Origin: Rebecca billardiae RCC1528
Taxonomy: Eukaryota; Protista; Haptophyta
Direction of reading: 5' to 3'
Assembly (NCBI GenBank): GCA_965240325.2
Contig: OZ251227.1
Location: 682,001-746,000, forward strand
DNA length: 64,000 nt
This document shows positions 1-64,000 of the stretch, piece after piece (the stretch's first letter is position 1; the number at the start of each line of letters is the position of its first letter). The notes beneath the pieces were generated by a model. That model saw only the letters and a list, made by a program, of their open reading frames with translations, made no database searches and was not told where the DNA came from. Position numbers and translations under genes: made by a program.

Positions 1-1495
1 GCGGCGGCGAGGGCGGCGGCGGTGGTGGCGACGACGGCGGTGGCGGCGAGGGCGGCGGCGAGGGCGGCGGCGGTGGTGGCGGCGAGGGTGGTGGCGGCGA
101 GGGAGGTGGCGAGGGTGGCGGCGAAGGCGGCGGTGGCGAAGGCGGTGGCAAGGGCGGCGGCGAGGGCGGCGGCGAGGGCGGCGGCGGTGGTGGCGACGAG
201 GGAGGTGGTGGCGATGGCGGTGGCGATGGCGGCGGGGGTGGTGGCGGCGAAGGCGGCGGTGGCGAAGGCGGTGGCGAGGGCGGCGGCGAGGGCGGCGGCG
301 GTGGTGGCGACGAGGGCGGCGGCGGCGAGGGCGGTGGCGAGGGCGGCGGCGGCGAGGGCGGCGGCGAGGGCGGCGGCGAGGGCGGCGGCGGTGGCGGCGG
401 CGAGGGCGGTGGCGGCGAGGGCGGTGGTGGTGGCGACGAGGGCGGCGGGGGCGAGGGCGGCGGTGGTGGTGGCGAGGGCGGTGGCGGCGGCGGCGAGGGC
501 GGCGGTGGTGGCGGCGAGGGCGGCGGGGGCGAGGGCGGCGGTGGTGGCGGCGAGGGCGGTGGCGGCGGCTGATAAGGCGGCGGCGACGAGGGCGGTGGCG
601 GCGAGGGCGGCGGCGGTGGCGACGAGGGCGGCGGGGGCGAGGGCGGCGGTGGTGGTGGCGAGGGCGGTGGCGGCGGTGAGGGCGGAGAAGGTGGTGGCGG
701 CGAGGGCGGCGGCGGCGAGGGCGGCGGCGAGGGCGGTGGCGAGGGCGGCGGCGAGGGCGGCGGCGGCGAAGGTGGCGGCGAGGGCGGCGGCGAAGGTGGC
801 GGCGAGGGCGGCGGCGGTGGTGGCGGCGAGGGCGGCGGCGAGGGCGGCGGCGGCGAGGGCGGCGGCGAGGGCGGCGGCGGTGGTGGCGACGAGGGCGGCG
901 GCGGCGAGGGGGGTGGCGAGGGCGGCGGCGAGGGCGGCGGCGAGGGCGGCGGCGGTGGTGGCGGTGAGGGCGGTGGGGGCGAGGGCGGCGGCGAGGGTGG
1001 CGGTGGTGGTGGTGACGAGGGCGGCGGCGGCGAGGGAGGTGGCGAGGGTGGCGGCGAGGGCGGCGGCGGTGGCGGCGGCGAGGGCGGCGGCGGCGATGGA
1101 GGTGGCGAGGGCGGCGGCGAGGGCGGTGGCGAGGGCGGCGGCGGTGGCGGCGGCGGCGAGGGTGGCGGCGAGGGCGGCGGCGAGGGCGGTGGCGGCGAGG
1201 GAGGTGGCGAGGGCGGCGGCGAGGGCGGCGGCGGTGATGGTGGCGGCGAGGGCGGCGGCGAGGGCGGCGGTGAGGGCGGTGGTGGCGAGGGCGGCGGCGA
1301 GGGCGGCGGCGAGGGCGGCGGCGGTGGTGGTGGCGAGGGCGGTGGCGGCGAGGGAGGTGGCGAGGGTGGCGGCGAGGGCGGCGGCGGAGGTGGCGACGAC
1401 GGCGGTGGCGGGCTGGGCGGCGGGCTTGGTGGCGACGGCGGCGGCGACGGCGGCGGCGGCGGCGACGGCGGCGGTGGGGGTTGCGGTGACGGCGG
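1..1495 (-). repeat. Low-complexity coding repeat encoding (PPSPP/PPSPPP)n on the minus strand
   Basis: Degenerate ggcggcgagggcggc units throughout; the reverse complement reads ccg ccc tcg ccg ccg. Confidence 0.9.
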
Positions 1496-2333
1496 GAGCA
1501 CGCCTTGGCATACGCTGAAGAGGCGCGGGACGGAAAATCCGCAAAGTTCATCCCGCCACTCGCCATCGCGCATAGCCACGCAGTCCTGGCCGGGCTCGTT
1601 GCTGGGCGCCCCGCCGTTGTTCGGCTCAGGGGGATACGAGCCTTGCCACCAGGGCTGAAAGCCTCCCAGCGGTGAGGCGTCGCTCACCCAGAAGAACGAC
1701 CCCGCAGAAGCGCTGTCCGACAAGCCAACCCAGAGAAAGGGGAATTGGCTCGGGCCGTCGCCATCCGCGGGTTGGCCGAAAGCTGCGTCCAGCACGGCGC
1801 TCGTCTCGGCGTCGGGCACCTTGGCGAGGCTGCCGTTGCGCACCAGCCCCTGGCAGAACGCGAGGCCCGCGTCCCAGTCGAGTGCAGCCGTGGCTGCACT
1901 CTTGATGTAGCAATGGTCTTGGTAGTATATGACTTGGTGCAAAGCTTCGTCGAGCTCCCAGCACTCGGGGAGTTGCCCCAGGGCCCCTAGCGCGCTCAGC
2001 GCGAGCAGCAGCAGCCGAAGTGGCGCGGAGCCGGTGCCCCCACCGCGGGCGGTGCGTCCAAACTGCCGGCGCGCCCCGCCGGCGGAGGAAGTGTCCTGCG
2101 CAGACGCGCAACAGCACCGGCCACGCGCCCACGCGTCGCGTGCGCGCGCGAGGGCATCGATGAGTGGCGCATTGCTCGCGGCGAGCCCGCATGGCGCGTC
2201 GCACGCCGGTCTCTGCAATGCGTGCGTGACACCGACTGTCGACGATCGAGCGGGAAGGTCGGGCGCGTGAAGAGACAGGCGTGGGTTGGCGGTTCACAGC
2301 GGCGCTCACCTTGCTCGCCATCACGAGCTCCAT
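1..2333 (-). CDS. Secreted/surface C-type lectin domain protein with long (PPSPP)n proline-rich stalk; 3' end lies outside the window; 5' exon structure uncertain
   Basis: Manual minus-strand translation of about 2020..1490: LRLLLLALSALGALG (signal-like), C-WELD...HCY...WDAGLAFC...GSLA...WVGLSD...FFWVSD...PPEPNN...QDCVAMRDGEWRDELC...VC, then PPSPQPPPP and PPSPP repeats to the window edge. Possible first exon MELVMASK|gtgagc near 2333. Confidence 0.8.
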
Positions 2334-3996
2334 GATCGCGCGAGGAACAGCAAGCTTGGTGCAATTAGCCTCCGACTGAGTCTCCGACGGACGCGACAAA
2401 TTGCGAAGGGGTTCGCGTGTCCCAGGGTATCGCGCACATCAACTCATCAAGATGCGCGTGCGCATCGAACCACGCGATACCCAGCCCGGAGCGGCGAAAC
2501 CGCCCCATCGAACCCTCAGACACACGATGTCGTCAACGAATATCGCGGATCTTCTCTTCCGATGAGAAGAATCGACGAATTCTCCTCTGATCTCATCCGA
2601 TCTCAATCAGAGTCCCAAGTCGTCAAACCATCGAAACCAATAAATATTCCTGCTTCCTACTTATAAGAATGTATTAGGTACTTGAGTATACATGAATCTT
2701 CTATTTCCTTCCATTCGCGATGAGAAGAAGTCTTCTCATCATCGTTGACGAGCAGTCTTCTCGACGAGTCGGACGACCTCCCAACGGCGCGCCGGTATCC
2801 GGCGCCCCTTTGGCGCTGGGGTGATCAAGGCCAAGTTTAATTCGCCCAGACAGCCAGCCAGCGGCAGCAGGGGAGGGGTCGATGCGCGATACCCTACAGT
2901 TGACTAACGGCATAAGAGACGCACAACAATACACAAGGAGAGTAATATAATGTGCTTCGTAAAATGATAGCAGTAGTAAGTAGTGGTCATTATTCAGATA
3001 TCGCGGGTACTTCCTTCGTCAAGATACTGGAAACCCGCATTCGCAGTTTCGTCGCACGAATCCTATATCCACGAATCCCAACCGGCTCGTCGCGAATCGT
3101 CGCGCTGTTTCTGTTCTCGCATATCTCGCTCAGCCAGGGTCGCCCTTTGTCACGACGACGGCTTGGGTCGCTCGGTCGCGACTCCAAGGTGGTGCAAGGG
3201 TCGCCCTTCACGGCTGGGTCGGTCGCGCGACGAGCGGCTCGCGTGCGGCGCCAGCGAGCGAAGCGGTGCGCGCGTCTGGCGCATGCGTGAGGCTGCCCAC
3301 CGCGCGCGCGCGCGCGCACACGCCGGCTCGGGCGCACCGCCTCAGCTCGAGCACGAGCGCCGCCCGCGTGGCGCCGGCTCGGTGCAGTCGGTGGCCGTGA
3401 GCTCGAGCAGCTGCACTGCGCGTGACGAGCGGCTCGTGCGCGGTGCCAGCGGATGAAGCGGCACGTGCGGCGAGTACACGTGCGCAGGGTCGCCCTCCAC
3501 GTGCGAGCGCGTGACCGCGAACTGCAGTAGGCGGCCGTGGGCTGGTCGGCGCGGACGGCAACAGCGTGCGGTGCCGCCAGCCATCCGTTCTCGCTTGGCT
3601 GGGCGCGGGCGGCACTCTCACGTACAGCGCGGGGCGTGGTGCTGCAGGCGGGCCAGTCATTGCAGCGCGCACTCCGTGCTCAGACGTGCACACGCGCGCG
3701 CGTCGTCAGCCCCGCCGCTGCGCTCTCGGAGCGCCGTCCCTTGCGCCCCGATGGGAGCGTCAGAAGTTTCGAGCTCGAGCTACCGGCCGCGAGCCGGCAG
3801 GCGTTTAAACAAATTGGTTTCCAGCCCAAGTTGACGCGCGGCGCCAACCCATATATATATCGACAGGTGTAGCGCATATCTGGCGGGTACATCAGTACTA
3901 CGGGCGCTGACGCGTCGCGAGGCGGCCGCAGCCCTCAGCCAGGCCTCGCAGGCGGACGGCTGAACGAATTTTCCGACGGCGGTACCATCGGCTCGA

Positions 3997-4073
3997 CTTC
4001 ATGGGCGGTGACAATTGGTGGGCGTCAATCTCGCCTGCCTGAGCTGTGTGCGTCTCTTATTCTTAGTAAACTG
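3997..4073 (+). repeat. Dispersed repeat family A, terminal segment (copy 1)
   Basis: gcgtcaatctcgcctgcctgagctgtgtgcgtctcttattcttagtaaactg, also found at about 22679, 47639 and 52634. Confidence 0.85.
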
Positions 4074-5043
4074 CATAGTCATAACACTACCCGCGAGAAT
4101 CGCTTGGTTGGTGGTTCAGTGCCGTGACCACTCATGACCACCTGGGATCGCTTTCCAGACTGCACTGAGTCAGTGATGAGTCTGATGTAAGCTACGACTG
4201 ACTAGACACGCTGACTCAGTGACTTGACGGACGTGCAGCCGAGGTTGGGCGCAGGCGCGGGAAAAAATACGACCGACCGCGCTGTCCGCGCGCAATAAAT
4301 TACAGGGGGGTCCAGATGGTGGGCCCCACTTTGGCTGTGGCTGGCCAGGTAGTGCGGCACGTCCGTGCCTCTGGACGGGCATTGAGCGGTGGCAAGGTCG
4401 CTAAATCGCGTGACGTGATCCGAGAGAAGGTTGTTGCCAGCCCTGATCACCTCACTAGCCATGTCGGTCGATGCTCGCCCTGCTGTTGTCAGGCGCGCAC
4501 ACGCCAAACGTGTTCGCACAGCAGTTGTGTTGGACGGCGGTCGCACGACTACCGCGCAGCCAACCTTGCTCGTCAGATCCACGGCTTGTAGGGTCAGATG
4601 GACCATTGCAAGGCATATACCGTCGCAATGCATGGCTCAGAGGACAGTATGGCCTTCAGAACGGTGATCACGGGCGCTACTTGCCCATCCTTCCCATGCA
4701 AAGCCTCACCGGCGCGCCGGTCGTACGAAGGCGCGGACGTGAACGTGAGAGTGGTCGAAAGGTCGGAAGGGAAGCTGTCACTCACGCACACGCGCTCGCA
4801 CGGCGACGCCGACCTGCCTACGCTACGCCCCGGTGACCGGGCCGTGGCGCTGGGGCCTCAGATCGCGGTGGGACGGGCATTGACGCCCGCCATGGCTTCC
4901 CTTCCGAACGGTGGGAAACAATGAAACGGCGCGGAGAAACCGAGAAAACGCCCGACCCGCCCGGTCCCACCGGCGCGTCTGACGCCCAGCGAGCCACGCG
5001 CTTCCGCACCTCCGCCTTCTCAGCCTCGGCGCCCATCGCGCAG

Positions 5044-5361
5044 ATGGCAGACGCGCAGCTCGACCAGTTCGCCTTCCGGCAGTCGAAGGCCGTCGGCCCT
5101 GCCGCGAACAAGGCGCTCGCGGCCGCCCCACTCCCGCCCGCCGCCCGGCCCGACCCGGCCAAGACGGAGGCGACGCTGGCCGCCTTTGACCTCGACCAAA
5201 AGTACGGGCCCTCGATCGGCCTCACGCGCCTCGAGCGCTGGCAACGCGCCCACGAGCTCGGCCTCGACCCGCCCGAGCATGTGCGTGAGCTCCTCGCCGA
5301 GTCGACCGCCGCTGCAAAGTCCGTCTTCGAGCGCGCACTCGAGCCTTCCAAGCAGAAGTGA
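5044..5361 (+). CDS. POLD4: DNA polymerase delta subunit 4 (p12)
   Basis: LAAFDLDQKYGPSIGLTRLERWQRAHELGLDPPEHVRELL matches the p12/Cdm1 conserved C-terminal motif. Start placed at MADAQLDQF; the ORF is open from 4921. Confidence 0.9.
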   Translation: MADAQLDQFAFRQSKAVGPAANKALAAAPLPPAARPDPAKTEATLAAFDLDQKYGPSIGLTRLERWQRAHELGLDPPEHVRELLAESTAAAKSVFERALEPSKQK

Positions 5362-6213
5362 GGCCGAGCGCCGATGGCCGCACGCCGCGCACACGCAGGG
5401 GTGCTCGCCTGGGGCGCCACGTGGCGTTGCCGCAGAGGCATGAGAGATCAGCCACGCCAATCTCGAGCTCGACTGCTGGGGCACCGCGCGCGCGCTGCGC
5501 TTGGAGCGCGGCCACGCTGCGTGCTGTGCCTCGTCAACAATCGGCGCTGCGTACGGCGTCTAATACCGTCACTGACACAGTAGTATCCGATGACTTACAG
5601 TAGCAGTATGACGACGCCGCGCCTCGGGTCACGTGGCCTAGCTAGGGCCGACGCCAGGGCCAGTGTAGCGTATCAATCCGACAACGACGATGATACGATG
5701 CTGATTCACTAAATCACCAATGACTTAATATATATATATAGAATAAATTCATGACTATAATGCTGATGATCGATTTATTATTCGATATCACTACCGACTA
5801 CGCGCGCGTGCGTTGCACGTGACACTGCTCATCATTATCATGTGATGCTAGAGCTGCTAGTTGCTAGACATGAGTACGGTCCGAATCGCGTCGTAGTTGT
5901 AGTCTTGTAGACACTCGGACAGTCTGATTAGAGTCGTAGTCGTCCTTAACAAGTCCAAGTAAGTCTGTAAGCCGCCACAGAGTCAGAGTCTCGTCGCGTC
6001 TTCACTTGACGACACTGATGAGTCATACTTCATCACTGCTGCGCTCGTATATATATCACTTATTATCATCAGTCGTTATATATTAATCTGCTTACTATGA
6101 CGACTTAGAGAATTAGAGAATCACGGTCCGCCAAGCATGAAGCAGCGCTAGCTACCGCGCAGCCCTACCGCTCTCGAGAGCGCAGTCCAACGGCACAGAA
6201 GTAGCTGAACTAC

Positions 6214-7451
6214 CCGGGGCTCCGGCTTCGGTTGACCCCTGCCAGTCCGGTCATAGAAACCGGGCGTACCGAAAATGAAAACGACCTTCGCGAGGTCGCA
6301 CGGAGGCGGTCGAAGGCTTGCTGGACTCGGGTTGGCGAGCTGAGCGCGAATCCGCACCGTTTGCCGCGATCGCTTGTTTTTACACGGCGCCAGAGCCCGA
6401 TTTTCACCATTTCTACTGGGAGTCCGGGTACTTTGGGCCTTTTGCCCACTATGGTGGTGCGGGCGCGGGTCGCGTGGGTGTGCGCATCGTGTTCGACACC
6501 GACGTCTCGTACGAACAGCTGGGAGGTAATCTTGGCGACCGCGATGCCGAGCACCTCTTTGCGGTCGCGCGTGACCTGGAGATCGTGCACACGGTGTCTG
6601 GCACGACCTCGTCAGTGCACTCCACGGTCGGTGCAAGCCTCTCTGCACGTTGCGCCGTCTCCGGACCTCTGCAATCAGATCAAGGTGAACATGTCGAGGA
6701 CGCACAACACGATGGAGCGGATGCTTTTCCATCTCGTCGTCGATAAGCTCAGGCCTCTCTGTCTGGACGAGTACTTTGTGATCCTTACGCGCTCGACACT
6801 GCAAGTCGCGACGAGGGCGACTCAGAGCCCGAGACAAGCAGCAAGCGGCAGAAGGAGGCGGACGGGCAGTGGTGGACGATGGGGGGGCGAGTCTGATTTC
6901 AAGCGATACGCGCGCATGGATCTTGACCGGCGCTCGCGCGAGCTGGGCACCGGCGAGATCGAGAGCGACACGATCGTCCGCGGCGTTGTCGTGCTCACGC
7001 CCGTGCAACCGATCACGCCCGACTTTCAGCGGCGCCCCAGCACGCGGCACGAGGCGGAGGCACGCGGCAGCGGCGGCGGAGCGGCCGCGTCCGGCGGTGT
7101 ACCAGCTGAGAGAAGAGCGCGGCACAAGAGTGCGGGGCCGGGTGAGCTGCCGTGAGGCGTGACATACATGGTCATGGCGTGCGTGATGCATGAAATGGAA
7201 TACAAGTTCCGTCAGAAATACCCGCGCCAATATGCATTTACCCATTTTCGGATTTCGGTCAGATTTCTGTATGTGTTACTTATGAAAATTGAGCCTGAAA
7301 CATATTGGGAGGTGGGTGTATGCTCAATGTCGCTTTGAAGTCATCAATCGGGGGTCGGGAGGGACCCGGCTATATGGTCCGCTCGAGTGACTTCGACTCG
7401 GTTCTCAGAATGCCCGCCACTGGCAGGGGTCAACCGAATCCGGAGCCACGG
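6214..7451. mobile_element. Non-autonomous TIR DNA element (~1.24 kb) with 33-bp terminal inverted repeats
   Basis: 6214-6246 ccggggctccggcttcggttgacccctgccagt versus reverse complement of 7419-7451 ccgtggctccggattcggttgacccctgccagt (2 mismatches). AT-richer subterminal regions; no clean TSD. Confidence 0.7.
6450..7155 (+). pseudogene. Spliced coding-like fragment of unknown origin inside the TIR element
   Basis: A phase-0 GT..AG intron at 6594-6678 joins RIVFDTDVSYEQLGGNL...DLEIVHT to IKVNMSRTHNTMERMLFHLVVDKLRPLCLDEYFVILT. No clear start codon. Confidence 0.4.
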
Positions 7452-7483
7452 CTGCTGCTCAGTGCTCGCGATGCGACTCGTCG

Positions 7484-10400
7484 TCACACCCGCCCGCTGC
7501 CCCCGCCGCGGGAGGGAGCGGCGCGCGGTGCAGCGGCCTCCGCGTCGTCCGGGGCGCGCGGAGGCGGCTGCGCGGTGAGCCACGCCGGCAGCCACGACGA
7601 GGCTGCACTCGCAGGCGGCGCTGCCTCGCCGGTGGTGCTTGCCGTGCGGCCGGCGCCGCTCGGCGGCGCGCGCGCGCGGGCCGCCGCACCGGCGGACGCT
7701 GCGGTTTGCGGGTGCACCGCCGCACCGGCGCCGGCGTCGCGCGCGCTCGGCGGCTGCTCGCCCTCGGGCTGCGCGCCGCCGACGCCGCGCGCGCCCCAGA
7801 TGCGCGCGCACGCGGCGCGCGCGGCCGCGGCGCCGGCGCCGCTGAAGCTCGTGTCGGCGCTCGGCGCGAGGCCGTTGGTCCGGCGCGCCTCGTCGAGCTC
7901 TCGCTCGATCACGCTCGCGTTCTTCGAGCCGCGCGGGCGCGCGACCGCGGTGCACGGGCTCACCACGCCGCGCACGCCGCCCGGCCGGTCGAGCTCGCGG
8001 TTGAACGAGAGGCGGCGCGCGCCCGGCAGCCGCGCGCGCGTCCACCGCACCGCGCGATCGTGCCGCGCGCGCACGCGCCCGAGCGCGCGCCCGAGCACGT
8101 CGAGCGTGGCCTGCTCGCGCGACTCGAGCTTCTCCACCACGGCGAAGCCGTACGCGCGGCGCAGCGAGCGCACGCCGCGCGCCAGCCGCACGTCCGAGCG
8201 CAGGTACACCGCGGGCGTGACCGCCTGCGGGTACGTGTCCGCCACCGCGCAGCCGGCGGCCGAGAAGCGGCCACAGCCGGCGGCCGAGAAGCGCCCGGCG
8301 GCGCGGCCCGCGCAGCCGGCGTGCGCCGAGCGCGCGCGGGCGACGGCGGGCGGGATGAGGAGGGAGAGCGCGGCGGGCGCGGCGGGCGCGCCGCCCGGCT
8401 GCTGCTGCTGCTGCTGCCTGTTCAGCACGAGCGCCGTGTCGAGCACGCTGGCGGTGGGCATGCGCTGCATCGCGAGCGAGCCGCGGCGCGCCGGGCCGCC
8501 GCCGCCGCTGAGCGACAGGCTGGGGCGGCGCTCCTGGCCGAGCGAGAGCCGGCGCGTGCGCGGCGGCGCCTCGGCCTCGGCGATGCGCGTGGCGCGCGAG
8601 ACGACCTCGGCGCTGATCCACTCCGCGCCGACGATCGTGCCGTCGATCGGGCTGCGCACCTTGGCGATCAGCCCGCGCCTCGCGGTGAGCGGCGTCGACG
8701 AGGGCGCGCCGTCGGCGCCGCCCGCGCCGCCGCCCGCGCCCGCGCCGCCCGCGCCGCCAAACCGCCAGCCCGCGCCCGCGCCGAGGCCGCCCGAGCGCGA
8801 GGGCTCGCTCGGCTCGAGCATGTGCGGCCCGTCCTCGCCCACGCGCTCGTACAGCCTGAGCGGTGGCGCCGCGCGCCCGCCGCGCTTCGCGCCGCGCTGC
8901 CCCCTGAGCTTCCTGAGCAGCCCGCTCGTGCGGCGCGTCTGCTCCGTCAGGTGCTCAAACACGCGCCGGATGCGCGTCTGCCGCCAGCGGCGCTGGATGA
9001 GCTGCGCGGCCCAGACCTGCGCGGTGGAGTAGCGCGCCTCGGGCAGGCGCAGCACGCCGCGCGCCTTGAGCGCACCCTCGACCATCCGGTTCAGCTCCGT
9101 CGTGAACAGCGCGGAGGGCAGCTCGGCCCCGTGCGCGCGCATCGCGAGCGCGAGCAGCGCCTCGTGGAAGTGCAAGAGGCCGTTGTGGTCGGGGATGTCC
9201 AGCCGCATGATCAGCTCGAGCATCTGGCGGCGGCTCATGCGCTCGACGTCGCCCAGGCCGAGCGGCGGGTCGAGGTTCCACAGCAGCTCGGCGAGGTGGA
9301 TCGACGGCATCGTGTACGTCCCCTTCCGGTCGAAGTCGGACCACACCTGCCGGCCGGCGCGGCCGGCGGCGCGGCGCGGCGCGGCGCGGCGCGGGGAGGC
9401 GCGCGCGCGCGTGAGCCGCGCGCGCGCGCGGCCGCGCGAGCCGCGCGGGCTGCGCGCACCTCCTGGAAGTGCTCGAGCTCCTGCGCCGAGAGCGCGTTCT
9501 CGTTGCTCAGCGCCGTCTTCTTCTCGAGGATCACCGCGATCACCAGGTTGAGCCCGATGATGGAGCTGCACAGGAAGAAGGAGAAGAAGTACGCGATGGC
9601 GACGAGCTCGTGCTCGGCGCACGTGCCCTCCGCCTCCGAGCAGCGGCCGCGCGCGTCCTCGCGCACCATGCAGTCGTGCATCAGCCCGTTCCACGACTCG
9701 CCCGTCGTCGCGCGCACGAGCAGCAGGAAGCTCTGCCAGAAGTCCGTGAAGTTGGCGTCCGGCCCGATGAAGCGCCCCGGCCGCTGCGCAATGGCGTGGA
9801 ACAGGTTCATGCCCAGCACCGCGTAGATGAAGAAGAGCAGCAGCAGCAGCGACGAGACGTTGATCAGCGCGGGGATCGCGTAGTACAGCGTCGCGAGCAG
9901 GTTGCGGATCGACTTGGTCCAGCGCACCAGCCTGCGCGCGCGCGGCGCGCGGCGGCGGCGGCGGCGTGCGTGGGCGCGCGCGGCGCGCGCGCGCGCGCGC
10001 AGCGCGCGGCGCGCGCGCGCACCTGAGCATGCGCATGATGCGGAAGACGCGGAGCGTGCGCAGCACCATCGGCGAGAAGAGCGGCGTGGTGAGCGAGGTG
10101 AGCTCGAGCGCCACGTCCACCACGCTCATCAGCACGAGCAGCGCGTCGAAGAGGTTCCAGCGGTCGCGGCCGTACCCGCGCGGCCCCAGCCCGCCCAGCT
10201 TGAGGCACAGCTCCGCGCAGAAGAGCGCGGTGAACGAGTAGTTGGCGATGGTGAGCGTGCGCGCGAGCGAGGCGGAGCCGGGCCACTGGTCCGCCGCCAT
10301 GAAGCCCACGTTCACCACGGTGAGCACCATCATCAGCACCTCGAACTCGGGCGCGGTCACGAGGTCGAAGAGCAGCGCGCGCACAGGGTGCGCGGGCGGC

Positions 10401-13400
10401 GAGGACAGGCGCACGGCGCGCAGCTTGGCCACCTCCTTCAGCGAGGCGGACCAGGCGCGCTGCCCGTCGGTGAGGAAGCCCGAGCCGTCCTGCGCGTCCT
10501 TCAGCTCGTTGAAGTTGTCGATCACCACGCCGACGAACAGGTTGATGATGAAGAACCCGCCGATCAGGATCCACGCCATGAAGAAGACCGACGGCGCCAG
10601 CTTGGACGGGGGCGCGCGCCGCACGTCCGCGTCCGGCGCCTCGTCCACGCCGTTCGCGCCGATGCCGAGGAGCATCACGTCGGGCCACATCTCGAGGCCG
10701 GACATCTCGAAGAGCACCATCATCGCGCGGCCGATGTTGTCAAAGTGCCCCAGCTCGGGCGTCACCCACAGCCGCGCCGCCCGCTCGCCGTCGCGCGCGC
10801 GCGTGTACGTGCCCACGCAGCGCGCGCGCGTGCGCACCGAGCGGTCCGTGCACGCGGAGAAGCGCCCGGCGAAGAGCTGCACGCCGAGGATGCCGAAGAC
10901 GACGAGGAAGAGCGCGAAGATGAGCAGCACGTTCGCCACCTCGGGGAACGAGCGGAACAGCGAGTTCACCACCAGCTTGAGCCCCTCGTTGTGCGTGAGC
11001 ACGCGCAAGGGCCGCAGCGCGCGCAGCAGCCGCAGCGCGCGCAGCATCCCGAGCAGGCGCGGCGAGAGCACGCCGCCGGCGAGCAGCTCGGAGGCGAGCG
11101 AGAGCCACGAGGTGAGCACCAGCCCCGCGTCGAGCACGTTCCACCCGCTCTTCAGGTACGCGCCCGGCGTGCGCAGCAGCCCGTGCGCCGCCAGCTTGAG
11201 GCCCATCTCGGCGGTGAAGGTGAGGGTGAACACCCACTCGGCCAACGCGAGGCCGAGCGACGCCCACGCGGGCCGAGCCGCGCCGGGGGTGTCGACGGCG
11301 AGGGCGATGGAGGAGAGCAGGATCAGCACGAGCACCGCGGACTCGAAGTACCGGTGCTCCACCACGCGCCTCGCCGCCGCGCGCAGCGGGTGCCCCGGCG
11401 CGAGGCAGCCGAGCGCCACGTCGTCGCCGTGCAGAAACGAGGCCCAGCGGCCGCGCAGCGCGCGCGCGGCCTCGCGCTGGCGGTGGCTCGGCGCGGGGGC
11501 GCTGCTCGGGAAGGGCAGCCGCGCGGGCGGCGCGTGCGCGCGCGACGGCCTCCGGTGGCCCGAGCCGCTCGCCACCGCGTCCCGCAGGCTCTGCCGGCGC
11601 GAGCCCACGCCCTCGCGCTGCGCGGCCGGCTCAGCGGCCGCGCCGACCGCCGCGCCGCCGCCGACCGCGCCCTCGGCGCCGCCGCCGCCGCTCGCGCGCG
11701 CGCCGCCGCCGACCAGCGCCGCGCGCGCGCCGCCGAGGGAGGCGCCAAGCCGTCCCGCCACGGCGCTGCTGCTGCCCGCGCCCGGCGCGCCGCCCTTCGC
11801 GCCCGGCGCGCCGCCAGCGCCCGCGCCACCAGCGCCAGCGCCCGCGGCTGACGCGGCGGCCGCGCGCGCGCCGCCGTGCTCGCGCGCGCGCGCCGCGCAC
11901 CCCGCGCCCGCGCCGTTGCACACGGCGCGCGGCGCGGAGGGCCCCAGCCGGCTCGGCGGCGCCGCGCCGCCGCTCGGCGCGCCGGCCGCCCGGCCGCCCG
12001 GCCCCCCAAACATCGCCGCGAGCCGCATGCCGCCGCCGCCGCCGCCGCCGCCCGTCGCCGCGAGCGAGTCGTGCGCCGAGCGCGCGGCCGCCGGCGGGCG
12101 CGCCGCCGCCGCCGCCGCCGCGGCGGTCTCGGCGCTGCCCGCCTCGGAGGAGCGGCCGCGCGAGTCGTGCCGCGGCATGGCGGCGCCCCAGTACGAGTGC
12201 CCTCTGTCGTCGTCCGCCCCGCGCTTGCCCCGCGCGCTCCCCTCCTCCGCCCCGTCCGTCGCGATCAGCTCGGCGACGTCCGCGTACGCGCGCGCCGCGC
12301 GCAGCCCGCCCCTCCGCTCCCACACGGGCGGCGGCTGCTGCTGCGCGCCCTCCAGCCGGCTGCTCGAGGCGTGGTGCAGCGCGGCGCCGGCGCCGCTGTG
12401 CGCGCGCGCGCCGCTCGCGCTACTGCCGCCCAGCGCGCCCAGCTCGCGCAGCTCGGACAGCCTCGAGAAGCGCGTGAGCGCGTTGAGCTTGAGCGCGCGC
12501 TCCTCGGCCTTCTTCGCGTCCTTGGCCTGGTCGATGTTGGACAGCAGCACCGCGATGAAGAGGTTGAGCACGAAGAACTTGCCGATGACGAAGACGACGA
12601 CCATGAACGAGACGACCTGCCACTGCTCGGCGCGCGGCAGCGAGCCCGCGCCCGAGTACATGATCTCGTTCCAGTTCTCCCCCGAGAGCACCACGAAGAT
12701 CGTGAGGAACGCCCAGCCGAACGAGTCGAAGTTGAACTGCATGCCGTCGCTCGGCGCGAACCGGCCGCGGAAGAGCTCCTGGCCGAGCAGCGCGGCGATG
12801 AACATGATCAGCACGAGGATGAGCGTGAGGTACGCCACCTGGTTGATCGAGAGCGTCACCATCCGCATCACGCGCCCCAGCCCGGGGAAGAAGGTCGCGA
12901 GCCGCACGAGCCGCAGCAGCCGGAACGCGCGCAGCGCCGTCACGTTCACGTCGCCCGACACGAGCTGCGAGATGGCCAGGCCCTGCTCGAGCCACGCGAG
13001 CCCGACGAGCACGGCGTCGAAGACGTTCCAGCGCGAGCGGAACGCCGACGCGCCGTACGCGATCACCTTGAGCCCCAGCTCGAACGTGAACGCGACGGTG
13101 AAGCCGAAGTTGGTCCACTCGAGCACGAGCGCGCGCGCGCGCGGCGTGTCGTGCGCGTGCAGCATCATCACGCCCGTGTTCAGCACGATGAAGAAGGTGA
13201 CGGTGCGCTCGAAGAGCGGGTGCTCGACGACGTGGCGCAGGTCGTACGGCCCCGCCGGCGGCTCGCTCCGCCCCCCGTCCGCCCCCTCGTGCGCGTGCGC
13301 GTGCGCGTGCGCGAGCGCGTGCGCGTGCGGCGCCGCGCCCCTCGCCTTCTCCCTGCGCCGGTCGAGGTCGGCCTCGCTCTGGAACGACTCGAAGATGACG

Positions 13401-14673
13401 GCGAGGAAGAGGTTGATGACGAAGATGCCGCCGATGGTCGTGAGGCTGAGGAAGTACACCACCGACACCCAGTAGTCCGCCCCCTTGCCCAGCGTGTACA
13501 TCACCTCCGTCCACCCCTCGAGCGTGACCGCGACGAAGATGGTGAGCATCGCGCGCGCCGTGTCGTCGAACGACGTCCAGCCGTAGTTTGGGTTCTGCTC
13601 GAAGAAGGCGCACGCCTGCGAGGGCGGGCACGCGCCGTCGGGCGCCTCCGGGTTGCAGATGCGCTGGTCCACCGCCGCGCCGCCCAGCTCGCGCCCCGCG
13701 AGCCCGCCGCCCGCGGCCAGCGCGTCCGCGTCCACGCAGCGGTGGTGCAGGCTTCCCTTGAAGAGCTGCACGCCGATGATCGCAAACACCACAAACATGA
13801 AGACCATCACGGCGAAGACGTCGAAGAGCTGCGGGATGGACTGCAGCATCGAGAGCACGAGCACGCGCATCCCCGGCACGCGCGTCACCGTGCGCAGCGG
13901 GCGCAGCACGCGGAACGTGCGCAGCACGGCGTAGTTGCCGCCCTGCGACGGCAGCGCGGTCGACAGCCAGCTGCGCGGCGCGGCGGGCGGGCGGCCGGGC
14001 AGGCGGGCGGGCGGGCGGGCGGGGACGGCGGCGGCGGGAGAGCGCACGCGCGCGCGACGTCAGCCAGCGGCGCAACGCGTGCCACGCGCACGGGGGTGCA
14101 GCGGGAGGGCCGCCTGCGCGCATCGGCTGCGCATCGCGCGCACGAGGTGGCGACCACGACCACGTCCAGCCAGTGCCACCGGTCTCGCAGGTAGGCCGAG
14201 CGGCCGGAGAAGAGGCCGAGCGCGAGCACCTTGATGACGAGCTCGACCGTGAACGCGATCGTGAACGCCAGCTCCACCTGCTGCATCCACCGCGCATCCT
14301 GCGCGCGCGGCGGCGGCGCGCGCGACAAGCGTGGGGCGCTCACCGTGAGAGGGCGCGGCGCGCACGCGCCGCTTGGTGCGCGCAGTTGGCCACGCACCGC
14401 CCCGGGGCCGTTGATGGCGATGAGGATGCAATTGGCCACGATCAGCACCAGCACCGACCTATCGAACCACGGCCATTCCACCAGCCAGATGGCGGCCTGC
14501 CGCACGGGGTGGTGGAGCGGCAGGAGGCCGAGCACGGCGCGCGAGTACTCTGGGCCATCGTCCTCGGGGGTCGACGACGCCCTTCCCGGGCTGGCGAGCC
14601 GGCGGACGCCGCTATGCTCGGGTGAAGACACAGCGGACGCCTGCACGGCCACTTCTCCGCGCGGTGCGACCAT
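7484..14673 (-). CDS. Four-domain voltage-gated Ca2+ channel alpha subunit (EEEE filter), 5 exons
   Basis: Four S4 segments (e.g. LRTFRVLRPLRTV, LRAFRLLRLVRL). Pore loops TLEGW/SGENW/GLEMW/TGESW. EF-hand-like FQEVWSDFDRKG...LDPPLG and IQ motif AAQLIQRRWR. Introns 14299-14397, 13971-14143, 9932-10022 and 9347-9459 restore one frame. Confidence 0.95.
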
Positions 14674-14984
14674 CAAGTCGCGCTTTGGTTGCGGCTTGTG
14701 CTAGCAGCAAGGGCCGTGCGACACCATGGCGGCCTTTGCCGCGCGCGCGCAGAAAGGGATCTTGATCAGCGCCCGCGCTTTCTGGTATTTCACGGCGTGG
14801 CGGTCGATGGGTGAGCGTTGGCTACTCACAAGTGACCGTCTTCGATTCATTCGTGGGTGTGGGGTCCCAGATTTGTAGCAGCGAGCTACATTTGTACCCG
14901 CCCTTGATCACCATCACGGACGCACGCGTGCACGTCTTGACTGGCTGGAGAGCTGGTTGCCAGTGAGGCACGTGCCGAGGCGGG

Positions 14985-15419
14985 ATGATGGCGGCGGCGT
15001 CTGCACGCGCTCTTTTGCTGCTCATGCTGGCGTGTGGCTGCTCCTCGGCGAGCCTCGCGCCCGGTCTGAGCGAGGCCAGCCGTCATTTTGCGCTCGCGAG
15101 CACGCGCGGCGCTCCCCCGCGAGGACGCTTGGATGCCCCGGCGCAGCGCACGAGCCTCCCTCCACAAGAGAGATTGCGCAGCGTCGCATCGCTGCGGGGC
15201 GGCTTCGTGGGGCACTGGGTGCGGGCGGCGACACGCGTGACGGCGGGCGTCGTCGGGACGGGCGGGAGCACCATCTGGCGCCTCATCAAGCTCCAGGCTC
15301 TTGTCGTCCTGCTCGCGACGGTGTGGCCGATCCCGCTGGTGATCTTCTTCTACTGGCTCATGTACACATGGTTTGGGTGTGAGGGCACGAGCATGATCGC
15401 CTTCACGGGGCTGCGGTGA
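14985..15419 (+). CDS. Small signal-peptide + LRGG motif + C-terminal transmembrane protein
   Basis: [22 protein letters not shown] leader, SLRGGF motif, hydrophobic [22 protein letters not shown]; GC3-biased codons. Confidence 0.65.
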
Positions 15420-15883
15420 CGCCGGTGCCGCCGGCCCGCTCCCGACGAGAAGGTGCTGCCAGGTGCACTGTGCAGCCCCGCACGTGCCCCGCGCCCGCAT
15501 CCGGGGCCACGCCGTCGGGCTCGTGCGCGACGTGCACTGCGGTGCCGTGCGTCAACGCACCGCCACCGGCACCGTCCAGAGCTTTTGAGTGGAGCTTTTG
15601 AGTCATCGATGCGCCGAGGGTGCGCATGTGTCGCACCTGTATGGACGACAATTGCACCTTACTCCGGAGCGCAGGTCTCCAGGACGGCGCCGACGACCAG
15701 CTCGATATAACTATCGTCCGATCAAATTCATGCGCATGAAATTCGGCCGCCAACTGACCGGCAGCGGCGGCCGGCGGACGCGTCATCAACGACGACATCG
15801 TCATAATCATGATCATTATCAGGGAATCCAGCACAGAACTTTGACGGATCATGATGTCACAGACGCCGGAGTGATCGTCGCAG

Positions 15884-16057
<174 letters not shown>

Positions 16058-16625
16058 TGTATGGCCCGCGGTGCAGGGCGGAGCCGGCGGGCGCCGGGAG
16101 CGCGCGGGCCGAATGTCAATGACGGTGTTGCCATGGACGACCATGCCACGGTGCACTGGCCAGGAGTCAGTCAGGACAGAAGTCGGGACGTGGCCTGTAC
16201 TCGTGAGACTTCGGGCCGCGTGGGCCGCGTCCCACGGCCACGCGGGCACTGCGCGACGGTAGTCACTATGACGTACCTAGTTATCTGTCCTAGCGGCTAG
16301 CTTACCGGGTCGGGCGCCCTTAGGCCTAACCCTTACTCGGCGGACCACGATTCGTCAGCCGCGACGACGAGTTGTCCGGCCAGTAGTCCCGCCTCACGGT
16401 TTCTTATAGCATTGTGACTATGCGCGTGTAACTATAGCAAACCATATCAGCCAATCGCTAGCTGAGCCTGAGTCTCACTCTCAGTTTCCACCGGGCCAGA
16501 TCCGCAGATCCGACTGTGTACTCAGTGTAGCAAGCCCCAGCGTTTCTTCACGTGACATCAGCAAAAAAATTATTATTGCCCGCAATCGTCACGATCGTGC
16601 CTGTACTAGTAAAGCAGCAGGTAAG

Positions 16626-17786
16626 CTAGGCTTCATCCCGGGGTCCCGCCTGCCGCCATTCGTTGCAGTGCTGCTTGTGCGCCTTCCACGCGCGCCGCAG
16701 GTGGTCGTGCGAGCAGAACACCGCCACGTGACATCGATCACACTTCTTCAGCCTCAGGCCGCGACGTTTCGCCTTGGCGCACACGAGGCAGCACTTGGAC
16801 ACCACCTCGCGCTCCCCTGCAAATCGGACGAGCACTGCACAGGGGTCGAGAGTGCCGTCGAGCTCGTGCGCGCGGAGCAGCAGCCGCGTGCCCTCGACCA
16901 CATCGCGCTCCACGCCCTCCCCCGCCAGCATCAGCAGTCCAAGCTTAGACTGAGCGAATGATGAATCGCCATCAGCGGCCAGCCGGTACCAACGCGCCGC
17001 CTCGATCCTATCCTGCTGCACGCCCTCACCCGTCTGGTAGCGCGCGCCCAGAATGCACTGCGCTTTTGCGTACCCCTGGTCGGCCGCCAGCCGGAACCAG
17101 CGGGCCGCCTCTGCCGTGTCCTGCGGCACGCCCTCGCCCTTCTGGCAGCGCGCGCCCAGAATGCACTGCGCTTCTGCGCAGCCCTGCTCAGCTGCCAGCC
17201 GGAACCAGCGCACCGCCTCTACCGTGTCCTGCTTCACGCCCTCGCCCTTCTGGCAGCACACGCCCAGGTCGCACTGCGCTTCTGCGCAGCCCTGCTCGGC
17301 CGCCAGCCGGAACCAGCGCACCGCCTCTGCCCAGTCCTGCGGCACGCCATCGCCATTACTGTAGCACAGGCCCAGGTTGTACTGCGTTTTTGCGCTGCCA
17401 TCAGTGCCCTGCTCGGCCGCCAGCCGGTACCAGCGCACCGCCGCTGCCCAGTCCAGCGGCACGCCCTCGCCGTACGCGCAGCACATGCCCAGATGGTGTT
17501 GCGCCGTTGCGTGGCCTTGCTCAGCCGCCAGCTGATACCAGTGCACGGCCTTGATGGCATCTTTGACCATTCCATGCAGGCCCTTAGCATGGCATGCGCC
17601 AAGCATGAACTGAGCATCTGCCAGCCCGCGCTCGGCGGCGATGTGCCACATGCAGGCTGCCTCGCCCGAATTCTGAGCGACGCCATCTCCGCGTGCGAGG
17701 CGATCAGCCAGTACATGCGCGGCACGCGCGTCACCTCGCGCCGACCTGCGCTGAAGCAGCTTCACCGCAGCGCTGGTTTCGTCCAT
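16626..17786 (-). CDS. Sel1-like repeat protein with C-terminal MYND zinc finger
   Basis: 36-aa repeats AQxxLGxxYxxGEGVxQDxxEAxRWxRLAAEQG; CLVC...KKCDRCHVAVFCSHDHLRRAWKAHKQHC. Confidence 0.92.
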   Translation of the reverse strand: MDETSAAVKLLQRRSARGDARAAHVLADRLARGDGVAQNSGEAACMWHIAAERGLADAQFMLGACHAKGLHGMVKDAIKAVHWYQLAAEQGHATAQHHLGMCCAYGEGVPLDWAAAVRWYRLAAEQGTDGSAKTQYNLGLCYSNGDGVPQDWAEAVRWFRLAAEQGCAEAQCDLGVCCQKGEGVKQDTVEAVRWFRLAAEQGCAEAQCILGARCQKGEGVPQDTAEAARWFRLAADQGYAKAQCILGARYQTGEGVQQDRIEAARWYRLAADGDSSFAQSKLGLLMLAGEGVERDVVEGTRLLLRAHELDGTLDPCAVLVRFAGEREVVSKCCLVCAKAKRRGLRLKKCDRCHVAVFCSHDHLRRAWKAHKQHCNEWRQAGPRDEA

Positions 17787-18574
17787 CTGTGCGTGCGGCT
17801 CCTTGTTCCCCGTCGAGGCGCGCGCTTGCGCTGCCGCCGCCGCCCACGGGTTGCGGCGCGAAGACCGTTGGTTGGACCAAGGGGGTTCAGCCCTTACGAA
17901 ACAGAGACTGAGTCGGCACGCTGCTCACTATCAGCCAAGGGAGTTATCAGCCAAGGGAGTGACTCCCTTGTATCAGCGGTGGCAGGGGCGTTGCGCCAGC
18001 TGGACAAACGCCTTCCGGTCTTTTCAGTTCTGCGCTTTTCAAAACGAAATGTTCTGCGCTCTGTCCAACGGCAAAGCGCGGCGGATGGCGGCTTCGCCGC
18101 CGCATGGGCGGGCGATGGCCGTTGCCCGCATAAAACGTGCGTCGGAGGCACGGAAGCGGGCAGATGGCGCGTCGCACGCGTCGTGGAACTCGGTCGCGAC
18201 GCTCGCCAGCCTCAGCGCGCGCGGCGAAGCCACGTCCATGGGCGCCCAGCGTGCAGGCGGCACGGTCACGCCGCTCGGCCGCAGCGACCGGCCTCGCACG
18301 CGTCCTTGCCGCGCGAAAGGGCATCCCAGCTGCGGTCATTCGACTTGTGCGTCAGGAGCAGTGTGCCAGCTAGCCGACGCGCACGCACCGCGAGCTGCAC
18401 GGCGTGCGCAACCGTAGCCCGCCGAGCGTGCGCCGATGCGGCACAGCGGGAGAGGGCCCCGATCCGAAGGCGACTCTCGTCAGAGGCCCTCCGTAGCTTC
18501 GTGATCTACGAAAGCTAGCGGCCCTCGCGTTTGTCCAGCTGGCGCAACGCACTGGGGACGTCGGGCGGCGGAGG

Positions 18575-19786
18575 ATGGCGCGGTGGAGGCCCCCATCAGC
18601 CGCATTCGCGGACGCGGAGGCCGCACAAAAAGCGCTGCGATCCCTCGGGCTGCAGCGCGCCCGACTGGCTCAGAGCGATGGGAGGACCAATACCTCTGCC
18701 GCGCACGAGTGCGCGGCGCTCAGGGCCGGTCTGTGCGCATGGGTACGACGCGCGCGCGATCGCCAGCCATCGTGGGGCAGCGATGCCGCGGCCTTTGACG
18801 CGGCACTTGGCGCGCTCGAGGCGCTTCCGTCCGACGCGAGGGCCTGGGAGCGCGCGGCTTTTCACGAACCGAGCCGCCTCGCGAGCGCCCTCCGCGCCTC
18901 CTCAGCGGCATGCACGCCGCTCATCGCCTCGGTGAGCCACGTGCAGCCGGCAGCGCGCACCAGACCGGCCTCCCCCGGTCCGGCCGCGTACGCACACAGG
19001 GGCGGCGGCGTGCGCACTGCACCGCCCAAGCCAGCGGCAACCTTTGGGCGACGTGCGCGCGTGCGCGATCTCGACTCTGCACGGCGCGAGCTGCGTACGC
19101 TCGAGCACGCGGCGGCACGTGGTGCGCGCGCGCAGGCTGCAGCCGACACGCCGCGGGCGCGCGCGGCGGCGGCTGAATGCGCGCGCTCGCTCGAGGCCGT
19201 GGACGCGTGGCTCCGCGCGCTGCGCGTGCCTGGCGCGCTGGACGGCGGTGCGAGTGTGCGTGCTGAAGCGCTGCAGGTGCTCGGGCAGCTGCCCAGCTCC
19301 GAGGCGGGCTGGTGGCAGCGCTGGCGCGAGCGCGGGGCGCGGCACTCGCAGCACGCTGTGGCTGTGGCGAACGCGCGGCCCGCCAGTGCGCCTCCGCCAG
19401 CGCCTGCGTCGAGCGGTGTCGACGATGGTGCTGAGGATGGCCGCCGAGGACGCAGCGTGCGCGGCGTGATTGAGCGACTGCTCGCCGCGCTGCTCCCCCT
19501 CCAATGGGCCGTGGAGAGCGGTGCCGGCCCAGGCTCTGCTGGCTATGGCTACCCCACGGCGATTCGGTGGGTGGATGAGGCGGAGCGGCTGGTCGAGCTG
19601 CTCGGAGACCGGGCGCCGCGGCTGTCGCCCAAGCTCACAGTGATGCAGCCCGTCAAAGGGATGGCTGCCCTGGCAGCGCAACCGGCGCCAGCGCCATCGG
19701 CGCGCGTGGTGCCGCCAGTGCGCGTGATGCTGGTGCTTCAGGTCGTGCAAAGGGGGGGCGTGGTTTGCCGGCTATGGACAGAGTGA
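18575..19786 (+). CDS. Hypothetical protein
   Basis: 403-aa ATG-initiated ORF with protein-like composition; no family recognised. Confidence 0.5.
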   Translation: MARWRPPSAAFADAEAAQKALRSLGLQRARLAQSDGRTNTSAAHECAALRAGLCAWVRRARDRQPSWGSDAAAFDAALGALEALPSDARAWERAAFHEPSRLASALRASSAACTPLIASVSHVQPAARTRPASPGPAAYAHRGGGVRTAPPKPAATFGRRARVRDLDSARRELRTLEHAAARGARAQAAADTPRARAAAAECARSLEAVDAWLRALRVPGALDGGASVRAEALQVLGQLPSSEAGWWQRWRERGARHSQHAVAVANARPASAPPPAPASSGVDDGAEDGRRGRSVRGVIERLLAALLPLQWAVESGAGPGSAGYGYPTAIRWVDEAERLVELLGDRAPRLSPKLTVMQPVKGMAALAAQPAPAPSARVVPPVRVMLVLQVVQRGGVVCRLWTE

Positions 19787-20223
19787 GGTGGCGGCGGCCC
19801 ATCATCATCCCCGCCAGTGCGCCTCTGCACTCATCGCGCATCAGTGACGGTCCATCATCACGCATATTGCTCCCACTGGCCACTATAGTGTCTGAGCAGC
19901 GGCCACGCAGCATACTCACTTAGTGACTCATACTGCGCGCTGTCTCGACGTGAGGCTGACGCGTCCGGCCGTTTTAATATATATCACTAACTATTATAAT
20001 ATAATTACTATACTTACAAATCATAATAAATTTAGCCCAGCTCGGCTTGAAACATTACCCGGTACTCGGTAGCAATCAGAATACTTCCGAGTGCAATGAT
20101 GACTGATCGCGTAGCGCAGCATAGCACTGATGCTGAGACTGAGACGATAAGGACGAGCCCATGCCATTGCTGAAATGCTGCTGCGAATGCTTCATTATAT
20201 AATCACTGGGTGCTGCTCAGCAC

Positions 20224-21217
20224 TCAGAGCTCCTCCTTAGGGGCTGCGCCGTCCCCGCCCGCATCGGCATCGTCTGCCTCGCCCTCGCCCTCATCGGCCA
20301 TGTCGTCGCCGAACGCGCCGAACTCGTCGCCGAACTGCGCCTTCAGGCTGTCCATCCCCTTCGCCAGGTCTTCTCGCCTGTACATGGTGCCGCCCATCCC
20401 CGAGGCCTTGAGGTTGGCCATCCTGCGGACACCGTCGCCGCCGGCGCGCGCACGCGCCGCGTGAGGTTGCGCGGCCCTCGCGTGGGGCCGCGGCTGCGCG
20501 CGCGCGCGGGCGGGTGCGGTTGCGTCGCGACGAGGGCGCGCACATGTCGTTCATCTGCTTCTCGTCGTCACTCATCGCGCGGAACGCGTAGTCCTTGCGC
20601 CCGGGCGGCAGCGGCGGCGCCTTCTTCTTGCACACGCCCGCAGCTCGGTTGCACACCAGCCGCTGCACCTTCTCCAGCTCGGTACCATCGCGCACGGCCT
20701 CGTACAAGATCTCGGTGAAGTCCGTGTCCGCGGCGTCGACGAACTCCTCGCACGCGCGCTCGATCGTGCGGCACTCGCGCTCGCAGTGGCCGTACCCCGC
20801 GTGCTCGCGCACCTCCAGCCGGTCGCCCGACGCCACGAGGTCAAGGTGCCGGATCCACGCGCCCGGCCCCTCCGGCTTGTCCGAGTCGCACATCGCCTCG
20901 ACGAAGTCCTGCACGGCTTCCTCGCCGTCAAACTCGACGGCCTCGTTTTTCCGCTTCTTCTGGTACTTGAAGCGCTTCTCCAGAATGCTCCGCGCCTTCT
21001 CGTACGCGACGGCCACGCCCATGCGGCACACCTCGCACCGGATGTATTTGAGGTCCGACTTGATGACCTCCGCCTTGGGCGTCTGGTCCTTGCGCCCCAT
21101 CGGCGTGCCCTTCACCCCCATCTCCTCCAGCATCTCCTCCTCCTCAGCAGACATCGACTGCGCCGCGCATGCGGCGATGCCGGCAGCGATCAGCAGCGCG
21201 AGCGTGACGGCGCGCAT
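20224..21217 (-). CDS. ER-lumenal saposin-like (Canopy/CNPY-like) protein, 2 exons
   Basis: Signal peptide MRAVTLALLIAAG; DLKYIRCEVC, CERECRTIERAC and VCNRAAGVC cysteine pattern; intron 20423-20543; acidic tail ending KEEL. Confidence 0.8.
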
Positions 21218-21828
21218 CGTGTGCGCCAACGCCACGTCAGCGTCCGCTACGACCGAGGCCGCGAACCGGACTCCAAAGCCACCAGACCAGTGCTTCCACG
21301 ACCGGTTTGCTCTGGGTTGACTTCCAACGAGCGACCGGCCCGCCGCCGGCCGATCCCGTGCTGGTGAGCCTGACGACTCGGGCTCGGCCGCGGTGGGCGG
21401 CCAGTCGCACTCTCTCCTATCTCTGCGGCTAGCTGACCAAGCAGAGTCGTCAGAGGCAAAGCTCGGCGCGGGACACCGTGATTTGCAAGGCCGTGACGGG
21501 CTTAGACACCGTCGCGCGCGGAAGTCATCATACTAAGCAGTGAACGCGACTGCGGCCGTGCCCGCCGTTCACGCCCGCCCGGACAGCCCGGCGTGGGCGG
21601 CTGCGGCGTCGGGCGGCAGCCAGTGCGCATTGTGGCGCCTGAACGTCGGGCACGTGCGAGAGCCATACGGCGGTGCTGACCGCACGCCGGCACCGTGCTC
21701 TCGCTCTCCCTTCCCCCCCCCAGCACCCCATGTGCGTAAGATGATGCCATCGACAACGGCTTGCGCCCAACAAACGCCAACAAACCCTTGGATCGAGGAC
21801 GAGGTTCTCCGTGGGGGTCATCGGGGGC

Positions 21829-22104
21829 TTACGCCGTGTTCTGCGACTCCCGGCGGCGCACCATCTCCTTCACACCCGATGTGCCCGTGCCGGCGTGGCC
21901 CTCCGACTTGGTCAGGCGTCGCGCCACCGCGCCCTGCTCCTTTTCGCCGGTGCCGCCGATGCCGCTGGCGAGGTCCGAGTTACGCCTCTGGAGCTGGTTC
22001 TGCTTGGGCGCGTTGAAGGCCTTCGCCCCCGAGCCCGAGAAGACGAGCGAGACGCCGATCACGGCGCCGCCGAGCGCAACGAGGGGGATGATGGCCTGCG
22101 ACAT
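21829..22104 (-). CDS. Small single-pass membrane protein (91 aa)
   Basis: MSQAIIPLVALGGAVIGVSLVF N-terminal TM followed by a hydrophilic tail; GC3-rich codons. Confidence 0.55.
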   Translation of the reverse strand: MSQAIIPLVALGGAVIGVSLVFSGSGAKAFNAPKQNQLQRRNSDLASGIGGTGEKEQGAVARRLTKSEGHAGTGTSGVKEMVRRRESQNTA

Positions 22105-22678
22105 CTGTGCGAGGAGCGGACGACGGCGGGTCGAAAGGGGGGCGAAAGGACTGGCTTGAGCGCGCTCGAGGGAGCGCGCGCGCGAGCGTGGGCGTCGGCC
22201 GATTTCGTTCCGCGAGCAAAACGAGAGTGCTCGCGTTCGGTTGATGAGTCATCCGGCAGCCTGATGAGTAGCACCGGCGAGAAAAAACGTCGCCTCGCTC
22301 CATACAGGATCTCGTCAACGGGTGTTCTGACCGAGCTGCAGCCTCTATGACAAGGTCCGGACATGTTTATGGTGAGCCCCGGACAAAACGTGCTATCAGG
22401 TTATCCGCATACCCTCATAACTATATGGGGGTCTTGGGAGTCTTTTACAAGTTGCTTTAGAACGCCAATAATATCTCACAACGCCATGAAATCTGAGCTC
22501 TTGAACGTTGCTATGGGGCATTATTCGGCGGTTATCTACTCAAGTTCTTCAGACTCGTGATCCGACTGAGAACCAGACGAAGCGTTGGATCTGATCCAAC
22601 GCTTCGCTGGACCAGATCCGCAACGCTTCCTCTCGCGAGGCAAGGGTGCGCAGGCCTGCGCGCAGCCGAAACTGAACT

Positions 22679-22724
22679 ATCTCGCCTGCCTGAGCTGTGT
22701 GCGTCTCTTATTCTTAGTAAACTG
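22679..22724 (+). repeat. Dispersed repeat family A, terminal segment (copy 2)
   Basis: Identical to the core of the 4028-4073 copy. Confidence 0.85.
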
Positions 22725-22882
22725 TACCAGCAGTACGGCCCTTCACTGGCCAGGCGTGCCGCGCAAGCCGGACGCGAAACAGCATAATTGCTTGGCTTTT
22801 GCGTGACGATTGCTCTTGCCGTCTTGCGTCCACGCGATCGTCTTCTCGCGATCGATCCACATCGTCCCCGAGGAAGGCCGCG

Positions 22883-24443
22883 ATGATCGTCGCCACGCTC
22901 GCCGGGCTGGCGCTCGGACTCCTCCTCGTCGGGTGGCTCCTCCTCGACGTGGTGTTACAGGTGGTGCTGCGCAAGCTGCTCGACCGGATCGGCCTGCTCG
23001 AGCCCACCTTCACCTTCAAGTCGCGCTGGGGCACGCGCCGCGCGTCGTTCATCGTGCGCAACGGCGTGCTGCCCGGCTGGTTCGCCGAGTGCATGAACAT
23101 CTCGGGGTACTTCGTGCCGAGCTTCAACAAGCGGCACGTGTTCGACGAGCTCACCCTCACCGTCTCGTGGACCGGCCGGCCGTGGGCCACCGCGCACTTC
23201 AACCACATCGAGATGTTCCTCGTGAGCACGCCCAAGTCCAAGTGGGGCGAGGGCAAGGCGCCGCTCGCCGCGTGGATCGCGGGGTACCACGAGTGGGTGC
23301 TCGACTGGGTGACGCGGCACCTCGACGTGGCGTGCGCCCTCCCGCGCGCCCGGCTGCGCTGGCACGAGGACCTCTCCAACTGGATCCGGCGCGCCGTGAC
23401 CGAGCTGCTCAACCACCTGGAGGCGAGCATCGGCACGCTCTCCGTGCACCTCGACGAGCCGCACTTCGGCTGGGGCGAGGGCGCGGGGATCTTCGCGCGG
23501 ATGACGGACGTGCGCGCGAGCACGATGGGCATGGGCGTGCCCAAGGCGCGCGGCATCAACCAGTGGTGCCCCGCCACCGTCAAGGGCTCGATCGCGCGCT
23601 GGGAGTCGATGGTGCCGCCGCCCGCCACCGCAGAGGAGAGGCTGCACGGCTCGCCGCCGCTCATGACGGTGGTCGGGCTCGAGCTCGCGCTCGAGCTCGA
23701 CGGGGACATGGACCTGCGCTTCGACATCGCCGAGATGAGCCACTACGTCGACGCGCGGCGCATGCGCGCCCTCGTCGGGCTGTGCGCGCTCTACAACGAG
23801 TACGGCGAGTGGTACTACGGGCTGTGGGATGCGGACGAGGCGGGCAGGCGCGCGCGCGCGCAGGACGCGCCGCTCGTGCGCGCGGCGCAGCGGCGGCACG
23901 CGTACCACGCGGCGATCGCGCGCGACACGTCGCGCGACGCCGCCGAGCGCTGCGCCGCGCTCGAGCGCGCCAACAAGATCGCCGCCTCGCTGCCGTTCGA
24001 GGCCGCGCTCTGGCTGAGGCACTCGGCCGGGTACGTGCAGCCGCCGCCGACCAAGCCGGACAAGCGGGGCGCGGCGAGGAGCCCGACGGCGGCGGAGGCG
24101 GCGGCGCTGGCGGGCACGGGCGCGCAGCCGCGGTGGCACGCCATCGCCTCGGGCGCCGCGCGCGTGCCGCCGTACAGCCCGCTCTTCTGGCGCTGGCCCG
24201 TCGAGGCCGTCGCGCGGCTGAACGCTGACGGCAGCCTCGACCTCGACGGCGGCTTTGCGCGCGTGCTCGCGGTCGCCAACGCGCTGTGGGAGAAGCGCCG
24301 GCCGATGCGCACGCTGCGGCTCGACTTCAACGTGGGCCTCCTGCGCTCGTGGCTCAACGACGGCGTCGGCTCGTGCGCCGCGCCGCCCTCCGCCGCCGCC
24401 GCGTCCGCGGGCGGCGCCACCGGGCTCGGCGTCGAGTCGCCGC

Positions 24444-24480
<37 letters not shown>

Positions 24481-27400
24481 GCGGCCGCACGCGCGCTCAA
24501 GCCTGCGGCAGCGAGCCGTCTTCAAGATGCCCGGCCGCGCGCAGGCGCGCGCGCCGACCTTCTCGACGCTGCACGAGGCCGCCGGCGCCGACGCCGGCGC
24601 CACGCCCGCGCCCGCCGCGCGCGCCGCGCCCGCCGCGCGGCCGCCGCCGCCCGCGCGCTCCGCGCCGCTGCCCTCGTCCGCGCCCTTCTCCGAGGTGGAG
24701 CGAATGTGCTTCCAGCTCACGCTGTCCTTCAAGCCGCACGTGGACGCGGCGGCGCTGGTGGGCGCGCCGCACCAGCTCGGCCGCGCGTGCGCCGCCGGCG
24801 CGCGCGGCGACGCCGTCGTCGAGGGCCCGCGCCGCCTGTGGATCTCGCTCTCGCTGCTGCGCGCGGGCGTGGTCGACACGCGCGACGGCGCGCACTGCCC
24901 GACGCCGCACCGCGAGGTGATCGGACGCACGCCCGCGCTCGGCGCGCAGACGAACATGCTCAACCTCGCGTTCGGCAAGCACCGCGACGGCGGCGTGGGC
25001 GTCGCGCTGCGCATCTCGCACGCCTGCGCCGTCGCGCGCGCCGACATCGGCGCCCTCGTCCTGCGCTGCCTGCCGCCCCCCGGCGCGTATGCCTCGGTGG
25101 TCGCGCTCTGCACTCTCTCCAACGACGGCGGCGTCGACGACTACGCGCTGCAGCTGGGCGCGGGCGGCGTGGACGAGGACATCGGCGTGGCGCGCGGCGG
25201 CGGCGCCGCCGCGCACGCCGAGCTCCCCGCCACGCTCACCTCGCCGCCCGCCGCGGTGACGGCGGGCGCGGACGCGCCGGCGCCGCCCGGCCGCGGGGAC
25301 GTGGACAAGTGCCGCGCGCGCGTGCTGAGCGAGCTCGTCAAGGAGCAGCTGCTGCTCTCGGGCAGGCCGCTCTCGGCGCGCGTGGAGCTGCACTCGGTGT
25401 ACGCGTGCCTCGTGCAGGCCTCGGCCGAGACCTCCGCCGCACCGTCCGACGGCGCCGTCGCCGTCCGCCCCGCGTTCGGCTGCCGGCTCTCCACGGAGCT
25501 CTCGCTGTCCTCGTCGGCGCGCGGCGAGGCGGCGGTGCTGCGCTCGCAGCTCGCGCTGATGCTGTGCCGGCTGGACACGGACTCGCGCGACCTGGTGATG
25601 GACATCGAGGCGGCGACGCGGCACTACCTGCTCGACCCGACCGAGCTGCGCCTCAGCTACACCGCCGCGCGCCACGGGCCGGGCGCCGACGGCGGCGGCG
25701 GCCGCGGCGGCCGCGCCCAGTTCAGCACGCCTGGCCGCGGCGGGCCGAGCGCGTGGGCGGCGGCCTCGGCCACGGCGGCCGAGGCGAGGCGCGCGTCGGC
25801 GGCGGAGCCGGGCTCGCCCTCCGAGCTGCGCACCCCGCCCACCTCGCCGCCGCCCGCCGCCGCCGCCAAGCTCGCCGCCGCGCCGGCGGCGACCGCGCCG
25901 GCAGCGGCCCCGAGCGCAGCCGCGCCGGGCGCGTCGTCGCTCGCGCCGGCTGCGCGCGGCGCGGCGGCGCCGAGCGCGCCGGCGGCATCGTCGCCGTTCC
26001 TCGTCACGCCAGCCGCCTCGGCGCCGGGCGACGGCGCGGAGGACGAGCCGGGCCGAGCGTCCGAGCCCGCCAGGCGCCACCCCTCCGTCACCTTCGCCGC
26101 GCCCGACGACGCGCGCTCGCTGCGCCCGCCGCCCATCCCCGAGCATGAGGAGGCGGAGGCGGACCCGCCGCCCATCCCCGAGCATGAGGCGGCGGAGGCG
26201 GAGGCGGAGGAGGCGGCGGAGGCGGCCGAGGGGCACGCGGCCGTGGGCGTGGGCGTGCGCAGGGAGTCGGCGGTGGAGACGGAGGCGCGGCTCGCGCAGG
26301 CGGCGGAGGCGGCGGCGGTGGCGGACGCGGAGGCGGTCGTTCACTCGATCGAGGCCAAGCAGTGGTCCGACGACGCCGCCGCCGCCGCCGCCGCGCGCCG
26401 CCGGCACGCGCCGCGCCCTTTGTCGATGCGGCGCGCGCTGATCGTGCAGCTTGGAGAGGTGGGCACCTGTGTGACGCCGCACGACCTGGCGGCGATCCTG
26501 GGCGGGACGCGGCTGATCTCGGCGGGGCTGAAGGACATTGGCCGCGTGCAGCGCGCGCGCGCGGCGGCGAGCGTGCACGCGCCCAGCGTGCCGCCGCCAC
26601 GCAACGTGCCGCCCAAGCCTGACGCATCCGCGCCGCCGCCGCGCGCTCGGCAGCCGTCGGTCGCCGAGGCGGCGTCGCTCAACGGGGAAGCCATCGCGAA
26701 GGCGAGGGCGCACGAGCCGCCGCCGCCGAGCGTGGCGGTGCGCACGACGGTGGCGGTGCGCGTGGACGCGCTCACCCTCAACATCGTCAACGGCGCGTGG
26801 CAGCCCGTGCTCGCCGTCGACGCCAACGCCTCGGCCGCGCTCGGCGCGCTGCAGCGGCGCGTCGCCAGGCCTGACGCGCTCGACGCGCTCGACGCGGGCG
26901 AGCGCGCCACGCTGATGGGCGGCAAGACGGGTCTGCTCCCGACCGACCGGATGCGCGCGCGTCTGCTCGTTGGCCTCAAGGCGGCGTGCTACAACCCGCT
27001 CGTGCGCGAGCTCGAGCCCATCCTCGAGCCCTACTCGCTCGAGGCCGACATGGAGAAGCTGCCGGCCACGCTCGGCGTGCTCAGGGCGGGCGGCGCGGCC
27101 GAGTGCGGCGCGGGCGGCGAGCCGCTGCTGCCCACGCGGTACTCGACGCTGCGCCGGCGCACGGGCAAGGCGCGTGGCCCGCGCACCTTTCAGGAAGTCC
27201 TCTCCGCCGACGCGCGGCGCGACGGCGCCCTCCGGCTCTCCGTGCGCTCGGAGCGCGTGTTCAACGTGAACGTGACGCCTCCGCTCATCACGACGCTGCG
27301 CGACATCGCGGGCTTCAGGTCGGAGGTGGAGGCGGTGGAGGCGGTGACCCGCGCGGAGGAGGCGGCGGCGGCGGGCGGCGGCGGCGGCGGCGCGTCCGCC

Positions 27401-30400
27401 TCCGCGGGCAAGTCCGCCCTCGTCGCTGTGCTCAACGAGACCTGCCTCCCCTTTGGCGTCACCTACGTGCCGGCGGCGGCGGCGGCGGGCGCGGGCGGCG
27501 GCGGCGGCGGCGGCGGCTCGGACGCGGGCGCGACGCCGCCGCCCAGCCCCGGGCCCGGGCCGTCCGCGGCGGCGGCGGCGGCGGAGGCGTTCCGCGCGGG
27601 CGCGCCGACCGACCCGACGACGCTGACGGCCGGCCGCGGCCAGCGCATCGCGATGGGCGCGGAGCCCCCGCCGCCGGGCGCGCCGGCCACGGGCACGCCG
27701 CGCGCGGGCGGCAGTCGGGAGCCGCGCTGGTGGTCGCTGCCAGAGCTGCGAAGGCGCGAGGTGCGCGCGGCGGAGTCGTCGATCGTGCTGCGGCCGCTCG
27801 CGTCGGGCGGTGCCGCCGCCCCGCCCGACGGCGGCGGGTTCACCTTCCCGCTCTCGCAGACGCGGCCGTGCGCGCTGCCGCTCCCGTTCTCGGAGGTGGT
27901 GGGCGCGGCGCTGGGCGCGGCCGAGCGCGAGCGCACGCTGCTGGGCGCGACGACCGCGGCGGCGATCACGTCGACGGTGGTGATGGAGCCGGTGCAGGAC
28001 GCGCTCTCGCGCTCGCGGCTGCTCGTGCTGCGCTCCAACGTGCGCGTGCGCAACGCAACCACCGTGCCCATCCCCGTCCTCGTCCGGCCGACCGCGGCGG
28101 CGGGCGCGGCCGTCGTCGCGAGCGCTCGGCAGGCGGTGCTGGCGGGCGCCGCGGGCGCCGACGGCTCCGACGGCTTCGACTCGCTGTTCCACTTCGAGCG
28201 GTGGCTCGCGCCGGGCGAGGTGGCGTGTGTGCCACTGCCGCTCTGCCGCGTGGCCGAGCTGCTGCTGCCGCACGGCCACGTCACCAGCGGCGCGCTCGGC
28301 AGTGCGGGCGCGGGCGGCGGCGGCCGATCGGCCGGCGGCGGCGGCGCCGGCGGCGGCGGCGGCAGTCTCGCCTCGCAGCGCCTCACGATGGAGTGGCTGC
28401 TCCGCCGCGCGGCGGCGCTCGCGTGCGGCGCGTCGGCGTCGTCCGGCGCGGACGACGCGTCCGCCGCGCGCTCGCGCAAGCGCGCCGCCGAGCCGCGCGA
28501 CCTGGCGGCGGACGCGGCGCAGGCGGCCGTGAACGGCAGCTGGCTGGCGGAGGCGTGGCTGGCCTCGCCGTGGCCTGCGTACTGCCTCCTGCTCTCCGCC
28601 TCGCCCGTGTCGAACCTGCGCGGCTGCTCCGACCTGGAGCTCTCGGTGCACGTGCGCGTGAGTGTGCGCAACCACCTGCCAGCGCCGCTCTGCGTGCGCG
28701 TCGCCGCGCACGCCTCGCTGCGGCGCGCGCTCGGGCCGGCGGGCGGCGCGCTGCTCGCTGGCGGCGACGCAGAGTCTGCGGCGCGCGCGCTCGCGGCGCT
28801 CAAGCGGCCCAAGGAGCTCATCGGCGTGATCGCGAAGCACGCGGACGAGCACGGCGCGCGCGCGGCGCTGCGGCGTCACTTCAAGCTGACCGACGAGCAG
28901 GCCTCGCAGCTGCTCGAGCTGCCGCTCGCGCAGTACACGGCGGGGCGCGTCGAGGCTCTGCGCGCGGCCGTGCGCGCGTCCGCGGCCGCGAGCGCGGCCG
29001 CGAGCGCGCGCGCCGTCGGCGGGCCCGACTCGGCGACGGCGGGCGGCAAGGGCGGCGGCGGCGTGAGCGCGGCCGCGAGCGCCGCAACCGCCGCCGCCAC
29101 CGCCGACGACGACCCCCAGTGGCACGCCACCTACTCCGAGGTCCTGCGCGAGGTGCTCGCCTCGGACGGCGAGCCGTACGCGATCGGCTCGGGCGAGGGC
29201 ACCGAGCTGCCGCACTGGTCGGCAGCGCCCGGGCTGCACCTGCAGCTGAGCTTCGGGCGGCGCTCGGGCGGCGGCGCGGGCGGCGCGGCGGCGGCGCGTG
29301 CGGCGGCGGCGGCCGCCGCCGCCGCCGCCGCCGCGGACGCGGACGACGAGCTCGGCGCCGCCGCGAGCGCCGCGGCGCGCGACGGCGCGGGCGGCGGCGA
29401 CGACGACGACGGCGACGGCGGCGGCGGCGGCGGCGGCGGCGGCGCGGACGAGGGCGGCGAGGGCGCGCACAGCGACGGGCAGCCCACCGAGGAGGACGCG
29501 CTCGACGGCGACGCGGACGCGGGCGTGGACGAGGTGGCCGACGACGCGTACGCCGGCGCCGGCCTCTCCGACGCCCTCGCCGACGACCGCGTGTGGGGCG
29601 AGCCGTTTTCGATCGAGCCGCTGGCGCCGTCCGCGGCCGCGCGCTCCTTCACCTCCCTCGCCACGCTCGAGTCGACGCCCGCTGACGGCGGGCGCGCTCT
29701 GACGTGTGAGGTGTGCGTGCAGCACACGCCGCACCAGCCGCTCGAGATCACGCTCAGGTCGCCCATCTGGGTGGTGAACAAGACCTCCCTCGCGCTCGGC
29801 ATTCTCGACGCGGCGCCGAGCGGCGCGGCGACGCGCATGCCCTTTGGCGGCGGCGGCGGCGGCGCGGCCGACGCGCGCGCGCGCACGCTCGCCTCGTCCG
29901 TCACGTTCCGGCTGGCGGCGCCGGGCGGCTCGGCGTTCGCGGACGGCGAGCTGGCGCACGCCGAGGCGCGCCGGCTCGACGACGAGCGCGCCGAGCACGG
30001 CGCGCACGCCGACGCCTCGGGCGCGGCCGGCGGCGCGCAGGGCCGCGTGTGGTGCCCTGCGCTCGTGTCCGCGCGCGCGCCGGGCGGCAAGCTCACGCTG
30101 CGGCCGCGCGGCGTGCAGCTCTCGGCGGCGGCGATGGAGCAGGCGATCGCCGCGCCGAGCGGGCGGCCGGCGGACGCGCCGACGCTGTGCGTCCCGTTCA
30201 CCGCGCTCCCGCGCGAGCTCGCCCGCGAGTCCGAGCCCTTCGCCATCGACGTGGCGGGCGACCGCGGGGAGGTGCGCCTGGGCTCCAACGGCGTGCTCGG
30301 GCTGACGGTGGGCGCGCCGCCCGACCAGTACGTGGCGGCCGGGACGAAGGTGGTGACGGTGGTGCCGCGGTACGTGGTGCTCAACGCGCTCTCGACGCCC

Positions 30401-32189
30401 ATCGAGTACCTCACAGCGCTCGTCGCCGCCTCCTTCGTCCAGCGCCACCGGCAGGCGGTGGTGCCGAGCGCGGAGCTGCCCGCGGCGCTGCGGCACTCCG
30501 CCATCAGCGTGCTGCCCGCCGGCTGCGCCGCGCCGGTGTACACGTTCGGCCAGCGCGTCGTGGCGACGGAGGAGGCGGCGGAGGGGCAGGAGGAGGGCGG
30601 CGCGCACGCCGCCGGCGCGGACGACGCCTCCTCGCCCGCCGCGGCCTCGTCGGCGGGCGGCGGCGTCGGCGGCGGCGGCGGCGGCGGCCAGAGCGGAAGC
30701 ACCAAGGGCGCCGAGCTGCGTGTGCTGATGGTGCGCGCGGCCGAGCCCGAGGCGGTCTGGTCGCCGCCCATCTTCCTCGACCGGCCGGACAACCTGCACT
30801 TCGACTCGTCGATGGCGCGCGCCGCGGGGCCGGGCGAGCCCGTCGACCTCTCCGCCTCCGCCTCCGCCGAGCTCGACCAGGCGGCGGGCGGCGGCGGCGG
30901 CGGCGGCGGCGGCGGCTCGGGCGGCGGCTGCGCGCCGTCGGCGGCCATCCTCCGCGCGACGCTCAAGACAGAGGGCGCGACGATCTTCGCCGCGCTGGGC
31001 GACGCGTCGGCGACGCCGCCGTACCGCATCGCGAATCGCTCGCGGCACACGGTGTGGTACGAGCAGAACTCGGTCGGCTGGTCGCGCGAGTCCCTCGCCC
31101 CGGGCCGGCGCCGCACGTTTGTGTGGGGCGCTCCGTACGGCGTCGAGCGCAAGCTGCGGATGGGGGTGCGCGGCGCGCCGGGCATGGCGGTGTGGCGGCT
31201 CGACGTGATGCAGGGCTCGCTCGTGCTGCCGCTGTACCCGGGGGCGAAGGGCGCGGCGGCGGAGGCGGGCGACGACGCCGGCTCCGCCATCCACGCGTGC
31301 CTCTTCCCCGCCAACGGCACGATCACCCTCGAGCTCTTCTCGACGGCGCGCGAGCTGCGCGACGCGCAGCTGAGGCGCAACGAGCGGCTGCGCGCGCGCG
31401 CGGGCCAGCTGCCGCTCCCGGAGAGCGGCGCGGTGGCGGGCGCGCCGGCGCCGGAGCAGGCGCAGCTGCAGTTCGACTGGGCCTTCCTCGGCCTCGGCGT
31501 CACCGTGCTCTCCGCGCAGCCGCGCGAGCTCCTCCACCTCGCCGTGCGCGGGCTGCACGGCTCGGCGCGCGCGCTCGGCGACTCGCAGCTCCTCAAGCTG
31601 AGCGTCGCGCACCTCCAGGTGGACAACATGCTCAGCGCGGACGCGGCGCCGTTCCTGCTCTCGGTCGCAAGCGCGGGGAGCGGGGGCGGCGCGGCCGGCC
31701 GGATGGGCGCGCCGCCGCTCGGCGCCGAGCACAGCGAGGCCCCGCTGCTCGCCGCGCTCGGCGAGAGCGAGCGCGCGGCCGCGGACGGCGGCGGCGCGGC
31801 CGGCGGGTGCGTGCTCGTGCCTGCGCACCCGTTCCTCGAGCTGATCGTGCACAAGGAGGCGCACCCGGCGGACACGTACCGGTACGTGTACGCGCACACG
31901 TCGCAGCTCAAGGCCGTCGTCGACGTGCCCTTCATGCACGAGCTCGTCCGCGCCTTCGTCTGGCCGGTGATCGCCGGGCTGAAGACGCAGGCGGCAGCCA
32001 AGTCCCTCGCGCGGCAGCGCACCTTCCACCACCACGGCGCGACGCCGCGCCGCGCGGAGGCGATGCGGCGCAACGCGTCGCGCACGTCGGCCGCCTCGAC
32101 CGAGCTCTCGCGCTACGAATCGGAAGGCGGCGCGCCCAGCTTCTCCGGTGGCACGGCCGCCGCGGCCGCCGCGGGCGGCGGCGGCGGCG

Positions 32190-32241
<52 letters not shown>

Positions 32242-34364
32242 GCCGCAGGCGACGGCGCACGAGGGCGAGTCGTCGGAGTCGCACGCGGGCGAGGTAGCCG
32301 TGCGCTCGCTGTGCACAGGCATCCGCCTCCCCTGGGGCTCGCTCTCCGACGCGTCCCACGGGCGCGGGCAGCGCGTCTACATCGAGCTGCTGCAGGTGAC
32401 GCCCGCCATCGTCGACCTGACCGTCTCTGTGGGCGACGAGCAGGACTCGCTCGCCAACCTGGTGAACTGGCTCGTGTCGATGATGGTCTCGACGAAGCTG
32501 CCGCCGCTGATCTCGAACGTGCTGCACGCCGCGCTCACGCTCATTGCCGCGTTCGTCACCTCGTTCGGCGCCAACCTCGCCTCGATCTCGGACGCGAGAT
32601 ACCGGCTGCCGCTGCTGTTTGAGCGGCACGTGTTTGAACACCCGGAGGAGCTCGCGATGCGCCTCGGCGCCATCGTGCGCTCGTCGGTGCTGATGCAGTC
32701 GGCGAAGCTGCTCGGCTACTCGGACCTGCTCGGCAACCCGTTCGCCGCCGTCTCCCGCCTCGGCGGCGACGTGGACGCGCTGCAGCAGGCGCTCTACTCG
32801 GGCGAGGCCGTGGCGATCGCGGAGGGCGTGTCCGGGCTCGCGCTCGGCGCGGTCGGCACTGTCGCGGCGACGGGCGCCAAGGTGACGGGCGGGATGGGGC
32901 GCGTGCTCGTGAACGTGGCGGGCGAGTCGCTCGAGCTCAACGCGCACTCGCACTCGGGGCAGCGCGCGCCGCAGCACGTGGGCGAGGGCCTGCTGCTGTG
33001 CACGCAGATGGTCGGCCTGGGCGTGTACCGCGGCGTGACCGGTCTGATCATCAAGCCGCTCGAGGGCGCGCGCGAGGAGGGCTTCCGAGGCTTCACGACC
33101 GGCGTGGTGCGCGGCGCGGTCGGCGTGATCGCCGTGCCGCTCGGCGCGGGGCTGGGCGGGCTCGCCAAGCTGCTCGAGTCCGTCGACTCGACCACGCAAT
33201 TCGCCTTCCTCTCCGGCGGCGCGCGCACGCTCGACCGCCGCGTCGCGATCCGGCCCGCGCGCTCCTTCTACGCGCCCTCGGAGGAAGCGCACATGTCCGC
33301 GGGCAGGGAGCGCATGGAGCGCACGCTGCGACCGCTGCATGACTGCATGGTCTCGGAGATGCAGATCATCATCGAGTCGCTCACGCTGCCGGTCGAGCCG
33401 AGGGCGCCCGCGCCGGGCGCGCGCGGCGGCGCGGACTCCGACGCCGCCGCCGACGCCGCCGAGCCGCCGCCCGCCGAGCGCGTGCTGCGCGTGCGCATGT
33501 ACGTGTCCAACCGGCAGAGCGGCCGGCCGGACGCGCGGATGCAGCAGGTGCCGCTGGGCGTGACGCGCGAGGTGCGCGCCGCGCGCCCGCCGCGCGCCCG
33601 CCGCGCGCCGAGCTGCGCCGATGCGGGGCGGAGGCGGGGCGGGGTCCGGAGCGCGCGCGCGGCACGCCGCGCGCCGAGCGGCTGAGACTCGCCCGCGCCG
33701 CGCCGCGCCGCGCCGCGCCGCCTCGCCGCGTGGCGCGCAGGTCACGACCAAGGCCAACTGCCGCTTCGCCACGTGGGACGAGTCGCTGCACCTCTCGGTC
33801 CACTCGCTGTCGGAAGAGCTGTGGTGCGCGTGCGCACCGCGCGCACCGCGCGTGAACAGCGCGGCGCTCGAGCGCCGGCCGCGCCGATGCCGAGCTCGGC
33901 CGATCGGCGCGCGCCGCCCGCGCCGCCCGCGCGCCGCGCTCACGGCTTTGCCGCGCTCACCGCGCGCCTGCTCGCGCAGGCTCGTCGTCGAGGAGGTGCT
34001 CGACAAGAAGAAGGCGGAGGCGGTGGGCCACGTGTGCGTCAAGCTGGACACGGTGCACTCGCTGCTGCCCGCCATGCCGTACCGAGGCTCGGAGCTCGCG
34101 CCCGTGCGGCGGCAGCTGTGGAGCGCGGTGCGCGGCCACGTCAAGCTGACGCGCGCGCTGCAGGCGCCGTCGCACGTGATCGCGCACCAGCGGCGCACGA
34201 TGCGCGTGATGCAGCGCGAGGAGCTCGGTCGGCCCGCGGCGCCGGCGCAGCCGCCCGCGGACGCGCCCGCCGCCGCCGCCGCGACCGCCGCCGCCGCCAT
34301 CGCGCGGCTGCGCGCGGTGCAGGTGCCGCGCGCAGACGAGGACGGCGCGCGCCCCGACGGCGCG

Positions 34365-34398
<34 letters not shown>

Positions 34399-35081
34399 TG
34401 TTCGACGACGCGCCTCAGGACGACGACTCGGACGAGCCGACGGACTCGGAGGAGGAGGAGGAGGAGGTGGGGATGGGCTCGTGCGACGAGGACGAGGAGG
34501 AGGACGAGGGCGCCGAGCTCCGCGCCATGCGCCGCGTCCAGTCCCGGCCGCTGCTCCTGCACCTGCCGCCCGCCCAGCTGCAGCGCCTCTCGGCCGTCAT
34601 CCAGCGCTGCGTGCGCGGCTGGGTGGCGCGGCACAGGCTCGAGCGGCTGGGCGTGCTGTACATCACGATCGGCGGCGCGTCCGAGCTCGTGGTGGACGGG
34701 CTGCGCGCGCGCTCGTCGCGCTGGCGCGCCGAGCTCACCATCGAGGGCGACGCGCGCTCCGCGACCGTCACGCGCCGCACGCACGAGGTGGGCCTCACGT
34801 CGGGCGGCACTGAGCTCGCGTGGGGCGCGACGTTTGCGGTGCTGTGGCGCGGCTCGCGCGCGCGGCTCGCCGTGCGGATCCGCGACTCGAACAACGTCGA
34901 CCTCGGGCCGATGACGCAGCCGCTCGGCGCGGCGCCGCTCCTCACCGCCGACCTGCCCCCGCCGCCCCTCGACCCCGCGCTGCCGTGCGCGCCGTACAAG
35001 ATGTCGCTCGCGCTCGTGCCCTCGTCCACGCGGTATGGCTTCTCGACCACGTTTGGGATGGGGCAGAGCAAGCCCTCGCAC

Positions 35082-35113
<32 letters not shown>

Positions 35114-35573
35114 CGCGGCGAGGCGCGACTCGCGGCTGCCCACCAGCACGATCGACCTGGGCCGGCCGCCGACGCCGCACCCCGCCGGGCGCCAAGGCTC
35201 GCCCAACCTGCGCGGCCGGCACATGCTCAAGGCGGCCGCGAGCTTTGTCGCCGAGACCGGCCTGCCGCCGAGCGCGGGCGTCGTGCACATGGAGCTGGCG
35301 TACCGCCCGCTCAGCGCGGCGGAGGCGGACGGGCTGCTCGGCTCGCCCGTGATGTTCGAGCTGACCGACGGCGCGGGCGAGGCGCGCCGCTCGGTGTGGC
35401 AGTCGATCACGCCGACCAAGCTCTTTGGCGCGCGCCGCCAGGCGGTCGGCAGGCCGCCCGACTCAAGCGCGCAGAGCGCGGGCAAGCTGTGCATGCGGCT
35501 CAAGTACTGGGACTCCTCGACGGTCGGGCATGTCACGCCCATCACCGGCCAGGGCGGAGAGCCTGCAGGCTGA
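22883..35573 (+). CDS. VPS13: VPS13-like bridge lipid-transfer protein (~4,120 aa) with C-terminal C2-like/IQ/C2-like extension, 3 exons
   Basis: VPS13 motifs: LEPILEPY, FNVNVTP, VRNHLP, SPIWVVNKT, TKVVTVVPRYVVLN, PPYRIANRS, LGVTVL...RELLHL, LQVDNML, VYIELLQVTP, KLLGYSDLLGNP, and ATG2_C-like GVTGLIIKPLEGAREEGFRGF. Introns 33572-33740 and 33824-33979. Confidence 0.88.
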
Positions 35574-35951
35574 CTCGGACGTCACCGCGTCGTTGACGAG
35601 ACGGCTGTGTCACGGTGCCAGTGGCCAGCAGTCTGGCGTGGGCCAGCAGGAGTACGTGGAGAGCTGACAGCTGTCATCAGTGTCGCTGATCGCAGCGTCT
35701 ACATGAACATGTACTGCCAGCAGGTAGCGGACCAGCGCGCCGCGCGGCGCGTTCGTCGCCGCGCTGCAAACTTAATCATCATCATCATACATATGCGCTG
35801 ACGAACGCGTCGGCGGGGCCCTGCGATGGCCTCGTCCGAGGCCAACCCGCGCCGTGAGCCGCCGTAACGGGTCACACCTGTCCCGTCGGAGCGGAGGACC
35901 GGAGGTCGTAGGGACCGAATGGGGTGCGCAGCCCATGCAATCGTGGCAGAG

Positions 35952-36893
35952 TCATCGGACCCTGCCGCGGTGGCGGCGGCGGCGTGCCGTCAGCTTGTCC
36001 TTGCCGCTAGGAATGGGAGGCGGCGTGAAGATCGGTGGCTCCTGAAGGCGCACGATGCGCATGGCGCACGCTTGTGGCCACGTATCGCCCGTCATGTGCG
36101 AGTCGAGCGACTTCACGTCGAGCGTGGACGTGCCGATCAGCTGCACCCCGAGCGTGCGGTCCTCTCGCAGCAGCTCCCACAGCGCGAGGATCTCGTGCCG
36201 CTCAAAGCCTGGGAAGTTGAAGAGCTCGTCGAAGATGAGAACCACGCCCGAGCGCAGCAACCCACGCTCATCCAGCGTGCGCAGCACGTAGCTCGCCGCA
36301 GAATACAAGTCGCTGTCGATGTGCACCATCGACACCGGCTGTGACGCATGCGCGTCGAGGAACGGCGTGAGTGTGGCGTTGAAGAGGCCGATCACCCACT
36401 TGATCCTCTCCGTGGCTTTGAAGGGCGGCCTGCCTCCGATGTTGAATGCCCCGTAGCGCAGGTACTTGTACGTGAGCGTCGGCGTGCTCACCCGCCATGC
36501 CTCTGGCAGTCCCTGGAACGAGTCAAAGCCGTAGATGACCGTCTCGTTGTGCCCGGCGGTGCGATTGCCGATCACACGCGCGATGCGCTGGATGGTGTTG
36601 CCCTTGAACACGCCGAACTCCAGCCACAGCCCAGAGCTGCTCGCGCACGCGAGCCCACCTCGGAGTCCGTACACATCCATGTAGTGATAGGGAGCGCGAC
36701 GAATCGCGCCGATCATGTGCTCGACAAACTCAGAGTAGTCCGGCCGGTAGAAGATCACTTCGCCGGTTGTGTTGCACGGCGTGCGCGCGAAGAGCGACTC
36801 AAACTCCAGCGCGCGCTTCCATCCTGGACTCGTCACGACGAGCCCCACGTGCACGGAGAGCAAGGACGCCACGAGCGCCCAGCGGCTCGTCAT
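35952..36893 (-). CDS. Class I SAM-dependent methyltransferase, TylF/MycF-like, with N-terminal signal/anchor
   Basis: WLEFGVFKG, YGFDSFQGLPEAW, GLFNATL, VHIDSDLYSAA, LIFDELFNFPG. Confidence 0.85.
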   Translation of the reverse strand: MTSRWALVASLLSVHVGLVVTSPGWKRALEFESLFARTPCNTTGEVIFYRPDYSEFVEHMIGAIRRAPYHYMDVYGLRGGLACASSSGLWLEFGVFKGNTIQRIARVIGNRTAGHNETVIYGFDSFQGLPEAWRVSTPTLTYKYLRYGAFNIGGRPPFKATERIKWVIGLFNATLTPFLDAHASQPVSMVHIDSDLYSAASYVLRTLDERGLLRSGVVLIFDELFNFPGFERHEILALWELLREDRTLGVQLIGTSTLDVKSLDSHMTGDTWPQACAMRIVRLQEPPIFTPPPIPSGKDKLTARRRRHRGRVR

Positions 36894-37174
36894 GATCCAC
36901 TTGACGCCGGCACACCGGACAGCAGGCGCCTTTGCAGCCTGATCACCCGGAGCCCGTTATAAAGGGGAAAAAAAAAGTTGGTTTCGTGGGTCCAGGGCGC
37001 GAAGCAGCAGTGTATTTTTTATGGCGGGCCGTTATAAGGGGTCCGCAAGACGCAATGTACTGCCGTCGTACTGATGGAGACGCACTGAGCGCTGTGCAAA
37101 TCCAGTGGAAAACATCTCCAAGGAACAAGCACCGCTTGTACAATACTCGCATGCGCGCCCAAAGAGGTGTCCCA

Positions 37175-37408
37175 GTGGCAGTGAGCCGCGCAGCGCAGGT
37201 GGATCGCGCTCCAGCAGCTCAAGGCCGCGCTCAAGCCATTCCGCATTCGATCGCGGTGCAGGCTACGCCTACTAAGTACTATGCTCTGCCACTAGCAGCT
37301 ATTGGGACCGACTTGTCAGACGATCGGGCACTGCCGCCGACGAACCAGGAGACCGCCTGCGCCGTCCTACCTAGCGGTATCGTTAAATCATACGGAATGT
37401 ATGAGTAG
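37175..37408 (-). repeat. Dispersed repeat family A, internal segment (degenerate copy)
   Basis: Aligns by eye to the reverse complement of 52433-52632 and to 57337-57565. Confidence 0.8.
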
Positions 37409-37632
37409 CTACAGAATGAGATATGACCGTGCGCGCGCGCGTACGTCTTAAAGAATAAAGTTAAAATATCAGACAATTTTAATCATAATATAATAAGGCA
37501 TTCGTCAGACTCAGAGATAACTCCAGCCGGAGACCAGACTGAGTCTGAGACCTGCATTGAATAAGTGACAATAAGTGTGACATATTGTCAGTGACGGACA
37601 ATCGATCTAATCTGACGCCGTCAGCATCCATT

Positions 37633-37648
37633 TATATATATATATGTA

Positions 37649-37692
<44 letters not shown>
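37633..37692. repeat. (TA)n microsatellite
   Basis: Direct observation. Confidence 0.97.
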
Positions 37693-37694
<2 letters not shown>

Positions 37695-38025
37695 GACGAT
37701 AATCTGTCCGTGCGGACGCGGCGCACTCCGCTAATCGACTGCTAATGACCGTATAGTAGTCATTTAATGAGATTGAGTGAGTCATGACGTGAATCGGAAT
37801 CTGCGGAGCCGACGTACTCACTCGAAGGTCGCGGACCACGTCAAGATCTGCACTCTACTTACGGTAGGAAGCGTGATGCTGCCAGCGTGCTGCCAGTCTA
37901 TGCTGCCAGCCTAGTTATTGATCACCAGAATGATGGCAGACAGGTGCAGCACCAAAGCGGACAACATCGTCGACCCAGCGTCGTCGCCGAACTCCAGGGA
38001 CGTGCCCACGCGGAGCCGCGTGGTC

Positions 38026-38895
38026 CTATTTGACGTACGCGGCACTCAGCTTAGACCCGGCGGCCTCGTCGATCAGCCACGTGGCGCGCGCGCGCAGGCC
38101 GACCGCAGGGAACGACGTGATCGATTCCGCGCCCTCGATGGCGCGCTTCATGGCATCGGACTTGCCCTGGGGGTACTTCTCCGAGACGCCGCACGCCGCA
38201 ATGATCACGTCCTTGGCGGCCGCCATCACCGGCAGGGAGAGCGTGATCGAGCCGGGCGTCTTCATCGTGACGGGCAGCACCCAGCGGTCTGTGCGCGCCA
38301 CCTCGTCACGCCCCGGGTAGAGGGAGCCAACGTGGCCATCGTCGCCCACGCCGATGAGCATCATGTCAAAGACCGGCGTGCCATCCGCGGCGCGGGGCAG
38401 GGTCGACTCGGGGAGGGCGCGCAGCTGCGCCTCGTACGCCTCCGCCTCGCGCTCGGCGTCGTCTGAGCCGCCCATCAGAATGGGCGTGACGCCAGCCCAA
38501 CCGCTGAGGAAGAGCTTCTGGGCCTTCGCATGGGTGGCGAGCTGCTCGTCCGACATGGAGACGCACTTGTGATTCACGTAGGCGAGCGTCGTCTTCGACG
38601 CCCATGACGGCGATGGCCCCACGAGCATTTTCAGGATGCTTCCACCCGGGATGGCGAGCGCAAAATGCCCGTGCGCGGCGATCGCCGCCTCTGCTGCCGC
38701 GTCCAGCCGGGTGCGCATGGCAGCGCCAACCGCGTCTGCGTCCGCGCACACGTTGACGCGCGAAGGTTCGCACGGCGCCACCGTCGCCTGGGCGCTGAGC
38801 AATGGGGCCGAACGAGCTCGCAGGGCGGAGCCCGTCACGCGCGACGCTGGGTGGCTCCCGAGGAGCGCGACCGTGCACAGCGCCAAGCTCGTCAT
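38026..38895 (-). CDS. PGL: 6-phosphogluconolactonase, probably plastid-targeted
   Basis: FALAIPGGS, FDMMLIGVGDDGHVGSLYPG, ITLSLPV, TWLIDEAAGSKL; signal + transit-like leader MTSLALCTVALLGS. Confidence 0.9.
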   Translation of the reverse strand: MTSLALCTVALLGSHPASRVTGSALRARSAPLLSAQATVAPCEPSRVNVCADADAVGAAMRTRLDAAAEAAIAAHGHFALAIPGGSILKMLVGPSPSWASKTTLAYVNHKCVSMSDEQLATHAKAQKLFLSGWAGVTPILMGGSDDAEREAEAYEAQLRALPESTLPRAADGTPVFDMMLIGVGDDGHVGSLYPGRDEVARTDRWVLPVTMKTPGSITLSLPVMAAAKDVIIAACGVSEKYPQGKSDAMKRAIEGAESITSFPAVGLRARATWLIDEAAGSKLSAAYVK

Positions 38896-38997
38896 GACGC
38901 CGACGGTGATGAATGGCCGACGCGGCGATGCCCGGACGGCCGGGGCTGCTGGAGATCGAGACGAGATCTTGAGTAAGATCTTCCCGCCGACAACAAG

Positions 38998-39478
38998 ATG
39001 GCGGCCGCGTGTGGCCTCCGCGCTCTGGTGGTGGTGGTCCTGTTCTTCTCTGCGGTCGCGGAGGACGATGTTGACTGCGCAAGCATGAAGACCAAGGCTC
39101 TGCGGAAGCTCCTCGCGCGCAAGGGCCAGAGCTGCGTCGGGTGCGCCGAGAAGGAGGACTTCGTCAAAATGTGCGAGGAGTGGAAGGACGCTCCGGACGT
39201 CGAGCCCGCGCCGAAGCCCAAGGAGACCGACGAGGGCAAGGAGAAGAGTATCGACGACATCCTTGCCAGCTTGAAGGGGATGCCCGGGATGGAGAATATC
39301 AAGGTACATGCTCACGCGGGGCCGCGACCAGGCTGCACCGGCCTGGAGGCTGATTCCGTGCCCACCCCGCGGATTCGGTGTGCGCCCTGGCGACCCGCAG
39401 GTGTTCCGCCCAGGCGACCTTGAGAATATGAAGGACCAATTCGGCGACTTGGACGCAGCCATGAAAGACGAGATGTGA
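38998..39478 (+). CDS. Small ER protein with MANF/ARMET C-terminal (SAP-like) domain, 2 exons
   Basis: Signal peptide; SMKTKALRKLLARKGQSCVGCAEKEDFVK resembles MANF C-terminal CxGCAEK; intron 39304-39400; ends KDEM. Confidence 0.8.
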
Positions 39479-40138
39479 TCGACAGGCCTGGCTGAGCGCA
39501 GAGCAAGTTGACAGTTGCCGCCGGCGCGGCCAGCGGCAGCAGCGCGTGACGGCGCCAGCCTGCTGACTCTGGTGACTCGTCGCGCACGATATTTCAGACG
39601 TTCAACGGTATCTACCGAGTGATACCATCATCCATAGTGAGCGCAGCGCTGCCAGCGACACCACCGAGTACGTCTCACGGCAGCTCGGCCAGCATGCCAA
39701 ACCGCGCAAACAAACTACGGCCTGGCAATGGTGGCGGGCTGCTAAGCTGATCAGGCACGGCTGCCAGCATATATAGTTGATGTATAGTACTGAATACTCA
39801 GCTGTAGCGCATACTGATACGGCCATCACCGTGTCCGTGAATAACCCGCCCATCATCACGACCGGACCGTGGCTCGCGAGTCTCGTTAGTTTCGGTTAGC
39901 TGTACGGCGCGCAGCCGCAGCAGTCCTATAGTCAGTAGCGTCCTGCCATGCCCGCCGTCCCGCCATCGATGCCAAAGCTCGTTCGCACAGCACTTGCCGG
40001 TGCAGTGTGTACCGGATCCGCCGCTCCACCACCTCGGTAGATGTGTGTGCTGCGCAGCTCGACGCCTTGGACGCGGGCGACCGGCGTGCTGATGGTCTCA
40101 CGCCGCCGTTGCTCTGCCTCCTGTACCAGGTCAAGCTA

Positions 40139-41397
40139 TCACGCCGCGCGCGCCCGGCGGAACACGGCGGTGGCGACGATGGGGGCGCAACGCGGCAGAT
40201 GTGAGAGCAGGTCGTGCGCGTGATCAGGCGTCAGCGCCTGCACGCGCGGCTCGTTAGCTGGCGCGTGGTCTGGCATGGCGCGCGCGCGCCTGCGCGCCGC
40301 ACCTCGCGTCTCAGCTCGCGCACCTCGCGCGTGCGCCTCTTGTTCTCGTCGCGCAGGTCGGTTGCGCGCATCTTGATGGTCGCGAGCGCGACGTGGTGCG
40401 CCTCGGCCTGCGCGAGCAGCTCTGCGCGCGCGCCCTCCTGCAGCTCCGTGTACGCACCGCTCAGCTCGCGCACGCGCACGCTCAGCTTGGACTCGCGCGC
40501 GCGCACGGCGTGCAGTTCGCGGCGCAGCGTGCTCACGGCGCTCTCCGCCAAGCGCAGCTCCTCCACGACGTGCGCGCGCTCGCTGCTCGCCTCGGAGGCC
40601 GACCTACCGAGCACGCTCAGCTGCGCGCGCAGGCTCACCTCTGTGTCTGCGAGCGAGGCGGCGCGCGCCTCGGACTCGCGCGCGGTCGACTGCGCGGCTG
40701 CAAGGAGCTGCGCGTGCGTGGTGGTCTCAGAGCGCCGCTCATCGCGCTCACGCTCGAGCAGCGCGCGTAGCTCTGTCACCTCGCGCTCCGCCGCATCCGC
40801 GCGCGCCGCGTGCGCGTCGGCCGCCATGCTGAGCCTCTCCTCAGCGTCTCGCGCCTCCTGCCGCGCGCGCGTGAGCTCGGCCTTGTGCTTGTGCGCGATA
40901 GCGGCGCGCTCGCGATCGATGGCGGCTGCGTGTTCGTCGCGCTCACGCGCGAGCGCATCCTTGTGCGCCTCACTCGCCCGCCGGTGCGTGGCGGCCTCCG
41001 CCTCTGCGTCCGCTGCGCGCCGATCGAGAGCCTGCGCCTCGGCACGCAGGCGCTCCTCGCGCGCGGTCGCGGCCGCCTGCACCGCCTCGATCTTATGCTC
41101 CCACTGCCTATTGAGCTCCTCCCTCTCGTCGCCCGCCTGCGCCACCGCGGCGCGCAGCTCGCTCGCTTCGGCGCTGAGCGCGCGATGTGCTTCGCGGAGC
41201 ACATCGAGCTCGCGCCGCAAATCCTCGGCCTCGCGGAGGAGGCGGAAGCGCTCGCGCTGCTCAGCGTGCTGCCGCAGCGTAACGTCGGCGTGCTGGCGCG
41301 ACTCGTCTGCTTCAAACGACTCGAACGACTCGAGCGCCTGCCGCACGACTTCTTGGGCCGCCGTAGCGCCGCGAGCGGGCGTCATCGTCGCTGCCAT
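40139..41397 (-). CDS. Coiled-coil protein, 2 exons
   Basis: Long A/E/R heptad-rich ORF; intron 40238-40302 (gtgcgg...gctaac...gtgcag). Confidence 0.7.
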
Positions 41398-41510
41398 TCT
41401 GGTTTGAACGCCGCACTTCCTGGACGTGAGCTGCGGCAGTCTATTCAAGAGAGAGCAGGCTCAGGCGCTCAGCACCCTGATTCCGTCCACGTGCGTCCGC
41501 TCGGGAAGCC

Positions 41511-41972
41511 ATGGCGTGTTGGAGGATGATCCTGGTCCTGGCCGTGGCCAGTTTGCCCCAGATCGCCGGTTGGCACAGCGGCCACGTCCGCGCGCAGCTG
41601 AGCTCGGTAAGCGTACACATGCTCAGCACCACCGACGACTTGCCAGCCGCGCAGAGTGGCGCATCACCATCTGTATTCGCGCCAGCGATCATCCTGTACA
41701 CGAAGCATGGTTGCCCACTGTGCGAGGGTCTCGAGGCGAACCTGCAGGACGTCCGGCAGTATGTGAGCTTCGAGCTGTCCAAGCGATATATTGAGGACAA
41801 TGCTGAGTGGGAGGAGGCCTACCGGTACGAGGTACCCGTGCTCGTGGGCGCAACTCCAAGCGGCGGCGAGATGGAGATCCCGCGCCCGTCTCCACGCGCG
41901 TCTGGTGTCTTCCTCCTGCGCTGGCTGCGCAAGCACTACTTCGAGCAGCTCTCAGCGGCCCAGTCGCAGTGA
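41511..41972 (+). CDS. Glutaredoxin-like (DUF836-type) protein, probably plastid-targeted
   Basis: ILYTKHGCPLCEGL...YIEDNAEWEEAYRYEVPVL; N-terminal signal peptide. Confidence 0.85.
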   Translation: MACWRMILVLAVASLPQIAGWHSGHVRAQLSSVSVHMLSTTDDLPAAQSGASPSVFAPAIILYTKHGCPLCEGLEANLQDVRQYVSFELSKRYIEDNAEWEEAYRYEVPVLVGATPSGGEMEIPRPSPRASGVFLLRWLRKHYFEQLSAAQSQ

Positions 41973-43324
41973 AGTGAGCATGCTCGCGAGCGTGCTTGCC
42001 GCCACTGAGGTGGCTATTCGCGTTCACTCTGCAAGCATTACTCTCATCCACAGACTTCGAGCGCAGCGTAATGCGCAATTCGCCGACGCCGACAAGAAAA
42101 TGGTTCAAGTTGCTGCGTCGTAAGTGTCCGCGGCCACCAGGCAGTCAAGCACCAGTCAGTGACGCGACATTGTCGTCGTCGGATACTACTCCTCGTCGCG
42201 CCATCAATCATGGCCCGCGATGCATCAGGGTGGAGCGCGCAGCTAGTGGAGCGCCGAGCGGGCCGCGGGCTGCTGCCAGCGGGCAAGAGCGTTGTCTGAG
42301 TCTGTCCCGGCCACTCTCGGGCTCGGCGAGTCTTCGGACTATAATTAGCCGGACGACTCGTCGATATATATAGATCTCTGCTCTAGTTACGGCCTTAGTC
42401 TCTCTCTGCTCTCAGTTGATGACGACCGACATGATGATGATGATATAACTTATAAGCGACTCCGCCAGCGGCGCGAGCAAAGCAGCAAGCGGCGGAGGAG
42501 ATGGGGCCTCGTTGTTTGCTGGTGCTGCAGGCAGGGGCCAGGGGGCCGTAACTGATGAGCAGGTCGGCGCAAAAGGTCGTAGTAGTTCCGATGTGTGAGC
42601 TAGACGGGCTCAGGCTGCTTGATGAACTTGGTAAGCTGCCACTCGGACTGTAGATGATCTCAGAAAGGATCTCGAGCACTGCAGAGTCGAGCACCGAGTA
42701 GTGGAGAGTAGGGCGAGGAGCAAGTACCGAAGGAGCAAGCTGCCAAGCAGGTAGGCCGATATGAAAGGCCAGGCAGCTGCCATGATGATGATAACGGAAA
42801 GCTTGTCCGAGGGATGGTCTCGCTGGAAACTAGGATGCACGGGTGCCACTATCCGTAATCCGGATTGGGTACCAGCGCGTAGCAACTTGAAGTAGATCAT
42901 ACCTGCAGGATCAAGTAGACGATGGAGGCCCTTGGGCCTTGGCTCACCAGCGACGCATCACCTTCCAGCCTCCCGACACATTCGGTTATAACTGCGTTAT
43001 AACGCCACATAGTACTACGGCTACACTCTCCCGCTACAGCAGGACCGGGTGAGTACTCACTTGATGACACGGTGAGTCAGACGTATAGCAGCTATATAAT
43101 GACCGCGTTCCGCGGTCCTTTTCCGTAGAACGAACGTAGTTCAGGGCCCGCGGTGGCGGTGCACCCTCCATCGCAGTCGTCTATTGACAGACCCGGAGTT
43201 GCATGCCCGTACAACTAGGTACTCCAGCGGCGCGCCGCCGCCTGACCGCCGCGCCCGGGGCGCGGGCCCATCGGCGCACTTCGCAGCCGCCGGCGCGGCG
43301 CCGATTGTGTACAGGCGGATGCGA

Positions 43325-43634
43325 CGAGGCGTGATCGACGCATGAGCGCGACTCCACGTGCACGCCAGGCCACGCGAAGCTGACAGCCAGGGAGCACGGT
43401 GCGGGGCCGCGGATTCGTTCGGGCCGCTGCTGCTGACTGACCGCTGTCCCGCCGCGGGTCACCGCGCACCGCGGCAGCGCCAGGATAGTTTGGTGATTTG
43501 CACTGGTCCGAGTAGGGTTCGACCAGCGCCTGCGCGACGGCCGACAGGCGGGCGCGAGGCGTGATCGACGCATGAGCGCAACTCGACGTGCACGCCAGGC
43601 CACGCGGAGCTGACAGCCCGAGGGAGCACGGTGC
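43325..43634. repeat. Two ~80-bp direct repeats (43325-43402, 43555-43634)
   Basis: cgaggcgtgatcgacgcatgagcgc...cacgccaggccacgcg...ctgacagcc...gggagcacggtgc present twice. Confidence 0.85.
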
Positions 43635-45282
43635 CGAGGTCGGAGGTGCGACTGGGCACCAGTCACAGATCGTTCGCGCACGCCGCGCGTGCACGGGCTG
43701 ACACACCTCGATCAGGCTCGGCACGCGTTGCAGCGGCACAGCCAGCTCTGGGGACGTCACGCACCACCGTCGCCCGCGCAGCTCGTCCTCCTCGTAGAGT
43801 ACCGTTCAGTTCCGAGGCGTAGCCCTCGCTCAGAGTCAGAGTCGACCGGTCGACGATGGACTCGGATCGTCGGCGCTCCCCGGAAAGGCATGGCAAGGGC
43901 GGCGCGTGGTGAAGTCGAAGACTCAGAGATCGATCAGTCCGGCATCAGGCGCCGCTGCCCCCGAGCTTGCGAGAGCCCGAATACAGGGCGGCTGCCGCGG
44001 CGCGGCCGGGGCGCCGCGGCGCCGACCGGCGCGCGGCCGCGCGCAGGCATCGACACGGGGCGGCGGGGGCGCGCGGAGTGAGCGGGGGCACGAACGCGAT
44101 GTCGACGGCAGTCGGGACCCGCCGCAGCCGCGCGCTCCAGGCGCAACTCGCCGCGCGCACCTGCCCATCGCCGTCCTCACCCGTCGGTCGCTCGTCAGCT
44201 CGCCTCATCCTCTCGCGGTCTCGCCGCAGCCGTGGCGTAGAAAACGCGGGCCCGCCGGCGCCCCGGCTCCCGCTCCGGTGTCAGATAGTATTGAGATTCG
44301 CCGAGGTTGGCCCATCGGCTACTGACCCTTGCCTCGTCGGCTCCTGATACAGACACGGCGCGATTGAATAGTTGATTCAACTGATTCAAGGGACGTACAT
44401 GGTCACATCGGTTCGCGGCAATCTCTATCTAGATACGTCATCGCTCCTTGGACCTTGCTGCAATCTCATTGGCCGGAAAAATCGCTTGTAACGGTTCGTT
44501 ACGTTAGGGATCCTAAAGGGCGTGAAGTTTTTTGGACGGGCGTCACTCCACGCTTTACTATGAACTTGCCGTGGGCGCGACCTTTTTCGGCCGTGATGCA
44601 TGTTAGAGAGGGTCTCAAAATTCGAAACTCGGTCTCCTCCAGCCATGAAAATCGTCCCCCGTCCCTTTTTTCTTGATCAAAGATCTTTTTGAAACGTTGT
44701 TCGGGCCCGCTGGTGCGGGCTCCACGCTGCGCGCTCCGCCCTGCACCGCGGGCCATAATTGTAATTAGCAGCAGCGCCTGACACATAGCAGCTTAATTAT
44801 ATATACGTACGGCCTGACACTGCTTGATATAGTCCGGATCCGCCACGCTTACTGGTATCAATTATTATCATCGGTTCATCGCGGCTTTTTTAATAACAGA
44901 TCGTTGACGAGCGCCAGTAGGGCAGCCGCAGTAGCTTACTGCCGTCCGGAGGCCGACCGGGCCTCAGTGGAGCGGCTCCGCCGGCATCCGCACAGTGAGT
45001 GACAGTGTCAAACTCAAAAAACAGCAGTGTGAGCTGCTGAGTGAGAGTTCAGACTTCCTCAACCATCGAAGTCGGTCGGGCTCGGTCGACTTGAGCGTCC
45101 GGTCAGGAACCAGTAGTTGCTGCCGCTGGCGTAATTCAGTGTTGCTTGGCCCTGGCCAGATATTTAACCACGCGTGGCATGCAACGGTGAACGGGCAGGC
45201 GTCAGGCTGAGTGCTCAGTGCAGCAGAGACGTAGAACGTGTCCGCGCCTTCCCAGCAGGACCAGGTCAGGCAGATACTGATA

Positions 45283-45382
45283 CATTTAACGTCGTGGCAT
45301 GCAACGAGCATGGCGTCAGCGTCAGTAAGCAGTAGCAGATCGGTCAGCAGGGACAAGCACCAGGAGCAGCGCTCCTCGGCAG

Positions 45383-45415
<33 letters not shown>

Positions 45416-45575
45416 GTAGTCGCCCATCACTCCATCGCCGAGCGGAAGCCCGACGCACAGTCTAGGGAGTCTGGCTTCGACGCACGCGCGCCACCGCGGT
45501 GATCGCGGTGCCACGCGTCGTCAGCCGACGTCGTCTCGAAGTAGTCGTCGTGCGCAGCGCCCCCGCGAGCGCGTA
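45283..45575. repeat. Dispersed repeat family B (copy with C31 tract)
   Basis: Aligns with 62644-62922; poly-C at 45383-45413. Confidence 0.85.
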
Positions 45576-46252
45576 TGTGTGACATACTTGTTTGCAATAT
45601 ATTTCCAGCGCGAATCTGCGAGGAGATATATATATTTCACACATATGTATATCTGTCTGCGCATTATCTCAATTTGTATCTGGGGCATTGCCGCCATTGA
45701 TCATCCACGGCGCCTGCAGCCGCATATCGCACTACTCCAGAGTCCAGACGACCAGACGCACGTCCAGCGATCGACCGCCCCGGCGCCCGCGACCGTCATT
45801 TGTTAAAGCACGTCAACGGCCAGTCTCGGGCAGCAAAGTTGATTGATTCAGACTGTCGACTGAGGTAGTTGCCCCTAGTCCGCATCGAGGACTACGGTGC
45901 ATCTTCAGCAATACGACTGCTACTTCATCACGCGACGACTGACTGCCGTTGTGAGTAAGCGCTAGACGCCGCTAGTGACTAGTTAGCTTAGTGACTCCGA
46001 CATGAGTAGTGAATACTAACTATACTACTAGGTGTCATCATAGTGAGCATGCCAACTAATGCGCCACTTGCTGGCATATCATTGCCAGATGACGTCCGGC
46101 GCCGCTTGCGGGCGCTGCTGGCATATATATTCTGGCCATCGGGATCACATATCCGATGATGGCTACCCTCGGAGCAACCGGGCGAATAAGCCGTACGTTG
46201 CCCAGTGTAGTTACCGTACTTACCGTCCACCGGCCGCCAGCCCGCCACAGGC

Positions 46253-47107
46253 TCAGACGTTCCAATCGATGGGCTCGTGGCCAAGCTCGGCGAGAAGCGT
46301 GTTGCAGCGCGAGAAGCAGCGGCTACCGGTGAATGGCGTCGGGCCCTTGCTGTTGCTCAGCGGGCTCGGGTGTGAGCTCGTGAGGACGCGGTGCCTTCCG
46401 CGGTCAATCTGGCCGACCTTCTTCTGCGCGGGTAGGCCCCAGAGGATGCAGACGACGCCCTTGCCAGGACGCTCCAGCACCGCGCGCACGACAGCGTCCG
46501 TGAACTGCTCCCAGCCCTTCTTCTGGTGACTGTTTGCCGCGCCCTGGTCCACGGTCAGGCACGAGTTGAGCAGCAGCACGCCTTGCTGCGCCCATGGCAT
46601 CAGTGACCCGACCGAGCCGCTCGCAGTCGTGGTGCCGCGCGAGAAGGGCACAGCCGGGTCGTCGTGGAGCTCCTGGAATATGTTCCGCAACGAGGGCGGA
46701 AATTTGCACCCTGCCGTGTCCGCGATCGAGAACGCCAGCCCGTGCGCCTGCCGGGGGCCGTGGTATGGATCCTGTCCGAGGACGATCACCTTCACGTCTG
46801 CGAGCGGGCACGCATCGAGAGCGCCGAAAACCTGCTCGGGCGGCGGGAAGACGGGGCCCGCGCGGCGGCGGGCCCCAACGAAGTCGACGAGCGCACGAAA
46901 GTAGGGCTTCTTCGCCTCGCCCCGCAGCGCCTTGTCCCAGTCTGCGTGCGCGAGCTCGAGGAAGGCCTCAAATTTGTCCAGATCGTCTGATCGGCTTGCT
47001 TTGGCAGGGCGGGCGCCCGTCTCTTCGCGTGGCGGCGCGCCATCGTTGGCGTTGAGCTCGGCCTCGGGCTTGCGCTTCAGGAACGCCGTCATCTTCGCCT
47101 GTGCCAT
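46253..47107 (-). CDS. UNG: Uracil-DNA glycosylase, family 1
   Basis: PIP-box-like QAKMTAFL; GQDPYH, PPSLRNI, GVLLLN, HPSPLS, IDW motifs. Confidence 0.97.
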   Translation of the reverse strand: MAQAKMTAFLKRKPEAELNANDGAPPREETGARPAKASRSDDLDKFEAFLELAHADWDKALRGEAKKPYFRALVDFVGARRRAGPVFPPPEQVFGALDACPLADVKVIVLGQDPYHGPRQAHGLAFSIADTAGCKFPPSLRNIFQELHDDPAVPFSRGTTTASGSVGSLMPWAQQGVLLLNSCLTVDQGAANSHQKKGWEQFTDAVVRAVLERPGKGVVCILWGLPAQKKVGQIDRGRHRVLTSSHPSPLSNSKGPTPFTGSRCFSRCNTLLAELGHEPIDWNV

Positions 47108-47714
47108 CTTCCGGGCACCACTGCGTCCGAGGAGGCGAGGACGAGCGCGCAACCGGGACCGCGGGAGGTCCGCCGTTGGGCAGCCTTGTGCGCCGACACT
47201 CGTGAAGTCCGGCCGGGGCCGGCTGCACACGTGCGTCCGCCCCGGCCGGGTCGCCTCGCCCGCGATGCCGGCCGCTCCGCCGCTGCGGCGGGCCCTGCAC
47301 GGCGTGGGAGTTGTAGAGTGCACGGCTCGGCTGTGCGGCCGCTGGCGCGCACGCCGAACGAGCTGGCGTGGTGCCGCGACTTTTCGATGGCATCGCGCGC
47401 CGCAGCGCTCCGCACGCCTAGCCCGGCTTCGCCTTTGACTCGCGCCTCCGGTCAGCCGTCTGATGCCCGCAATTGCGCCTGAACCGCCGGGCTGAACCCA
47501 GCTAGCTTACTGTACCTAGTTGGTAGTACCTGAAACCACAACCTGCCACAACCTAGTGGCGCACCTCTCAGCTGAGCGTGCACGTGCCTTGTGCGACGTG
47601 CGAGTGCCGCAGTGCGTTTGCGTCCGGCAACCGTACGGCTTCATGGGCGGTGACAGTTGGCGGGCGTCAATCTCGCCTGCCTGCGCTGTGTGCGTCTCTT
47701 ATTCTGAGTAAACT

Positions 47715-48768
47715 GAGGCCGCTCGAGCGACTTCGTGTCTGGCGAGGCAGATCGCGCCAGTGCGTGGCGAGGCAGACGCTCGCCTGCCTCGCCGCTTGGC
47801 GAGGCAGCTAAGCTAGTAAAGCCGCGGCCGAACTTTACGAAAGCCAAATGTCTGCCGGTGCGCCGCCCGTCTTTTGCGCACGGTGACAAGGGCGCGCGAG
47901 GGCGCTTCCTCACGATCCCGAAGAGCGCTGCGCGCGGCGTCGCGTTGGCGGCGGCAGCGGCGCTGGGGTGTATCTTGCCCATTCTGCGTGGCGGCGCGCT
48001 TTCATGACGCCTCGGCCGCCGCCACGCCATGCGCGACCGGGCGTGTCGCCTTCTTGACGGGCAGTGCACACGCCCTTGCAAGCGCACAGCCGTGAAGAGC
48101 CGAGAGCGTCCGTCGCGAGCACGCCGCCCACGCGGGATGCGTTGCCAGGGCTATTCGTATGACACTGGGTGCTCGCGCTCTGGCATGTGCGAGCCAGGAT
48201 GACCATGGGTAGCAGCTATGATGAGCACTGCTAACCTGCATTTCAGCCGATGACATCCTCTCGTTCAGCGATCTTGACTGCTCTGAACGCATGGCGAACT
48301 CGGCGAAGCGCATGCGCAAGGTGGCTTCGGTGACAGCATAACGCATCCCGCGTGGGCGGCGTGCTCGCGACGGACGCTCTCGGCTCTTCACGGCTGTGCG
48401 CTTGCAAGGGCGTGTGCACTGCCCGTCAAGAAGGCGACACGCCCGGTCGCGCATGGCGTGGCGGCGGCCGAGGCGTCATGAAAGCGCGCCGCCACGCAGA
48501 ATGGGCAAGATACACCCCAGCGCCGCTGCCGCCGCCAACGCGACGCCGCGCGCAGCGCTCTTCGGGATCGTGAGGAAGCGCCCTCGCGCGCCCTTGTCAC
48601 CGTGCGCAAAAGACGGGCGGCGCACCGGCAGACATTTGGCTTTCGTAAAGTTCGGCCGCGGCTTTACTAGCTTAGCTGCCTCGCCAAGCGGCGAGGCAGG
48701 CGAGCGTCTGCCTCGCCACGCACTGGCGCGATCTGCCTCGCCAGACACGAAGTCGCTCGAGCGGCCTC
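47715..48768. mobile_element. Foldback-type non-autonomous DNA transposon: ~430-bp inverted arms, 196-bp spacer, TSD AAACT
   Basis: 47714-48143 is the reverse complement of 48340-48769, giving identical translated ORFs on opposite strands; aaact at 47710-47714 and 48769-48773. Confidence 0.88.
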
Positions 48769-49298
48769 AAACTGTGACACGTGCTCGGCACCGGCCTGAT
48801 CCCGGCCCGTCCGGGATCATTCTCCGTCAGTAGGGATCCGATCAGAGGACGCAGATCTGACCGGCGCAGCTGTCAAAGGTGTGATGGAGGGTAGCTGGGA
48901 GCTCAGATCAGATCAGCTGCGAGCGCAGCGAGCAGCATAAAGGTGTGTGGCGACGACGATATATATCTGTTGCACTCTGAGCCTGACGCTTGTCCGATGC
49001 TGCCACGTCGTTAAATATATATATACAATTTGTCGCGATTCATGCACGGGCTCGGCACCGAGGGCGAGGTTCACGGCGCGGACGCGGGTTACGTCCGCCC
49101 GCTACGTCGGACCCGTCGGTCGTCACTGGTCAGGCTGAGCTATATAGATCTGCTGACACGTTGCTGATTCTCACTGTCTCACTCATGCCAGTCAGTCTAG
49201 CTTGACTGCCAGTCAGCCAGTGGGCAGAGTGGCACCGGTGCCGAGCAGTGTCAATGTGATCCAGTGATGACTACTGTTACGGACTAACGGAGTACGGT

Positions 49299-50554
49299 CT
49301 ACTTCTTCTTCGCAGCTAGCTTCTCCTGGTACTTCGCGACCAGTTCCTCCTGCTTATCCCTCGACGTGGCCATATGCCTGTAGTACTCCATGGAGAACTC
49401 GCCCTTGCCCTGCGTGACACTGCGCAGGTCGGTGCTGTACCCAAACATGTCATCGAGGGGCACGTGTGCCTCGACGACCACGTTCCCGCCCTCGTGCGTC
49501 TCCACGTTGGCCACGTTGCCCTTGCGCTGGTTGAGCTGACCGACGATCGTGCCCTGCGCGCGCGCCCCGCGCGCGTCGCGCGCCGCGGAAGTCGAGCCGG
49601 CGTCAGGCGTGCAGGGGGATGCGGGCGGGAGTGGCCGCGCTCGCGCCGCCTCCCAGCCGTGCGGGCGCGCAGTGCGTGCGCCCCGCGCGCGCATGCGCAC
49701 ACCTGGTACTCCGCCGGCGCCTGCACCTCGACGGTCATAACCGGCTCAAGCAGGGTCGGCTTGCCGCTGTTGAACGCCGCCCTAAACGCCCCCTGCGCCG
49801 CCGAGCGGAACGCCATCTCGTTCGAGTCGACCGAGTGCGCGGCGCCGTCCTGCAGCACGACGCGCACGCCTGTCACCGGGTGGCCGGTGAGCGCGCCCTT
49901 CGTCAGCGCCTCCCTGAATCCCTTCTCGATCGCCGGCACGAACTCGGGCGGGATGTTGTTGCCCATCAGCTGGCTTTCGAACTCGTACGCCGACTTGGCG
50001 TCCTCCTCGAGCGGCTCGAGGTACCCCATCACGCGGCCGTACTGCCCCGAGCCGCCCGACTGCTTCTTGTGCGTGTAGTCGTACTCGGTGCGGCTGCGGA
50101 TCGTCTCTCTGAACGCGACGGCTGGCTGGCCCACCTCGCAGTCTACGCCGTACTCGCGCTTCATGCGCTCGACGTAGATCTGCAGGTGGAGCTCGCCCAT
50201 GCCCGAGATCACCGTCTCGCTCGTCTCCTCGTCCGTCGCCACGCGGAACGTCGGGTCCTCCTTGACGAAGCGCGCGGGCGCCTTTGAGAAGTTGGCGCTC
50301 GCCTCGCGGCTCTTCGTCTTGAGCGCAAACGAGATCACCGGGTCCGGCACGTACATCGACGTGAGCGAGAGGCGGACGGAGCCGTCGGTGAAGGTGGTGC
50401 CCGAGCGGCAGTCCACGCCGAACATCGCGACGATGTCGCCCGCGCGCCCCTCCTCCACCTCCTCCATCTCGTTGGCGTGCATCTGCACGAGGCGCGGCAC
50501 CTTGATCTTCTTGCCCTCGGCGACGTTGAGGATAGTGTCGCCGCGCCGGAGCCG

Positions 50555-50590
<36 letters not shown>

Positions 50591-51717
50591 CTTGCCCTCC
50601 TCGAGCTTGAAGGCGAGGCCGCACAGCGGCTTGTCGTCCTTGCACAGCAGCTCCACCTCCTTCTCCTCGTCCGCCGCGTCGAGCGCCACGTTGCGCACCT
50701 CGGTGGGGTTGGGCAGGTAGGAGACGACGCCGTCGAGCAGGCTGTGCACGCCCTTGTTCTTGTACGCCGACCCCATCATCACCGGCACGAACTTGAGGCC
50801 GATGGTGGCGCGGCGCACGGCGGCGCGGAGCGCGGGCGCGTCGATATCCTCGCCGAGCAGGTACAGCTCGGCCAGCTCGTCGTCCACGTCCGCCACGCGC
50901 TCGACCAGCTCCGCGCGCCGCGCCTCGCACTCGTCCGCCATGGCCGCCGGCACCGGCTCGCGCCGCACCGACTCGCCGTGGTCGCCGTCAAAGATGATCG
51001 CCTCGCGCTCGATGATGTCGACGACGCCGGTGTGCTCCGACTCGAGCCCGATGGGCAGCTGCAGCGCCGCCGCGTTGTACCGCAGCTTCTCGCGCAGCTG
51101 CCCGATCACGCCGAACGGGTTGGCGCCTTGCCGGTCGCACTTGTTGATGAACGCGATGCGCGGCACGTCGTACCGCGCCATCTGGCGCGAGACGGTGATC
51201 GACTGCGACTGCACGCCGGAGACGGAGCAGAGGACGAGGACGGCGCCATCGAGCACGCGCAGCGCGCGCTCCACCTCGATGGTGAAGTCCACGTGGCCGG
51301 GCGTGTCGATGATGTTGATCGCGTGGTCGTCCCATGAGCAGTGCGTCGCCGCCGACTGGATCGTGATCCCCTTCTCGCGCTCGAGCTCCATAAAGTCCAT
51401 CTTGGCGCCCACGCCGTCCTTCCCACGGACCTCGTGGATCGCACCGATCCGGCCCGTGTAGTACAGGATGCGCTCGGTCAGCGTCGTCTTGCCCGAGTCG
51501 ATGTGCGCCGAGATGCCTGCGCGCCGGAGGCGACCGCGCGCCGCGCCGCCACGTGCGCGCGTGAGACAGAGGAGCATGGCGCGGCGCGCGGCGAGACGCC
51601 CGCCAACGCACCGATGTTGCGCATGCGCGCCACATCGTACGCGCCGCCCGCCGAAAGGCGCCGTGCGAGCGCGGGCGCACTGAGCCCGCGTATCAGCGAG
51701 CGCACGCCGGCCACCAT
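49299..51717 (-). CDS. GFM1: Mitochondrial elongation factor G1, 3 exons
   Basis: Presequence [13 protein letters not shown]; [77 protein letters not shown]; introns 51517-51611 and 49554-49702. Confidence 0.96.
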
Positions 51718-52432
51718 GCTGCGCGTGATCACGTGGATGGATGCTCACGACCGCGGTTCGTGACTGGAAGTCGCGGCACCCCTCCAGAAGCTTCCGGACG
51801 GAGATGACCAACGTCCAGCCCGAGCGGGCACACAAAGGAGTTCTTATGAGCGTGGAACTTGACCCCGCATTTCCCGGCGAAGTGCCCCATCTCGGCGGGG
51901 CTGGCACGCTCGGCACACGCTCCTGAGCGCTCGCTTCGCGGTGTGGCAGGCCTTGGGTAGACCAGGCAGACATGTCGTGACCGCATTACCGGGCCATGCG
52001 CGGAGCACATCCGCGCTACGTGGCCTGCGCGCTGGACGGCTGAGAGTCAATGCCGACCCACCGCATTCCACTGCCCCGCATGCCCCCCGAGTCGCCTTCA
52101 GAGGGCGTCGACAAGCGCAGAGCGGGCGCGCAGGAGTTCGACCAACTCGTGTACCTTCTTGCAAGCACCAGCGGCGATGTCGCAACCCGAACCTTGACCA
52201 GCCGTGGAACTTGAGCGGCAGCAAAACACAGCATGGCCCAGGATCAAGTTACTGTAGCAGCGTGCGAGGAGGAGGCGCGGTGCGCGTCCGCAGCTGGCGA
52301 GAGGCGTCCGGAACGTGCCGTTCTCGGCCACGCCCGAGCGCTTCCCGCCGCCGCGGGCCCCGTGTACGCCCGTCGTCGCCCTCGCCGCGTGGGCGCCAAA
52401 CCGGGCTCAAGTTCCAACGAGTGCTCCATACA

Positions 52433-52718
52433 GTACTCATTCTATGATTTAACGACACAGGTCTCAGGACGGCGCCGCAGGTCTCCTGATCCGTCGTCGG
52501 AGTGCCCGATCGTCGACAAGAAGTCGGCGCTGGTGGCAGAGCATAGCCTGTAAACCGCGATCGAATGGCTTGAGCGCGGCCTTGAGCTGCTGGAGCGCGA
52601 TCCACCTGCGCTGCGCGGCTCGCATGCCACTGCGGCGTCAATCTCGCCTCTCGGCATCTCGCCTGCCTGAGCTGTGTGCGTCTCTTAACTTATTTCTTCT
52701 ATTATAATAAGTAAACTG
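52433..52718 (+). mobile_element. Longest copy of repeat family A: degenerate ORF C-terminus plus terminal segment
   Basis: ECPIVDKKSALVAEHSL*TAIEWLERGLELLERDPPALRGSHATAASISP runs directly into the conserved terminal segment ending agtaaactg. Confidence 0.6.
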
Positions 52719-52852
52719 TAGTTAGTTACACGGACACTGCAACCCTCAGCTGGGAGAACTACTCCCACCGCCACTGGCCATAACAGCTATCCGCAAATCA
52801 GTAATCAGTCACTCTAAGTCATCATCAGTCGTCACGCGTAACGGTATCTGTA

Positions 52853-54703
52853 CTAAACGTACCTGCCCAGATACTCGTGTCCGGCGAGCGGCAGCCGGAT
52901 GGGCTCGCCCGTCCGGATGGACTCCGCGATTTTCGCGTCGAGCTCAACAACGAGCCGTGCCAAGCTGTCCGCATCATCCTCGTCCTCGGCATCAGGCTCA
53001 GGCCTCGTCTCCAAGAGGCCCATCGCGAGCGGCTTGCCCCAGGTGACCTCCGTGCGGGTCTGCTGCTTGCTAAGAGGGAGCCCGTACACACTGACGTGCG
53101 CTCCAACATCCACGGCGCACACCAGGTCGATCGAGTGCTGCTCCGCACCTCCGCTCGCGAGGACGCGCCGGCGCGTCGCGAACTGGTTCTCGAGACTTTG
53201 CCGGAACGCGTCGCTCTCGTCGCTCTCGCGATCACGCGACGACGGCCGTGTGCCGTAGCGCTCCCACGCGTTGACGACCGCGTCGGCGCCGTCGCGGTCC
53301 TCGCAGAAGACCTGCCACTCGGGCTGCGCCGCCGTCAGCCGCATGTACAGCACGGCGCGGCTCAGGGCGATGCGCGAGCGCACGATCTTGGCCAGGAGCG
53401 CGCACACGTTCTGGTAGTTCTGCAGCCACTTCGCCAAAGGCTTGTGGACGACATCCCGCTTCGCCGGAGTGACGCCGCCCTGCTCGCGCATCGATCTGCA
53501 GATCGGCTTGTGCGCCTTCCAGTGCGCCCGCTGACACTCCTGGCTGCAGTATCGAGCGTAATTGCACCCCGCGCAGACACGCAGGCCCGCGCCCCCGCAG
53601 TGCACGCACGCCACCGGTTGCGAGGCAGCGCGGGCGGCCGCCGGCGCGCCCCCCGCCGGCGTCGGCCCCGTCTCGCCGAGTGCCGCGAGGACGTGCCGCA
53701 CGCCCGTCAGCTTGGACGCGCTGTCCACAGACAGCCGCTCGCGCACGTGTGCGCTCTCGAGGTGTGCGAGCACGGCGGCGCGAGAGCTGCCCACGAAGGC
53801 GTACTTGCCCAAGGAGCGCGTATCACGCAGAAGGAGGTCGAGCAGCACGTCGTCGATCAGGGCGTCCGCCTCGCGCCACGCCTCCGCGCGCCACGCCGCT
53901 GAGTACCCGCGGCTGGCCTCGTGCAGAGACGCGTCCGTGCGCGGCGTGGCCACGTACTCGGCGATCGCTGCGAACGCTCCCCCGCGCATCACGCCGGTCA
54001 AGTCCTGCCTCATGAGGAGCCCAGCGAGCAGGCACAACGCACGATGATGCGAGGTGCCGCAGGGGTCCGGCAAGCCTTGTGGCGCGCCTGGCCCGGGAAG
54101 AGCGAGCAATGGCGCGCGCAGCGCCCACGTGGCGGCACGTGCCAGCTGGGTGTGGAACTCCGCCGGCACAGACTCGGGCTCCGTGGAGAGCGCGGCAAGG
54201 GTTGCGTGCAGCAGCGCGTACCAGCCGGCTGGGTAGTTCTCCATCAGCGCGTCCTTCGTCAGCGCGTCGCACAGCGGGTCCATCACGCTTGCATCGAAGA
54301 AGAGTTGCCGGCCGCTGGCCGACGCCGCAAGGCTGGTGAGCACACCGTGTGGCAGGGGACTGGCAGCGTACCTGTTCCCCGGGTCGCCGCATGGCAGTGC
54401 CTGGGCGTCCATGATGGCAAGCCGAATGGCACGCCGAAGGGCCTCACGCCGTGCGTGTGCGATGGTCGCGTCATCCACATCTAGCGCACTTGCCAGCGTC
54501 CCGATCGCAAACAGCTTGCTGGTCGGCACGCGCTTTGCGTTGGGAAGCACCGCGTACGAGCCGTCCGCCGGGTTGTTCACGCCCACCAATAGCACGTCCG
54601 CACGGCCGTCGGCACCCGCCCCATCGGCAAAGGCGTACCGGCCATTCAGCTCGCGCCCGGCAGCACTCGTCAGGTCCAGCACGACCACAGGTCGCGACGC
54701 CAT
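52853..54703 (-). CDS. MYND zinc-finger protein with N-terminal SH3-like LNG domain
   Basis: CVHCGGAGLRVCAGCNYARYCSQECQRAHWKAHKPIC; N-terminal VVLDLTSAAGRELNGRY...GRADV...VPTSKL. Confidence 0.85.
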   Translation of the reverse strand: MASRPVVVLDLTSAAGRELNGRYAFADGAGADGRADVLLVGVNNPADGSYAVLPNAKRVPTSKLFAIGTLASALDVDDATIAHARREALRRAIRLAIMDAQALPCGDPGNRYAASPLPHGVLTSLAASASGRQLFFDASVMDPLCDALTKDALMENYPAGWYALLHATLAALSTEPESVPAEFHTQLARAATWALRAPLLALPGPGAPQGLPDPCGTSHHRALCLLAGLLMRQDLTGVMRGGAFAAIAEYVATPRTDASLHEASRGYSAAWRAEAWREADALIDDVLLDLLLRDTRSLGKYAFVGSSRAAVLAHLESAHVRERLSVDSASKLTGVRHVLAALGETGPTPAGGAPAAARAASQPVACVHCGGAGLRVCAGCNYARYCSQECQRAHWKAHKPICRSMREQGGVTPAKRDVVHKPLAKWLQNYQNVCALLAKIVRSRIALSRAVLYMRLTAAQPEWQVFCEDRDGADAVVNAWERYGTRPSSRDRESDESDAFRQSLENQFATRRRVLASGGAEQHSIDLVCAVDVGAHVSVYGLPLSKQQTRTEVTWGKPLAMGLLETRPEPDAEDEDDADSLARLVVELDAKIAESIRTGEPIRLPLAGHEYLGRYV

Positions 54704-54959
54704 GCCGAATGGATAGATGAGGACGTGACGAGTCCGGAGCGATCCGGACGACTGAGTCTCAGTGCGTTGAGTTATGATAGGTCTACGCGGGTCGGCACCT
54801 CGGCGGATGGCTCGTCAGTACTCAGCAGTCAGCTCATGCGCGACTCACTATTAGCTACTGTACTAACTACTAGTAGGACGCCGCGGCACGTGACACTCGC
54901 AGCTCAGCGGCTCCATCCATCGCCGTCGTCGCAGCGCGGCAGCGGCAGCTGCGGGCTGA

Positions 54960-56786
54960 TTAGCCACGCCAGGCGACGACAATATCGTTGGCAAAGCGCT
55001 GACGATAGCTGCGGTCGCGCTCCTCCTCTTGACGCCGCTGCAGCCGTTGCGCACCGCGCTGCGCCCTCGCCACTTTGCCCGCGAGGCGCTCGCGCGCGCT
55101 TGGAGCTGATTTCACGCGCTCGAGCTTGCCCGCGCTCGACGCCGGTGTGGGCGCAGCGTGCGCACGCCGGTCGGTGACCGCCGCGGCGCCTGGCTGCGCG
55201 TGCAGCGATGCACGCGCGTCCCCAGCGAGCAGCCCGCCCGCGGCGCTGGCGGAGACAGCCGCGCCGCACGCGGCATCGCGGCCAGTGTGCGCGCCGCAGG
55301 CATACTCACCGCCTGGTAAAGGCGGCGCCGGCAGGAGCGGCACGTCCATGCGGCCGTGGAACGGGCAATAGCCCTCCGCGTTGCGCACGGCGCACGCGCC
55401 GCCGTCCCGGCGCGGCAGGCCACACAGCCGCAGCCCGTCGCCCGCCGCATCTCTGTCGGTAAGGGCCACGCCGTGCGCGCGCGCGACGGGGATGGCGTCG
55501 TCCAGCTCGTCGGCTGCGTGGGCATGCACGAGCATGGGCGCCTCAAACTCGTCGTCCGCCTCGCTCGCTCCGCCGTCATCCGCGCTCACCGCCGAGCCGT
55601 CGCGCGCCGAAGGCGCGTCGGGCGCGGGCTCGCCGACTTGCAGCTGTGCGCACCGATCCATTGCGGCGCGCATGCCGTCGCACAGCTCGCCCGCGCGCGC
55701 GAGCAGCGCGGCTCGGCTCGAGCGCATCGCCTCATCGCCGTCGAGCTCGACGCGCGAGAGCGTGGCCAGCCAGCGCTGCACCGTCGGCATGAAGCGTCCG
55801 CGCAGCTCCTTGAGGTAGCCCTCGAGGCTCTCCGCCACCGCGGAGTTCTCGCGGCGCGCGTGCGCGACCGGCGCGCGCAGCGCGCCCAGCTCGACGGAGA
55901 TGGTGTGCGCGGCGTTGGTGATGCCCACGGCGCGGAGCACGCCGCTCGCGCGCCGGGCGGCGGCGGTGGCGCCGTCGTCGTCGCTCTCCTCGTACTCCTC
56001 GTCGGCGCTGCCCGCCTCGTCGAACGCGTCCTCCTCGGCGCTGCTCGCGGAAGCATCGCACGCGTCGGCGCCCGCTGCGGGTGCGGCCGCGCGCGCGCCA
56101 GCGGCGTTGTCGGCGGTGCCGCCGGCACCGTCGGGGCCTCCGAGCAGCGGCACGAGAATACTGAAGCACTCGCCCATCGCCGTGAGGAGATGCCGGATCT
56201 GCGGCTCGACCTCGTCCACCTCCGCCGGGAGCGCGGCAAAGCGCGCGCGCAGCAGCCGCGCCGTGCCCTCTCGGCGCGCAGCCTCGCGCACCGCGGGCTC
56301 GTCGTCCGCGCCGGCCGTGGCCGGCTCGGGGCCACGCAGGGCATTGAGATACCGCTCGCCAAGCGCCACCTGCCGAAGCCGGCTGCCGTGCGACTCGGCC
56401 CAGCTGGAAACCAGCTCGCGCGTGCGCGTGCTGAGCGCCTCCGCCCACTTTGGCGGCTTGGGCGGCCGCTTGAACGTCACGGTCGCCTCGAGGAAGGCGG
56501 GGAAGGCGTCGGCGAGGCGCGCGCGGAAGTGAGCAGAGCGTGCCCACAGCGCCGCGCACAGCTCGACCGCGAGCAGCCGAGCCTGCGCGTGCGCCCCGTG
56601 CAGCTCGTCCCACGCGCACTGATACACCTCGTCCACGTGCGACTCTGACACACGCGCGTGCGCCTTGACTTTGGCGAGCAGCGCGGGGTCGAGCGCATCG
56701 GCGGGATTGGCAGGCACGGTCCGCACCAGCTGGTGCACCACCCGCGCGATCCCCGTGCGGTGCTTCGCCGCGGCCTTTGGCGGCAT
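54960..56786 (-). CDS. UVSSA: UV-stimulated scaffold protein A (transcription-coupled NER)
   Basis: N-terminal LDPALLAKVK...HAQARLLAVELCAALWARSAHFR...FLEATV...PPKPP; C-terminal zinc finger CGLPRRDGGAC...CPFHGR; RERLAGKV...RFAN tail. Confidence 0.85.
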   Translation of the reverse strand: MPPKAAAKHRTGIARVVHQLVRTVPANPADALDPALLAKVKAHARVSESHVDEVYQCAWDELHGAHAQARLLAVELCAALWARSAHFRARLADAFPAFLEATVTFKRPPKPPKWAEALSTRTRELVSSWAESHGSRLRQVALGERYLNALRGPEPATAGADDEPAVREAARREGTARLLRARFAALPAEVDEVEPQIRHLLTAMGECFSILVPLLGGPDGAGGTADNAAGARAAAPAAGADACDASASSAEEDAFDEAGSADEEYEESDDDGATAAARRASGVLRAVGITNAAHTISVELGALRAPVAHARRENSAVAESLEGYLKELRGRFMPTVQRWLATLSRVELDGDEAMRSSRAALLARAGELCDGMRAAMDRCAQLQVGEPAPDAPSARDGSAVSADDGGASEADDEFEAPMLVHAHAADELDDAIPVARAHGVALTDRDAAGDGLRLCGLPRRDGGACAVRNAEGYCPFHGRMDVPLLPAPPLPGGEYACGAHTGRDAACGAAVSASAAGGLLAGDARASLHAQPGAAAVTDRRAHAAPTPASSAGKLERVKSAPSARERLAGKVARAQRGAQRLQRRQEEERDRSYRQRFANDIVVAWRG

Positions 56787-57336
56787 GCCGCGGCGGCCGT
56801 GCAGCGCACAGCCGCCCGCCAAACCGGTCGTCACCAGGCCGTGTCGTGCGTCCGGATGCACACGACCCGTCCGGAGCGAGCCCGGCGCAACGCATTGTGA
56901 TTGAACCTCGTACGGCTCCGGTCGAAACCAGTGTCCAGTGAACCACGATGTGTGAGCATCAAGCTGGGTGTCATCACAAGTGCCACATGTTGGTCGGCGT
57001 TGCCACCGTGGAGTCGCAAGGCGGCAACGACCGCGACGGCTTCACGCGCTCCATCCGTGGAGCCCAAAACATGCGGTGGTGGTCGAAAATCACAACAAGC
57101 TCGCTCTGGCGGATGGTGGCGACACTGCTACCGACCCCTAGGTGCAGTCGTACCATTCGGCAACATGAGAAAATGTCGTCTGCTGAGTCGTCCCTGGGGC
57201 CATCCTATGCCATAGGATTGAATTGACTATGGGATAGGATCGCAGTGGGATATCCGATTTTTCTAGTAGAAGTCGAAACTTGTAACTAACGAGGCCAGCC
57301 GATTTCCGGACAAACTCCTTGCGGACCAGTAGGTCC

Positions 57337-57565
57337 ATGCGAGCCGCGCAGGCAGCAGGTGGATCGCGCTACTTGAGTCCTGCGAGCAGCTCCGAAGCCC
57401 CAAGGCCGCCGCCTCGCCCTCAAGACTTAAGCTTTACGATCGCGGTGCAGGCTATGCTCTGCCACCAGCGCCGACTTCGTGTCGACGATCGGGCACTGCC
57501 GCCGACGAATCAGGAGACCCGCGTCGTCCTACCTGTGTCGTTAAATCATAGAATATTGTTGAGTA
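57337..57565 (-). repeat. Dispersed repeat family A, internal segment (degenerate copy)
   Basis: Aligns to 37175-37408 and to the reverse complement of 52433-52626. Confidence 0.8.
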
Positions 57566-57688
57566 TGCGCCGCCATCGTGATTCGCGCTCGCGGGTTTGG
57601 TACACGGGCCCTCCGGGCCCGCATTATTCCGAAAAAAGGCTGAAATAAAAAGGCGGGAACCGGCAGCCTGGTTCCCGCTCGCGTGCAG

Positions 57689-60600
57689 GAGCTCAAAGCG
57701 CCGGCTGCGACCGACGACTTGGCCAACGACCTTCCCGAGCGCGACGAGAGACACACGCACGAGTTCGACGAAGCGTTCAGTCAGTCATGCTCGAACAGGA
57801 GGGCAGGTGCGCGCATCGAGCACACCCAGGCGCCCGCGCACGCAACGTGCGCCGCGCGCGCTAGCATAGCTCACTCGGGTGCGGCGTCGCGCCGCTCGCG
57901 CTGCCGGGCCTTCATCAGCGACAGCAGTGCCATCCGCCAAGGAGAACCGTGCGCGCGCGCCTCGCGCGACGCGGCGGCGTTCTCGCGTCTGCCCAGACGC
58001 GTGCGAACTACCGCGCACGCGATGTCCCGACTCTGGCGCGCGTCCGGGCGGATGACTCACGCGACGATCCCACCTGGCGTGACGCGCGCGTGCATGCATG
58101 CGCGACACTTGCTGGCACGGCGGACTCACCGGCGGCGTGTGAGCAGCGGCGCGGATGACATGGACGTGGAGATCGTTGATTTGCCGGACGAGAATGCAGG
58201 GCGCGCGAATGACAAGTCCGAGGCGGCCAGCGACCTGCCACAACAAGCGGATGCTTCGCTCAAACAGCCCGTCGACGAGCGGTTCGCACAAGTCAACGTG
58301 CTGCACGCACACGAGGCGCTGCGCAGGGCTCAGGAAGCCTACGACGAGGCTCGCGCGGACCTACAGCACGCCGAGCAGACGAGGAAGCGCAAGGCCATTC
58401 AAAGCTCGCGCGTGCTGGAGCGCGGGTCCCTATGGGGTGTCCATGACGACGACACGCTCCAAGACCAAGATCTCTACGCAAAGCTCAGCCGATGCGAGGC
58501 GCACGTCAAGAAGTTGCGTCACGAGATGCTATGGAACGCGTTCAAGCCTTCCGTCGCGTCGGGCGACGCAGAGTTGGTGGAGCAGCAGCACGGCGCGCAA
58601 ACGGCGGCAGCCGATTCGTCGTCCGGCACGAGTGGCAGGCACGTGAACAGCACTCAGATCGAGGTCGACGAGGACCCTGCAAAGCTGCCGGCCCACGACA
58701 AGGTAAAGGCAGCGCTGCCCGCGCGGCGGCCTGCCACCGGTGAGCTCCCTGGCGCGGAGACCCGCGCGTATGCTCACCGCGCCGACACGCCCGCCGTCCG
58801 CCGTCCGCGCCTGCCTGCAGCCCTGCGACGACGACAAGTTGAAGGCCGCTTACAACTCGCTGCTGGACAAGCCCGGCGTGAAGCAGGCGCAGGTCGCCTT
58901 CGCTGCGCAACTTTCCAAGGCAGTGCTCTCGAAGTGGCAGCGTGGCCACTCGCAGATGTCCGAGCCCAACTCCCGCCGCCTGGCGGCCTGGTTCGAAACC
59001 GATGGCCCGCACCGCGTGCGCGAGGCGGCCGCCGCCGAGCTGGCGCGGAAGCAGACGGTCAAGGAGGCGGCCGAGAAGAAGGCCGAGAAGGAGCTGGCGC
59101 GGAAGCAGCAGATCAAGGCGGACAAGAAGGAGGCGGCCGAGAAGAAGGTGCGCTGCCCGCGCGCTGCGGCCTGCCACCGGTGAGCTCCCTGGCGCGGAGA
59201 CCCGCGCGTATGCTCACCGCGCCGACACGCCCGCCGTCCGCCGTACGCGCCTGCCTGCAGCCCTACGACAAGTTGAAGGCCGCTTACAACTCGCTGCTGG
59301 ACGAGCCCGGCGTGAAGCAGACGCGGGTCGCCGCCGCTGCGCTACTTGAAGATGCAGTGCTCTCGAGGTGGCGGGATGGCCACTCGCAGATGTCCGAGCC
59401 CAACTCCCGCCGCCTGGCGGCCTGGTTCGAAACCGATGGCCCGCGCCGCGTGCGCGAGGCGGCCGCCGCCGAGCTGGCGCAGAAGCAGGCGGTCAAGGAG
59501 GCGGCCGCCGAGAAGGAGCTGGCGCGGAAGCAGCAGATCGAGGCGGACAAGAAGGAGGCGGCCGAGAAGAAGGCCGAGAAGGAGCTGGCGCGGAAGCAGC
59601 AGATCAAGGCGGACAAGAAGGAGGCGGCCGAGAAGAAGGCCGAGAAGGAGCTGGCGCGGAAGCAGCAGATCGAGGCGGACAAGAAGAAGGCGGCCGAGAA
59701 GGAGCTGGCGCGGAAGCAGCAGATCGAGGCGGACAAGAAGAAGGCGGCCGAGAAGGAGCTGGCGCGGAAGCAGCAGATCAAGGCGGACAAGAAGGAGGCG
59801 GCCGAGAAGAAGGTGCGCTGCCCGCGCGCTGCGGCCTGCCACCGGTGAGCTCCCTGGCGCGGAGACCCGCGCGTATGCTCACCGCGCCGACACGCCCGCC
59901 GTCCGCCGTCCGCGCCTGCCTGCAGCCCTGCGACAACGACAAGTTGAAGGCCGCTTACAACTCGCTGCTGGGCGAGCCCGGCGTGAAGCAGACGCGGGTC
60001 GCCGCCGCTGCGCTACTTGAAGATGCAGTGCTCTCGAGGTGGCGGGGTGGCCACTCGCAGATGTCCGAGCCCAACTCCCGCCGCCTGGCGGCCTGGTTCG
60101 AAACCGATGGCCCGCGCCGCGTGCGCGAGGCGGCCGCCGCCGAGCTGGCGCAGAAGCAGGCGGTCAAGGAGGCGGCCGCCGAGAAGGAGCTGGCGCGGAA
60201 GCAGCAGATCGAGGCGGACAAGAAGGAGGCGGCCGAGAAGGAGCTGGCGCGGAAGCAGCAGATCGAGGCGGACAAGAAGGAGGCGGCCGAGAAGAAGGCC
60301 GAGAAGGAGCTGGCGCGGAAGCAGCAGATCAAGGCGGACAAGAAGAAGGCGGCCGAGAAGGAGCTGGCGCGGAAGCAGCAGATCAAGGCGGACAAGAAGG
60401 AGGCGGCCGAGAAGAAGGCCGAGAAGGAGCTGGCGCGGAAGCAGCAGATCGAGGCGGACAAGAAGGAGGCGGCCGAGAAGAAGGCCGAGAAGGAGCTGGC
60501 GCGGAAGCAGCAGATCGAGGCGGACAAGAAGAAGGCGGCCGAGAAGGAGCTGGCGCGGAAGCAGCAGATCAAGGCGGACAAGAAGGAGGCGGCCGAGAAG

Positions 60601-62507
60601 AAGGTGCGCTGCCCGCGCGCTGCGGCCTGCCACCGGTGAGCTCCCTGGCGCGGAGATCCGCGCACTGTGTGCTCACTCACCTCCCCCACGCGCCCGCCGC
60701 ATCCGTGCTCAGGCTGAGGCACGTGCGCTACCGCTAGGCGCGCCTGCAGCATCCTTATCTCGCAACCCTGCGGCGAGCCGGCGACCACGCGCACTCGCGA
60801 GGCAGGCGTGGCGTGCTCATCGCAGTCCGTGCCCGGCGGTGCCCTCTGCGTGCCGCGCAGGCCAATGCAGGCTATGGTGCTGTCGCACACCTGCTGACCG
60901 CCATGCCCACCGATCCCGCCGAGGGCCAAAACGCATGGCAGCACTACCGCGACGGTGCAGCCGTGGCTGCATTCACCGAGCAACTTCTTCCGTATCTCCG
61001 GGACCCGGTCACCATGGACGCTTTGATCGCCGCCGATGTTCCGCATGACGAGCTGTGGAAGCACGTGCCAGACGAGTTCGTCCGCAAGATGATGAACGAG
61101 CAGGGCGCGACCGTCGCGGAAGTCAACGACATCCTTGCGTGGCTGCTTGGCCGCATCGTCCAGCCCGACCTTCTCGTGTCCGTCACACAGGTGGAGTTGC
61201 CGCCCGACGGCGACTACGGTGAGGACTGGCGCAACGACCCGCAGGCGCTGGAGAGGGTGGTCGCTTTTGTGCACACGGAACAGCACGCTGCGGCCGTCGC
61301 GCTGCAGACGCACGCCGTCCACGTGCCCGCGAAGGACGTGTACGCGCTGGGTCTCTTCCAGCTGCCCGCGTCCGCCGGGGCAGCGAACGACGCGATGGAG
61401 GAGGAGGCGCCCGCAGAGTTCAAGCGCTCGGGCGTTTCACAGATGGCAAGCTTCACGGCGGCAGCCGTCGCCGAGCTGGCTGTCGCGGCAAGTACCAGCG
61501 AGAACAAGGCGCATGCCGTGATCCGGGCCTATCCCCGCTTAAGTGCACGCACAGCCACCAGCAAACCACGGAGCGTCGAGGCTCTGCTGAAGCACGAGGA
61601 CGAGAAGGTGCGCGTGGGCGCACGGCATTTGCAGGAGATCTTCAACCAGTGGTCGCGCGCGTGCACGGCGTGGAGCGCAATTGTACAAGCGCAGGTCGCG
61701 CCGAAGGGGGACCGCATCGCCGCGTACATGAGGCAGTGCGCGGAGCTGAGCCCATTGATGAGGGGCGCCCCGCTGCCGGCCCGAGTCAGCGCCACTCGTG
61801 GCGCGCGCAACGCGTTGCCGGTCTTGACCGGCTCCCTGCATGCCGACAGGACGATTGCGACTCCCAATGCGCGGATGCATCTCGGCATCAACTCCAAGGA
61901 CGCGGTGTTTGTCGGCATCTTCCGGGATGCAGACACCGGCGACTTCTGCCAGCTGCACATCCACATGCGGGAAGGGCCGTTTGAGGCGCTCGTGATGTCG
62001 AGCTTCGTCGCCGGAGCCGACCCCATCTTCCTCGCGTTTGCGCCGGGCGCGAGCCAGGGCCTCGGCCTCGGGCAGGGGCGCGTCGTCAAGCTTGGCGGCG
62101 CCGTGGTGCACACGATGCATGGCTGCGCACCGTCGCCCGTCGCGCGCATCGCGGGCGAGCAGGTGCGCACGCACCACGTCAAGGTCGACTGCGGCATGGG
62201 AAGGCCGGCGGAGTGGCCTGCCCGCATGGCCGGCGGCGGCGCGGCGGCTGGGCCGACGGGCCTGCCGTTCGTGCAGCTCGTCGTCGGCGATAGCCAGTGC
62301 CTGCCGGCCGACGCGCCCTTCCCCGCGGCGGCCACGTTCGTCGTGGACGCGCAGGCGAGTGCCCTCTTCGAGTACACACGGCATGCCGCCATGGCACCCG
62401 GGCTGGCGAGGGCGATGGGGGCTGAGATCGGTGATGGTGTGACGCTGGCGGAGCCCGATCCGGCAGCCCTCCAGGCCATGCGCGACGGCCTGATCAACCG
62501 CCTCTGA
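57689..62507 (+). CDS. Multi-exon protein: N-terminal coiled region, three tandem XRE/Cro-like HTH + (AEKELARKQQIxADKKxA)n units, large C-terminal domain; 5' end uncertain
   Basis: Phase-0 introns 58703-58820, 59148-59260, 59813-59925 and 60604-(60712/60860). Exons 58821-59147, 59261-59812 and 59926-60603 are all multiples of 3. HTH-like GVKQxxVAxAAxLxxAVLSxWxxG. Final exon open to 62507. Confidence 0.75.
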
Positions 62508-62574
62508 GCTACTGAGACATTGCGACGATATGAATAAATAATACTGTTATTCAATAAGACGGTGACGATTAACA

Positions 62575-62577
<3 letters not shown>

Positions 62578-62645
<68 letters not shown>
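62578..62645. repeat. (TA)n microsatellite
   Basis: Direct observation. Confidence 0.97.
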
Positions 62646-62922
62646 TAACGACGTGGTGATGCAACGTCGCAGGCGTCAAAGTCAGCAAGCTGTAGCAGCA
62701 TCAGATCGAGCAGCAGAGTCAAACACTCAAACACCAGGATCAGCGCTCCTCGCCGTCGTCCCCCCCCCCCTCGTAGTCGCCCATCACTCCATCGCCGTGA
62801 GCGGAAGCTCGACGCACCGTCTGGCGTCGACGCGCGCGCGCCACCGCGGTGGTCGCGGTGCCACGCGTCGTCAGCCGTCGTCTCGAAGTAGTCGTCGTAT
62901 GCAGCGCCCCCGCGGGCGCGTG
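62644..62922. repeat. Dispersed repeat family B (copy abutting a (TA)n tract)
   Basis: Aligns with 45283-45575. Confidence 0.85.
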
Positions 62923-63819
62923 CATTGCGTCAATCTGAGGTGGGCCGAAACGAGTGTTTGGCAGACGTCGAGGAAAAAACATGGCCGCCCCTGATTGGCT
63001 GAGGCTTTAACACCCTTCAATAGCGCTCGAGAGCGCAAGATTCCCGTAATAGGGAGGTCCGCAGGGACTCTTCAATCTTCCCATCGTCGCGCTTCGAGGA
63101 CCAGCTCCAGCTCCGCCTTCCGACCGAGCCACCGAGGGGAGGTGAAGCTGGCGCCCTGGCCTTTCCCGGTCGAACACCTGCTCGCTACTACAGCTCGGGC
63201 TGCGGTCCGAACACGGCGTGGCAGAATGGCGCCAAGCAGTAAGGTGATGGACGCGGCTGGGCGTTGACCGTTGCCCAAGACCGGCGGGTGCTGCGCGGTA
63301 AATTGCTCGTGCGCGGCGGGCCGGTCAGTTGGAGTCCGCGCTCCGCAGCGCGGAGCACGTGAAGCGAACAGAGTGTCCGCAGCCACAGATGCGGTGGTCA
63401 GCTCATGCAGGTTCGTGATCAACCAGTTCTCGCGCGGCCATCAACACCGCCACGCCCTGCCCCTGATCATCTCGTCGCTCGAGAACCCGCGCGAGCGGGA
63501 AATGGATGGGTCGGGCATGGCGGGCATCGAGTCCTACCTCTTCTTGCAGTGCTCCCTGCAGCCGCAGTCACTGCTCGACAGCATGGGTGGTGCAGTCAGG
63601 TCGGGAGCACCGTCAGAGCCCATTGCCTTGCCAAGGCTGGTGTACTTTGACCGAAGCCACTTCTGCGCGGAGGCGGCTGGTGACGCCATCATTGCCAATC
63701 GCGCCGGCCGCGAGTCACATTCAACACCGACGACGAGGCGAGGCGCGGAAGAAGCTGCGGTGGCTGCTGCTGTACAGGTCCGGGGTGCCCAAGACTAGGG
63801 CGATAACGGCCATCCTACG

Positions 63820-63995
63820 GTGCTGCCCGGTGAGAACGTGCTCCGATGATCATCCGATGATCATAGTGTCTGTGCGCCGCGCCGACAGGCACCCCCGCCG
63901 CGGCACTATTCTCGTGCAGTGCTGCCCGGCGGTGAGAACGTGCTCTGATAATCATGATAGCAGTCTGCGTCTGTGCGCCGCCGGGCACCGCCACT
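63820..63995. repeat. Two degenerate ~100-bp-period tandem units
   Basis: gtgctgcccgg(cgg)tgagaacgtgctc...gtctgtgcgccgc...ggcacc present twice. Confidence 0.75.
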
Positions 63996-64000
63996 TTTCC

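Follow-up and report, generated by a model that had tools for sequence, protein, structure and literature searches.

The three-module array and its gene

In the window, that is, the whole stretch of 64,000 nt that was analysed, we found that Rebecca billardiae carries an array of three phase-0 exons, each directly 3′ of a near-identical intron (table 1). The lengths of exons 1, 2 and 3 (327, 552 and 678 nt) are all divisible by 3, and each exon encodes an XRE/Cro-C1-type helix-turn-helix (HTH) domain and a charged helical spacer of 45–162 residues. The frame of the upstream exon is already open from 57683; its predicted helices and basic motif may be read as an amphipathic helical segment with a nuclear signal, and it was without a family match in the Pfam profile search. 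The long 3′ exon is probably fused to the array, judging from the sequence. Neither stops nor frameshifts were found over about 3.7 kb of exon, and the GC content of third codon positions (0.84–0.90) matched that of neighbouring genes. Exon indels were multiples of 3, and intron indels were not. No Rfam family was identified in 56000–64000. Dispersed repeats flank the locus on both sides.

Table 1. Features of the locus (positions in the window)
Feature	Position	Strand	Description
Upstream coding exon	58160..58702	+	Open frame in phase with the array; likely start ATG 58160; acidic start; predicted amphipathic helices about 58283-58417 and 58472-58543; basic RKRK motif 58382-58393
Intron 1	58703..58820	+	118 nt, GT-AG, phase 0; splicing inferred from sequence
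Exon unit 1	58821..59147	+	XRE HTH 58839-58997, recognition helix 58914-58943; 45-aa charged helical spacer
Hypervariable island, unit 1 (codons 19-37)	58887..58943	+	Equivalents 59321-59377, 59992-60048
Intron 2	59148..59260	+	113 nt
Exon unit 2	59261..59812	+	XRE HTH 59273-59431; 122-aa spacer 59447-59812 of 54/66-nt repeats
Intron 3	59813..59925	+	113 nt
Exon unit 3	59926..60603	+	XRE HTH 59944-60102; 162-aa spacer 60118-60603
Probable intron 4	60604..60860	+	5′ half copies introns 2/3; acceptor uncertain
Long 3′ exon	60861..62507	+	ORF 60813-62507; orphan protein
Candidate AspH-type 2-oxoglutarate/Fe(II) dioxygenase core	61839..62189	+	Weak profile support; H-x-D 61839, R-x-H 61872, distal H 62109, R-x-H strand 62166; 34-aa insertion
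AATAAA, candidate polyadenylation signal	62533..62538	+	25 nt past the stop codon

Introns 2 and 3, which a preliminary description of this DNA had called almost alike, differ by a single A/C, and the shared 3′ part that it saw in intron 1 proved to be 95 nt identical to intron 3. The unit 1 intron is as young as the split between units 2 and 3. The fourth donor, at 60604, carries the 5′ half of the repeated introns; candidate in-frame AGs for its acceptor lie at 60737, 60749 and 60860, and a micro-exon is possible. A competing donor-like GTGAG occurs inside every intron. Short-read contigs from two sequencing runs begin at 60627, and the first base that only intron 4 has (60657) follows exactly 30 nt later. 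A k=31 graph would be expected to break at this point if the intron is repeated, so at the intron level an assembly artefact does not by itself account for the repeat, a failure that the preliminary description had allowed for.

Homologue searches were run exon by exon. No homologue was found in the protein searches or in the search of 1.8 billion representatives; since the collections searched are largely prokaryotic and restricted in length, the blanks do not show absence in algae. The sole match of the representative search, P0002, was a repetitive bacterial Ig-domain protein and was rejected as spurious. Viral and metagenome scans and exact look-ups gave no homologue, nor did a tblastn comparison of the C-terminal domain with phage and plasmid sequences.

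HTH units and their differences

The XRE/Cro-C1 identity proposed from the letters alone was borne out by PHROG (E 8e-5), by a language-model (ESM) feature match of 0.94 to the HTH_3/HTH_31 clusters, and by an alignment to a phage XRE profile that runs over 55 columns without a gap. Moreover, in hhalign a phage XRE alignment matching P22 c2, ImmR and DdrO was hit with probabilities of 93% and 89%, a support that is partly circular since the seed of this alignment was unit 1's best tblastn match. The suggested Pfam check detected the family at subthreshold strength: unit 1 scored 16.6/18.5 bits, under the curated cut-offs of HTH_3 (23 bits) and HTH_31 (27 bits), and units 2 and 3 gave no HTH match. 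In common with XRE/Cro-C1 proteins (PF01381 HTH_3, PF13560 HTH_31; P22 c2, ImmR, DdrO), the units show the four-helix pattern along the 55-column alignment, the conserved Q, the core hydrophobics, S-x-W and G. In contrast to the known members, the array is eukaryotic, split by introns, present in three copies per chain and below the Pfam curated cut-off. Eukaryotic lambda-repressor-like domains include the CUT repeats (tandem in CUT/Cux), POU-specific, HNF1 and MBF1. Despite this likeness in fold, the array had no Pfam match to these families, and its closest profiles were phage XRE proteins.

Units 1 and 2 differ by 18 nt over 80 aligned codons, and the 13 differing codons counted earlier, none of them silent, were exact. 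Nine of the changed codons had been assigned to the HTH motif and were located in codons 19–37; 14 of the 18 differences fall inside this 57-nt stretch, the hypervariable island, which is enriched in A/T-ending codons. Between units 2 and 3 the two D>G changes were recovered, but exon 3 opens with a D>N that had been missed, and the earlier list also lacked a deletion of 6 nt where exon 2 begins, as well as the minisatellite tail described below. Only frame +0 runs without a stop through the compared cores of both unit 1 and unit 2, and it stays open in exon 3. Every other frame that might make the differences silent is interrupted by a stop in one unit or more and still entails at least seven amino-acid changes. 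By base, unit 1 has A at 8 of the 18 differences and unit 2 at 5, and the other 5 involve A in neither unit, so a diversity-generating retroelement or other adenine-templated change was rejected. Mosaic shuffling among the three units was unneeded, because the patterns of variable sites agree with a simple tree, (unit 1, (unit 2, unit 3)).

The amino-acid-only changes lie on the surface formed by helix 2 and the recognition helix, where they reach positions H0, H1, H6, H8 and H9; H3, a code position, is invariant between units. In Cro/CI complexes, the code positions include H1 and H6, and contacts to DNA are made by H0 and H9 (PMC6649833). Helices 1 and 4 are nearly invariant, and variation covers the entire exposed face, helix 2 included. 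None of the 6 hydrophobic-core columns was changed, as against 9 of 22 HTH-motif positions varying (Fisher P=0.023), and the variable columns were the less conserved ones among 29 phage XRE proteins (P=0.007). In units 2 and 3, the helix N-cap shows S>E, positions H0-H1 read E-D, and the turn contains L.

The differences were clustered beyond chance (nucleotide scan, 0/20000 shuffles; codon scan, P=0.0045). Within the island, pN was 0.33 and pS 0.03, with P=1e-8 against intron and silent sites. The absence of silent changes was only moderately beyond chance (P about 0.01–0.05): when neutral evolution was simulated under core constraint and GC bias, the probability of no silent codon was 0.015–0.03, or 0.04–0.05 with codons 28–29 as a single event. 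Since units 2 and 3 are almost identical, the selection signal comes down to one pairwise comparison of two HTH types, itself picked out in a genome-wide scan. Furthermore, dN/dS tests assume a tree, an assumption broken by repeat units under conversion (PMC3890296). Diversifying selection on the HTH surface is plausible from this sequence pattern.

Spacers and the 3′ exon

The spacer tail is a 54/66-nt minisatellite of 13 copies with K/E variants at two sites and no silent variants; silent sites may thus be constrained array-wide. The spacers are net basic and 53–55% charged, with no Pro or Gly and 10–11% large hydrophobics. A single alpha-helix would be expected to have more than 50% charged residues, no Pro or Gly, no heptad and opposite-charge pairing at i+4; opposite- and same-charge pairs at this spacing numbered only 22:17 and 31:23. 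If fully helical, the spacers would span about 7, 18 and 24 nm (roughly 20, 54 and 71 bp). The single-alpha-helix KER of CAF-1 is likewise long, basic, K/E/R-rich and devoid of Pro and Gly, and lies beside an HTH-type domain (PMC10335832). By analogy, the spacer could measure or bind DNA. It differs from the KER in its minisatellite origin, its Ala/Gln-rich composition and its barely enriched opposite-charge pairs.

The 3′ exon is predicted to contain a small five-helix bundle (60960–61160), a helical middle and a beta-rich end. A SAM-domain reading of the bundle was rejected, as Pfam, PDB sequence and fold searches gave no support. A weak AspH-type iron-oxygenase-like motif may be discerned further along, although no significant Pfam or NCBIfam match was obtained for this region. 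Its candidate iron triad, H-x-D...H, has the spacing of PF05118 (H313/D315 and a G-x4-L-x5-H block), and a chain test on blocks not used for choosing PF05118 gave P=0.005. The whole-domain match to PF05118 was 2.4–2.8 bits, reached by about 0.5% of shuffles (partly circular), and hhalign gave a probability of 1% (E 0.044). As in the AspH/proline-hydroxylase branch, H-x-D, R-x-H, G-x4-L-x5-H and a final x-H-x-x-V-D strand follow in the same order, but the exon has a 34-aa insertion, misses the invariant Asn and has a shifted Arg register. Both single-sequence folds of the C-terminal region had a pLDDT of 36, too poor to interpret; the candidate-core model was all-beta, and fold searches with it were empty. 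Nucleic-acid dioxygenases of the TET/JBP and AlkB types had no Pfam match up to E 10, in a search whose filters limit sensitivity.

Origin and possible role of the array

The best explanation overall, to which we give about an even chance jointly with the reading that a haptophyte-like alga carries here a lineage-specific gene for a nuclear protein, is a recent or homogenised XRE triplication with selection for a changed DNA target on the unit 1 surface. One intron+exon module (an XRE HTH with its helical spacer) would have been tandemly triplicated very recently, or else its uniformity would have been kept by unequal crossing-over and gene conversion. Each HTH may recognise a short DNA half-site through helix 3, and the basic spacers may allow simultaneous binding to several sites that lie apart, not to one uninterrupted word. 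The unit 1 HTH surface would have stayed unlike those of units 2 and 3 through selection for a changed target, while the remainder was homogenised. More speculatively, the array might deliver C-terminal domains, possibly an iron/2-oxoglutarate hydroxylase, to the bound sites.

A possible though somewhat doubtful alternative is duplication followed by relaxation, in which unit 1 works and the ancestor of units 2 and 3 gained near-neutral surface changes, through CpG-type transitions and a complex event at codons 28–29 or through a short conversion patch from a paralogue; silent changes would be absent by chance and codon-usage constraint. Such decay agrees with the drop of the XRE profile score (21.3 > 15.4 > 12.7 bits), by which units 2 and 3 move off consensus, with the fall of net charge from +4 in unit 1 to +1/+2, and with the CG/CA type of 5 of the 10 A/G differences. 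GC-biased conversion can also mimic positive selection (PMC3278478), and the whole-core test was non-significant (P 0.1–0.3) when the bias was taken to run from AT to GC only. Nevertheless, the expected silent fraction within the island stays at 0.28–0.30 under GC bias, and a conversion patch should carry silent differences too. Decay should strike core columns as well, and none was struck. Relaxation alone leaves a 25% divergent island beside a 0–1% divergent intron unexplained.

It is very unlikely that the variable surface is a protein-contact or DNA-mimic face caught in an arms race, in which a viral or transposon protein might be the opponent, and not base-reading. The variation does extend beyond base-contact sites over the whole exposed face, and units 2 and 3 gain acidic residues, but the changes concentrate on the canonical DNA-facing motif, with helices 1 and 4 nearly invariant, and the spacers are net basic. 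Slighter still is the probability of an untranscribed relic, transposon cargo or partial assembly artefact, which the orphan protein, the repeats in both flanks and the GTGAG inside each intron would suit, but which the long open frame, the neighbour-like GC3, the AATAAA past the stop and a short-read graph break fitting a true repeat speak against. Cut-and-paste transposon cargo was rejected, since terminal inverted repeats are lacking and the left and right flanks are unmatched.

PRDM9 arrays are defined by homogenised repeat DNA with amino-acid-only change at contact positions (PMC3890296). The array resembles them in its tandem DNA-binding-type units, homogenised DNA and contact-surface change, and possibly in a fused modifying enzyme. 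The PRDM9-like pattern reported earlier held at moderate significance for one pair: the flanks are homogeneous, and the surface that faces DNA differs by amino-acid changes only. The description of the array as rapidly diversifying was not supported beyond one comparison of two HTH types, and nothing was found to tie the gene to conflict with transposons or viruses. The array departs from PRDM9 in having HTH instead of C2H2 domains, three units in separate exons with long spacers, and 9 variable positions instead of 3. With HTH units 45–162 residues apart, there is no contiguous code of the kind that zinc fingers read. No exon had a Pfam match to PR/SET, KRAB or SSXRD domains or to zinc fingers; given the missing zinc fingers and SET domain, the three spaced units and the lack of a contiguous code, membership in the PRDM9 family was rejected. 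A homogenised scaffold with a fast-changing contact surface is also seen in TALE repeats. In the literature, we found no description of such an array built from XRE HTH domains in an alga.

An independent PRDM9-like targeting system in haptophytes, in which diversifying HTH readers and helical rulers would steer a fused hydroxylase to fast-changing DNA, is an unlikely reading; transposons, endogenous viruses and recombination sites are the targets imagined for it. If alleles and binding do not confirm a fast-changing contact surface on a homogenised scaffold, the gene would be an orphan regulator with a recent exon triplication. If they do, the array would represent an independent origin of the PRDM9-type design to which spacer length adds a second variable, and units 1 and 2 would be two natural variants for direct comparison.

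Structure and identity of the repeated exon

At this locus an exon encoding an XRE/Cro-C1 helix-turn-helix (HTH) domain and a charged spacer has genuinely been triplicated, and recently. The three-unit intron+exon array of the preliminary description was recovered: a single base separates introns 2 and 3, both 113 nt long, and intron 1 shares its last 95 nt (3') with intron 3 without a mismatch. The exons measure 327, 552, and 678 nt, with phase 0 throughout. Exon 2 starts with a 6-nt deletion and exon 3 with a D>N change, and the tails carry a minisatellite (54/66 nt, 13 copies). Exon indels all come in multiples of three and intron indels (7 and 2 nt) do not, as expected if the exons are coding and the introns removed by splicing; splicing at the array junctions is probable. 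Short-read contigs from two runs start at 60627, 30 nt 5' of the first base found only in intron 4. At that start point, a k=31 graph would break if the reads contain the repeated intron. A G|GTGAG donor-like site also lies inside each intron (approximately 58740, 59180, 59845, and 60636); splicing from it would put the transcript out of frame (phase 1 for intron 1, phase 2 for the rest) and could yield alternative or unproductive transcripts.

The XRE assignment made earlier agreed with several kinds of match. Unit 1 gave sub-threshold hits to HTH_31 and HTH_3 (E 0.003-0.008) and a hit to phage transcriptional regulators (E 8e-5), and its language-model features matched XRE clusters (0.94). 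A phage XRE alignment, built from the best phage match to unit 1, retrieved P22 c2, ImmR, and DdrO from PDB and aligned with units 1 and 2 over 55 columns without gaps (probability 93% and 89%), a test that is partly circular because its seed derived from unit 1.

The remainder of the gene and its surroundings

Features of the locus and its neighborhood
Feature	Position	Strand	Basis or remark
Open upstream exon	58160-58702	+	putative helical stretches, RKRK motif
Three intron+exon units	58703-60603	+	window sequence
Fourth splice donor	60604	+	window sequence
Downstream ORF (3' exon)	60813-62507	+	coding-like codon use; AATAAA 3' of stop
Dispersed repeat, ~220 nt, 77-91% alike, 3 copies in window	57336-57554; 52439-52626 (reverse); 37183-37392		
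Second dispersed repeat, 76% alike	62646-62921; 45287-45574		
TA microsatellite	62578-62645		directly before repeat copy 62646-62921
Glutaredoxin-like protein gene	41511-41972	+	Pfam
Uracil-DNA glycosylase-like gene	46253-47323	-	by eye
Elongation factor G-like gene	49316-51973	-	by eye
UVSSA-like gene	52853-54703	-	by eye
MYND-finger protein gene	54960-56861	-	Pfam

In-frame acceptors would connect the fourth donor to the downstream ORF, and the array is probably fused to it. Querying the exons one by one, we found no homologues of the ORF's protein in any collection searched (mostly prokaryotic, length-limited). Its motifs follow an order (H-x-D, R-x-H, G-x4-L-x5-H, x-H-x-x-V-D) similar to that of the AspH/proline-hydroxylase branch; the candidate domain does not look like TET/JBP. 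An AspH-type profile from 45 viral proteins (five checked, 5/5 matching PF05118) retrieved proline hydroxylases and AspH from PDB and aligned to the 3' exon at the expected place with weak scores of 2.4-2.8 bits, reached by about 0.5% of shuffles (a partly circular test), and with an hhalign probability of 1%. The two blocks that had played no part in selecting the family chained in the expected order (P=0.005), and E was 5e-5 once a 34-residue insertion chosen by hand was spanned with X (post hoc); single-sequence folds of the region were uninformative. The chance that this candidate oxygenase-like domain is real appears about even. A predicted five-helix bundle at 60960-61160 (pLDDT 60-78, single sequence) has a SAM-like helix pattern, a reading for which no database support was found.

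One copy of the ~220-nt repeat lies directly upstream of the gene, and comparison of the left and right flanks gave no terminal inverted repeats. Also upstream, at 57602-57620, a short hairpin (GGGCCC) precedes an A-rich tract and could be a promoter element or a mobile-element end. At 62561-62562 in the 3' flank, one short-read contig has GG and another AA, reflecting either heterozygosity or a second near-identical copy.

Divergence of the units: selection or chance

Within the 80-codon core that the units share, the same 13 codons (18 nt) counted previously separate unit 1 from unit 2, none silently, and the two D>G changes reported between units 2 and 3 were found. Fourteen of the 18 nucleotide differences fall within codons 19-37, an island over the HTH motif (nt scan 0/20000 shuffles; codon scan P=0.0045). 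Within the motif, 9 of 22 positions vary; they hit none of the six columns with a hydrophobic residue in 80% or more of 29 XRE proteins (P=0.023) and occupy columns less conserved in those proteins (P=0.007). In the recognition helix, numbered after PMC6649833, H0 (S/E), H1 (K/D), H6 (K/R), H8 (Q/R), and H9 (R/D/G) vary. H1, H6, and H3 are the three code positions (PMC6649833), and the first two are variable while H3 is invariant across units. Judged from sequence, the DNA-facing surface is the sole site of notable divergence.

The island has pN 0.33 and pS 0.03 (P 0.005-0.04), and its comparison with intron plus silent sites gave P=1e-8, a value that presupposes a common history, which gene conversion can disrupt. 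A GC-biased effect can mimic selection (PMC3278478). The coding strand shows an asymmetry between 58833-59072 and 59267-59506: of 11 transitions, ten are A/G and one is C/T (P=0.01), five of the A/G being of CG/CA type (CpG context). Under pure AT-to-GC bias the whole core loses significance (P 0.1-0.3); the island, whose codons end in A/T more often (5-7/19 vs 3/61 in the rest; P 0.001-0.016), retains it. In simulations that included GC bias and a constrained core, P(no silent codon) was 0.015-0.03, or 0.04-0.05 if codons 28-29 count as a single complex event. The tail repeats carry no silent variants either, so silent sites may be constrained array-wide. Support for a non-chance pattern is moderate, coming from one pairwise comparison picked from a large scan.

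The main rival, that the differences are decay or chance, is possible but rather doubtful. It is favored by the poorer XRE profile fit of units 2 and 3 (15.4 and 12.7 bits vs 21.3 in unit 1), the replacement of their N-cap Ser by Glu, and the fall in motif net charge from +4 to +1/+2; the binding of these units may be altered, weak, or absent. PRDM9, a zinc-finger array, shows the same signature of change, and such repeats fall outside the scope of tree-based tests (PMC3890296). The proposed likeness to PRDM9 held for the evolutionary pattern alone, amino-acid-only change on the DNA-facing surface; the gene is not a member of that family.

The spacers after the HTHs (45, 122, and 162 residues) are 53-55% charged with a net charge of +6 to +15 and no Pro/Gly; as full helices they would extend over about 7, 18, and 24 nm, the length of 20-70 bp of DNA. 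With such lengths the HTHs are unable to read one contiguous code and would contact half-sites that lie apart; a basic helical spacer that binds DNA has a precedent in the CAF-1 KER helix (PMC10335832). The best reading, in which we place middling confidence, is that the gene would encode a multivalent DNA-binding protein whose specificity has been altered by selection.
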